Origin: Chlamydiota bacterium
Lineage (GTDB): Bacteria; Auribacterota; Tritonobacteria; UBA1439
Length of the DNA stretch: 44,159 bases
NCBI GenBank assembly: GCA_037133055.1
Contig: JBAXOY010000008.1
Span: 1-44,159 of the forward strand
Direction: 5' to 3'
Shown: in pieces, positions 1-44,159 of the stretch
Layout of the letters: each line of letters starts with the position of its first letter
Position numbering within the stretch: the first letter of the stretch is position 1
The notes under the pieces: generated by a model
Databases searched by the model: none
What the model was told of the DNA's origin: nothing
The model's input: the letters and a program-made list of their open reading frames with translations, nothing else
Made by a program: the position numbers and the translations under genes

Positions 1-67
1 TATAAAAGGAGACCATTACCTTTTCTATCCACTCCCCCTATCCGCCATTTCGGGCCGCTGTAGAGGC

Positions 68-116
68 TTGACAGCAGATGCGGACCCTCCGATACTATGT
101 ATGGATAAACATACAT
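68..116 (+). promoter_or_regulatory. Sigma70-type promoter with overlapping inverted-repeat operator upstream of the toxin-antitoxin locus
   Basis: TTGACA (68-73), 17 bp spacer, GATACT (91-96), then the perfect inverted repeat ATGTATG-gataaa-CATACAT (97-116). This layout is typical of antitoxin autorepression sites. Confidence 0.65.
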
Positions 117-132
117 GTCGACGGAGGCGCAG

Positions 133-381
133 ATGACCACACTCACCTCGACGGATGCCAGGCGTGAGTTTTTCGATCTCGTCAAGAGGACTACCTCGGG
201 CCATAAAATGTTCCGGATCCGCCACCGCAACGGATCGGCAGTCCTCATGTCGGAAGACGACTACGAAAGCCTCATGGAAACCCTGGAACTGCGCGCCATC
301 CCCGGCTTCCGCGCGAGCATGAAACGTTCCGTTGCCCAGATGAAACGCGGTGATACTCTCTCCTTTGCTGAAGTCCTTTGA
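133..381 (+). CDS. Phd/YefM family type II antitoxin
   Basis: Sequence T.T.AR..FF.LV......I.HRNGSAVLMSEDDYESLMETLEL matches the Phd/YefM pattern. GGAGG precedes ATG133 (alternative start 115). The stop overlaps the next start (TTGA). Confidence 0.9.
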   Translation: MTTLTSTDARREFFDLVKRTTSGHKMFRIRHRNGSAVLMSEDDYESLMETLELRAIPGFRASMKRSVAQMKRGDTLSFAEVL

Positions 382-515
382 GCCGGCACGTGAGACCTTA
401 CACGATCCGTGTTACCCGGGAAGCAGCCGGGGATGTCAGAAAACTCCCCCCTCGCCTGAAGAAGAAACTGAAAGAAATCCTGTCAGCCGACATCGCCCTG
501 GATCACTTATCGGGA
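378..515 (+). pseudogene. N-terminal remnant of a RelE/ParE/YoeB-like toxin
   Basis: YTIRVTREAAGDVRKLPPRLKKKLKEILSADIALD resembles the RelE N-terminal strand and helices, and it sits in the toxin position after the antitoxin. The C-terminal catalytic half is absent. Confidence 0.65.
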
Positions 516-3062
516 CTCCGTCCGATATGCGGACAATGCAAAACCCCGCTCGACGCATCGCCTGCCCTCCTAAAAGGCGCACGCGAAAGAAAATGGGTTA
601 TTCCGGGCATCGTGATTGCGGGAGGCTGCTTCATTGTTGTCGCCGCACTCATGCTGAACATCCGCCGATCAATGGCCTCCCCTATCGGGCAAGGTGGCGC
701 ACCACCCACGTGGCTTAGCATCAGCTATGCTGACCTCTTGGATACACACGCGATCATCCGCACCGGCCAGAACCTCGGCTCGGCATTGCGCGACGCCAGA
801 CTGCGGAACGCTGTTCAGCCCTTCGTTGACGGGTATTCACAACTGCTTCCGGCTTCCATCGAGATCGCCCAAGGTCCGGATCAAACACCTTGCCACAGTG
901 TACTGGACTTTTTTACGCCGGGCGAACGACAGCCTGCGTGGGTCGCTATTCTTCGAGGTGGCCGGATACACATCGTGACTGACGACAAGAACCATGCAAA
1001 GGTCTTTCTTCTGGGGGACGATCCGAAACAGGCCTACTCCCGGAACTACTCGGTGGTGCGTCATTGTCTGAGCATGCTTAGCCGGCTGGCGAATGGGGAC
1101 TTGAACGTTGACGTATTCGCTTACCACAACGACTACGCACGCTCGGAACTCAGACTCAACACGAGGCCCTATTCCTTTCGAGCCAACGCCTTCGAACCTC
1201 GGAAGCCCGTTGTGGATTTGGATGCGCTCGTCGCCTTCTTTGCGGAGGGACCGGAGATTCAAGGGGCAGCACTCAAGAAGGATGAGGGACTGATACTGTA
1301 CGGAAGTGAAGGCCCAAAGCCAACGCTTGCCGGGAAGCCCGTTGAATTATCGGATCTGGCTGTCGCGTACAGAGCGGTATTTCATGCCGGGGACAACGAG
1401 GCTTTCATCAGCCTTGATCCGAATAATGACCCAACAAAGGTCACGGTGAATTTTGGAGGCTTCCTTGAGAATACGCGACTTGGCTCCGTGGTTCTCGAAG
1501 CCGACAAACGCTTCAAGACGATCACAAGCGGGCTCGATCCAAACTCTTTTCGTGATGTGCGGAACTACACTCGTAACCACGTGTCATCGTTTCTATCCGG
1601 CGCGGAACGCACTCTCTTGAGGGATGCTCAACGTGCCGATGTTGAATGGATCGGAACGCGGTTTTGGTACTATCCGGACGCAATCGGAGTCGATTCGGAT
1701 CTGAATTGGGAATATGCGGTGATCACCAATCCGCGCTTTACTGCGGACGCCGAAAGGAGCAGAGAGGATTTTGCGTCTCCGGAGGAATTTGAACGCAAGA
1801 AGCGCGACACGCTTTCCCCCATCATTCGCGAAAACATCGACGATTTGAACCGAAACTATGTTCGGTACGCGCAGGCGTTTCCGGAAATCTCGGAGCTGAC
1901 GACGGTGGCGCGCTTGATGGGCCTCTGCAGTTGGCTTTTCAAGGCGCACCCGGCTTGGCTCGATTGCGATGAACTACTCAGCGTCGAACTGCCGCCGTGC
2001 ATAACTGAAGTTGAAAGAACACAGTTAATCGCCGCAACCTTCTTCTCTCATCCGAAGGAAGAGCTGACGGAACCGCAACGGATTATCGAGGACTCAAAGG
2101 TCGTTTTTCTCAGTCCTATTCTGGACAAAACAGTGGACGAATTTTTTCAGTCTGGCACAAACGTCGTGAAGTATTTGAGCGGCGAGTCTGAACCAACTGC
2201 TGCCGAACACGTCGCGTTCGACTCGGAGGCTGCTCGCCTGTTCGGCCAGTACCGGTATCGCAAGGTGCGAGATATGCTCCATGCGAAACGAGACGTTGAA
2301 CTGTTCGCCACCTATGCAGCGAGCACGGTTGATGTTCCACCGCCGACGGCAGCACACAATCTCGAAGACCGGATCACCGCGGATAAGACCACCCTAACCA
2401 ACCTTGAATCCGCCGTTACGCAGATAAAGAGACGCATGAGCTTAGAAACGACCCCTGAAACCTACAACGCATCGGTTCACAGACATAACCAACTCGTCGA
2501 TGAATATCAACGAGTTCGCACCAGACTTACCCTGGCCATCGACCACTACAATGCGCTCAATATACAGGTCCCGCACATCGTTGAGATCGGAGGCGGGATC
2601 AGCCTCGAACCGTCCAAGTTCGCCGTTCGACGGAATGCTTCGAGTCCGAAGCTGATCGAGTTCAAAAGCCGTATCTCAAACGTTGGCCCACGATGGACTG
2701 ACCTGCGCACTTCCAGAAAATGGATGAGGAGCGACAGCACCACAAGAGGAACATCGCCAGGCAGACCGCGAACCAAGTTGGATGAGCGGATGGCGGTTGG
2801 GTATCAAATCAAACATTGGACGAGAACTGACGCCCGAGATGGTTCATGGAAGGCGGTTGTGCGACTGGATGCAACTCGCGCACAGGAAAAGTCCTACAAC
2901 GCACCACAACAGCAGTTGCAGGTCGCAGAGTTTACGTCCGGGCAACTGCACGCCCTGGTCATTGCTCAGAGAGATGCGAAGGGGCGAATCGTGTTCAGAC
3001 GGGCAGACCGTAGGGATGTTCCGCCACCGCAGGACCCGCCAGTGTGGCAGTCGCCGAATTAA
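378..3062 (+). CDS. Large membrane-anchored hypothetical protein with a DUF1598-like core, fused in frame to the toxin remnant
   Basis: 894-aa ORF with half a zinc ribbon (RPICGQCKTPL), a TM helix (WVIPGIVIAGGCFIVVAALML), motifs SLDP, VVLEADKRFKTITSGLD and TRFWYYP recalling DUF1598-type proteins, and a coiled-coil region near aa 660-720. GC is visibly lower than in the rest of the window. Confidence 0.6.
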   Translation: MSRHVRPYTIRVTREAAGDVRKLPPRLKKKLKEILSADIALDHLSGLRPICGQCKTPLDASPALLKGARERKWVIPGIVIAGGCFIVVAALMLNIRRSMASPIGQGGAPPTWLSISYADLLDTHAIIRTGQNLGSALRDARLRNAVQPFVDGYSQLLPASIEIAQGPDQTPCHSVLDFFTPGERQPAWVAILRGGRIHIVTDDKNHAKVFLLGDDPKQAYSRNYSVVRHCLSMLSRLANGDLNVDVFAYHNDYARSELRLNTRPYSFRANAFEPRKPVVDLDALVAFFAEGPEIQGAALKKDEGLILYGSEGPKPTLAGKPVELSDLAVAYRAVFHAGDNEAFISLDPNNDPTKVTVNFGGFLENTRLGSVVLEADKRFKTITSGLDPNSFRDVRNYTRNHVSSFLSGAERTLLRDAQRADVEWIGTRFWYYPDAIGVDSDLNWEYAVITNPRFTADAERSREDFASPEEFERKKRDTLSPIIRENIDDLNRNYVRYAQAFPEISELTTVARLMGLCSWLFKAHPAWLDCDELLSVELPPCITEVERTQLIAATFFSHPKEELTEPQRIIEDSKVVFLSPILDKTVDEFFQSGTNVVKYLSGESEPTAAEHVAFDSEAARLFGQYRYRKVRDMLHAKRDVELFATYAASTVDVPPPTAAHNLEDRITADKTTLTNLESAVTQIKRRMSLETTPETYNASVHRHNQLVDEYQRVRTRLTLAIDHYNALNIQVPHIVEIGGGISLEPSKFAVRRNASSPKLIEFKSRISNVGPRWTDLRTSRKWMRSDSTTRGTSPGRPRTKLDERMAVGYQIKHWTRTDARDGSWKAVVRLDATRAQEKSYNAPQQQLQVAEFTSGQLHALVIAQRDAKGRIVFRRADRRDVPPPQDPPVWQSPN

Positions 3063-3162
3063 GGGCGACGTCACCCTATCCTATCAGCGTGAGGGCTTGG
3101 AGCCTGTCCGAGTTACCCAGGCCGCGAATCTCACGTGTCCCTCCTGCCCGCGTGAACCGATG

Positions 3163-4227
3163 CTACTGTTTCCCGCCGAACATCTCCTGCGGCGGCTTCG
3201 GGCCCCGGATCTGGGTCTTCACGAACCGGTACACCCCCCACCCGAGCGCGACCGCCACGGCGAGGAGGAGAAGCTTTTTCCCGCGCCCCGGGCTCTTCCC
3301 GGAGGCGGGCGACGGGGCGGCGGATGGTGCTGGCGTGACCGCGGGGGCAGGGGTTGCCGTGGGCGCGGGCTTCGGCGTGACCTTCGCGAAGGCTCGCGAG
3401 AGCAGTTCCTTCGCCTTGGCGTCGCGCACCTTCTTCTCCTTCGACCCCGCGACCACGGCGATGAACCGGTTCCCGCCGCGCTCCGCGGTGGCGACAAGCG
3501 AATACCCGCCTAGCCTGAAGTACCCTGTCTTCAACCCGTCGCAGCCGTTGAACGTGCCGAGCAGCGTGTTGTGGTTGGCCATGCCGAACTTCCCGTCACG
3601 GAAGCCGCGCGACTGGGTCGAGGTGTATTTCAGGATCGCCGGGTGCTTCAAGAGCTCCCGGGCAAGGAGCGTGAGGTCGCGCGGCGTGCTGACGTCGGGC
3701 TCCTGCCCCTTGTCGGGGGGAAGCCCGTGGACGGTGTGGAACCGGGTGGACTTCATCCCGAGCGCGTCGGCCTTCTGCTGCATCATCTGCACGAACCCCC
3801 CGGTCGAGCCGGCCGTCTGGAGTGCGAGCGCCACGGCCGCGTCGTTCGCCGACTTGACCATCAGGGCGTAGAGGAGCTCCTCGACGGGGAACGACTCGTG
3901 CTCGGCGAGGTACACCTGCGAACCGCCGATGCGGCACGCCTCCGCCGTCGCCCGCACCGGGTCGTTCAGCCCGAGTTCCTTCCGGTCGATCTTCTCCTGG
4001 AGGATCAGGAGGTCCATGAGCTTCACGATGCTCGCCGGATAGCACTCTGCGTCCGCGTTCTCCTCGAAGACCGTCTCCCCCGTCCCGGCGTTCACCACGA
4101 TCGCCCCGAGGTACGGCGCGCGGGTGCGGTTGGGTATCGCGGCGCGGCCGGCGAACACACGGGGGACGGGGAGGCAGGGAAGCAGCAGCGCGGCGGCCAG
4201 CATGGCGACAGGCGAAATTCTCTTCAC
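3163..4227 (-). CDS. dacA: D-alanyl-D-alanine carboxypeptidase (peptidase S11, PBP5/6 family)
   Basis: YPASIVK (SxxK), KSAND (SxN), HGL and GLKTG motifs, a signal peptide, a Pro/Ala linker and a C-terminal TM anchor. GTG start follows GAGGAGG. Confidence 0.9.
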   Translation of the reverse strand: MKRISPVAMLAAALLLPCLPVPRVFAGRAAIPNRTRAPYLGAIVVNAGTGETVFEENADAECYPASIVKLMDLLILQEKIDRKELGLNDPVRATAEACRIGGSQVYLAEHESFPVEELLYALMVKSANDAAVALALQTAGSTGGFVQMMQQKADALGMKSTRFHTVHGLPPDKGQEPDVSTPRDLTLLARELLKHPAILKYTSTQSRGFRDGKFGMANHNTLLGTFNGCDGLKTGYFRLGGYSLVATAERGGNRFIAVVAGSKEKKVRDAKAKELLSRAFAKVTPKPAPTATPAPAVTPAPSAAPSPASGKSPGRGKKLLLLAVAVALGWGVYRFVKTQIRGPKPPQEMFGGKQ

Positions 4228-4292
4228 AACGTGTTCCTCCTCCTCGTGGCGGCGTTCGTAGAGTGGGAAGTCTATCAGAACCCCCGCGCCGT

Positions 4293-4910
4293 TCAATGCT
4301 TTTCGGGCCGCGGACGCCGCCCGAGAGCGCGCGCGATCCTTTGGAGCCACCATCCGCAGGCGTAGAGTGCGACCAGGGGGTCGAGGAGGTAGTCCCAGAG
4401 ATTGCCGGACTCGATCGCGTGAAGATCGAAGGCCGCGAGGGCAACAAGCGGGATAAGCGCCGCGGCGCGACGCCCCGATACCCACGCCCACAGGGACACG
4501 GCGAGCACCCCGCACACAAGCCCGAACGGGCGGTAGCCGAGATGGTAGACGTCGAACGGCGTGAAGCCCGCCGCGGTCGGGTACAGGACAAGCCCCGCGA
4601 GGGCGACGGCCGCGAAGAGGAGCGCGCGGTCGGGGTCCCGGAGAATGGGCCCGCCGCCGGCCGCGGCGAGCGACGCGGCGAGAAGCAGGGCGAGGGTGGT
4701 GACGCTCAGGTCCCCCGCGACGCCGCGAAAATAGCCGTAGAGCGGCAGGCCGTTCACCGGCAGGAGGACCGATCCCGCGCAGGCGGCCGCGAGCGCGATG
4801 CGGAAGGCCCGCGATCCCCCGAAAAGCCGCGCGAGGGAGGCCGCCGCGGCCGCGACGATGAGGGCGGGCCCGAGGGCGCCGCACAGCCGGTCGAGCAGCA
4901 GGGCATGCAT
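4293..4910 (-). CDS. Multi-pass membrane hypothetical protein
   Basis: Several hydrophobic helices with motifs GDLSVTT, FDVYHLGY and SGNLWDYLLDP. The start overlaps the upstream stop (TGATG). Confidence 0.75.
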   Translation of the reverse strand: MHALLLDRLCGALGPALIVAAAAASLARLFGGSRAFRIALAAACAGSVLLPVNGLPLYGYFRGVAGDLSVTTLALLLAASLAAAGGGPILRDPDRALLFAAVALAGLVLYPTAAGFTPFDVYHLGYRPFGLVCGVLAVSLWAWVSGRRAAALIPLVALAAFDLHAIESGNLWDYLLDPLVALYACGWWLQRIARALGRRPRPEKH

Positions 4911-6109
4911 CAGAGCGCCTCCAGCCAGGCGCGGTTGAAGCGCACGTGCCTGATGCGCTCGCGGTTCCACGAGTAGAGCACGTGGAAGATCCCGTCGCTC
5001 GCCTCGATCATGAACGGGTAGGAGAACCCGACCGTCTCATCCTCCTTCTCCCCCCGCACAAACTCGTGGACCTCGTCCCAGCGCTCTCCCCCGTCCCGCG
5101 ACCGCGCGAGGCCCAGGGTGTCGCGGTCGTACTCCAGCATGTTGTACGCGAGCCAGAGCGTCCCGTCGTCCGCCCTGAGCGCGCTCACCGCAGAGTCCGG
5201 GTTCGGGAGCGGCAGCAGTTCGAGCGGCGACCAGCTCCGGCCCCCGTCGGCGGACCGCGACCGGAGGATGCGCCGCTCGGGCATGCCGCTCTGCCGCAGG
5301 AACGCGACCGCCCGCGACCCGTCGAGGGGCACCACGGACGGCTGGAGCGACGCGCGCCCCCACGATATCCGGGACTCGTCGAGCGGAGCGCCGTCCGGCC
5401 CGAGGCGGAGGAGCGCCCCGAACTTGCCGATCAGCTCGTGGTACACCGGAAGCCCCATCGAGCCGTCGCGGTACCGCACCGCGCCGCACCGCACGAGCGT
5501 CCCCATGTTGAAGATCGGGCAGGTGACGAGGCGCCGCGCGCGGCTCCAGTCGCGCCCGTCGTCCTCCGAGACCTTCACGTTGAGCGCGCTTCCCGACCAG
5601 CCGCCCGCCGACACGCTCACGTAGAAGAGCCAGATCCTTCCCCGGTCGTCACGGTGGAGCACGGCGTTTCCTATCTTCCTGATGTAGCGGCCGAGGTCGG
5701 CCCGGGTGCCGGCGACATCGGTGAGCAGGCAGGGGGTTGACCAGCGCCCGGAGCGGCGGCTCCAGTCGGCCCGGTAGAGCGCGACGTCGCTCGACCCCTC
5801 CTCGATCCCCGCGTACCAGACCGCCATCAGGTCGCCGTCGCCCATCTCCACGACGGCGGGGCAATGGGCGAACTGCGTGAGCTTCTCCGCATCGACAAAA
5901 TCCTCGCGGAGGAATGGGCGCGCATCATCGGGCCCGCGCGGCCGCACGGGGGCGGGGGGAGCGAACTCGCGGCACGGCGCCTCGAGAAACCCGCGGACGA
6001 GCGGGGGGATGCCCGCGAGTAGGAACAGGAGGCCGAAAGCAAGGTGTGCGGCAGCGCCGCGGGAGTGTCGCGCCATCTCTGTCCCCTTCTTGCCCGTCTT
6101 CCTCCGCAT
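4910..6109 (-). CDS. Sialidase-family / BNR (Asp-box) repeat beta-propeller protein
   Basis: Repeated Asp-boxes SEDDGRDWS, SADGGRSWS and SRDGGERW, plus LPNPDS and FSYP motifs and an N-terminal TM/signal. Start is 6109 or 6076. Confidence 0.85.
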   Translation of the reverse strand: MRRKTGKKGTEMARHSRGAAAHLAFGLLFLLAGIPPLVRGFLEAPCREFAPPAPVRPRGPDDARPFLREDFVDAEKLTQFAHCPAVVEMGDGDLMAVWYAGIEEGSSDVALYRADWSRRSGRWSTPCLLTDVAGTRADLGRYIRKIGNAVLHRDDRGRIWLFYVSVSAGGWSGSALNVKVSEDDGRDWSRARRLVTCPIFNMGTLVRCGAVRYRDGSMGLPVYHELIGKFGALLRLGPDGAPLDESRISWGRASLQPSVVPLDGSRAVAFLRQSGMPERRILRSRSADGGRSWSPLELLPLPNPDSAVSALRADDGTLWLAYNMLEYDRDTLGLARSRDGGERWDEVHEFVRGEKEDETVGFSYPFMIEASDGIFHVLYSWNRERIRHVRFNRAWLEAL

Positions 6110-6131
6110 GAGTATACTTATACTAAAGAAG

Positions 6132-7979
6132 TCACCCCAGGAACACCACCCGCATCTCGCACCGGCCGCAGTCGAACTCGATGCGGTGCTTCCGGTGCGC
6201 GTCCACGAGAAAGAGCGCTTCCGCCTCCCCGCCGCCGGCGCAGCCGCGCGTGCGCGGGCACAGGCCGAGCCGCCTCCGTACGCACGCGCGCGCGGTGAGG
6301 ACGGTCTTTCCCTTCAGATCGCGCCGGAGCTCGAGGGCCTCCTCGATCCCGGCCACGCCGTGCCGCTCGTAGAAGCGCCGGGCCAGCCGGTTCGAGACGT
6401 TCAGGCGGTGGCCGGGCAGATCCCCGGGGTACGGGACGCCGTTCCGCGCGATCAGGGACTCGTCGCGGGGACAGGCGCGCGCCCCTTCCCCATCAAGGCG
6501 GGAGACGAGCTCACGCCTCATCCCGTTCAGCATCGCCGCTCTGAGCATCCACGGGCGAGAAAGCCGCACCCCGATCCCCGCGATGGCGTAGGGCGTCCCG
6601 CCCATCCGTGCGAACTGCCCCCGAACCGCGGCCTCGGCCTTCTCCATGCTCCGGGCGGCGACCTTCTCCGCCGCCGCCTCGGCTTGCACGGCAATGCCGC
6701 GGACGTCTGCTGCGCAAGCGCGGAAGCCCGACGGGGTTTCTTCGAACTCCACCCGGATCGGAATCTTGCGCTCGGGGGGATTCCGCGACAGCGCCGCGAG
6801 GAACTCCCGGTCGAGGTTCCGATAGAGGACGGCCCCGGGGTGCGCGATGCGCGTGTCGCGGGGATAGATCCGACCCCCCTTCACCCTGGTGACAAGGGTG
6901 CCGCGCAGGGCCCCCTGCCGGTCGAAAAGGCAGATGCCGTCGCCGTTGTGGAGGGGAGCGTCGCCTTCGAGGGTGAAGGAGTTCCCGCGCACGCCCGTCA
7001 CCCGTCCGACGGATTTCCCGATTGACTTCCGGGTGAGCGGCGAGGCCGCATCGCCTGCATTCCCCGAGATGCGGTATTCGGTGAAGCCGCGGTTGAACGT
7101 CCTGGCGGGGTCCGGCTCGAACGGGAGGACTGCCTCTCCGACGGAGCCGCGGCGGAGGCCCGGGTCGGAGGCGATGATCCGGTCAAGCTCCCGTCGGTAG
7201 TATGCCGTGAGGTTCGTTACGTACGCCGCGTCCTTGAGCCGCCCCTCGATTTTGAACGTGGTGATCCCCGCCTCGATAAGGTCGCGGAGGCGGCGCGAGA
7301 GATCGAGGTCCTTGAGCGAGAGCGGGTAGCGATCCCTCTCGATCGTCCGCCCGTCACCATCCTCGACCGAATACCTCCCCCGGCACGGCTGGGCGCAGTC
7401 GCCGCGGTTCGCGCTCCTCCCGCAGACCGCGAGGCTGAACCAGCACTGCCCGCTCACACCCGCGCAGAGCGCCCCGGCGGCGAAACACTCGAGCTCGACG
7501 GAGGTGCGGGCGCGGATCTCGCGGATCTCCGCGAGGGAGAGTTCGCGGGCGAGTATGACGCGCCGAAACCCGACGTCCTCGAGAAACTTCACCTTCCGCC
7601 GGTCGCGGTTGTCGGTCTGTGTGCTGGCGAAGAGGGGGATCGGGGGGAGATCCATCTCCAGGATCCCCATGTCCTGGATGATCAGCGCGTCCGCTCCCGC
7701 GTCCCAGACCTCGCGGATAATCTTCCGCGCCTCCTCCAGCTCGCGGTCGTAGAGGATGGTATTCAGGGCGACATAGACCCGAGCCCGGAACCGGTGGGCG
7801 TAGGCGGCGAGTTTCCGGATATCCCCCGTGGAATTCCCCGCGGCGCTGCGGGCGCCGAACTTCCGCGCGCCGATATACACGGCGTCCGCCCCCGCGTCGA
7901 TCGCGGCGATGCCGCACGCGAAATCCCTCGCCGGGGCCGAAAGCTCGATGCATCGCACCGGTCCCACCCGTCCGTCCAT
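6132..7979 (-). CDS. rlhA: Peptidase U32 family protein, RlhA/YdcP-like 23S rRNA hydroxylase with C-terminal DUF3656-like region
   Basis: ELSAPA, GADAVYIG, FGAR, LARELSL, C..SGQC, SANRGDCAQPCR, FKIEGRLK and TFNRG motifs. The length of about 615 aa fits the RlhA subtype. The start was trimmed from the longer ORF. Confidence 0.8.
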   Translation of the reverse strand: MDGRVGPVRCIELSAPARDFACGIAAIDAGADAVYIGARKFGARSAAGNSTGDIRKLAAYAHRFRARVYVALNTILYDRELEEARKIIREVWDAGADALIIQDMGILEMDLPPIPLFASTQTDNRDRRKVKFLEDVGFRRVILARELSLAEIREIRARTSVELECFAAGALCAGVSGQCWFSLAVCGRSANRGDCAQPCRGRYSVEDGDGRTIERDRYPLSLKDLDLSRRLRDLIEAGITTFKIEGRLKDAAYVTNLTAYYRRELDRIIASDPGLRRGSVGEAVLPFEPDPARTFNRGFTEYRISGNAGDAASPLTRKSIGKSVGRVTGVRGNSFTLEGDAPLHNGDGICLFDRQGALRGTLVTRVKGGRIYPRDTRIAHPGAVLYRNLDREFLAALSRNPPERKIPIRVEFEETPSGFRACAADVRGIAVQAEAAAEKVAARSMEKAEAAVRGQFARMGGTPYAIAGIGVRLSRPWMLRAAMLNGMRRELVSRLDGEGARACPRDESLIARNGVPYPGDLPGHRLNVSNRLARRFYERHGVAGIEEALELRRDLKGKTVLTARACVRRRLGLCPRTRGCAGGGEAEALFLVDAHRKHRIEFDCGRCEMRVVFLG

Positions 7980-8066
7980 TGCGCGCCCTCCGGGAATGTA
8001 GTAGTATACAGCACGTTCACGCCGTTCCGGCCAGGCCAGTTGCGGCCCCATGGAAGGAGATTCGCC

Positions 8067-9212
8067 ATGCGCCCACGTGTTCCCGGTGTTGCGGTCTGCG
8101 TCCTTCTCACAGCCTGCCGCCTGACCTTCTCCCCCGCTCCCGCCGCGGCCTTCCCCGCGAGCTGGCCGCAGGAGTACCTCGACGCGCTCGCGGACACGTC
8201 GAAGGACGCGACCCCCGACAAGGTCTCGCGCGACCTCATCGCGATCCTCCCCGAGGAACTTTTCCTCACCTGGGATGCGGGCGGGGAGCGGGTGCTCGTG
8301 ACGACATGGACCGACGCCAAATACTATCCGGTCTATCACAAGCCCGGCGATATCATCACGGTGAGCGCGGCGCACCTCATCTGGGTTGCCATCCCCGACT
8401 GGCTCAAGGCGTGGGTCGGGGCGACCGCGTTCCCGGCGGATGACCTCGCCCTGCGCCTGAAGCAGCTGAACGGCCTGCCCCCCGACGCTGACAAGACGTG
8501 GTACGTCGAGTTCTGGGCGAAGCCGACCGACCTTTTCCGACCGAGCCCCGACCCCGAGGTCACCGACCACGAGGCGCTCATGGATTTCCCCGACAACGCA
8601 TACCTCACCATCGACCCCGCCTACATCACATGGTTCAACGATCTCCGCGCAATCTCCTATACAAGCGACACCGCGCACCCGTGGACCCGCCTCGGCTACA
8701 CCTACGACTGGGGCAACACGTACAACCATCTGGGGGCAAGCGAATTCGTCATCCGCGCCGGGGCCCAGGTCGAGATCGCCTCGATGGCGAAGACCGAGGA
8801 CACCCTGGCCGTCTCCCCCACCGTCATCGACTGCGGGCGGGGGGACAGGATCACACGTGTCGACGACCATATCGTGATCTCGGCGTGCGCGACGCTGCCG
8901 CTGGCCGCCGAGCCGGCGGGGGCTCACCCGGCCCCCGGCACGCACTGCGACGTGTACATCTTGGTGGTCTCGCCGTGGGGCGACACCATGAGCCTCCTGC
9001 CGAACGGGGCGCTTGTCGAGGGTTTCCATCCCTACTCCTCCTCCCTCCCCCGCTCCGGGGAGCGCCTCTGCGCGACGCTCCTCGATTACACGGTGCAGGG
9101 ATCATTCCCGACGGGGCAGTGGAAAGCGTATGTCGCCGTGCTGCCCGCGGGGGCCCGGTTCATACCCGGGCACGTCCTCACCTATGCGGTCACGAATGTC
9201 ATGATCGAATAA
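8067..9212 (+). CDS. Secreted hypothetical protein (PWTRLGYTYDWG domain plus shared C-terminal domain)
   Basis: AGGAG precedes ATG8067 and a signal peptide follows. Conserved-looking motifs LRLKQLNGLPP, DLFRPSPDPE, PWTRLGYTYDWG and GASEFVI. The C-terminal ~120 aa resemble those of 31305..32198. Confidence 0.75.
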   Translation: MRPRVPGVAVCVLLTACRLTFSPAPAAAFPASWPQEYLDALADTSKDATPDKVSRDLIAILPEELFLTWDAGGERVLVTTWTDAKYYPVYHKPGDIITVSAAHLIWVAIPDWLKAWVGATAFPADDLALRLKQLNGLPPDADKTWYVEFWAKPTDLFRPSPDPEVTDHEALMDFPDNAYLTIDPAYITWFNDLRAISYTSDTAHPWTRLGYTYDWGNTYNHLGASEFVIRAGAQVEIASMAKTEDTLAVSPTVIDCGRGDRITRVDDHIVISACATLPLAAEPAGAHPAPGTHCDVYILVVSPWGDTMSLLPNGALVEGFHPYSSSLPRSGERLCATLLDYTVQGSFPTGQWKAYVAVLPAGARFIPGHVLTYAVTNVMIE

Positions 9213-9261
9213 CGGGGTTTCGGCGCGCGGCGGGCGGTGTGTCACGGGGCGCGGTGCGCGA

Positions 9262-11448
9262 TCAGGAGACCCAGTGGAGGACATCCCGGATCACGGACCA
9301 GCGGCGGCGGGCCCGGAGCGGGTTTTTCCCGAGCACCCAGTAGTCGTACTTCTTGTCGAGCGCCCCCTGCGCCCGCTCCATATCCAGCAGGGCGTTCATG
9401 AATCTGAGCAGCGAATCGTCGCTATTTTTTGCTACGGCGTAGGCATTCAGGAATTTAGTCCCTTCGTTCGGGCCTAAGGATGCGACGCAGTACGCGGGGT
9501 AGAGCAGGGTCCATGGCGCTCCCTCCTCCGCGGTCGTGAGAAGGGCGTCTCCCTTGTTCTCCGCGAAAAATTCCTTCTCCGAATCCAGACGGACCGCGCG
9601 CGCGTGCGGAAAAAGCTGCGGCATGATCTCCTCGTAGGCGGTCCCCTTCATCACGGCGATGGAGAGCCCGTCCATCTGCATGATCTTCTCGAGACTCGTA
9701 AACTCGTCCTTCCGGTAATCCGGCACCACGAACGCGAGGTGGGAGGACATGTAGGATGAGGAGAATTTCATCTTCCTGAGCCGCTCCGGCGTGATCACCA
9801 CTCCGGCCATCACGATGTCGCAGCAGCCCTCGTTGAGGGCCGTGTCGAGCGCGTCGTAGGTGACGGGCACAAACTCGACCCGCGGGACGCCGATGAGCGC
9901 GGCGAGCTCCCGCGCCATCTGCACGTCGTACCCGACGAGGGCGCCTTTCGCGTTGAAGAAGGCGAACGGAAGCGCGTCCTCGTTGTACCCGACTCGGATC
10001 GCCCCCCGGCGCATTATCCGGTCGAACACGTCGGGATAGTGGTCGCCGCGGTTGGGATTGGCCGCGAAAAACTCATCGATCGAGCGGTACACCGTGACCG
10101 CCACCCGGTCGCCCCCCCCCGATGCTCGCGGCATCGCGGGCATTTCCATTTCGGCGAGGCGCTCGTCTCCCCGGTAGGAGTCCCTGAGCATCCGCGCAAA
10201 GCCCGCCCTCAAGCCCCCGATGCAGGCGGCCATGACGACCGCGAGCACGGCCGCCCCGAGCATGAACTTCCCCGCGCGTATCCTGAAGCGGCCCGTGAGG
10301 CGGGCGGCGCAGACGGCGGTGAAGGCGAAGAGGAACATGCACGAGAGCCCCGCCCCGAAATAGCTGTTGAACGGCGAGGAGGCCAGGTAGAGCTGAAACG
10401 CGTCCTCGGGCAGGCGCATCAGGGTCAGCAGGAACGGCACGGCCGACTTGCCCGAACCGAAGAAGCTAAAAATACCGGCGGCGGCGCACTGGAACTGCCG
10501 GCCGGGGCCGAGCGGCACTTCGTAGAGCCACCCGGTAAAGAGGATGAACAGGTATGGCGCAAAGTCTCCCCACCGGGGGAAGTTGTACGCGATCGGGAGC
10601 AGGACCTCGACGTAGGTTCCGGCCTTCCCGTCCCCGTCCCCGTTTTTCCCGAACAGGTCGCGCACGCCGCGCTCAATAAGCGGGAGTGAGATAAATACAT
10701 TCTGGGCAGAGAAGGCGAGCACGAGCGCGCCGCTCGATGCGGCGAGGATGTCCCGGTAGCGGAACCCGGTGTGGATGGAAACGAGAAGCGGCAATGCGAC
10801 GAGCGCGAGGATGACGCTCAGGGCGATATACGACTCGCAGAAGAACTGGAGCTTGAAGAGGGTGTCGGGGGACAGGGTGCCCACCGCATAGGCCGAGACG
10901 ATAAAGATGCCGTACGGCACCACCGCCATGACGAATACCATGATGCGGGAGAGGGCGGCCGAGACGATATGGAGGATCTCGATCAGCGGTTTATTGCCGC
11001 GCGCCCCGATGAGAGCCGCGCCGAGGAAGATGGAGAAAAGGACGATTGCCGGAAGCATGCCGTCCGAGAGCGCCTTGAACGGGTTCGAGGGGATGAAGGT
11101 GGCGATCAGGTCGATCTGCTCGGGTTTCGCGACCTCGCTCGCGCTGTAGAAGGAGGCGGTCACCCGCGGGGGGAAGGCGAACTGCATCGAGAAGAAGAGC
11201 ACGATGCCGATGAGCCAGAGGCCCAGCATGAGCAGGCCGCCCTTCCGGGCGACCGTGCGTGCCTCGCCCCTGTCGAGGCCCCCGATGCCGGCGACGACGG
11301 AAACCACCACGTAGGGGATCACCGCCATCTGCATGAGCTTGACGAAGGCGACCCCTGCGGGCTCGAGGACCCTGCACAAATCCCCGAAGAAAAGCCCGCA
11401 GAGGATTCCTGCGCCAAGCCCCGCGAATATCCGGCCCGTCCGCCGCAT
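9262..11448 (-). CDS. Dicarboxylate/amino acid:cation symporter (DAACS/SDF) fused to a C-terminal family 3 solute-binding domain
   Basis: N-terminal TM domain with FVKLMQM..IPY, FIPSNPF and VLLPIAYNFP. C-terminal domain with IRVGY...LPFAFFN..G.LVGYDV and TPER. Confidence 0.85.
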   Translation of the reverse strand: MRRTGRIFAGLGAGILCGLFFGDLCRVLEPAGVAFVKLMQMAVIPYVVVSVVAGIGGLDRGEARTVARKGGLLMLGLWLIGIVLFFSMQFAFPPRVTASFYSASEVAKPEQIDLIATFIPSNPFKALSDGMLPAIVLFSIFLGAALIGARGNKPLIEILHIVSAALSRIMVFVMAVVPYGIFIVSAYAVGTLSPDTLFKLQFFCESYIALSVILALVALPLLVSIHTGFRYRDILAASSGALVLAFSAQNVFISLPLIERGVRDLFGKNGDGDGKAGTYVEVLLPIAYNFPRWGDFAPYLFILFTGWLYEVPLGPGRQFQCAAAGIFSFFGSGKSAVPFLLTLMRLPEDAFQLYLASSPFNSYFGAGLSCMFLFAFTAVCAARLTGRFRIRAGKFMLGAAVLAVVMAACIGGLRAGFARMLRDSYRGDERLAEMEMPAMPRASGGGDRVAVTVYRSIDEFFAANPNRGDHYPDVFDRIMRRGAIRVGYNEDALPFAFFNAKGALVGYDVQMARELAALIGVPRVEFVPVTYDALDTALNEGCCDIVMAGVVITPERLRKMKFSSSYMSSHLAFVVPDYRKDEFTSLEKIMQMDGLSIAVMKGTAYEEIMPQLFPHARAVRLDSEKEFFAENKGDALLTTAEEGAPWTLLYPAYCVASLGPNEGTKFLNAYAVAKNSDDSLLRFMNALLDMERAQGALDKKYDYWVLGKNPLRARRRWSVIRDVLHWVS

Positions 11449-11458
11449 CGGTGTCCCT

Positions 11459-11653
11459 TCAGCGCGGGATGAAGCTGCGCACGTAGCCGTTGAACCTGCT
11501 CCAGTCCAACCGGTATTCCACGGAACCCCTATCCGGGACGCCCGGCACGTCCGAGGGGATCACCGTATCTTTGCGCTGGAGCGTCCCGCTCCGGTAGAAC
11601 ACCCAGAGAAACAGGATGAACAGGATGAGAAGAATCTTCGTGCGAAGGTGCAT
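11459..11653 (-). CDS. Small single-TM hypothetical protein
   Basis: 64 aa with a hydrophobic N-terminus. GGGAGG lies upstream, a TATAAT-like element is at ~11700, and the stop is 10 bp before the transporter start. Confidence 0.6.
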   Translation of the reverse strand: MHLRTKILLILFILFLWVFYRSGTLQRKDTVIPSDVPGVPDRGSVEYRLDWSRFNGYVRSFIPR

Positions 11654-11897
11654 TGCAGCCCTCCCGTATGATTTCGACTTCGCCGTATTTTATTATTATA
11701 CAGAACCCCTCGCCCGCCGCCCACAATTCTCTTGCCCCGTGGCACGGGAGGGACTAACATACTCCCGAGCTTGGACAAGGCAGCCCGATTCGCTTCTTCC
11801 ATCACAGGGGACTCCCGGAGGCATCGGGTGTCCTTTTTTTCTCTCCGGGGAGAATTGTATGCCATCCGGCGGTCGCACACATCCAGGGGGTGCACGC

Positions 11898-12320
11898 ATG
11901 TCAACGGACGAGGCGAGGGAGATCATCAGGGGGGCGGGCTACGGGATGCTGGCGACCGACGTCGACGGACAACCGCGGGTGCGCCCGATGGCGTTCGCGG
12001 TGACAGACGACTTAAGGCTGCTGAGCTCGACCTTCCGGCGGAGCGGAAAGGCGAAGGAACTGGCGGACAACGGGCGCGTCGAGGTCTGCTTCCTGGACGG
12101 GCGGAAATATCAACTGCGCGTCGAGGGTCTCGCGGATGTCTCCGGGGGGCCCGAGAAGAAGCGCGAACTCCTCGCCCTCAACCCGGGCGTGCGGAAGCAC
12201 TTCAAGGACGAGTTCGACCCCGAGTTCGTGCTCATCGAGATCGTCCCGACGCGCGCGCGCTGGATGCCGCCCGGGTTCGGGGAGTACCGCGAAGTCATCG
12301 CTCAGGGACACTCTCTATAG
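11898..12320 (+). CDS. Pyridoxamine 5'-phosphate oxidase family (FMN-binding split barrel) protein
   Basis: MLAT.VDGQPRVRPM, K...L..N.RVEVCF and QLRVEG motifs. Confidence 0.85.
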   Translation: MSTDEAREIIRGAGYGMLATDVDGQPRVRPMAFAVTDDLRLLSSTFRRSGKAKELADNGRVEVCFLDGRKYQLRVEGLADVSGGPEKKRELLALNPGVRKHFKDEFDPEFVLIEIVPTRARWMPPGFGEYREVIAQGHSL

Positions 12321-13241
12321 TGTCCCCGGAAGCTTCCGCATCCACGCGGCGACGCCATCCAGCGAGTTGAACTCCTCGATCGCGTGGGCCGTGCAGCCCG
12401 GCAGGAGCCGCTGCGCGATCTTCACCAGCGAGTTCCCGGACCCGATCTCGAGGAACGCCGCAGGCCCCATCTCCGCCATGGTCTGCATGCAGCCCGCCCA
12501 TTGCAGGGGACGGCTGAGGTGGAGCGCGAGCGTCCTCACCATCTCCTCTCTCCGGTAGATCACACGGTTCTCCACGCTCGAAACGACCGGCAGACCGGGA
12601 GCCCGAAGGCCGCTCCCGGCGAGCACCTTTTCGAACTCCGCGCTCGCGGCGGCCATGAGCGGCGTGTGGGACGGGATCCCCACGGGGAGCACGTGCACCC
12701 TGACACCTTCCTGCGCTCCCGCCCGGGCCACGAGCGTGTCCAGCGCATGGTGCTCCCCTCCGAGCACGAGGTGGTCGTCGCCGTTCACGATCGCGATGAA
12801 GGCCCCGGTCTCGGCGGCGATCCTTTTCATCTTCCTGAGCGGGATACCGGAAACCGCCACCATCCCGCAGTGGACGGTGACGGCCGCGTCCATCACCCGG
12901 GCGCGCGCGGCCGAGAGGGCGAGCAGCGTGTCGAAATCGCACGCCCCCGCGCACGCATAGGCGATTAACTCGCCCAGACTGTAACCGGCGAAGACGACGG
13001 GGGCGGGGGCGCGCGGGCGGAGCGATGCCCACACGGCGTAGCCGAGCGCGGCGAAGAGCGGCTGGGCGTTGCGGGGCGACAGCATCTCGCGGCCGATGAG
13101 CTCTCTGAGCTGATCGAGGCTGACGCCGAGGAATGAGCAGGCGCGCTCCACGTAGGGCGCAGCCGCGGCGTCCCGCAGGGCGAGATCGAACATGCCCGCG
13201 TGGTGCGTCCCCTGCCCCGGGAAGATCACCGCGATGCCCAT
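12315..13241 (-). CDS. mdcH: Malonate decarboxylase epsilon subunit, malonyl-CoA:ACP transacylase
   Basis: IFPGQG, GYSLGE (GxSxG), SHTPLM and FLEIG motifs. Last gene of the mdc cluster. Confidence 0.9.
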   Translation of the reverse strand: MGIAVIFPGQGTHHAGMFDLALRDAAAAPYVERACSFLGVSLDQLRELIGREMLSPRNAQPLFAALGYAVWASLRPRAPAPVVFAGYSLGELIAYACAGACDFDTLLALSAARARVMDAAVTVHCGMVAVSGIPLRKMKRIAAETGAFIAIVNGDDHLVLGGEHHALDTLVARAGAQEGVRVHVLPVGIPSHTPLMAAASAEFEKVLAGSGLRAPGLPVVSSVENRVIYRREEMVRTLALHLSRPLQWAGCMQTMAEMGPAAFLEIGSGNSLVKIAQRLLPGCTAHAIEEFNSLDGVAAWMRKLPGTL

Positions 13242-14104
13242 GCCGTCCTCCCCGCGATGAAATGTACGAATGCCGCGCACGCGAGCATGTCCCCCGCGCC
13301 CCCGGGGTTCAGGCCTCTTCCCACGAAGCGCGCGTGGATATCGGCGGCGCGGACCCGCCAGACCGGGGCGAATACCCCGCCCGCGGAGAGGAACCGGCGC
13401 GCGCATTCCCGCGCGAAGATGAGCCCCTCCCGCCCGCCGCGGTGGAGGAGATTGGTGTCGTCGAGGGCCGCGAGGACGGCGAAAAACGCCTGTGTCATGG
13501 CGCGGGTGAAATCGCAGCCCCGGCCGAGCGCATCCTCCAGCGCGGGCACCCCGGCGCGAAAAAGCGACGGAAACCCTCGGGCGGCCTCGCCGCACGCCCC
13601 GGTCGCCCCGAAGCGCGCCCGGGCCCGCGTCCCGTGGCTCCCGCACGGCGGCGTGTGCGCGGCGATCCCGTCCCCCCACGTCTCCAGGATGACATCCGGG
13701 AGCATGGGGGCGGTGATCCTCCTGCCGGTCGAGCCGATTCTCCCGGCCCCCGCCGCGAGCAGCCCGAGGCTGAAGATGGCCCCGCGGTGCGTGTTGACGC
13801 CGCCCGTCGCCCGGAGCATCGCCTCCTCGGCGTCGACGCCGATCCGCTGAAGGACTTCGAACGGCTCCCCGAGGTATCCGGCGCGGGCGAGCGAGGCGAA
13901 GTACGGTCTCAGCGCGAGGATGCTCCGGAGAAACAGGGCCGCGTCCATGTCCCGGTTGCTCCCGCGGTCGCGGAAGCTCACGAGCCCGGGCTTCGGGAAG
14001 CACGCGAGCTCGGCGAAGAGCGCGCGCGCCGCGAGGAGGCCGACGGTCTCCCCGGCGCAGGCGGCATCCGCGGGCGACGCCGCCCGGTCAGCGAGGCACT
14101 GCAT
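13226..14104 (-). CDS. mdcB: Triphosphoribosyl-dephospho-CoA synthase (CitG family)
   Basis: PKPGLV, TGGVNTHRGAIFSLG, DDTNLLHRGG and NPGGAGDMLA motifs. Confidence 0.93.
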   Translation of the reverse strand: MQCLADRAASPADAACAGETVGLLAARALFAELACFPKPGLVSFRDRGSNRDMDAALFLRSILALRPYFASLARAGYLGEPFEVLQRIGVDAEEAMLRATGGVNTHRGAIFSLGLLAAGAGRIGSTGRRITAPMLPDVILETWGDGIAAHTPPCGSHGTRARARFGATGACGEAARGFPSLFRAGVPALEDALGRGCDFTRAMTQAFFAVLAALDDTNLLHRGGREGLIFARECARRFLSAGGVFAPVWRVRAADIHARFVGRGLNPGGAGDMLACAAFVHFIAGRTAWASR

Positions 14105-14741
14105 CCGTGAGCTCCTCCCTCGACGCCATCCCGACCGAGCGTATCCCCTTCACGAGCACCTCCCGCCCCGACCCCGCATGGTACTCCCTCCAGGAAACCG
14201 CGGCGCCCCCCGAAAAAATGAACTCGCCATCGGCCCTGAGCCCGGTCCTGCGCTCCCACGCGAGGAGCGCCTTCCCGATCGCCCCGGTCGCGCATCGGCC
14301 GCGCGCGGGGATGCACAGGTCGATATCCGAATCGTCCCGCACGTACCGGCGCCGCGTGACGGTCTGCCACATGTGCGACCCGTAGACCCCGAAATCTTCG
14401 CTCCCCTCCACCATGCGGATGAGGTCCCCGAGCCCCCGCCTCCATATCCCGGACGCCCGCGACGCGACCTCCGCGAGCCCGGGCGGGGGTTCGATTCGCC
14501 GCACATCGCGGACTGCGACCCGGCATGCGACCGGACGCCCGCGCCCGCTCTCCCCGGAGGGGAGCAGCACCCCGAGGGCGAGTTCCCCCGGGGGCGCGCG
14601 CCCGTCGGAGCGGCAGACCACCGCGGGAAGCCCCGCGTCGAACCAGGCGGTGAGCGCCTCCGCGTCGCCGGGCTCCCCGCGGGGAAACGCGAGCCGCGCG
14701 CCCGGGCGGACCCACGCGCGGCAGTGTCGATCAGGCATCAT
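14088..14741 (-). CDS. mdcG: Malonate decarboxylase holo-ACP synthase (phosphoribosyl-dephospho-CoA transferase)
   Basis: GVYGS..WQ..T...Y....SDIDL, R.DGE, VSWRE and VLVK motifs plus operon position. Start is 14741 or 14738 (GTG 14756 possible). Confidence 0.88.
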   Translation of the reverse strand: MMPDRHCRAWVRPGARLAFPRGEPGDAEALTAWFDAGLPAVVCRSDGRAPPGELALGVLLPSGESGRGRPVACRVAVRDVRRIEPPPGLAEVASRASGIWRRGLGDLIRMVEGSEDFGVYGSHMWQTVTRRRYVRDDSDIDLCIPARGRCATGAIGKALLAWERRTGLRADGEFIFSGGAAVSWREYHAGSGREVLVKGIRSVGMASREELTDAVPR

Positions 14742-14752
14742 TGGTCCTCGCC

Positions 14753-15490
14753 TCACGTGGGATGGGCGGAGGGGATATGCCTCGTGGGGGTGTCGAGCCG
14801 GACCATGTCCGCCACGGAACGCGCGAGCGCCCGCCCCCCGCGCGCCTCGCCGAGCTCCCTCCGCCGATCCGTACGGTCCGCGACCGCGAGGGCCCGGACG
14901 AGCCTCTCCGCGAGCTCGTCCTCAGGCCACAGCTCGTCGATCCCGCCGAGCCGCTGAAAATTCTCGATGCCGGGCGCGAAGACCGGCGCGCTCCGGCTCA
15001 GCCGCTCGAGCCTCTCCTCGGGTATCTTCGTGATGACCGCCATCGCCGAGAGCTTCATCACGCGCACCTCCGCCGAAGAGAGCCCGTAGATCTGGTCGCC
15101 CATGAGGCCGAACGAGAGGAAGGCCCCGCTGATCGCCTCTCCGTACACGACGCTCACGAGGTGGTGCCCCCGCTGCCGCGCGAGGTGCAGGCACTCCAGC
15201 AGGTGGGCGAAATAGCCGTTGATCCCGAGCATCTCCGCCTCCCTGCTCAGGACCTGCCCCGCGCAGTCGACGAGCATCACGAGCGGCATGCCGGGCCGCG
15301 TGTCGATCGTGTCGAGGACGTGCGCGGAGAGGCGGAGCGACATCGGGATGTCGACCGCGGCGTGATCGGCGGTGCCGATCACGGACACGCCCGCGCCCCC
15401 GGCGGCCGCGCAGCCGGTGATGACGCCCCCCCCGACCGCGCAGCGATGCCCGCCCGGGAAGAGGCACGCCAGTGTCTCGTGTGCGTCCAT
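14753..15490 (-). CDS. mdcE: Biotin-independent malonate decarboxylase gamma subunit
   Basis: LVDCAGQ.LSR.AE.LGINGYFAHL, G.AISGAFLSFGL and PVFAPGIENF..LGG motifs. Confidence 0.9.
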   Translation of the reverse strand: MDAHETLACLFPGGHRCAVGGGVITGCAAAGGAGVSVIGTADHAAVDIPMSLRLSAHVLDTIDTRPGMPLVMLVDCAGQVLSREAEMLGINGYFAHLLECLHLARQRGHHLVSVVYGEAISGAFLSFGLMGDQIYGLSSAEVRVMKLSAMAVITKIPEERLERLSRSAPVFAPGIENFQRLGGIDELWPEDELAERLVRALAVADRTDRRRELGEARGGRALARSVADMVRLDTPTRHIPSAHPT

Positions 15491-15510
15491 CTCGTGCTCC
15501 GTTGTCCGTC

Positions 15511-16398
15511 TCACGCGCGCGGGAGGCGGAGGAACTCCTCCGTCTCCATCCCCTGGACCTCTTCCGGGCGCCCGATGCCCAGCGCGCGCCATATCTCCAC
15601 CGAGTCGCGGCACGCCCCGAAACGCCCGTGCCTCGCGGCAAGGGCGCGGTGTTCGCCCCGGAGCGATTCGAGCGTGAGCGGGCGGGGCTCGTTCATGAGC
15701 GACAGCGCCGCGCGCCGGAACCCGGCGATCGAGTCCTCGACGAACCGGTCGGCCTCGCCAATGAGATACCGGTGCTTGCCGCCGTAGGTCCGCCAGATCA
15801 TCGCCCGGTCGCTCGCGTCGAATTCCTCGACGCCCATCACGTTCTGGATCACCTTCGGCCCCGACATCCCCATCCGCCCGTGCTCGTTCATGATCACGTG
15901 GTCGCAGCAGCGGGCGAGGACGCCCATGCCGCCGAACGCCCCCTCCTTCCCCCCGACGAGGGCAAGGCAGGCGATCCCCGCCGCCCGCAGATCGAGGAGC
16001 GCGCGGATCATCTCCGAGATCGCGATCAGGCCCGCGTTCGCCTCGTGGAGCCGGACCCCGCCGCTGTCGATGAGGAGGAGCACCGCGGCCGGCTTCTTCT
16101 CCCGCGCCCGCTCCAGGAGGCCGGTGACCTTCGCCCCGTGGACTTCGCCCACCGCCCCGCCGATGAACCCGCCCTGCTGGGCTGCGCAGTAAACGCCCTT
16201 CCCGCCGAGCGCCCCCTCACCCACAACGACCCCGTCGTCGAACTCGACCGGGACGTCCAGCGCGACCAGGTTCGGGTTGATGATCCCCCGCCTCGGGTCG
16301 AGGAACTCCGTGAACGAGTCCCTGTCGAGGAGATGCCGCAGGAGCTTCCGCGCGTCGGACTGCGGGTAGAGCGGCGGCCTCATCCACTTATTCCTCAT
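15511..16398 (-). CDS. mdcD: Biotin-independent malonate decarboxylase beta subunit
   Basis: FDDGVVVG, GGAVGEVHGAK, DSGGVRLHEANAGL, GAFGGMG, SGPKVI and GGKHRYL motifs. Confidence 0.93.
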   Translation of the reverse strand: MRNKWMRPPLYPQSDARKLLRHLLDRDSFTEFLDPRRGIINPNLVALDVPVEFDDGVVVGEGALGGKGVYCAAQQGGFIGGAVGEVHGAKVTGLLERAREKKPAAVLLLIDSGGVRLHEANAGLIAISEMIRALLDLRAAGIACLALVGGKEGAFGGMGVLARCCDHVIMNEHGRMGMSGPKVIQNVMGVEEFDASDRAMIWRTYGGKHRYLIGEADRFVEDSIAGFRRAALSLMNEPRPLTLESLRGEHRALAARHGRFGACRDSVEIWRALGIGRPEEVQGMETEEFLRLPRA

Positions 16399-16714
16399 CG
16401 GGTTCCTCCGCGAGCTCCTCGACCGCCTGGTGCAGGCGCAGGGTCACGACCGCCGGCACCGCTCCGGCGTCGTGTATCGAGATCCTGAAGCCGGAGAGAT
16501 CGTACTCCTCCGCGAAGCGGGCGAGCGCGGCCTTCCAGGTCTCGGCGAAGCCGGGGCGGTTGGTGTCGACCTCCACCGCGCACCCCGCGCCTCCCTCGCC
16601 GCGCTCGATGAGCACCTCGAGGTTCCCCGAGGCGACCACGCCGACGAGGGCGTAGGGGGCGGAGCCGCGCACGAGGCGTCCATCGGATTCGAAGGTGAAA
16701 CTCAGATGTTCCAT
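16388..16714 (-). CDS. mdcC: Malonate decarboxylase acyl carrier protein (delta subunit)
   Basis: GVVASGNLEVL (prosthetic-group Ser) and I.IHDAGAVPAVVTLRL.QA motifs. Confidence 0.93.
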   Translation of the reverse strand: MEHLSFTFESDGRLVRGSAPYALVGVVASGNLEVLIERGEGGAGCAVEVDTNRPGFAETWKAALARFAEEYDLSGFRISIHDAGAVPAVVTLRLHQAVEELAEEPDEE

Positions 16715-16744
16715 CTCTCTCCTACCGTCGCGCAACCCGCGCGC

Positions 16745-16834
16745 CTCTTCCCGCCCTTCCCACCCTTCACACCTTTCACACCCTTCACACCCTTCTCACC
16801 CTTCACACCCTTCAAACCCTTCACACCTTTTCCT
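16745..16834. repeat. 9-bp tandem repeat (consensus CCCTTCACA, TGTGAAGGG on the coding strand), about 10 imperfect copies
   Basis: Units ctcttcccg cccttccca cccttcaca cctttcaca cccttcaca cccttctca cccttcaca cccttcaaa cccttcaca ccttttcct fill the mdcA-mdcC intergenic space. Confidence 0.95.
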
Positions 16835-16836
16835 TA

Positions 16837-18483
16837 CTACCACCGCACGAACTGCGCGGGCGGCTTGTACAAGCCCTTTGACCATTCGACGATCTCCTTG
16901 ATCGACCGGGCGGCGAGGAGATCGGTGCTCGCGTCGCGCCAGCGTATCCCGAGGTCGTCGGGGCGTTTGACGACGCCGCGGTCCCGCAGGTTGTCCACCG
17001 CGGCGGGGGAGCGCCGCATCCCGACCGGCGTGAACCCCGCCACCCCGCGTATCGCCTCGCGCCGTTCCTTGGCGTCCCTGCAGAGCAGCAGGTTGGCGAT
17101 CCCCTCCTCGGTGACGATGTGCGTCACGTCGTCCCCGTAGACCATGATCGGCGGGATCTCCTGCCCCATGTCCCGCTGGAGCCGCACCGCGTCGAGCTCC
17201 TCGACGAAGGTGGGCTTCCCACCCTCCTGGAACGTCTCCACCAGCTGGACGACAAGCTTTCTCCCGCGCGCGGCGCGGCGGCCCCGGGCGGGGGCTCCGT
17301 CCCGCCCGGCCCTGATCCATGCGGGGCTCGCGTGCCGCCTGCCGCGGGCATCGCAGCCGAGGTTCGGCGCGCCGCCGAACCCGGCGATGCGGCCGATGGT
17401 GGCGGTCGAGCTGTCCCCCCTGAGGTCGATCTGGAGCGTCGCCCCGATGAACATGTCGAGGCCGTAGTGCCCGGCGAGGTGCGCCAGGCAGCGGTTCGAG
17501 CGCATCGCCCCGTCGTGCCCGGTGAAAAAGACATCCGGCCGCGCCCGGATGTACTCCTCCATCCCGATCTCCGAGCCCGGGCAGTAGACGGACTTCACGA
17601 AACCGCTTTCGATCGCCGGGATGAGGGTCGGGTGGGGGTTGAGCATCCAGTGCCCGCAGATCCTCCCTTTCAGGCCGAGCGCCTCGGCGTACGTCGGGAG
17701 CAGGAGCTCGATCGCGGCGGTGTTGTACCCGATCCCGTGGTTCAGGTACTGCACGCCGTACTCCGCGTAGATCCCCTTGATGACCATCATCCCCATCAGG
17801 ACCTTCACCTCGTTCAGATCGGCCGGGTCACGCGTGAAGAGCGGCGTGATGGAGTACGGCTTGGGGCTCCGGACGACGAAGTCGACCCAGTCGCCCGGGA
17901 TGTCGACGCGGGGAAGCCGCTCGACGATCTCGTTCACCTGCGCGATCAAAAGTCCGTTCCGGAACGCCGTCGCCTCCGCGATGACCGCCGTGTCCTCGGT
18001 GTTGAAGCCGGTGAAGAGGTTCCCCTCGGCGTCCGCGGCGTCGGCGCAGATGAGGCTCACGTGGGGAGTCAGGTCGGTGAAGTAGCGGGCGTAAAGCTCG
18101 GGATAGGTGTGGATCGCGCCGATCGCGATCTTCCTGTTGGCGACAAGGCTCGCGAGGCGCGCCGCCACCCGGGCCGAGTAGCAGAAGTCGAGACGCTCGG
18201 CGATCCCCTTCTCGAAGAGGGAGATGTGCTCGGGAAGAGAAACTGATGACATGACCATGTGAAGGCCGGAGACCCGGCCCGGGTCGCAGCCGGCGAGCGC
18301 CGCGGCGAGGAAGTCGGCCTGCTTCTGGTTGTTCCCCTCGATGCAGACCCGGTCGCCCTTCTCGATGACCGCCTCGAGCATCTCGACCGCACGGGCAGGG
18401 TCGAAGGCCTTGGAGGCCGTGACGCGCCCGGCGCGTTCGAGGCGGCGCCGTTTTCTCTCTTTAAGGGTATCCCACTGGGGCAT
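16837..18483 (-). CDS. mdcA: Malonate decarboxylase alpha subunit (acetyl-S-ACP:malonate ACP transferase)
   Basis: GDRVCIEGNNQKQADFL, AIHTY.ELY.RYF.DL.P, LNHGIGYNTAAIELLLPTY, LNPHPTLIPAIESG, GFGGAPN, MVYGDDVTHIVTEEGIA and WS.GLY.PPA.F motifs. Confidence 0.97.
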   Translation of the reverse strand: MPQWDTLKERKRRRLERAGRVTASKAFDPARAVEMLEAVIEKGDRVCIEGNNQKQADFLAAALAGCDPGRVSGLHMVMSSVSLPEHISLFEKGIAERLDFCYSARVAARLASLVANRKIAIGAIHTYPELYARYFTDLTPHVSLICADAADAEGNLFTGFNTEDTAVIAEATAFRNGLLIAQVNEIVERLPRVDIPGDWVDFVVRSPKPYSITPLFTRDPADLNEVKVLMGMMVIKGIYAEYGVQYLNHGIGYNTAAIELLLPTYAEALGLKGRICGHWMLNPHPTLIPAIESGFVKSVYCPGSEIGMEEYIRARPDVFFTGHDGAMRSNRCLAHLAGHYGLDMFIGATLQIDLRGDSSTATIGRIAGFGGAPNLGCDARGRRHASPAWIRAGRDGAPARGRRAARGRKLVVQLVETFQEGGKPTFVEELDAVRLQRDMGQEIPPIMVYGDDVTHIVTEEGIANLLLCRDAKERREAIRGVAGFTPVGMRRSPAAVDNLRDRGVVKRPDDLGIRWRDASTDLLAARSIKEIVEWSKGLYKPPAQFVRW

Positions 18484-18625
18484 GGGGGTTTTCTCCGAAG
18501 GCACTATTCTAACACGGGGAGCCCGGCGGTTGAAAGGAACTCGGACTTTGGAACGGGGCATTTCGCGCGCTTGCCTCGCGTCCGCCGAAGTGCTAGCCTA
18601 TCGGCATGCGGGGGGATGTAGGACG

Positions 18626-18841
18626 GTGATAGAGCGGAAGAAAGACCTGATCAAGTGCCCCGGCGGGTCCTACCTTATCGAGAGGGAGATCTGCGGGGCG
18701 AGGAAGGCGGACGGGTTCGCCCACTGCGCCCGCTGCCCGGAGAACACCGACCAGCTCGAGATGTTCGAGACCCCCCTCCAGGTGGCCGCGAGGAAGAAGC
18801 GGGGCAGAAGGCGGCGCCACGTCAGGCGCGGCGGGATCTGA
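18626..18841 (+). CDS. Small Cys-rich basic hypothetical protein (putative zinc binder)
   Basis: 71 aa from a GTG preceded by AGGA, with C-x11-C-x10-CxxC, QLEMF and an Arg/Lys-rich tail. It fills the gap between divergent mdcA and the convergent radical SAM gene with host-like codon usage. Confidence 0.6.
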   Translation: MIERKKDLIKCPGGSYLIEREICGARKADGFAHCARCPENTDQLEMFETPLQVAARKKRGRRRRHVRRGGI

Positions 18842-18899
18842 AATCCCCCCCGGCGCACATTCCACGCGGAGAACTCGTTGCCTATTGCGTCCGGCAAGG

Positions 18900-20513
18900 T
18901 CAGCTCAGGCGCATGAACGCCCGGTGCCGGTACTTCAAGCGCAGGGACACCAGCCTGAGGATCGCGAAGAGCCACACGTAGTTCGACGGCCTGAAGTAGA
19001 GGTCGATGAACCGCACGACGCGGCAGATCAGGTGCAGCGTCCGCAGGCGCCCGAAGAACATTTCCCTCCGCTCCATCCGCCTGATGAGCGCGTTCGGGAA
19101 GATCTTGAACTGCGCGAGGGAGAAGAGCAGGTAGTAGTACTCGTGCAACCTGAGGGAGCCGCTGTACTCCCTTCTCTTGTCGAACGACGTGATCCAGTCG
19201 CTCCCCGACGTGGTGACGTTCCCCTCGAGGTCGTCCTCGGTGATGAATCCCTTTTCGAGATACACTTTGGTCAGGAGGTAGTTCGGGAAGAACGAGAGGT
19301 TGAACGCCTGGAAGATGAAGTTCTTCGGCAGGTCGAGGATCAGGTCAAGGCTCTCCCGCAGGTCCTCCTTCTTCTCCATGACGTTGTTCTTCACGTAGTC
19401 ATAGTAGATCCTGAACACGGTGTGCAGGCTCTTCACCGACCGCAGGGCGTCGAGCCTGCGGGCTGCCGTGATCACCTGCGCGTTCGTCTCGCGCCGGTTG
19501 TACAGATGCCTCCGTATTGCATAGCTCCCACTCTGAATCCCCATCACCGTGACGCTCCATCCGGCCTTCCTGAGGGCGACGAGCGTTTCCTGCTCCACGA
19601 ACAAAGGGTGCGAATAGGCGAAGAACGGGATGCGCACCCGCTTGGAATACTGCTCGGCGAACTCAAGGCACCATTCCTTGTTGACCTGGAAGATGTTGTC
19701 CCAGAAAAAGATCATCTTCAGCCCTGGGTTGTTCCGCTTCGCCTCCTCAAGCTCCCTGATCACGTGCTCGACGCTCCGCCGCCTGAACCGCTCGTGGGTC
19801 AGCGCATTCACGCAGAACGAACAGTTCATCAGGCAGCCGAACGACGTCATCGTCTGGTGGATGGTCTTACGCGGATTGTCCGTGAACCCGTACCCGAAGT
19901 AGTCGATGTTCCTGTCCGGCTGCAGCCGCCCGTCGTCGATGTAGGTCTTGTCCTCGGCGTCGCAGCTCGCGACCGGGAGGACGTTGAGGTCGGCGATGAG
20001 CTGCCGCGACTCGTTTCTCGTGATGCTCCCTCCCTCGTTCACCCAGATGTTGGGGATGTCCCGGTACGGCTTCCCGGCCGCAATCCGCGCCGAGAGCTCC
20101 TGAAGCGGCTCGAACCCCTCCCCGACGCAGAGGATGTCCGTTTCCAAAATGCAGCGCTCGGGATCGATCGTCGGGTGCGCGCCGCCCCAGATTATCGGCA
20201 CGGCAAGCTCTTTCTTGATCGCCTGCGTGATGCGCTGCGCGACCGGGAAGTGCGAGGACTGGACCCCGATGCCGATCAGCGAGGGGCCGAGCCTCTTCAG
20301 CTCGGCGAGAAGGGTGTCGATATCCTCCTGAGTGGCCTCGGTGTGGTAGTCGTACATCTCCATGAAGTCGTTCTTCAGGGTCCGGGTCGCCTTGTGCCGC
20401 ATCCGCTTGAACCCGATGAAGGAGACGGGTATGCCGTGCGCCTTCAGGTAGGAGAAAAGGCTCCTCAGGGCGAAGTTCTCGTAGTGAAACAGGGCGATCA
20501 ATACCACTCTCAT
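18900..20513 (-). CDS. B12-binding domain radical SAM protein
   Basis: N-terminal cobalamin-binding region (IIWGGAHPT, VGEG), GCLMNCSFC (CxxxCxxC), RRSVEHVI.EL and MGIQSGS. Confidence 0.92.
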   Translation of the reverse strand: MRVVLIALFHYENFALRSLFSYLKAHGIPVSFIGFKRMRHKATRTLKNDFMEMYDYHTEATQEDIDTLLAELKRLGPSLIGIGVQSSHFPVAQRITQAIKKELAVPIIWGGAHPTIDPERCILETDILCVGEGFEPLQELSARIAAGKPYRDIPNIWVNEGGSITRNESRQLIADLNVLPVASCDAEDKTYIDDGRLQPDRNIDYFGYGFTDNPRKTIHQTMTSFGCLMNCSFCVNALTHERFRRRSVEHVIRELEEAKRNNPGLKMIFFWDNIFQVNKEWCLEFAEQYSKRVRIPFFAYSHPLFVEQETLVALRKAGWSVTVMGIQSGSYAIRRHLYNRRETNAQVITAARRLDALRSVKSLHTVFRIYYDYVKNNVMEKKEDLRESLDLILDLPKNFIFQAFNLSFFPNYLLTKVYLEKGFITEDDLEGNVTTSGSDWITSFDKRREYSGSLRLHEYYYLLFSLAQFKIFPNALIRRMERREMFFGRLRTLHLICRVVRFIDLYFRPSNYVWLFAILRLVSLRLKYRHRAFMRLS

Positions 20514-20686
20514 ATTCTTCGGACATGCCCCCGGGCATAAAAAAGCCGTGAGTCGAACTCCCGTTCACGGCTCATACACACCTCATCGATGTATACCGAA
20601 TACATCATCCCCTCGGGCAGAACATGCCTCCCGCCAGGTTCACAGTATAGCATCCCCGTCCGCCGGACGCCAGTTTTCGAGGATTC

Positions 20687-21502
20687 TCAGGAAGGATCCC
20701 GTATCGCCACGATCATCCGCGCCGCGTCCCGCAAGGGGCCGGGCTCGTGCGTGCGGATGTAGCCCGCGCCGTGGAGCCAGGCCCAGATCTCCGTCGCGAG
20801 CGTCCCCGCCCCCCGTTCCCCGACCGGCCGGTTCAGCACCGCCCCGATGAACGACTTCCGGGACGTGGAGACGCACAGGGGGCATCCGAAACGCCGGAGC
20901 GACTCTAATTCCCGGAGCACCATCAGGCTCGGACCGGGGGTGCCGCCCAGGAAGAAACCCATCCCGGGGTCGATGATGATGCGGTCATGGGCGATACCGG
21001 CGGACTCGAGCGACGCGAGCCGCTCCGAAAAATAAGCCTCTATCTCCGCCATGACGGTCTCTTCGCTTCGCGAGGCCCTCTCCGCACGGGGGCCCCGGTT
21101 CCGGGCGAACATCACCACGACCGGCACCCCGGCCCCGCGCACCGCTTCAACGGCCTCCGCGTCCCTGAGGCCCGTCACGTCGTTGATCATATCCGCGCCG
21201 AGTGCAAGCGCGCGCCGCATCACCACGGGTTTGCGCGTGTCGACGGAGACCCGTACCCGCTCCTTCTTCAGTCCCAGGATGACGGGCTCGATGCGCGCAA
21301 GCTCCTCCGCGGCGTCCACGCGCGCGCCGTCGGGGTTGCTCGACTCCCCCCCCACCTCGACGATGTCCGCGCCCTCCGCGGCGAGCCCGAGCCCCTTTTG
21401 GACCGCCGCGCGCGGGTCGAGGTACCGCCCGCCGTCGGAGAAGGAATCCGCGGTGACATTGAGGATGCCGATGATCGCCGGCGCGCGCGGTTCACTTTTC
21501 AT
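20687..21502 (-). CDS. folP: Dihydropteroate synthase, Sul-like (FolP*) variant
   Basis: GILNVT.DSFSDGG, SVDT, INDV, DPGMGFFLG, SRKSFIG and IRTHEP motifs. Confidence 0.95.
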   Translation of the reverse strand: MKSEPRAPAIIGILNVTADSFSDGGRYLDPRAAVQKGLGLAAEGADIVEVGGESSNPDGARVDAAEELARIEPVILGLKKERVRVSVDTRKPVVMRRALALGADMINDVTGLRDAEAVEAVRGAGVPVVVMFARNRGPRAERASRSEETVMAEIEAYFSERLASLESAGIAHDRIIIDPGMGFFLGGTPGPSLMVLRELESLRRFGCPLCVSTSRKSFIGAVLNRPVGERGAGTLATEIWAWLHGAGYIRTHEPGPLRDAARMIVAIRDPS

Positions 21503-21619
21503 GGTGCCATCCCCCGACGGTGCGTCTCCGCAACAACGCCCCGCCCAGATATCTGATCTCCGTTATTTGTTCAGATAGTATACTATTTCTCCGCCAACGA
21601 GATTTTTTAAAAATATATC

Positions 21620-21677
21620 TTGCAAACAAAATCAGGAGTTGGTACATTCACTACAATAACTATTATATTAGTAGTGA
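21620..21677 (+). promoter_or_regulatory. Sigma70-type promoter and probable Rrf2 operator for the sulfur operon
   Basis: TTGCAA (21620-25), 17 bp, TACATT (21643-48), then the AT-rich inverted repeat TCACTAC-N16-GTAGTGA (21648-77), overlapped by ACTA-ttatat-TAGT. Confidence 0.65.
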
Positions 21678-21691
21678 TTGATGGGGTAAAC

Positions 21692-23456
<1,765 letters not shown>

Positions 23457-23494
23457 ACTGCGGCGTCACGACAGCCGCGAGAAAGGGATATACC

Positions 23495-24418
23495 ATGGGC
23501 AGGATATTCGACGATATCACGAAGACGGTGGGCAGGACGCCGCTGGTGAGGATCAACCGGATCTCGAAAGGGACGGGCGCGGTGGTGCTGGCGAAACTCG
23601 AATCGTTCAACCCGCTCGGGAGCGTGAAGGACCGGATCGGCGTCGCCATGATCGATGCCGCGGAGAAGCAGGGGCTCATCCGGAAGGGCTCGGTCATCGT
23701 CGAGCCGACGAGCGGCAACACGGGGATCGCCCTGGCCTTCGTCTGCGCGGCGCGGGGCTACCGTCTCATCCTCACCATGCCCGACACGATGAGCGTCGAG
23801 CGCCGGCAGCTCCTGAAGATACTGGGCGCGGAGGTGGTGCTGACGGAGGGGGCAAAGGGGATGAAGGGGGCGGTGGCGAAGGCGGAGGAGATCCACACCG
23901 CCACGCCGGGCAGCTTCATGCCGCAGCAGTTCGAAAACCCCGCCAACCCCGAGATACACCGGCGGACCACCGCCGAGGAGATCTGGGCGGACACGGACGG
24001 CGGCGTGGACATCTTCGTCGCGGCGACCGGAACGGGGGGGACCATCACGGGGGTGGGAGGAGTGCTGAAGGCGCGGAAGCCGGGGGTGAAGGTGATCGCG
24101 CTCGAGCCCGCGGACTCGCCCGTGCTGTCGGGGGGCGCGCCCGGCCCGCACAAGATACAGGGCTGGGGGCCGGGGTTCGTGCCCGGCGTGCTCGACCGCG
24201 CCGTGATCGACGAGATAGTGCGCGTCGGCCACGTCGATGCGGGGGCGATGGCCCGCAGGCTCGCCCTCGAGGAGGGGATCCTGACCGGAATCTCTGGCGG
24301 CGGGGCGATGTGGGGGGCGATCGAGGTTGCGAAACGGCCGGAATCGGCCGGGAAGACGATCGTCACGGTCCTCCCCGACACGGGGGAGCGCTACCTCTCC
24401 ACCTGGCTTTTCCAGTGA
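23495..24418 (+). CDS. cysK: Cysteine synthase A
   Basis: [52 protein letters not shown] and [10 protein letters not shown] motifs. Confidence 0.97.
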
Positions 24419-24473
24419 GGGAGATGCACAGGGGCCCGAGCGGATGCCGGAGGTCCGCGCGAGGGAGACAGCC

Positions 24474-24737
24474 ATGAAAGACGCCACAGTCACCGTCAAC
24501 AATCCCCACGGCCTGCACATGAGGGTCGCAGCCGAGGTCGTCAGGAGGTGCAGGGGGTTCCAATCCGCGATCACGCTCTGCAAGGACTGCAAGCGGGCGG
24601 ACGGCTGCTCGATCATCCAGCTCGTCATGCTGGGGGCGGCAAAGGGCTCCGAGCTGAAGATCATCGCCGCGGGGGGGGACGAGTCCGCCGCCGTACGGGA
24701 GCTCTCGTCCTTCTTCAGCGAGGGCGGAGGCATCTAG
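24474..24737 (+). CDS. HPr family phosphocarrier-like protein with C-terminal GGGI tail
   Basis: VNNPHGLHMR (His15 site), DGCSII.L.MLGA.KG (Ser46 site) and A.G.DE..AV motifs. GGAG precedes ATG24474. Confidence 0.88.
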   Translation: MKDATVTVNNPHGLHMRVAAEVVRRCRGFQSAITLCKDCKRADGCSIIQLVMLGAAKGSELKIIAAGGDESAAVRELSSFFSEGGGI

Positions 24738-24741
24738 GCGT

Positions 24742-24936
24742 ATGACAACAAAAGAATCGCTGCGCGCCCACGGCACTCCCGATCCGGCGCTCCGCATCGT
24801 CGGCAACGCGGTGCAAAGCCTTCAGTTCGGGACCGTGACGATCAAGGTCCACGACACCAGGATCGTGCAGATCGAGGTGACGGAAAAGATACGTTTCGGC
24901 GAAAGACGGGACTACGAGAAGGGAGGTGGCATCTAA
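24742..24936 (+). CDS. YezD-like small protein (DUF2292) with C-terminal GGGI tail
   Basis: SLQFGTVTIKVHDTRIVQIEVTEKIRF matches the DUF2292 pattern (L.FG.V.I.VH...V.QIE..EK.R). Sulfur operon context. Confidence 0.85.
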   Translation: MTTKESLRAHGTPDPALRIVGNAVQSLQFGTVTIKVHDTRIVQIEVTEKIRFGERRDYEKGGGI

Positions 24937-24960
24937 CCTAAAAGACCGCAACGCCCAGAC

Positions 24961-25029
24961 CGTGCACCGGACAACCGGGCACGAGATTCACGCGCACACC
25001 CATCGCCGATGCGACCGGTCAACCGGAGG
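24961..25029 (+). promoter_or_regulatory. Pair of related CCGG-N4-CCGG hairpins between yezD and the DUF3034-like gene
   Basis: CGTGC-A-CCGG-acaa-CCGG-GCACG (24961-83) and GACCGG-tcaa-CCGGAGG (25013-29). Confidence 0.45.
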
Positions 25030-25056
25030 ATCTGGCAAAACGTGAGGGTCATTCCG

Positions 25057-26076
25057 ATGAAAATGATCGCATCAATTATCGCCGTCGCGCTGGTCTTCTC
25101 GACCGCAGGCGCGCCGGCGCAGACCGACGCGAAAGCCGAAGCCGTTGTCGCGCCGTCCGGCGACACGGCTGCAGGTACCGCGGAATACCCGCCCGCGCAG
25201 GGCGCCGAAGAGACCCTGTCCAAGCCCCAGAAGGCCCCGCCGCTCCCGTTCCACACGATCGAGGGATACGGCGGAGGCTCGATCACGCCAATGGCATACC
25301 TCGTGAACCCGGGTGCGGAGGGGACGATCTTCGGCCTCCCGGCCGCCGCATACTCGCAGGTGTTCTTGCCCAACGGGGGGAAGGACCTCGATGCGTGGAC
25401 GTTCACGGAGACGCTGTTCAGGAGACTCGAGCTCGGATACGGTTTCAACCGCCTGGGCCTCGGGACCTTGCCGCACGACATCGCCGAGGCCACGGACATC
25501 GGCATCCGGCGCAACCATGTCCTCCTGCACAACTTCAACGCGCGGGCGCTCCTCCTGGAGGAGAACTCGTTCAAACTCCCCCTCCCGGCGCTCACCTTCG
25601 GGACGCACTTCAAGTACAACGACGGCATCCAGGCCATCGATCACCGGCTCGGAGGGGCGCTCAAATCCATCGGCCTCGACAAGTCGAACGGCGTGGATTA
25701 CACCCTGACTGCCACCAAGACGTTCATGATCCCGAAGATCAATCGGCCGCTCATCGTCACCGCGGGCATGCGCGGGAGCCAGGCGGCGCAGGTGGGGCTC
25801 CTCGGCTTCTCCGATAAATTCACCCCCTCGTTCGAGGGGAACGTCGCGTTCCTCCCGACCGACTGGCTGTTGCTCGCCTACGAGATCCGACAGAAGAAAA
25901 GCCCCTACGGTCAGATCCCCGGGCTGATCGGCGAGGAGGATTCGTGGAACGCGATCGACGCAAGCTGGATCATCAACAGCCACATGACGCTGGTCGCCGG
26001 ATGGGGGTCATTCGGGAACGTGACGAACACGAGGGAAAACGGGGCCTGGTGGCTCCAGTTCAAATACGAGATATGA
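25057..26076 (+). CDS. DUF3034-like exported protein, probable outer-membrane beta-barrel
   Basis: Signal peptide, IEGYGGGSITPMAYL motif, alternating amphipathic strands, YEIRQK and an aromatic C-terminal strand (WWLQFKYEI). Confidence 0.7.
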   Translation: MKMIASIIAVALVFSTAGAPAQTDAKAEAVVAPSGDTAAGTAEYPPAQGAEETLSKPQKAPPLPFHTIEGYGGGSITPMAYLVNPGAEGTIFGLPAAAYSQVFLPNGGKDLDAWTFTETLFRRLELGYGFNRLGLGTLPHDIAEATDIGIRRNHVLLHNFNARALLLEENSFKLPLPALTFGTHFKYNDGIQAIDHRLGGALKSIGLDKSNGVDYTLTATKTFMIPKINRPLIVTAGMRGSQAAQVGLLGFSDKFTPSFEGNVAFLPTDWLLLAYEIRQKKSPYGQIPGLIGEEDSWNAIDASWIINSHMTLVAGWGSFGNVTNTRENGAWWLQFKYEI

Positions 26077-26118
26077 GACGGACAGGCGCAGCCCCCGGGA
26101 TCGGGCGCGCCAAATACA

Positions 26119-26150
26119 AAGCCCCGCCTCCCTTGCGGGAGACGGGGCTT
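26119..26150. terminator. GC-rich hairpin between convergent genes, likely a bidirectional terminator
   Basis: AAGCCCCG-c-CTCCC-ttgc-GGGAG-a-CGGGGCTT. Confidence 0.7.
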
Positions 26151-26171
26151 GCACTTTACCAACGCGGGCGT

Positions 26172-26384
26172 CTACGCAGTCTGAGTCGAACGCCGCACAT
26201 TGATTGCCTGCTGGCCCTTGCGACCGGGGGCGACATCGAACTCCACCGCCTCGCCGTCCTCGAGGGTCTTGAACCCCTCCATAAGGATCGAGCTGTGATG
26301 GACGAAAAGATCCTCACCGCTCTCGGGTGTGATGAAACCGAAGCCCTTCCGCTCGTCGAACCACTTCACTGTGCCTCTTGCCAT
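26172..26384 (-). CDS. cspA: Cold-shock protein
   Basis: GTVKWF, KGFGFI (RNP1), DLFVHHS (RNP2) and GFKTL motifs. AGGAG upstream. Confidence 0.95.
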
Positions 26385-26661
26385 TGTACCTGAACTCCTT
26401 CATCTAACACGGGGGAGGCGCCGGTTTCCTGCGGTGCGCCTTGTAGAGCGGCGCGCCGCAACCTCCCTGATGATCAGAATTGCCCCGGGTATGAAAAAAC
26501 CGCGAGTCGAGTAGCAGGCTCACGGTTCATAGATTACTCAACCTATTATACCCAAGCGTTACTCTGATCTCGTTGAGTATAACAGGTCCCCGCCGGCTGT
26601 CAATATTAATTTGCGTAATTGTCGGAATTGTGCAAGGGGACAGTCTCGGGGGGTATTTTTA

Positions 26662-26700
26662 CCCCCCACCCTTTCCCTCCCCCTCAAGGGGGGAGGGGAA
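26662..26700. repeat. REP-like palindromic element
   Basis: CCCCCCACCCTTTCCCTCCCCCTCAAGGGGGGAGGGGAA resembles the widespread CCCTCACCC...CCCTCTCCC-N-GGGAGAGGG extragenic palindrome. One copy in this window. Confidence 0.55.
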
Positions 26701-26924
26701 ATGTGGCGGGAACCCACCATAATTGACCCCGTATCGGATGGGTGCCCTCGGGCGGTCCCCGGCTTTCGCCGGCACCCTCGCAGCATTATCCCGTCCGCCA
26801 CCCCGCCATACCCCTGTGCTATACTGGGAGCCTGTCCGAGTAATGGGCGACGGCGCGATCCCTGGAACATCCTGATCTGCACGGTGATTCGCGAAACGGT
26901 CCCGCGCCGCAAAGGTGAATTGCC

Positions 26925-28628
26925 GTGAACCGCATCGTGGAGTATCTCGTCCGCACCGACGGCAGCCGCGGCATCGACTGCCTCGTCCTCCTCGTCCTAT
27001 TCGCGCCCGCCCTGTTTCTCCACCTGGGGAGGAGCCCGCTCCTCGTCCCGGACGAGGCGCGGTACGCCGAGATTCCGAGGGAGATGCTGGAGAGCGGCGA
27101 TTTCATCACTCCCCGCCTCAACTACGTCGTGTATTTTGACAAGCCCGCCCTCTACTACTGGCTGAACGCCCTCTCCTTCACCGTGTTCGGAGAAACCGAG
27201 TTCGCCGCCCGTCTCTTCAGCGCGCTGGCCGGCCTCGGGACCATCCTTCTCACGTGGCGGCTGGGCCGGGCGCTCTACGGGCGGAGGGTCGCCCTTTTCT
27301 CAGCCCTCATCCTGGGCACCTCCGTGGGGTTCGTCGTCCAGGCGCGGTTGAATACCATCGACATGACCCTCACCTTCCTCATGACGGCCACGCTCTGCGC
27401 CTTCGTTGCCGCCGCGCGCCGCGGGGGGGAAGGGAAGGCGGGCTACTACTACCCCGCCTACGCCTGCACGGCGCTGATGGTGCTCGCGAAGGGCCTCATC
27501 GGGATCATCCTGCCGGGGGCCATCATGCTTGTCTGCGTGGCGCTGTACGGGCGCTGGCGCCTCATCCCCCGGCTACGCCCTTTGCGGGGGCTTCTGCTGA
27601 TCCTGGTCATATGCTCCCCATGGTTTATCCTGGTATCGGTGCGGAATCCAGGGTTTGTCAGGTATTCCTTCGTGCACGAGCAGTTTCAGCGCTTCCTGAG
27701 CACCCACCACCAGCACACCGAGCCGTTCTGGTATTTCATCCCGATCCTCGCCGGGCTGATGTTCCCCTGGTCATGGTTTTTACCCGTCTCGCTCCTCCGG
27801 AGCGCGCGGAGGATCGGGCGCGGCGATGGGGGGCCGGACCTTTTTCTCTTCGTATGGGCGACGGTGATCTTTGTCTTTTTCTCCTCGTCCGGATCGAAGC
27901 TCGCGTCCTACATACTGCCCATGTTCCCCGCGGCCGCGCTCCTCACGGGCCGCATGCTCTCCTCCGCGATGGACGACGGGATCTCCTCGCTGCGAAGGCA
28001 GGCCCTGTGCCTTGCCGCGCTCCTGTACGCCGGCGCGTTGGGAATCCTCATCTATCCCCTCGTCGCGCGCCACCCGGACCTCTGCGTGGGCGGGTGCGCG
28101 ACTATCGGGATCGCCCTCGCCTGCGGCGGGATGTTCGCCGCGCGCGCCATCCGCAGGGCCGACATCGCGCGGTACTTCCTGGGGCTCGTAGTGGCCTCGT
28201 ACGCGTGGTGTGTGGCAGGCCCGCCGTTCGTCCTCGAGCAGTGGGAACAGAGGAAATCCCTCAAGGAGCTCGCGAGGGTCGTGAATGTCGAGGCGCAGCC
28301 CGGGGATATGGTCCTGAGCTTCGGCTTCTATGCCCAGGATATACCCTTCTATACGCGGCGGCGGGTCGCGTCCGTGGACGTGCCCAGGGAGCTCGAGTAT
28401 GGGAGCGCACAGGGGGACCAGTCCGGGTGGTTCATGGACTACGGTCAGTTCTACGCGCTGTGGGATTCGCGGGGCCCGCTTTTCGTGATTATCCATGAGG
28501 ACGACATGCCGACCCTCGCCGCCCATGCGCGGACCCCTGCGCGGGTCATCGGGAAGAAGGGGCACATCCTGCTCATCACAAACCGCCCCGCGCATCTGCG
28601 GAGCGGCGCTAAGCCCGCACCCGGTTGA
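26925..28628 (+). CDS. arnT: Glycosyltransferase family 39/83, ArnT-like lipid-carrier-dependent transferase
   Basis: PDEARYAEI.REM..SGD.ITP.LN, YFDKP.LYYW, AKG, PWF, HEQFQRF, EPFWYF, FPWS and SKL.SYILP motifs with many TM helices. Confidence 0.85.
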   Translation: MNRIVEYLVRTDGSRGIDCLVLLVLFAPALFLHLGRSPLLVPDEARYAEIPREMLESGDFITPRLNYVVYFDKPALYYWLNALSFTVFGETEFAARLFSALAGLGTILLTWRLGRALYGRRVALFSALILGTSVGFVVQARLNTIDMTLTFLMTATLCAFVAAARRGGEGKAGYYYPAYACTALMVLAKGLIGIILPGAIMLVCVALYGRWRLIPRLRPLRGLLLILVICSPWFILVSVRNPGFVRYSFVHEQFQRFLSTHHQHTEPFWYFIPILAGLMFPWSWFLPVSLLRSARRIGRGDGGPDLFLFVWATVIFVFFSSSGSKLASYILPMFPAAALLTGRMLSSAMDDGISSLRRQALCLAALLYAGALGILIYPLVARHPDLCVGGCATIGIALACGGMFAARAIRRADIARYFLGLVVASYAWCVAGPPFVLEQWEQRKSLKELARVVNVEAQPGDMVLSFGFYAQDIPFYTRRRVASVDVPRELEYGSAQGDQSGWFMDYGQFYALWDSRGPLFVIIHEDDMPTLAAHARTPARVIGKKGHILLITNRPAHLRSGAKPAPG

Positions 28629-31155
28629 ACCACTTCAGCCCCTCGAACCAGAGGATGCTGACGACCCCCGCGCAGAAGCAGATGCACAGGTCCACCGGGT
28701 GCAGCAGGTTGAACCGGAACATCCCGCGCAGGAAGGGGACGTAGAGCACGAGGGCCATGAATGCCACGGCCCCGCCCAGGACCCACCACTGCGCCGGGTT
28801 CGTCTCCCCCATCGACTTGAGGATGGAGCGGGACCAAGACCGGTTGGTCATGATGAGGCCGAGGTTGGCCACGATCAGCGTGGTGAAGGTGAGGGCCCTG
28901 GCCTCCGACTCTTCCTGGCCCCGGTGCAGTGAGATCACGAAAACCGAGAGGACGATCGCCAGCACGCTCATGCCCTGGAGCAGGCTCAGCGCCAGGGTCC
29001 TCTTCCCGAAAAGCGGCATCCTCGGGTCGCGGGGGGGGCGATCCATCACATCCGCCTCCTCCGGCTCCGCCTCGAACACGACCGAGCAGGCGGGGTCGAT
29101 GATCAGCTCAAGGAACACGACGTGGACCGGCAGCAACACGAGCGGCCACTTGAAAAGAACCGGGATAAGCGAAAGCCCGGCGATCGGGACATGGATGGCA
29201 AAAATGTAGGCGATCGCCTTCCTGATGTTGTCGAATATCCTGCGGCCAAGCCGGATCGCGCTCACGATCGATGAGAAATCGTCGTCGAGCAGGACGAGGG
29301 CCGCGGCCTCGCGCGCCACGTCGGTCCCGCGCTTTCCCATTGCGATCCCTATGTGGGCGGCCTTCAGGGCTGGCGCGTCGTTCACCCCGTCGCCCGTCAT
29401 CGCCACGATCTCGCCGTTCGCCTGGAGCGCGCTGACCAGGCGGAGCTTCTGCTCGGGGACGACGCGGGCGAAGATATTCACCTCCCGGACGCGGCGCTGC
29501 AGTTCACGGTCGTCCATCGCGTCGAGATCCGGCCCGGTGATGCACCGGTCGCTCGACCTGAGGCCGATATCGCGGGCGATGCTCTGCGCCGTCCCGGGAT
29601 AGTCTCCCGTGATCATCACGACCCTGACGCCCGCCCCGTAGCACTCGCGGATGGCGCCGGGAACCGCCGCGCGCACCGGATCGGCCAGCCCCACGAGCCC
29701 CAGGAATTCGAAATCGAAGTCGTGCGGCCCCTCGGGCAGCGCCGTGCGCGGGAAGCGAGCCCGGGCGACCCCGAGGATCCTGAGCCCCCGCGAGGCCATT
29801 TCCGCGATATCACGGGCGAGGCTCTCCGCGTCGGCGCCGCCAATGTGGCACAGGTCGGCGATGGCCTCGGGCGCCCCTTTCGCGGCGACGACGTATTCGG
29901 CTCCGTCGGGGGACACCCACACGTGCGCAAGCGCAAGAAGTTTCTTCGAGAGCGGGTACTCGCGCACCTGCTTCCAGTCGCGGTGGAGATGCTCCGTCCC
30001 CTCGAGGCGCAGCGCCCCGAGCTTCCCGATCGCCTTCTCCATCGGATCGAACGGGTCCCTCTGGCTCGCGAGGATGCTGAACTCGACGAGTCCATGATAC
30101 TCCTCGGGCAAATCCTCCCCCCCGGCAAGATGCACCTCGTGATAGCGGCCGGCCGCGAAGAGCCCCCGTACGGTCATCCGGTTGACGGTCAGGGTGCCCG
30201 TCTTGTCCACGCAGAGAACGGTGGTCGAGCCGAGGGTCTCGACCGCGGGGACGCGCCGGGTGAGCACGTGCTTCCTCGATATCCGCCACGCCCCCAGGGC
30301 GAGGAAGATGGTGAGCACCACCGGGATCTCCTCCGGCAGCATCGCCATGGCAAGGGTGATCCCGGCAAGGAAGCCCTGGAGCCAGTTGCCTCGGGTGAAC
30401 CCGTAGACGCCGATCACCAGCGCGCACAGCGAAAGCCCCGCGGCGGCAAGGGTGCGCACGAGCCTCCCGGTCTCTCTCTGGAGGATCGTCTCCGATAGTT
30501 CCACCGTCTGCAGCGCCTTGCCGATCTTCCCGATCTCCGTGTGGGGGCCGGTCGCCCGCACGCGGGCGACCCCGCGGCCCTGGACGACGAGTGTGCTCGA
30601 ATAGACGAACGGCAGATCGTCGCCGCCGGGGCGGCTCATCCCCGGGGCATTTTCCCCCGCGGCCTTGCGGACCGGCACGGATTCTCCCGTGAGAAGGGAT
30701 TCGTCGACCGAGAGGTTTACACACCAGGCGAGGACCGCGTCGGCGGGCACACGGTCGCCCTCCGCGAGCAGGAGGATGTCGTCCCGCACGACCTCCCGGC
30801 CGGCGATGCGCTTCTGTACGCCCCCCCGTATCACGAGCGCCCGCGGGCTGGCGAGATCGCGGAGCGCCTCCAGGGCCCGTTCGGTCTTGCGTTCCTGGTA
30901 GAAGGTGATCCCCATGACCACGAACACGAACCCGAGGAGCAGCAGCGCCTCCTCCAGGTCGCCGAGGATGAGGTAGATCATGCCGCAGGCGACAAGCAGC
31001 AAAAACATCGGCTCCCGCACCACCTCGAAGGCAATGGCAAAGATGCTGCGCGCGCCGGCGGAGGGGATCTCGTTGTAGCCCTCGCGCGCGAGCCGTTCGA
31101 CCGCCTCGCGTTCCGTGAGACAGGGGTAACTGTGCGCGCCGGGATCGATCTCCAT
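28609..31155 (-). CDS. Cation-translocating P-type ATPase (P2-like)
   Basis: VDESLLTGES, LPEEIP, DKTGTLT, KGAPE, MITGD and TGDGVNDAPALK motifs. Confidence 0.95.
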   Translation of the reverse strand: MEIDPGAHSYPCLTEREAVERLAREGYNEIPSAGARSIFAIAFEVVREPMFLLLVACGMIYLILGDLEEALLLLGFVFVVMGITFYQERKTERALEALRDLASPRALVIRGGVQKRIAGREVVRDDILLLAEGDRVPADAVLAWCVNLSVDESLLTGESVPVRKAAGENAPGMSRPGGDDLPFVYSSTLVVQGRGVARVRATGPHTEIGKIGKALQTVELSETILQRETGRLVRTLAAAGLSLCALVIGVYGFTRGNWLQGFLAGITLAMAMLPEEIPVVLTIFLALGAWRISRKHVLTRRVPAVETLGSTTVLCVDKTGTLTVNRMTVRGLFAAGRYHEVHLAGGEDLPEEYHGLVEFSILASQRDPFDPMEKAIGKLGALRLEGTEHLHRDWKQVREYPLSKKLLALAHVWVSPDGAEYVVAAKGAPEAIADLCHIGGADAESLARDIAEMASRGLRILGVARARFPRTALPEGPHDFDFEFLGLVGLADPVRAAVPGAIRECYGAGVRVVMITGDYPGTAQSIARDIGLRSSDRCITGPDLDAMDDRELQRRVREVNIFARVVPEQKLRLVSALQANGEIVAMTGDGVNDAPALKAAHIGIAMGKRGTDVAREAAALVLLDDDFSSIVSAIRLGRRIFDNIRKAIAYIFAIHVPIAGLSLIPVLFKWPLVLLPVHVVFLELIIDPACSVVFEAEPEEADVMDRPPRDPRMPLFGKRTLALSLLQGMSVLAIVLSVFVISLHRGQEESEARALTFTTLIVANLGLIMTNRSWSRSILKSMGETNPAQWWVLGGAVAFMALVLYVPFLRGMFRFNLLHPVDLCICFCAGVVSILWFEGLKWFNRVRA

Positions 31156-31304
31156 TGCGGGGCTCTCCGAGAGGGTAACGACACACGGGGCGTGCGGCGG
31201 TATTGTAGCAGGGTTCGCGGCGGGTTTCCACCCCAACGCATCTTCCCCAGCGTATCTTCATGGGGAGTCGCGCATTTGGTCGTGCGAACAGCCGCCGCAG
31301 GGCG

Positions 31305-32198
31305 CTACCGGACCTCTTCCGTGAGCTGCGCCTCGCAGAACGCGCTGAGCGTTCCCGGATCGGCGAGGCCAACGATCACGTCGTAAGCCCCCAGCGGCGC
31401 GGTGAGCGGGATGGGGGTATTCAACAGGCTGTACGACGCCAGGGGCATGTGCGAGGGGACGTTTACGGCGAGCGGCGCGACGCCCGGAAGGAGGCCGCCC
31501 GAAAGCGACATCGAGTGATAGGATCCGTCGGGCTGCCTGATGAGCGCGTAGGCGTCGAACGGCCGCGAAACGCCGGACACCTCGGCCTCGATCTTCACCG
31601 TGTCGCCGGGGACGTAGGAAGCCCTGTCGCAGATGAGCTCGATGCACGGGTGCGGCGTGGGAAGGGGCCCTCCGCCGAGGAGCCCGTTGATCTCCCCCGT
31701 AATCTCGCTCGCCGGGATGTCCATCCCCCCTTTGGAATACTGGATGACGCCGTCCCTGTCTATGATGAAACTGTAGGGGATGTGGGTGATGTCGTAGGCG
31801 GAATAGGCGAAACCGTCGCCTTCCGCGAGCACATTTTGGGTGCACCCGGTCGCGGCGATCATCGCCATGACGTCGCTCACACCGTAGCCGCCGTAAGCAT
31901 ACGCGACCTGCACGAAGACGACCCCCGGATTGTCCCTGAACAGTGGATAGACGGAACTCTCCACCGTCTTTATCAGGAACCGGCACCTGGGGCACGTCGG
32001 ATTGTTGAACTGGAGATAGACGACCCGCCCTCCCCCGTCGCGGGAAAGATTGAACTGCCCCCCCGTGAGGCCGCCAGAACCGCACAGGCTCTCGATAAAG
32101 CCAGGGGCTTTCGCGCCCGCGGTAAGCTCGGCGGTCAGTGAGGCGGGAGCGAGAAGCACCGCGAGGGACAGAGCCGCGAGGGAAAAATGCCATTTCAC
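31305..32198 (-). CDS. Exported redoxin (TlpA/thioredoxin-like, CPRC) with shared C-terminal domain
   Basis: Signal peptide, G.KAP.F, VVYLQF...CPRC, IP.SFIIDRDGVI, a Pro/Thr linker and a C-terminal beta domain. AGGAGG precedes the GTG. Confidence 0.8.
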   Translation of the reverse strand: MKWHFSLAALSLAVLLAPASLTAELTAGAKAPGFIESLCGSGGLTGGQFNLSRDGGGRVVYLQFNNPTCPRCRFLIKTVESSVYPLFRDNPGVVFVQVAYAYGGYGVSDVMAMIAATGCTQNVLAEGDGFAYSAYDITHIPYSFIIDRDGVIQYSKGGMDIPASEITGEINGLLGGGPLPTPHPCIELICDRASYVPGDTVKIEAEVSGVSRPFDAYALIRQPDGSYHSMSLSGGLLPGVAPLAVNVPSHMPLASYSLLNTPIPLTAPLGAYDVIVGLADPGTLSAFCEAQLTEEVR

Positions 32199-32233
32199 AG
32201 GACGCCTCCTTTAATCTCCTACTTCTATAGTTG

Positions 32234-32262
32234 AATTTACCCCCGCCTGGGTAAATTGTCAA
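32234..32262 (-). promoter_or_regulatory. Sigma70-type promoter of the redoxin gene with an overlapping inverted repeat
   Basis: Minus strand TTGACA-17 bp-TAAATT. The palindrome AATTTACCC-N6-GGGTAAATT spans the spacer. Confidence 0.6.
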
Positions 32263-32525
32263 GGGCTGCTACTGGATAAAACATTATGCGGCGCAACATG
32301 TTAGGTACTATTTGACGGAGAATGTCAAGGATTTGGGCCGCCTCCGCGCACACCCACCCGGCGGGGCGGATTTCGGTTGTTGCATCATACTGCCGTGCAG
32401 GATACAGATTCGGCATGAAATGCGGTCTGGCGCCGCGCGGGGATAGCGGCCTTTTCATTCGACGGGGGGGTTGTCAACTCTTACGGAGAAAATACATGGG
32501 TGATTTTTTCTCTTCCCGCTGTGAA

Positions 32526-32917
32526 ATGGAGGGGAAGAGCACTCGACAGTCCGCAGGGGCAGATGTCTCGGTGCCGGGCGGGAAGTCTGGTACTGGATCG
32601 TGAACCCAGGGGCGGGGGGCATCCCGCTCTTTGCCCTTCACGGCGGCCCCGGCGCCACGCACGACTATCTCGATCCCCTGGGGCGTCTCAGGCGGGGGAC
32701 GGCCCGTGTTTTTTATGCCCAGCTCGGCGGTGGCAACTCGGACAGGCCGGACGACCCGTCTCTCTGGACGATCGAGCGCTTCGCGGAGGAGCTTGCGGTT
32801 TTCGAGGACGCCCCGCACAGCCACCACCTCGAAAAGGCCGCCAAGTACCTCGCCCTCGTCGGCGCCTTCCTCAGCCGCGCCGAATCACCCCGCGCCCGCG
32901 ATCACTGCCAGCCGTAG
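32526..32917 (+). pseudogene. Proline iminopeptidase-family (alpha/beta hydrolase) pseudogene
   Basis: LHGGPG..HDYL, FY.QLG.G.SDRPDD.SLWTI.RF.EEL joined directly to AVFED..H..HLE. The GxSxG core is missing and there is a frameshift near 32586 (VPGGK/VWYWIV). Confidence 0.85.
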
Positions 32918-33876
32918 TCGCCGCGGAAACCGTGGGCGGATGCGTCGCCGAGAACCCACCCCTCCGGGATATCAGAGGCGAACGGCTGGAAGTTGACCCT
33001 CCGAGGCGGCGCCCCGAGGAGCGTGTAGGTGTCGACGACGACATCCCCCCGCGTGATGAACTCGAAGGTGATGAACTCGTCCGTCGCCTCGACCCGCATC
33101 GCGCCGTAGTCGGCGCTGTAGCGGACCTGGCTCCCCGACACCGGTGTTCCGAACGTATACTTGCTGTCCCCGCCGAGGCCGTTCACGAAATACGGGAACG
33201 AACCCTGCAGGACGCGCTCGTACGTGTGCTCGTGCCCCGAAAATACCGCGTCGGCGCCCCACGCCTCGAAGGGCCACTGCATGTAGGCCGTCGAGCCGTG
33301 GACGGAGCCCGACGAGTAGGGGGCGTGGTGGCACAGCACGAGATTCCAACGGGAGGTCGATGCGGCGAGGGCATTCTGGAGCCAGAGGGCCTGGGTGGAT
33401 CCGCTCGTGTAGCCGTCGGGTTCGTTCGTGTCGCTGTCGAGCATGAAAAAATGCACGGGCCCTAGGACGAACTCGTAGTAGCGCTCGTTGCCGGGCAGGG
33501 TGAAATAATCGAGGTACGGCTGCGCGTTGGCGGTGTACCAGTCGTGATTCCCCGGAATCGGATAGAACTTATTGGTCGTCGCCCCGGCCCCGTACGCTCC
33601 GGTATAGGGATAGATGTAGTCGTGGTAGTACTGGCCGATGTTCGCGTCGATGGTCGCCGCGGCGCCGCTCGGATAGTTGTTGTCCCCCACGGTGACGATG
33701 AACCCGGGAGCCCAGCTCTTGACAACAGTCGCGACGTCGGACAAGGGAGTCCCCGCAAGGCCATAGTCGCCTATGATCGCAAAGGAAACCGCGTTCGTCC
33801 CCTGCGCTAAAATCCCCTGGACCGGGAAAAGAAATATCACGGCCATGGAAAGTACGCACCAATATCTGATCTTCAT
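32902..33876 (-). CDS. Secreted metallophosphoesterase (calcineurin-like / acid phosphatase-like)
   Basis: IGDYG, VGDNNY, GNHDW, HHAPYSS and SGHEHTYER motifs with a signal peptide. Confidence 0.92.
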   Translation of the reverse strand: MKIRYWCVLSMAVIFLFPVQGILAQGTNAVSFAIIGDYGLAGTPLSDVATVVKSWAPGFIVTVGDNNYPSGAAATIDANIGQYYHDYIYPYTGAYGAGATTNKFYPIPGNHDWYTANAQPYLDYFTLPGNERYYEFVLGPVHFFMLDSDTNEPDGYTSGSTQALWLQNALAASTSRWNLVLCHHAPYSSGSVHGSTAYMQWPFEAWGADAVFSGHEHTYERVLQGSFPYFVNGLGGDSKYTFGTPVSGSQVRYSADYGAMRVEATDEFITFEFITRGDVVVDTYTLLGAPPRRVNFQPFASDIPEGWVLGDASAHGFRGDYGWQ

Positions 33877-33904
33877 CCGAAGCCCTCCTCTATCTTATAC
33901 AATA

Positions 33905-33933
33905 ATGATAACTGTTATTATACCTAATGTCAA
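33905..33933 (-). promoter_or_regulatory. Sigma70-type promoter of the metallophosphoesterase gene
   Basis: Minus strand TTGACA-17 bp-TATCAT in an AT-rich stretch. Confidence 0.55.
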
Positions 33934-33992
33934 TAAGAATTATGGATCTTTTGTACAGGGACATTTATGGGGGGTATCTTCCTCTGGATATC

Positions 33993-34012
33993 ATTCCCGC
34001 GAAAGCGGGAAT
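33993..34012. repeat. dRS3/REP-like palindrome
   Basis: ATTCCC-GCGAAAGC-GGGAAT matches the ATTCCC-N8-GGGAAT consensus. Confidence 0.6.
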
Positions 34013-34227
34013 TCAGCGTTACACGCTTTAACGTCGGGACGCAGATGAACGCAGATTGTCAGGATGGACGCGGATAAGACCATGGAGAAAAGGCACAAGG
34101 GAAACGGCATTCGGGACGCAGATGAACGCAGAGCACGCAGATACCACGATGGTTCAGGAAAAAAGTTCAAGGAAAAAAGGGGAACGTGAAGAAAGCTCCG
34201 CGTCCCATTCATTTTTGAAAATCATGT

Positions 34228-34442
34228 GTGGTTTCATAACTGCTTTGGAGCCAGAATTCAGGAGTCGGGAGCCAGGAGTCGGAATGAGGACGCCGGCGTC
34301 GATATTTGAGGACTTGGGCTACGGCGATTTTTCCGGGTTAATGCAGTTACTCGAGGAGGTCAGCACGCTACTGGAAGCTTTTCGCGATCCATTCTGGATT
34401 CTGGCTCCTGACTTCTGACCATCTGAGTAGTTACGCGGTTTC
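34228..34442. mobile_element. Probable MITE-like non-autonomous element remnant
   Basis: Imperfect terminal inverted repeats ATAACTGCTTTG (34236-47) and CTGAGTAGTTAC (34423-34), flanked by an 8-bp near-direct repeat GTGGTTTC / GCGGTTTC. Inner inverted 7-mer repeats (CAGGAGT-type). Confidence 0.5.
34284..34418 (+). pseudogene. Internally deleted four-helix-bundle (23S rRNA IVP/Avd-like) protein gene
   Basis: MRTPASIFEDL (N-terminal motif) joined to DLGY....LM.LLEEVS.LL.AF (C-terminal helix). The central part is missing. Confidence 0.6.
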
Positions 34443-34651
34443 TTTACCTGCGTTCATCTGCGAAATCTGCGTCCGGAATGATGTATCCTCTGTTGCTTCA
34501 TTGTATCCATCCTATTCAAGCGATCCGCGTTCATCCGCGACGATCCGCGTCCCATGTGGGTATCCCGCCGCTTTTGTCCCCCCTCTGCATCCTGTCAATC
34601 CTGACGATCTGCGTTCATCTGCGGGCTACTTCAAAGTTGGAAGGAGATCGT

Positions 34652-35296
34652 TTACGGCCGGGCTTGCGACACCGGGATCAATACCTCGTTCCTGCGCAGG
34701 AACCAGAGCGTGAACGGCGGGTTGTAGCGGGCCCACACCGGTTCGCCTTGAGCGGTGAACCCCCGCGCGATGAGCATCTTGCGCAGTTCAGTCTCGCGCG
34801 CAAGATATCTTTTCCTGCTCCATGTTCCCGTATACCGCAGGGAGGCCATGAGTCGCGCGGGGACGCTTTTTATTTTCACCCCGGGGTCCAACGGTTCCGG
34901 CAGGGACTCGATCGTGCAGCGCGGCGGCATGAGGAACGTGATACTCCACCGTGCACCCGCCTTTTCCTGCCCCACCGGCGCGGTCATGGGTATCTTCTCT
35001 CCCCCACCCTGCTGGGAAACCGGCGCAGTCATTGCGATCGATTGTTTCTTCCTGTTTTCGCCCGAGATATAGCGGAATAGCCGGCGGAACCCTTCGCTGC
35101 CGACCTTATCGAAGTCGCCCTCCACGACTGTTTCGGCAACAACCTGCGGCTCATAGCTCCTGAGCTCGAAGCTCCCCTCCCTCTCCAGAACGGAGTATCT
35201 CGCTTCATCGATCGCCATGGCGTCACCCCCGCGGTTCAAAAGCGCGGCGCACAGGAGGGCTGCCGCGCATGCGAAACGCAATCTCACTATTCTCAT
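34652..35296 (-). CDS. SOUL heme-binding family protein
   Basis: Y.V......FELR.Y, GFRRLFRYISGEN, IAMTAPV (twice), F.MP and YNPPFTLWFLRRNEV motifs. Confidence 0.92.
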   Translation of the reverse strand: MRIVRLRFACAAALLCAALLNRGGDAMAIDEARYSVLEREGSFELRSYEPQVVAETVVEGDFDKVGSEGFRRLFRYISGENRKKQSIAMTAPVSQQGGGEKIPMTAPVGQEKAGARWSITFLMPPRCTIESLPEPLDPGVKIKSVPARLMASLRYTGTWSRKRYLARETELRKMLIARGFTAQGEPVWARYNPPFTLWFLRRNEVLIPVSQARP

Positions 35297-35408
35297 TTCT
35301 CCGTCTCCCCCGTGCCCCCGCGGCGAAAAAACCATGTTTAAGCGGTTCAAGCCGCGAGACGTTTTTTCCGTGAACCTCTGCGCCCTCCGTGGCGAGACAT
35401 TGCATCAA

Positions 35409-37706
35409 TTACCGCCGCCCGCCGCCGTGGAAACCTCCCCCTCCGCCATGAAAGCCGCCGCCGCGGCCGCCGCCGAAGCCCCTGTCAAATCCCCCGCGGT
35501 CAAAGCCGCCCCTGTCGAAGCTCGAGAAGTTGCGGTTGAAATCATTCGCCCTGTCCATTCCCCTCTGGCGCGCGTAGCTGTGGGATTCGAGGTCGGAACG
35601 GTCGAATCCGCGGTCCATCCCCGACAAATCGCGCCCGCCGAAATCGGATCCGGCCGGGCGGCCGACGCCCTGTCCCAGCGAGCGCGTGATGTCCTGGCGG
35701 GCAGGCTCGTTGTATCGTTGCCCGATTCCACGGGCGGCACCCCCGGAAGGGGCGGCGAAGTTTTTCGTCCACCCGTCCCTGCCGCGCTGTTCCCACCCGT
35801 CCTGCGTCTTCCGGAACACATTGCCGTTCTTATCCGCGAAGACATTGTTCGCGAGGTTCCCCCCCGCCTTCGGCGCCTGGAGTTGGCCGATCTTCCCGGC
35901 CTGCGCGGCGTGCGCGGGATGGTCCCCCTGACGGTAGAGGTTGTTGTTCCTGAAGTTGTTCGCGTTATACGTCTTCCCGTTGACGTTGAGCTGCCCGTTG
36001 TGCGCGCTCCAGTTGACCGGGTGGTACCCGCTCGGGCCCCACCAGCCGCCGTGCCCGCCCCCCCAGTTCACCCATCCCCTGCTGTTTCCCCATGGGCCGG
36101 ACCCGAAGCCCCACGCCCCGCTCCACGAGTTGTAGACCGGGCAGAACCCCCACGTCATCGGGGTCTGGATATACACCGGCCCGGGCCACGGCGGGTACGA
36201 GAACCCGGTGCCGTACACCACCGTGTCGTTCAAAACATAGCTGCCGGTGTACCCGGGCAGGTACCCCTCGGTCACCGCCTCGGGGGTCGCGTTGTAGACA
36301 TTGACGTAGCGGACGTTGTATGCGGGGCAGCTCGGGGGGATCGTGTAGACCTCCTTCGGCACCTTCGTGCATACCTCCCACGGCCCCGTCGGGCTTTTCG
36401 CCGCGTACCAGACCGCGTTCCTGCAGCAGTAGTATTTCTTTTTGACCTGGATGACGGAGTCGGTCGTGTTCGCCGCGTAGGTCATCTCCGTTCCCTCGAT
36501 CTTCTTGAAATTCGGCTCCCCGTCGTACGCGACCTTGAGGTCCGCCGTGCCCGGCTTCACCGCGGTCGTCTGCGGGATGCCGGCGTCGAGAACGGCCTCC
36601 CTCGCCTGTTCCGTGCCCGCCACATGGACGAGCACGCTCCCCTTCGGGGAGTCATACGGTATCTTCGCGAAGGAGGGGGGGAGCTTGTCCGAGGCGACAT
36701 ACGCCCACGGGCCGTTCATCGATGCCGCGCGATACCACCTCCCCGCGAGCAGAACGTAATACTGCTGCGATCCGATCTCCATGAAGACATCGCTCTCGGA
36801 GTTGCCCAGGTAGAGGAGCTGGTTCCCCTCGATCGGGGTCCATGTCGGATCGCCGTTGGAAACGATAAGCTCCGTCGGCTCCGTCGCGACGATGATGCGC
36901 GGCGCGGGGGATGGCGGGGTCGGGGCGGTCTCGCCCGCGGTGTCGGCGCCGGATTCCGAAGGGACCGCGGCGGCGACGGCCGCCGGGACATTCGCCGACA
37001 CGGCCCACGAGCCCATGATGTCGGTGGCGGTGTACCAGCGATCGCCCCCCTTCAGGTAGTACGCCTTCGTGTCGGGGTCGAGGAGGATGGTGAACGGGGT
37101 GTTCACGACGCGCATGAGCTTCGTCTTCTCCACCGGTCTCAATTCGGGTTTGCCGTCGAGGACGACGAGGACGGCGGGTGTCGTCGAGAAGATGATCTTC
37201 GGGGGGGCCGTGGCGATGCTGTTCTCGGCGATCTCCTCCTTCTCCGCGAGCGCGATGCCGGCGAGCAGGTGGTCGAGCGAGAAGGTGAGGTCCGCCGAGG
37301 GGAGGCGGTTTTTAAGTGTGCCGGCGAGTTTCCCCTCCTGGTCCGCGCTCGCATCGAGGAACTTGACCCGGGGGATCTCCATGCTCAGGATGGTGACCGT
37401 GCGCGCGTCGCGGTCGGTCGAGACGCGGGCGTCGAACCAGACCGCCCCGAAGACCGGCTCGGTCGCGTCCTTCGGGGTCACCGAGACCGCCGCCCGTGCC
37501 GTGAGCCGGTCCCCCTTGAATGTTTCAGGTTGCGGCTGGTAGAGGACGATCTTCCCGTCCGGCGTGTCGATCTCGCGCGGCCACTCCGCCCCCCCGGCGG
37601 CAGGCGCATCCGCGGCCCCGGTAAACGCGGGAGACTCCGCAGCGATCCCGACCCCCGCCATCGCCGGAACCAGCGCCGCTATTCCAACCACCGCGCACCA
37701 TTTCAT
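35409..37706 (-). CDS. Exported hypothetical protein with Gly/Arg-rich tail (paralog 1)
   Basis: Signal peptide, WPR, YQPQ.E, FGAVW, P.ELIV..G.P, VL.AGRWY....GPW, F.KIP.DSPK, V..IPPS.P and VVYGTG motifs, and an FDRGG/GGGRR tail. Confidence 0.85.
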   Translation of the reverse strand: MKWCAVVGIAALVPAMAGVGIAAESPAFTGAADAPAAGGAEWPREIDTPDGKIVLYQPQPETFKGDRLTARAAVSVTPKDATEPVFGAVWFDARVSTDRDARTVTILSMEIPRVKFLDASADQEGKLAGTLKNRLPSADLTFSLDHLLAGIALAEKEEIAENSIATAPPKIIFSTTPAVLVVLDGKPELRPVEKTKLMRVVNTPFTILLDPDTKAYYLKGGDRWYTATDIMGSWAVSANVPAAVAAAVPSESGADTAGETAPTPPSPAPRIIVATEPTELIVSNGDPTWTPIEGNQLLYLGNSESDVFMEIGSQQYYVLLAGRWYRAASMNGPWAYVASDKLPPSFAKIPYDSPKGSVLVHVAGTEQAREAVLDAGIPQTTAVKPGTADLKVAYDGEPNFKKIEGTEMTYAANTTDSVIQVKKKYYCCRNAVWYAAKSPTGPWEVCTKVPKEVYTIPPSCPAYNVRYVNVYNATPEAVTEGYLPGYTGSYVLNDTVVYGTGFSYPPWPGPVYIQTPMTWGFCPVYNSWSGAWGFGSGPWGNSRGWVNWGGGHGGWWGPSGYHPVNWSAHNGQLNVNGKTYNANNFRNNNLYRQGDHPAHAAQAGKIGQLQAPKAGGNLANNVFADKNGNVFRKTQDGWEQRGRDGWTKNFAAPSGGAARGIGQRYNEPARQDITRSLGQGVGRPAGSDFGGRDLSGMDRGFDRSDLESHSYARQRGMDRANDFNRNFSSFDRGGFDRGGFDRGFGGGRGGGFHGGGGGFHGGGRR

Positions 37707-37883
37707 GTTCCACCTCCCATTGCGATGATACTACCCGCTCCCCCCATTTAGTTCAACGTCTCTTTCCTCGCGGACGAGCGCCGCCATAGCCGGTACGGCG
37801 TAATGGACAGGGACGCACCAAGCATAGAGCAGGAGAATAACGGACATCTTCTCGAATCGGCGCCGCTGTCTCGCTCATACATT

Positions 37884-40478
37884 CTATCGCCGTCCGCCGC
37901 CCCCGCGACCGCCTCCCCCGCGGAAGCCGCCACCCCCGAAACTGCCGCCGCCCCAGCTCCTTCCCCCGCCCCCGAAGCCACCGCGGTTAAACCCTCCGCC
38001 TCCTCCGAATCGGTCGCCGCCGAAACTGTCGCCCCCGAAACGGTCTCCGCCGCCAAATCCATCGGCGCCGAAACGGTCTCCGCCCTCACCGCCGAAACTG
38101 TCGCCCCCGAAGCTCGTACCGTTGCCGCTGACACGCTCGCCATCGCCGCTGAAGCCCCCTCCCCAGCCATCCGAACCCCAGGAAGCCCCCGCGGAGCGCG
38201 CGTCCCCCGACTGCCGGGCCTGCTGATGGGACTGGAGCGACTGGAGCTGGTCCCCCGCGCTCACGCTGTTCCAGCCCCCGCTGTCCTGCTTCTGCCAGCC
38301 GCCGCCCGTGTCCTTGTAGACGTTTCCGTCGCGGCCCGCGTAGTAGTTGTTCCCCACCCTCGCGACCGTGGCGCTCCCGCCCCCGGGCCCCGTGGCCGTG
38401 ACCCGGCCCGCGGCGCCGTCCGCCCCCGCCGCGTAACCGCCCTTTGCGGTGACACCGGTCGTCGGGTTATAGGTCGCGCCGCGGGCGCCCGAGGCGGTGT
38501 TTCCGGTATAGACGTTCTGAACCTCGCCGCGCTGCCCGGCGGAGATACGGCCCGTCGTGGAGTTGTAGGAGTAGCCGACCTTGCTGCTCCACGCGTTCCC
38601 GGTCCACGCGTTGTATCCGGCTGAGCCGCGGGTCACGGCGGCCGTCGATCCCCACTGCTGATACACCCTGCCGGTGGTGGCGGCCCACCCGTTCGACCCC
38701 CATGACGCGGCGCCGCCTGCGTAGCGTGCGGCCCCCCAGTACGGCGCGGGGGCGTAGCCCCAGTAGCCGGAGGCGAGGGCCCCGGCGGACCAGCCCCAGC
38801 CGAGCCCGTAGCCGTAGGTCCATCCCGTCCACGGAGTCCAGGTCTGGTTGGCGGCGTACCCGTAGGTGACGGGCTGGGGATACCAGGCGCTTCCCTCGAT
38901 GAAGGGCGCATAGTCGTAGCCGGTGCCGTACACCACCACGTTGTCGGGGGTGACGACCGTGCCCAGATAGCCGGACGTGTAGCCGTCGACGACGTACTCG
39001 GGCGTCGCGGCGTATATCTTCACATAGGTCACGAAGTGGAGCGGGGAGCTCGGCGGGATCGAGTAGACGGCCGCGGGGACCGATGACGCGACCGCCCACG
39101 GCCCATTGACAGAAGCGGCGGTGAACCAGACACCGTTCTTCACCGCGTACCACCCCGTCGGGGACACGGCGATGATCGGGTCGTCCGTGTTGCAGACGTA
39201 GCTCAAGGCGGTGTCCGGTATGGGTTTCATGACCGGCTCGCCGTGCAGTCGCGGCGTGAAAAGTGCCTTTGCCCGGTACACGACCGCCGAGTGCGGGATC
39301 CCGTTTTCGATGACGGACTCCTGCGCCTGCGCCGTCCCCGGCACCGAGGCCTTCACGTTCTCCTTCGGGCTGTCGTCCGGGATCTTCGCGAAGTCGGAAG
39401 GGAGGTCCTTGCCCGCCACGTACTGCCACGGCCCCTTCAGATCGGGGGCGCGGAACCAGCGGCCCGCGACGAGCACGTAGGTGTTCTGATCGTCCAGATC
39501 TATGAAGACGTTGGCGGTGGTGTTGTTTACGTAGAGGAGCATCAGCGGCAGCATGGTCTCCATGACCGGCTGGCCCTGTGTCACGATGAGCTCCGTGGGT
39601 TTCGTCGCCACGATGACCCGGGGCACGAGCGTCCCGAGCGAAGGCATCTTCTTCGGATCCGCGGCGTCGGGAGGACCCTCCATCAGGTCCACGACATTCG
39701 CTTTGGCCAGCGCCGAGGCGGCATCCTGGGCGCCGGGCGGCGCCGTTTTCGCCGCCGTCCACGGCCCGGAGAGGGCGGGCGCCTCGACGAAGCCGTCGAA
39801 CAGGTGGATGTAGCACCTGCCCGACGAGTCGTCCCGCAGGAGGAGCGCCCGGGTGTTGACGGCGTGCTCGAGCCGGGTACCCGCGACGGCGCTCCATACC
39901 GGGTCGCCGTCGATGGAGACGAGGACGGCGGCTGATTGCGCGAAGACGAACTCGGGCGGGGCGTTCTCCACCGGCACCATCCGCGCCTTCTTCTCCGCGC
40001 CCTGGATCTTGAGCATGGCGTCGAGCCGGTCGAGGGAGATGGTGGGGGCGCCCGTGACCATCGCCTGGAAACCCTGCCGGTACGCCTCCGCCTTGTCCGG
40101 GACGGACGGGAACGTTGCCTTCTTGATCGTGATGCCGTGGAATTCGACGGTGCGGGATGTCGGCGGCACGAGCGTCGTTGCCGCGATGTCGATCACGCCG
40201 AACACCGGGTCCTTCGCGCCCGGGGGGAGCACCGAGACCGCGGCCATGGCCGCGAAATTATACCCGTCCCAGTTTTCGAGCTGCGGCTGGTACACGGTGT
40301 ACTTCGCGCCGCCCTGATCGGCGGTCTTCGGCCACGGGTCCGGGGTGACTTCCCCGGCCGCCGGCTGCACCTCCTGCGGGGCGGCCTGCGGTACCGCGGC
40401 CTGCTGCTGCCCCATGGCCGCCCCGGCCAGTGCCGACGCGATAACCGACGCGATGAGAACCGACTTTATCGTGCGCAT
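37884..40478 (-). CDS. Exported hypothetical protein with Gly/Arg-rich tail (paralog 2)
   Basis: Same motif series as 35409..37706, with a signal peptide and a GGDRFGG repeat tail ending GGGGRR. GGGAGG precedes ATG40478. Confidence 0.85.
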   Translation of the reverse strand: MRTIKSVLIASVIASALAGAAMGQQQAAVPQAAPQEVQPAAGEVTPDPWPKTADQGGAKYTVYQPQLENWDGYNFAAMAAVSVLPPGAKDPVFGVIDIAATTLVPPTSRTVEFHGITIKKATFPSVPDKAEAYRQGFQAMVTGAPTISLDRLDAMLKIQGAEKKARMVPVENAPPEFVFAQSAAVLVSIDGDPVWSAVAGTRLEHAVNTRALLLRDDSSGRCYIHLFDGFVEAPALSGPWTAAKTAPPGAQDAASALAKANVVDLMEGPPDAADPKKMPSLGTLVPRVIVATKPTELIVTQGQPVMETMLPLMLLYVNNTTANVFIDLDDQNTYVLVAGRWFRAPDLKGPWQYVAGKDLPSDFAKIPDDSPKENVKASVPGTAQAQESVIENGIPHSAVVYRAKALFTPRLHGEPVMKPIPDTALSYVCNTDDPIIAVSPTGWYAVKNGVWFTAASVNGPWAVASSVPAAVYSIPPSSPLHFVTYVKIYAATPEYVVDGYTSGYLGTVVTPDNVVVYGTGYDYAPFIEGSAWYPQPVTYGYAANQTWTPWTGWTYGYGLGWGWSAGALASGYWGYAPAPYWGAARYAGGAASWGSNGWAATTGRVYQQWGSTAAVTRGSAGYNAWTGNAWSSKVGYSYNSTTGRISAGQRGEVQNVYTGNTASGARGATYNPTTGVTAKGGYAAGADGAAGRVTATGPGGGSATVARVGNNYYAGRDGNVYKDTGGGWQKQDSGGWNSVSAGDQLQSLQSHQQARQSGDARSAGASWGSDGWGGGFSGDGERVSGNGTSFGGDSFGGEGGDRFGADGFGGGDRFGGDSFGGDRFGGGGGFNRGGFGGGGRSWGGGSFGGGGFRGGGGRGGGGRR

Positions 40479-40586
40479 GCGTGTCCTCCCTTGCCCTTCA
40501 GCCGTCATTCCCCTTCGCAAACGATCTGCGTCGCCTTCCGGCCAACCGCCAGGCGGCGCGGCAGAGCCTATTACTCGGACAGGCTC

Positions 40587-41495
40587 CTAATTCCCCTCCC
40601 CGGCGCCCAGCGGGATCTTCGGCTTCCAGGTGAGCCACCGGTAATTCGGTTCGCGGTAGAGCGTGAACACGGCCCCGTCGGAGACCTGCGTTCCCATGTC
40701 GCGGTTGTCCGGCGTGGCGAACGCGACCCCGCCCGCGAGGAACGCGCGCAGCGACTCGATGTCCACATCCAGGCCGGAGAGCAACCCGAGCTTCACATCC
40801 ACCCCGCTCGCGTTCCAGAACCGGGTGTTCTCCCTCACCAGGGGCGCGTAGTTCTCCTCGATGAATGCGTAGACATTCACGCCGTCCGCCGCATCCGTCA
40901 GCCGGCACCCGGAAACGCTCCCGACCACGACCTCGCGATAGTACACGGGAGCTCCGGCCTGCAGCGAGCCCAACTGGTCCGTTTTCAAAATGAGCCTCAG
41001 GCCGCGGCTGTCCTCGTCGATGAGCGGCGGCTCCTCGAGCCCCGTGAACGATGTTGCACGAGCGCCCTTCCCCGGGCGCACCTGTATGTATTCGCCCGAA
41101 AGGATCGTTCCAAGCCCCGAGACATGCCCCTGCCCTATCCTCGGCCGCACAACCCAGAACTGCGACCCCCCCCGGGCAAGGCCGCCGACGGACTTTTCGA
41201 GGGTCGCGTGCACGACCACCCGGGTATCGTTCGATCCCAGGCGGACGGAATCGACCTGCCCCACCGTCAGGCCCTTGTATCTGACCTGCGTCTTCCCTCC
41301 CGCGATCCCCGTGCCGTCACTGAACGTGATCGTGATCGGCACGCCGCGGTCCGCGTAGCTCTTGTATGCGAGCCACCCGCCTATCCCGGCGGCTATCAGG
41401 GGGATTATCCATATTATCGAAAAGCGGCCCTGCTTCGTTACCGCGACCTCCGGGATGCCGCCATCCCGGGAGGCACCGTCAACCAGCGCGTTCAT
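40587..41495 (-). CDS. MCE (MlaD) domain protein, PqiB/LetB family, only two MCE domains
   Basis: SIIWIIPLIA anchor, G..I.I.F..G.GI..GKT.VRYKG..VG.V, FWVVRP and GL.TILSG.YI motifs. Second domain GSL..G.PVYYR.V.VG and FWNASG. Alternative start 41528. Confidence 0.9.
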   Translation of the reverse strand: MNALVDGASRDGGIPEVAVTKQGRFSIIWIIPLIAAGIGGWLAYKSYADRGVPITITFSDGTGIAGGKTQVRYKGLTVGQVDSVRLGSNDTRVVVHATLEKSVGGLARGGSQFWVVRPRIGQGHVSGLGTILSGEYIQVRPGKGARATSFTGLEEPPLIDEDSRGLRLILKTDQLGSLQAGAPVYYREVVVGSVSGCRLTDAADGVNVYAFIEENYAPLVRENTRFWNASGVDVKLGLLSGLDVDIESLRAFLAGGVAFATPDNRDMGTQVSDGAVFTLYREPNYRWLTWKPKIPLGAGEGN

Positions 41496-41530
41496 CGAGT
41501 GTACCCCTCCGTTCGTTCCCTCCGTCACCG

Positions 41531-42169
41531 TCAGCGAACCGTTTCCCCGGCGTCATCCCATATCAGCCGCGGGTCGAACGAGATGGCCGCGCACATCGTG
41601 AGCACGACCACCGCCGCGAAGGCGCCCGCCCCGATGCCCGGCACGACGGTCAGCAGGGCGCCCATCTTGAGCAGCGCCACCATGATCGAAAGCGTGAATA
41701 TGTCGAGCATGGACCACCGTCCGATCACCTCGATCAGGCGGTACCAGACCGTGCGCTGCCGCGGACGCCACGACGACCTTCGTTTCACCGACATGAGCAG
41801 GCAGGCGAGCCCGAAGAGTTTCAGCATCGGGACGCAGAAGCTCGCGAAAAAGAGCAGGAGGCCGATCGGCCACGAGCCGGTGGCGACGAGCTCCTTCACC
41901 CCCCCCATGATGGTGTCCGCGCTCGTCGTTCCGAACGACTCGATCATCATGACCGGGTAGACGTTGGCGGGTATGTAGAATATCGCCGCGGCAATGAGGA
42001 GCGCCCATGTCCGCGCGAGGCTGTCGGGCTTTCGCGGGCGGATCGCGGCGCCGCAGCGGGGGCACCTCGCGCGGGAGCCGGGGGGAAGCGGTTTCATGCC
42101 GCAGAGCAGATCGCAACTGGGGCACCTGACCAGGGAGGCTCCCGCGGCGGTTGTGCGCGTCGCGCTCAT
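41531..42169 (-). CDS. pqiA: Paraquat-inducible protein A family (PqiA/LetA C-terminal half)
   Basis: CxxC...CPRC, RK..SL.RTWALL, YIPAN.YPVM, TI..GV, IGRWSMLDIF and FDPRLIWD motifs. Confidence 0.9.
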   Translation of the reverse strand: MSATRTTAAGASLVRCPSCDLLCGMKPLPPGSRARCPRCGAAIRPRKPDSLARTWALLIAAAIFYIPANVYPVMMIESFGTTSADTIMGGVKELVATGSWPIGLLLFFASFCVPMLKLFGLACLLMSVKRRSSWRPRQRTVWYRLIEVIGRWSMLDIFTLSIMVALLKMGALLTVVPGIGAGAFAAVVVLTMCAAISFDPRLIWDDAGETVR

Positions 42170-42810
42170 CGGGCTTCCCCCAGTCGCTCGCACACCGCCT
42201 GCCGGTCCAGGGTCGTCGAGATGAGCATCGTGATCAGCATGAGCGCGACGAAGGCATAGAGGCCGGCGCCCGCCGTTATTTTCGCCATGGCGGAGATCTT
42301 GACGATCGAGACGAGGACCCCGAGCATGTAGACCTCGAGCATCCCCCAGGAATCGAGCGCGACGAGCATCCGGTAGGAGAACCCCGCCGCCGGGGGTCTC
42401 CGGTTGAGCCACAGGGGAAGCAGCACGCAGCACATCCCGGCAAGCTTCACGAGCGGCACCAGCATGCTTGCCGCGAGAACAAGGCTCCCCACCCACCACG
42501 CCCCGCCGGCGTAGAGCTCCCGCACGCCCGCGAACATCGTGCTCTCCCGGGTCTCCCCGAGGCTCGAAATGCTCATGAGCGGGAGAAAGTTGGCGGGCCA
42601 GTACAGCAGCAATCCCGCGACGACGAGGGCGAACGTCCGGTTGATGCTGTCCGCTTTCGGCTTATAGAGGGTCGCGCCGCATCGCACGCATTTCGCCGTG
42701 TGTCCCGACGATATCTCCCTGACCCGGTGGAGCAGGTCGCAATCCGGGCAGGCGATCAGCGGCGGTGCGGGCGCGGCGGTTTCTTGCCCGCCCATGGCCG
42801 GTTCCTCCAT
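42166..42810 (-). CDS. pqiA: Paraquat-inducible protein A family (PqiA/LetA N-terminal half)
   Basis: IACPDCDLLH, A.C.RCGA.L, PANFLP and WGMLEVYMLGVLVSIVK motifs. The stop overlaps the next start. Confidence 0.9.
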   Translation of the reverse strand: MEEPAMGGQETAAPAPPLIACPDCDLLHRVREISSGHTAKCVRCGATLYKPKADSINRTFALVVAGLLLYWPANFLPLMSISSLGETRESTMFAGVRELYAGGAWWVGSLVLAASMLVPLVKLAGMCCVLLPLWLNRRPPAAGFSYRMLVALDSWGMLEVYMLGVLVSIVKISAMAKITAGAGLYAFVALMLITMLISTTLDRQAVCERLGEAR

Positions 42811-42880
42811 TCCGTCCCCTCCCCGACCGTGGCGCGCACCCGGTCGAGGATGAATGACCCCTGCAACGGCCCGCCGGCAT

Positions 42881-44038
42881 TCACCCGATTCGCGCCTCGA
42901 GAAAAGTGAGATCGTCGTCGAACCGGATGCGGTTCGACCGGACGAGCAGCTCCTTTTCGATCGCGTCGAGGCCGGCGTCCGAGCGCGGATACCCGATGTC
43001 CCGGAGCACCTTCATGAGCCCCTGCACCTCGAGGCGCCCGCCGGCGCGGCGGGTGACCTCCGTCGCCCCGTCGGTGAACATGAGGAGACAGTCGCCGCGG
43101 CGGAGCTCCACCTCGCGCTCATCGTAGGCCGCATCCCCGGAGCACCCGAGCGGCATGCCCGAGCAGTCCAGGCGATTGAATTTGCCCCCGCGGGCGAGGA
43201 GCGGAGGCGGGTTCCCGGCGCCCGCGAACCGCAGGCTTTTCCGTTTCAGGTCGAAGACGCCGCACACCCCGGCCGCGAATGCCCCCTCATCGCCCACAAG
43301 ACCGTGCAGGCGCGCGTTCACACGCAGCGCAAAGTTGGCGGGACTTTCGAGAAAACGCCGATATGTCTCCCAGAGCGAGCCCAGGTACATCGTGTACAGG
43401 GCGGCGGGCACGCCGTGGCCGGAGACGTCGGCGAGGAGGAACCCGAAACAATCGTCGTCAAGCCTCGCCACGGCGTAATAATCCCCGCCGATGACGTCGT
43501 GCGGGACCGAGTGCGCGGCGAATGTGATCCGTGGGTCTTCCGGGAGCGCGCGCTGCAGGGAGAGGGACTGGATCCGCTTCACGCGCTGGATATCGGCCAT
43601 CTCTGAGGATATGTCGCGGAAGGTTTCGACGCCGCCGATCACTTCCCCCGAGGCGTCGCGGATGGGGGCGACGCTGACGCGCAGGGGCATCCGGCTGCGC
43701 GACCTGCTCTGCGCGAAAACGATGATCGGCAGGGAGCTGCTCTTGCCGCTGACCATGGCCCGATACAGCGGGCAATGCTCCTCTCCGCAGAGGCGGTTCC
43801 CATCCTTGTCCACGTGGCACAGTATGTCGTCGCTGCATCTCTTCCCCACGACATCGCGCGGTCTCCAGCCGGTGATCCTTTCAGCGGACCGGCTCCAGTA
43901 GACGATCCGTCGCCCCCGATCGGTCGCGTAGACTCCGTCGTTGACGGAGGCGAGGATGGCCTCCGGGCCGAGGCCCGGCGCAGGCCGTCGTCCGGGGGAC
44001 TGCTTCGCCGCTTTCACCCGCGCGCGTATAGCTTTCAC
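42881..44038 (-). CDS. PAS-domain PP2C/SpoIIE serine phosphatase (RsbU/RsbP-like)
   Basis: PAS (DGVY.TD..RRI.YW...AERITG, GGVETFRD) followed by GGDYY, ADVSGHGVPAAL, AGNPPP, FTDGATE and DDDLT. GGGGAGG precedes the GTG. Confidence 0.92.
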   Translation of the reverse strand: MKAIRARVKAAKQSPGRRPAPGLGPEAILASVNDGVYATDRGRRIVYWSRSAERITGWRPRDVVGKRCSDDILCHVDKDGNRLCGEEHCPLYRAMVSGKSSSLPIIVFAQSRSRSRMPLRVSVAPIRDASGEVIGGVETFRDISSEMADIQRVKRIQSLSLQRALPEDPRITFAAHSVPHDVIGGDYYAVARLDDDCFGFLLADVSGHGVPAALYTMYLGSLWETYRRFLESPANFALRVNARLHGLVGDEGAFAAGVCGVFDLKRKSLRFAGAGNPPPLLARGGKFNRLDCSGMPLGCSGDAAYDEREVELRRGDCLLMFTDGATEVTRRAGGRLEVQGLMKVLRDIGYPRSDAGLDAIEKELLVRSNRIRFDDDLTFLEARIG

Positions 44039-44159
44039 CTGTCGCCTCCCCTCACCGCCGCGACCTCCCCCTCCGCCGCCGCCGCGGAAACCGCCTCCTC
44101 CGCCTCGGCTTCCGCCGAAGCTCGGGCGCCCGCCGCCGAAACTCGACCGGTTCCCGCTG
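44039..44159 (-). other. Gly/Arg-rich C-terminal tail of a gene entering from beyond the window edge
   Basis: Reads SGNRSSFGGGRPSFGGSRGGGGGFRGGGGGGGRGGEGRRQ, like the tails of the two paralogs, and is in frame with the phosphatase ORF with no stop. Confidence 0.6.

Follow-up and report, generated by a model that had tools for sequence, protein, structure and literature searches.

HPr is the textbook relay of carbon status, and cysteine synthase A (CysK) is the equally familiar moonlighting enzyme that senses sulfur status by means of the tails it receives in its active site. Within the 44,159-nucleotide stretch of DNA analysed here, referred to as the window, a gene for an HPr-domain protein lies in a cysteine/methionine operon beside cysK, and its product ends in Gly-Gly-Gly-Ile. 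This locus raises the question of why an HPr copy stands among sulfur genes and what its unusual ending is for. Because the ending is of the type that docks into CysK, the locus indicates a link between carbon signalling and sulfur assimilation that has not been described. If the link is real, an HPr with a CysK-docking tail physically joins carbon and sulfur control. The subfamily occurs in little-studied lineages, where its annotation goes no further than 'HPr family phosphocarrier protein'.

The HPr paralog and its operon

The gene cluster has the order Rrf2-metY-cysK-HPr-yezD-DUF3034 and contains the following features:

21645..21680: inverted repeat upstream of the Rrf2 gene, with 10-nt arms (90% complementary) and a 16-nt spacer
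21693..22132, + strand: Rrf2-family regulator, CymR-like, ending in M-Y-Q-I (Pfam Rrf2, 128.8 bits)
22152..23456, + strand: MetY, O-acetylhomoserine sulfhydrylase/homocysteine synthase (Cys_Met_Meta_PP, 440 bits; TIGR01326, 662.9 bits, over its cut-off)
23453..24418, + strand: CysK, cysteine synthase A (TIGR01139 equivalog, 451.9 bits against a cut-off of 350.95)
24474..24737, + strand, stop included: HPr paralog, an 87-residue product with an HPr domain
24516-24518, 24522-24524, and 24609-24611, + strand: codons of His15, Arg17, and Ser46 of the HPr paralog
24549-24551, 24579-24581, 24588-24590, and 24606-24608, + strand: codons of its Cys26, Cys36, Cys39, and Cys45
24723..24734, + strand: codons of its C-terminal G84-G85-G86-I87, the proposed CysK-docking element
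24742..24936, + strand: DUF2292/YezD-like small protein ending in E-K-G-G-G-I (Pfam DUF2292, 53.4 bits)
25009..26076, + strand: DUF3034 protein whose N-terminus resembles a signal peptide, closing the cluster (Pfam DUF3034, 87.6 bits)

The HPr paralog matches PF00381 (PTS-HPr) over residues 4-82 at 84.9 bits (Pfam cut-off 23) and TIGR01003 at 73 bits (NCBIfam cut-off 47.9), and none of the NCBIfam equivalog models reaches its cut-off on it. A Shine-Dalgarno-like AGGGAG lies 8 nt 5′ of its ATG. The histidine site reads G13-L-H15-M-R17-V18, where Met and Val replace the Ala and Pro of canonical HPr, and the serine site reads D43-G-C45-S46-I. Four cysteines are present (C26, C36, C39, and C45), including the C36-K-D-C39 pair. 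The histidine and serine sites and the four cysteines, as well as the GGGI end, had been listed in the initial annotation of this DNA and are found in the translated sequence. The AlphaFold2 model (mean pLDDT 94.5) adopts the β-α-β-β-α-β-α order of HPr, with strands at residues 2-7, 31-37, 40-43, and 60-67 and helices at residues 16-27, 47-52, and 70-82. The paralog retains the HPr fold and the phospho-acceptor sites His15 (with Arg17) and Ser46.

In the model, the tail E-G-G-G-I follows the third helix and reaches only about five residues past its end at residue 82, with a mean pLDDT of 74 over residues 81-87. The initial annotation called this an added tail. The paralog is about equal in length to the canonical HPr of the same genome, which ends in SKFGED, so the usual acidic end has been replaced by GGGI rather than extended. 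Contigs from two further public DNA runs, one of them from another study, cover the HPr gene without differences. Matches in the ESM Atlas are limited to generic HPr clusters (scores 0.88-0.89). From two RNA runs, the only contigs that align do so with conserved stretches of metY and cysK, at 90-95% likeness, and probably come from other organisms; none covers the HPr gene.

The inverted repeat overlaps a promoter-like site (21639-21666, + strand) and is a candidate operator of the operon. The Rrf2 gene lies in an ORF whose longest form begins at 21620, with GTG 21693 as the likely start. Its product aligns through the last residue to the NCBIfam CymR model at 109 bits, below the cut-off of 195, and the Rrf2 proteins at related loci end in NYAI, DYVI, DYTI, DFTI, or NYDI, which is aromatic-x-Ile in all cases. 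Alignment with orthologs points to ATG 23495 as the likely start of CysK. Its SVKDR lysine, TSGNTG loop, and GTGGT motif are invariant across seven orthologs, and the NCBIfam cysM models score below their cut-offs, which marks the enzyme as CysK and not CysM.

The YezD-like ORF begins 4 nt past the HPr stop, and its product matches the NCBIfam OscA model weakly (38.7 bits, below the cut-off of 85). Its GGGI tail is a six-residue extension that is present in 4 of 12 DUF2292 ORFs, collected by motif pattern from 14 loci, and is confined to the window's bacterial family. A word-based search for homologs of this protein returned only itself, and literature searches for DUF2292/YezD and OscA turned up nothing useful by title or abstract. 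The initial annotation was also silent on the GGGI of the YezD-like protein and on the Y-x-I of the Rrf2 regulator. The DUF3034 protein has a 71% identical homolog at a related locus (L031). No terminator-like site was found on the + strand between 22152 and 26076.

The window's HPr is a paralog and not the sole HPr of its genome, since contig C37 has a canonical hprK-ptsH-ptsI operon. The canonical HPr encoded there is 39% identical to the paralog. Genome-wide, matches to HprK and to EI-type proteins fall on C37 only, plus one further PEP-utilizer match on C90; contig C8, to which the window belongs, has none. A Pfam scan of 31 window ORFs shows no other PTS domain. Both the paralogy and the absence of nearby EI and HPr kinase genes had been proposed beforehand, and both are borne out. 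Canonical HPr and EI are also present in four of the five other carrier genomes examined. Four of these five yielded no HprK, and neither EI nor a second HPr is detectable in one carrier, a 1.8-Mb Nitrospirae MAG; phosphorylation of the paralog may therefore not be universal. Only three of eight genomes of the bacterial family possess the paralog, and two genomes of the same genus have metY-cysK without it. The paralog is dispensable.

Conservation of the tail and its sulfur-gene neighbours

The initial annotation had set its reading against that of a sole, ordinary HPr with unconserved cysteines and tail; a second HPr exists, the tail is kept, and C36, C39, and C45, unlike C26, are conserved in the subclade. 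All close relatives of the paralog keep I87. The G-x-G-I end is found at 13 of 13 genome loci retrieved, a set biased towards Cys-bearing members because it was retrieved with alignment A3, whose search pattern included Cys45. The same end is present in 51 of the best 150 library representatives and in 104 of 106 further profile matches, two of which read exactly GDGI. Among the aligned tail-bearing proteins, H15 is invariant (55/55), as is S46 (55/55), and R17 is nearly so (53/55), whereas mean column identity apart from the tail is 36%. Tail-bearing proteins have H-M/L/A-R-V at the histidine site, compared with H-A-R-P in canonical HPr.

The G-x-G-I ending is more than a chance occurrence, because only 5 of the genome's 17,601 six-frame ORFs with 50 or more residues share it. 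GGGI itself ends only the HPr paralog and its downstream neighbour. The putative CysK-docking tail would on this evidence behave as a portable module, grafted onto unrelated small proteins of one operon.

On a tree of 83 columns built without the last six residues, the tail label clusters: it needs 16 changes where shuffling gives 43.5, and none of 500 shuffles reaches so low a number. This tree is poorly resolved (5 of 137 branches starred), and its starred branches force at least four tail-label changes; by an AU test, monophyly of the tail-bearers is not rejected (p 0.074). The subfamily profile is matched at E 1e-12 or better by 901 sequence clusters. Its lineages include Auribacterota, Omnitrophota, Elusimicrobia, Nitrospirae, Fibrobacterota, and Myxococcota, with the tail-bearing form in only 1 of 301 sampled Myxococcota genomes. 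No carrier is currently in culture.

The placement of the gene in a sulfur operon, as first suggested for the window, extends to several phyla, where tail-bearing copies adjoin cysK, metY, or cysA-cysH. Flanks of 8 of the 13 genome loci, from Auribacterota, Fibrobacterota, Nitrospirae, and Polyangia, contain cysK, metY, or both (cysK at six, metY at five). One Cys-less HPr copy is directly downstream of a MetY-like gene. Four of the 13 (L037, L039-L041) have no sulfur genes within about 6 kb. Canonical HPr loci served as controls, 46 in all: neither cysK nor metY occurs within 1.5 kb of any of the 17 from the window's phylum, of which a tblastn search with the HPr query re-found only 8, or of any of the 29 others returned from Myxococcota, where it re-found 22 of 30. 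Typical FGE-type ends are recorded for the 17 phylum controls. The association of the paralog with metY is as strong as that with cysK.

Candidate functions of the tail and the cysteines

Several proteins are described as reaching the CysK active site with a C-terminal isoleucine. In the cited passages, the C-terminal Ile of CysE is an essential anchor in CysK (PMC9547175), CdiA-CT depends on its GYGI tail to co-purify with CysK (PMC11724271), and GDGI is conserved in CysE (bioRxiv 10.1101/2025.03.26.645513). The S. aureus CysK active site is likewise described as occupied by the C-terminal peptides of CymR and CysE, the CymR tail ending in F-Y-I (bioRxiv 10.1101/2024.09.19.614015). The link to CysK that the initial annotation had drawn is plausible because the G-x-G-I tail resembles the docking tails of CysE and CdiA-CT. 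By analogy, the tail itself is likely the connector to CysK, a point absent from that annotation. The gene would accordingly encode a phosphorylatable HPr that docks into CysK, the reading we favour, although we see the chances for and against it as even. Against it stand the equally strong association with metY, the loci without nearby sulfur genes, the dispensability of the paralog, the carriers that yielded no HprK, the short reach of the tail past the third helix, and the poor resolution of the tree. We infer both the binding of the tail to CysK and its coupling to phosphorylation. Modelling CysK (7-row alignment) together with the HPr paralog (55-row alignment) and PLP was uninformative, scoring 0.00 in both of two uncontrolled runs, and so speaks neither for nor against binding.

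In carrier genomes the CysK site appears otherwise free, as CysE mostly lacks an Ile tail: the best CysE candidate is without a C-terminal Ile in 10 of 11 carriers, one of the ten being a CysE-CysS fusion. The Polyangia carrier has an HPr paralog ending in DGGGI and a CysE candidate that itself ends in NGGGI. A correlation between loss of the CysE tail and presence of the paralog was considered and dropped; CysE also lacks the Ile in five of five paralog-free genomes of the phylum, so its absence is a trait of the lineage.

In the proposed mechanism, the cleft at the active site of the co-encoded CysK would take up the HPr tail, held there by the carboxylate of its terminal Ile, and the paralog would thereby become a CysK-tethered signalling module. 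CysK occupancy would report sulfur status, because O-acetylserine competes with docking tails for the active site. Carbon and energy status would be read from the HPr side, where EI, drawing on PEP, and perhaps HprK determine the state of phosphorylation. HPr-CysK binding and HPr phosphorylation would influence each other. As the idea involves a small protein and a well-behaved enzyme, it is directly testable.

Two more products of the operon, the CymR-like Rrf2 regulator with its Y-x-I tail and the YezD-like protein with its GGGI, would compete for the same CysK site. CysK would become a hub because these tails would compete with the HPr tail. A wider proposal, tentative and rather doubtful, is that CysK is a signalling hub contested by at least three co-encoded tails, those of the CymR-like repressor, the YezD/OscA-like protein, and the HPr paralog (G-x-G-I), joined in relatives by the sulfate-pump ATPase CysA (Y-E-I); no CysA ortholog was found by tblastn in the window's genome, where the best match is 36% identical. 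In this proposal the paralog would be the first direct connection from the PTS phosphorelay, with its PEP/pyruvate carbon signal, to sulfur assimilation. His15 is close to the C-terminus in HPr structures, and its phosphorylation would gate tail insertion. In the Cys-bearing subclade, C36-x-x-C39 and C45 would add a redox or sulfide input.

The tail may instead dock elsewhere, most likely into MetY or otherwise into a CBS-type PLP enzyme, in which case the paralog would regulate homocysteine synthesis or the whole pathway. A MetY-type gene is the direct neighbour at five loci: at L032 and L035 metY separates the HPr gene from cysK, and at L042, L043, and L102 only a MetY-type gene adjoins it. 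At L014, in the window's phylum, the neighbours are a PLP enzyme of the cystathionine type and a fragment with a CBS domain. At L126, a Cys-free HPr copy stands in the order cysW-cysA-HPr-rrf2-cysH, with no cysK on its 4-kb contig; this is the one true relative among 10 metagenome loci retrieved with alignment A6, which represents a Cys-free clade. However, cysK is the direct neighbour in the window, in relatives from the same phylum (cysK-HPr at L012 and L013), and at L031, L033, L036, and L038. We know of no report of C-terminal-Ile docking for MetY-type (fold-type I) enzymes. Tails of the forms GDGI, GYGI, and NGGGI are features of CysE and CdiA-CT aimed at CysK, and the passages cited above describe C-terminal-Ile docking for CysK only. 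We consider another docking partner unlikely.

It is similarly unlikely that the protein is an NPr-like regulatory HPr recruited to sulfur operons, acting through phosphotransfer or contacts of its His15 face alone, with G-x-G-I as a structural or stability feature. In favour of this explanation are the retention of His15, Arg17, and Ser46 and the occurrence of EI in most carriers, and there are precedents in NPr and Crh, regulatory HPr paralogs of solved structure. Against it, the Gly-preceded terminal Ile is invariant across phyla in proteins that otherwise diverge widely, and the same tail recurs on the unrelated YezD-like neighbour and on the Polyangia CysE candidate. In addition, all 17 canonical HPr ORFs listed from the phylum end in KF-x-E-x, mostly KFGE-x.

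The cysteines offer a third explanation, along the lines of the initial annotation, in which C36-x-x-C39 and C45, adjacent to Ser46, form the functional core, whether as a redox switch, as a metal or Fe-S site, or as a persulfide relay for sensing or carrying sulfur. C36, C39, and C45 are kept in close relatives and in 12 of 12 sequences of alignment A3, which span several lineages and were chosen for the motif. The motif is enriched among tail-bearers (20/51, against 8/99 of the other representatives in the best 150) and occurs in 74 of 104 further tail-bearing profile matches. However, no cysteine is present in 13 of 55 aligned tail-bearers or in 14 of the 104 further matches, and Cys-free tail-bearers still stand in sulfur clusters. 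C26 is Lys or Ser in relatives of 62-67% identity and is present in only 17 of 55 tail-bearers. By the strand order of the model, C45 should sit at the opposite end of the β2-β3 hairpin from C36 and C39, which makes a single three-cysteine site doubtful. The initial view of the protein as defined by its richness in cysteine does not hold for the subfamily: C36, C39, and C45 are conserved, as that view expected, within a subclade, of which the triad appears to be a feature, and C26 is not conserved. As judged from sequence, the hallmark of the subfamily is the C-terminal G-x-G-I and not the cysteines. Sensitivity to redox state, metal, or persulfide is speculative; a function centred on the cysteines is distinctly improbable, and it could coexist with tail docking.

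Finally, an HcyS/CysO-like sulfur carrier, in which the Ile is clipped and Gly-Gly adenylated and thiocarboxylated as a sulfide donor for MetY or CysK, would fit a small protein with a GG-X end beside MetY and CysK and has a parallel in the protein-thiocarboxylate route to homocysteine through MetY in Wolinella, but it is highly improbable, as the predicted fold is that of HPr and not β-grasp, strict Gly-Gly is absent because 36 of 55 sequences have Ala, Ser, Glu, or Thr just ahead of the last Gly (Gly at position 85 in 19/55), and no E1-like or JAMM-type gene occurs among the 31 window ORFs scanned.

Comparison with known systems

Canonical PtsH and the paralog share domain, fold, length, the G-x-H15-x-R17 motif, and S46. 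The paralog differs as a second copy that lies away from ptsI and hprK in sulfur-assimilation operons and ends in G-x-G-I in place of KFGE-E/D. NPr (PtsO), Crh, and the paralog are all small proteins of the HPr fold, and the first two are used in regulation and not in sugar uptake. The paralog scores 39.4 bits on the NPr equivalog model NF008146, whose cut-off is 119. It has His15, whereas Crh lacks this residue and with it PEP-dependent phosphorylation. To our knowledge, neither NPr nor Crh is known with an Ile tail or linkage to sulfur genes.

With the tails of CysE and CdiA-CT, the paralog shares a terminal Ile on a short flexible segment, and its G-x-G-I, encoded beside a cysK equivalog, follows the pattern of GDGI in CysE and GYGI in CdiA-CT. 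Unlike in CysE, CymR, and CdiA-CT(EC536), the carrier domain here is an HPr, with the docking itself putative; no description of HPr as a CysK partner was found in the literature searched. A regulatory parallel is the CymR-CysK system of Bacillus and Staphylococcus, to which the window's own CymR-like Rrf2 regulator, ending in Y-Q-I, corresponds. That system places one regulator on CysK, whereas here the HPr paralog and the YezD-like protein add further putative docking tails.

Sequence, fold and gene cluster of the HPr paralog

The HPr paralog is an 87-codon open reading frame preceded, 8 nt upstream, by an AGGGAG Shine-Dalgarno-like sequence. It is the fourth gene of a same-strand cluster that shows no terminator-like site on the + strand from 22152 to 26076.

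Features of the HPr paralog cluster and its upstream neighbours
16388-16735: malonate decarboxylase delta/ACP
16837-18561: malonate decarboxylase alpha
18900-20513: B12-binding radical SAM protein
20687-21502: dihydropteroate-synthase-like pterin-binding protein
21645-21680: inverted repeat (10-nt arms, 16-nt spacer) just upstream of the Rrf2 gene, overlapping a promoter-like site; candidate operator
21693 (likely start)-22132, +: Rrf2 regulator, ends M-Y-Q-I; CymR model 109 bits, under cut-off
22152-23456, +: MetY, O-acetylhomoserine sulfhydrylase
23453-24418, +: CysK; cysK equivalog 451.9 bits
24474-24737, +: HPr paralog; PTS-HPr, TIGR01003
24742-24936, +: DUF2292/YezD-like (weak OscA) protein, ends E-K-G-G-G-I; starts 4 nt after the HPr paralog
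25009-26076, +: DUF3034 protein with a signal-peptide-like N-terminus, ends F-K-Y-E-I

The upstream neighbours at 12315-21502 (malonate decarboxylase subunits, an acyltransferase and others) are unrelated to the cluster. The DUF3034 gene accompanies the sulfur genes both in the window and at one related locus (L031, 71% identical); should the protein be exported, its terminal Ile probably has nothing to do with CysK.

The paralog is an HPr-family protein distinct from both NPr and Crh. It matches Pfam PTS-HPr over residues 4-82 (84.9 bits) and NCBIfam TIGR01003 (73 bits, cut-off 47.9), and none of the NCBIfam equivalog models HPr, NPr, FPr and DhaM reaches cut-off. AlphaFold2, run on a 55-row alignment, returns a confident HPr fold (mean pLDDT 94.5) with strands at 2-7, 31-37, 40-43 and 60-67 and helices at 16-27, 47-52 and 70-82. 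The final residue block is modeled with lower confidence, and the tail projects only about five residues, which weighs against the docking proposed below.

The observations of the initial annotation are confirmed: the sequence contains G-L-H15-M-R17-V and D-G-C45-S46-I, four cysteines (26, 36, 39, 45) including C-K-D-C, and the G-G-G-I end. The reading built on them, a Cys-rich HPr dedicated to a sulfur operon and coupled to CysK, is supported in part. The end is not an added extension as initially described, since the protein and the canonical HPr of the genome (...SKFGED) align at equal length.

The genome, which is 92% complete, has two HPr-family matches, and the paralog is not its sole HPr. 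The second, 39% identical, is the ptsH of an hprK-ptsH-ptsI arrangement on contig C37; the window's contig has no EI or HprK match, as initially noted. The window's genome encodes both EI and HprK. Of five other carriers of the paralog, four have EI and one has HprK; EI was not found in one small MAG. Within the bacterial family, the paralog is an accessory gene found in 3 of 8 genomes, and two genomes of the same genus have metY-cysK without it. A Fibrobacteraceae genome (G081; L100, L105) contains five HPr-family matches, some of which end differently.

A subfamily defined by its tail

The tail is what marks the subfamily to which the HPr paralog belongs. A full HMMER search of the representative library matched 3,514 proteins (E 0.001 or better), and 51 of the best 150, inspected for their ends, terminate in G-x-G-I; most are 87-88 residues long. 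In an alignment of 55 tail-bearing proteins, G13, H15, S46, L53 and G67 never vary and R17 is kept in 53; the constancy of G84, G86 and I87 follows from how the proteins were selected. A profile search of a 90%-clustered collection recovered 901 clusters with E-values of 1e-12 or lower. Among its 106 new top matches, 104 end in G-x-G-I (60 GAGI, 24 GGGI, 10 GSGI, 4 GEGI, 4 GLGI, 2 GDGI), which measures family size and not independence because the profile itself includes the tail. The sources of the profile matches are named Aureabacteria, Nitrospirae, Deltaproteobacteria, Omnitrophota and Elusimicrobia, and the annotation is always 'HPr family phosphocarrier protein'.

When the last six residues are left out of the tree, the tail label changes 16 times compared with 43.5 in shuffles (0 of 500 as low); this tree has only 83 columns and is poorly resolved. 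A single clade of tail-bearers is not rejected by the AU test (p 0.074).

Cysteine richness, which the initial annotation stressed, is not general across the subfamily. C36 occurs in 20 of the 55 tail-bearers, C39 in 27, C45 in 30 and C26 in 17; 13 combine C36, C39 and C45, and another 13 have no cysteine at all. Among the best 150 representatives, the C-x-x-C...C-S/T motif is nonetheless enriched in tail-bearers (20 of 51 versus 8 of 99 others, several of these 8 appearing C-terminally frameshifted or truncated). A function of these cysteines, such as the redox, metal or persulfide sensitivity initially suggested, is speculative.

Association with sulfur genes

The sulfur-gene neighbourhood recurs outside the window. 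A one-genome-per-species scan with the pattern ADGCSI..., which skews the result to Cys45-bearing members, gave 13 loci from Auribacterota, Fibrobacterota, Nitrospirae and Polyangia, and the HPr paralogs of all 13 end in G-x-G-I. Of the 841 ORFs of 40 residues or more in these loci, just one besides the paralogs has such an end, a YezD homolog. Flanking genes include cysK in 6 loci, metY in 5 and one or both in 8; one further locus, cut off upstream, has genes for thioredoxin and a rhodanese-fused disulfide reductase on its downstream side. No sulfur gene lies near the paralog in the remaining 4 of 13, and in three of these (L039-L041, Fibrobacter genomes) its neighbour is a CoaD-CoaE fusion. 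There the paralog is divergent to this phosphopantetheine adenylyltransferase and dephospho-CoA kinase, with no cysK or metY; the context may still be sulfur-related because CoA synthesis uses up cysteine.

Three other genomes among 40 of the phylum Auribacterota have the paralog. Two show metY-cysK-HPr, and the third has a CBS-domain fragment, a cystathionine-type enzyme, HPr, Thi4 and then one ORF. A Chitinispirillaceae genome (G079) has two tail-bearing copies (L102, L104), one Cys-rich and one Cys-less; both adjoin a MetY-type gene, and the Cys-less copy is directly downstream of one. A Cys-free member also lies within cysW-cysA-HPr-rrf2-cysH on a metagenome contig (L126).

Canonical HPr loci of the phylum have cysK or metY within 1.5 kb in 0 of 17 cases, and the Myxococcota control in 0 of 29 other loci returned, with the tblastn HPr query re-finding only 8 of 17 and 22 of 30 loci, respectively. 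All 17 canonical ORFs printed for the phylum end in KF-x-E-x, mostly KFGE-x, and the Myxococcota ends are varied. The paralog is linked to metY as strongly as to cysK, which is a weak point for a CysK-specific reading.

A putative CysK-docking tail

The tail of the HPr paralog may plug into CysK, where O-acetylserine and the tails of the CymR-like and YezD-like proteins would be its competitors. The residues needed for phosphorylation (H15, R17, S46) are retained, and phosphorylation and docking could influence each other. The C-terminus of HPr is close to the His15/Arg17 site, so the two events would be mutually sensitive.

Other proteins of these genomes bear on this proposal. G-x-G-I ends occur in 5 of the 17,601 ORFs of the window's genome, and GGGI ends only in the paralog and the adjacent YezD-like gene. 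The EKGGGI end of the YezD-like protein is a 6-residue extension shared by 4 of 12 DUF2292 ORFs (motif pattern, 14 loci of the phylum), all four from the window's bacterial family, making the protein a second candidate for CysK docking. Rrf2 regulators of the window and five related loci end in aromatic-x-Ile (MYQI, NYAI, DYVI, DYTI, DFTI, NYDI), resembling the F-Y-I end of Staphylococcus aureus CymR.

Further Ile-ended proteins of sulfur loci
L126:805-1863: sulfate-pump ATPase CysA, ends Y-E-Y-E-I
L126:2207-2635: Rrf2 regulator, ends N-Y-D-I
L032:9270-10643: full PALP+CBS fusion (cystathionine-beta-synthase-like), ends G-S-T-E-I
L014:49-231: CBS-domain C-terminal fragment at the locus edge, ends D-S-D-G-I

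The terminal Ile is absent from the best CysE candidate in 10 of 11 carrier genomes. The candidate of the window's genome is EpsC-type and ends ...KKSGK (L006:983-2014 (-), contig C155), and in a Nitrospirae MAG (L057) CysE is fused to the cysteinyl-tRNA synthetase CysS. CysE likewise has no terminal Ile in 5 of 5 paralog-free genomes of the phylum, so that the lack of a CysE tail is a lineage trait, a weak point of the proposal. In the Polyangia genome (L061), the CysE candidate ends ...NGGGI and the HPr paralog ...DGGGI. These paired ends, the lack of the CysE Ile, and the YezD and Rrf2 ends fit a tail that points to CysK. Openly accessible full-text literature gave no relevant paper on an HPr-CysK link among the matches listed, as judged from titles and the starts of abstracts, and none that names a phosphocarrier protein together with O-acetylserine sulfhydrylase and a C-terminal feature.

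Published work describes the C-terminal Ile of CysE as highly conserved and as the essential anchor inserted in the CysK active site, supplying 80% of the interaction energy in Haemophilus influenzae (PMC9547175), and a conserved C-terminal Ile as usual in CysK partners (PMC4961446). Other studies report that co-purification of CdiA-CT(EC536) with CysK requires its GYGI tail (PMC11724271) and that the conserved CysE tetrapeptide is GDGI in three species (bioRxiv 10.1101/2025.03.26.645513). In S. aureus, peptides from the C-termini of CysE and CymR sit in the CysK active site, where the Ile carboxylate binds in a substrate-like manner (bioRxiv 10.1101/2024.09.19.614015). The G-x-G-I end of the HPr paralog follows the same pattern as CysE GDGI and CdiA-CT GYGI. 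Judged by sequence, the protein combines HPr with a putative CysK-docking tail, which by analogy would work like those of CysE, CymR and CdiA-CT.
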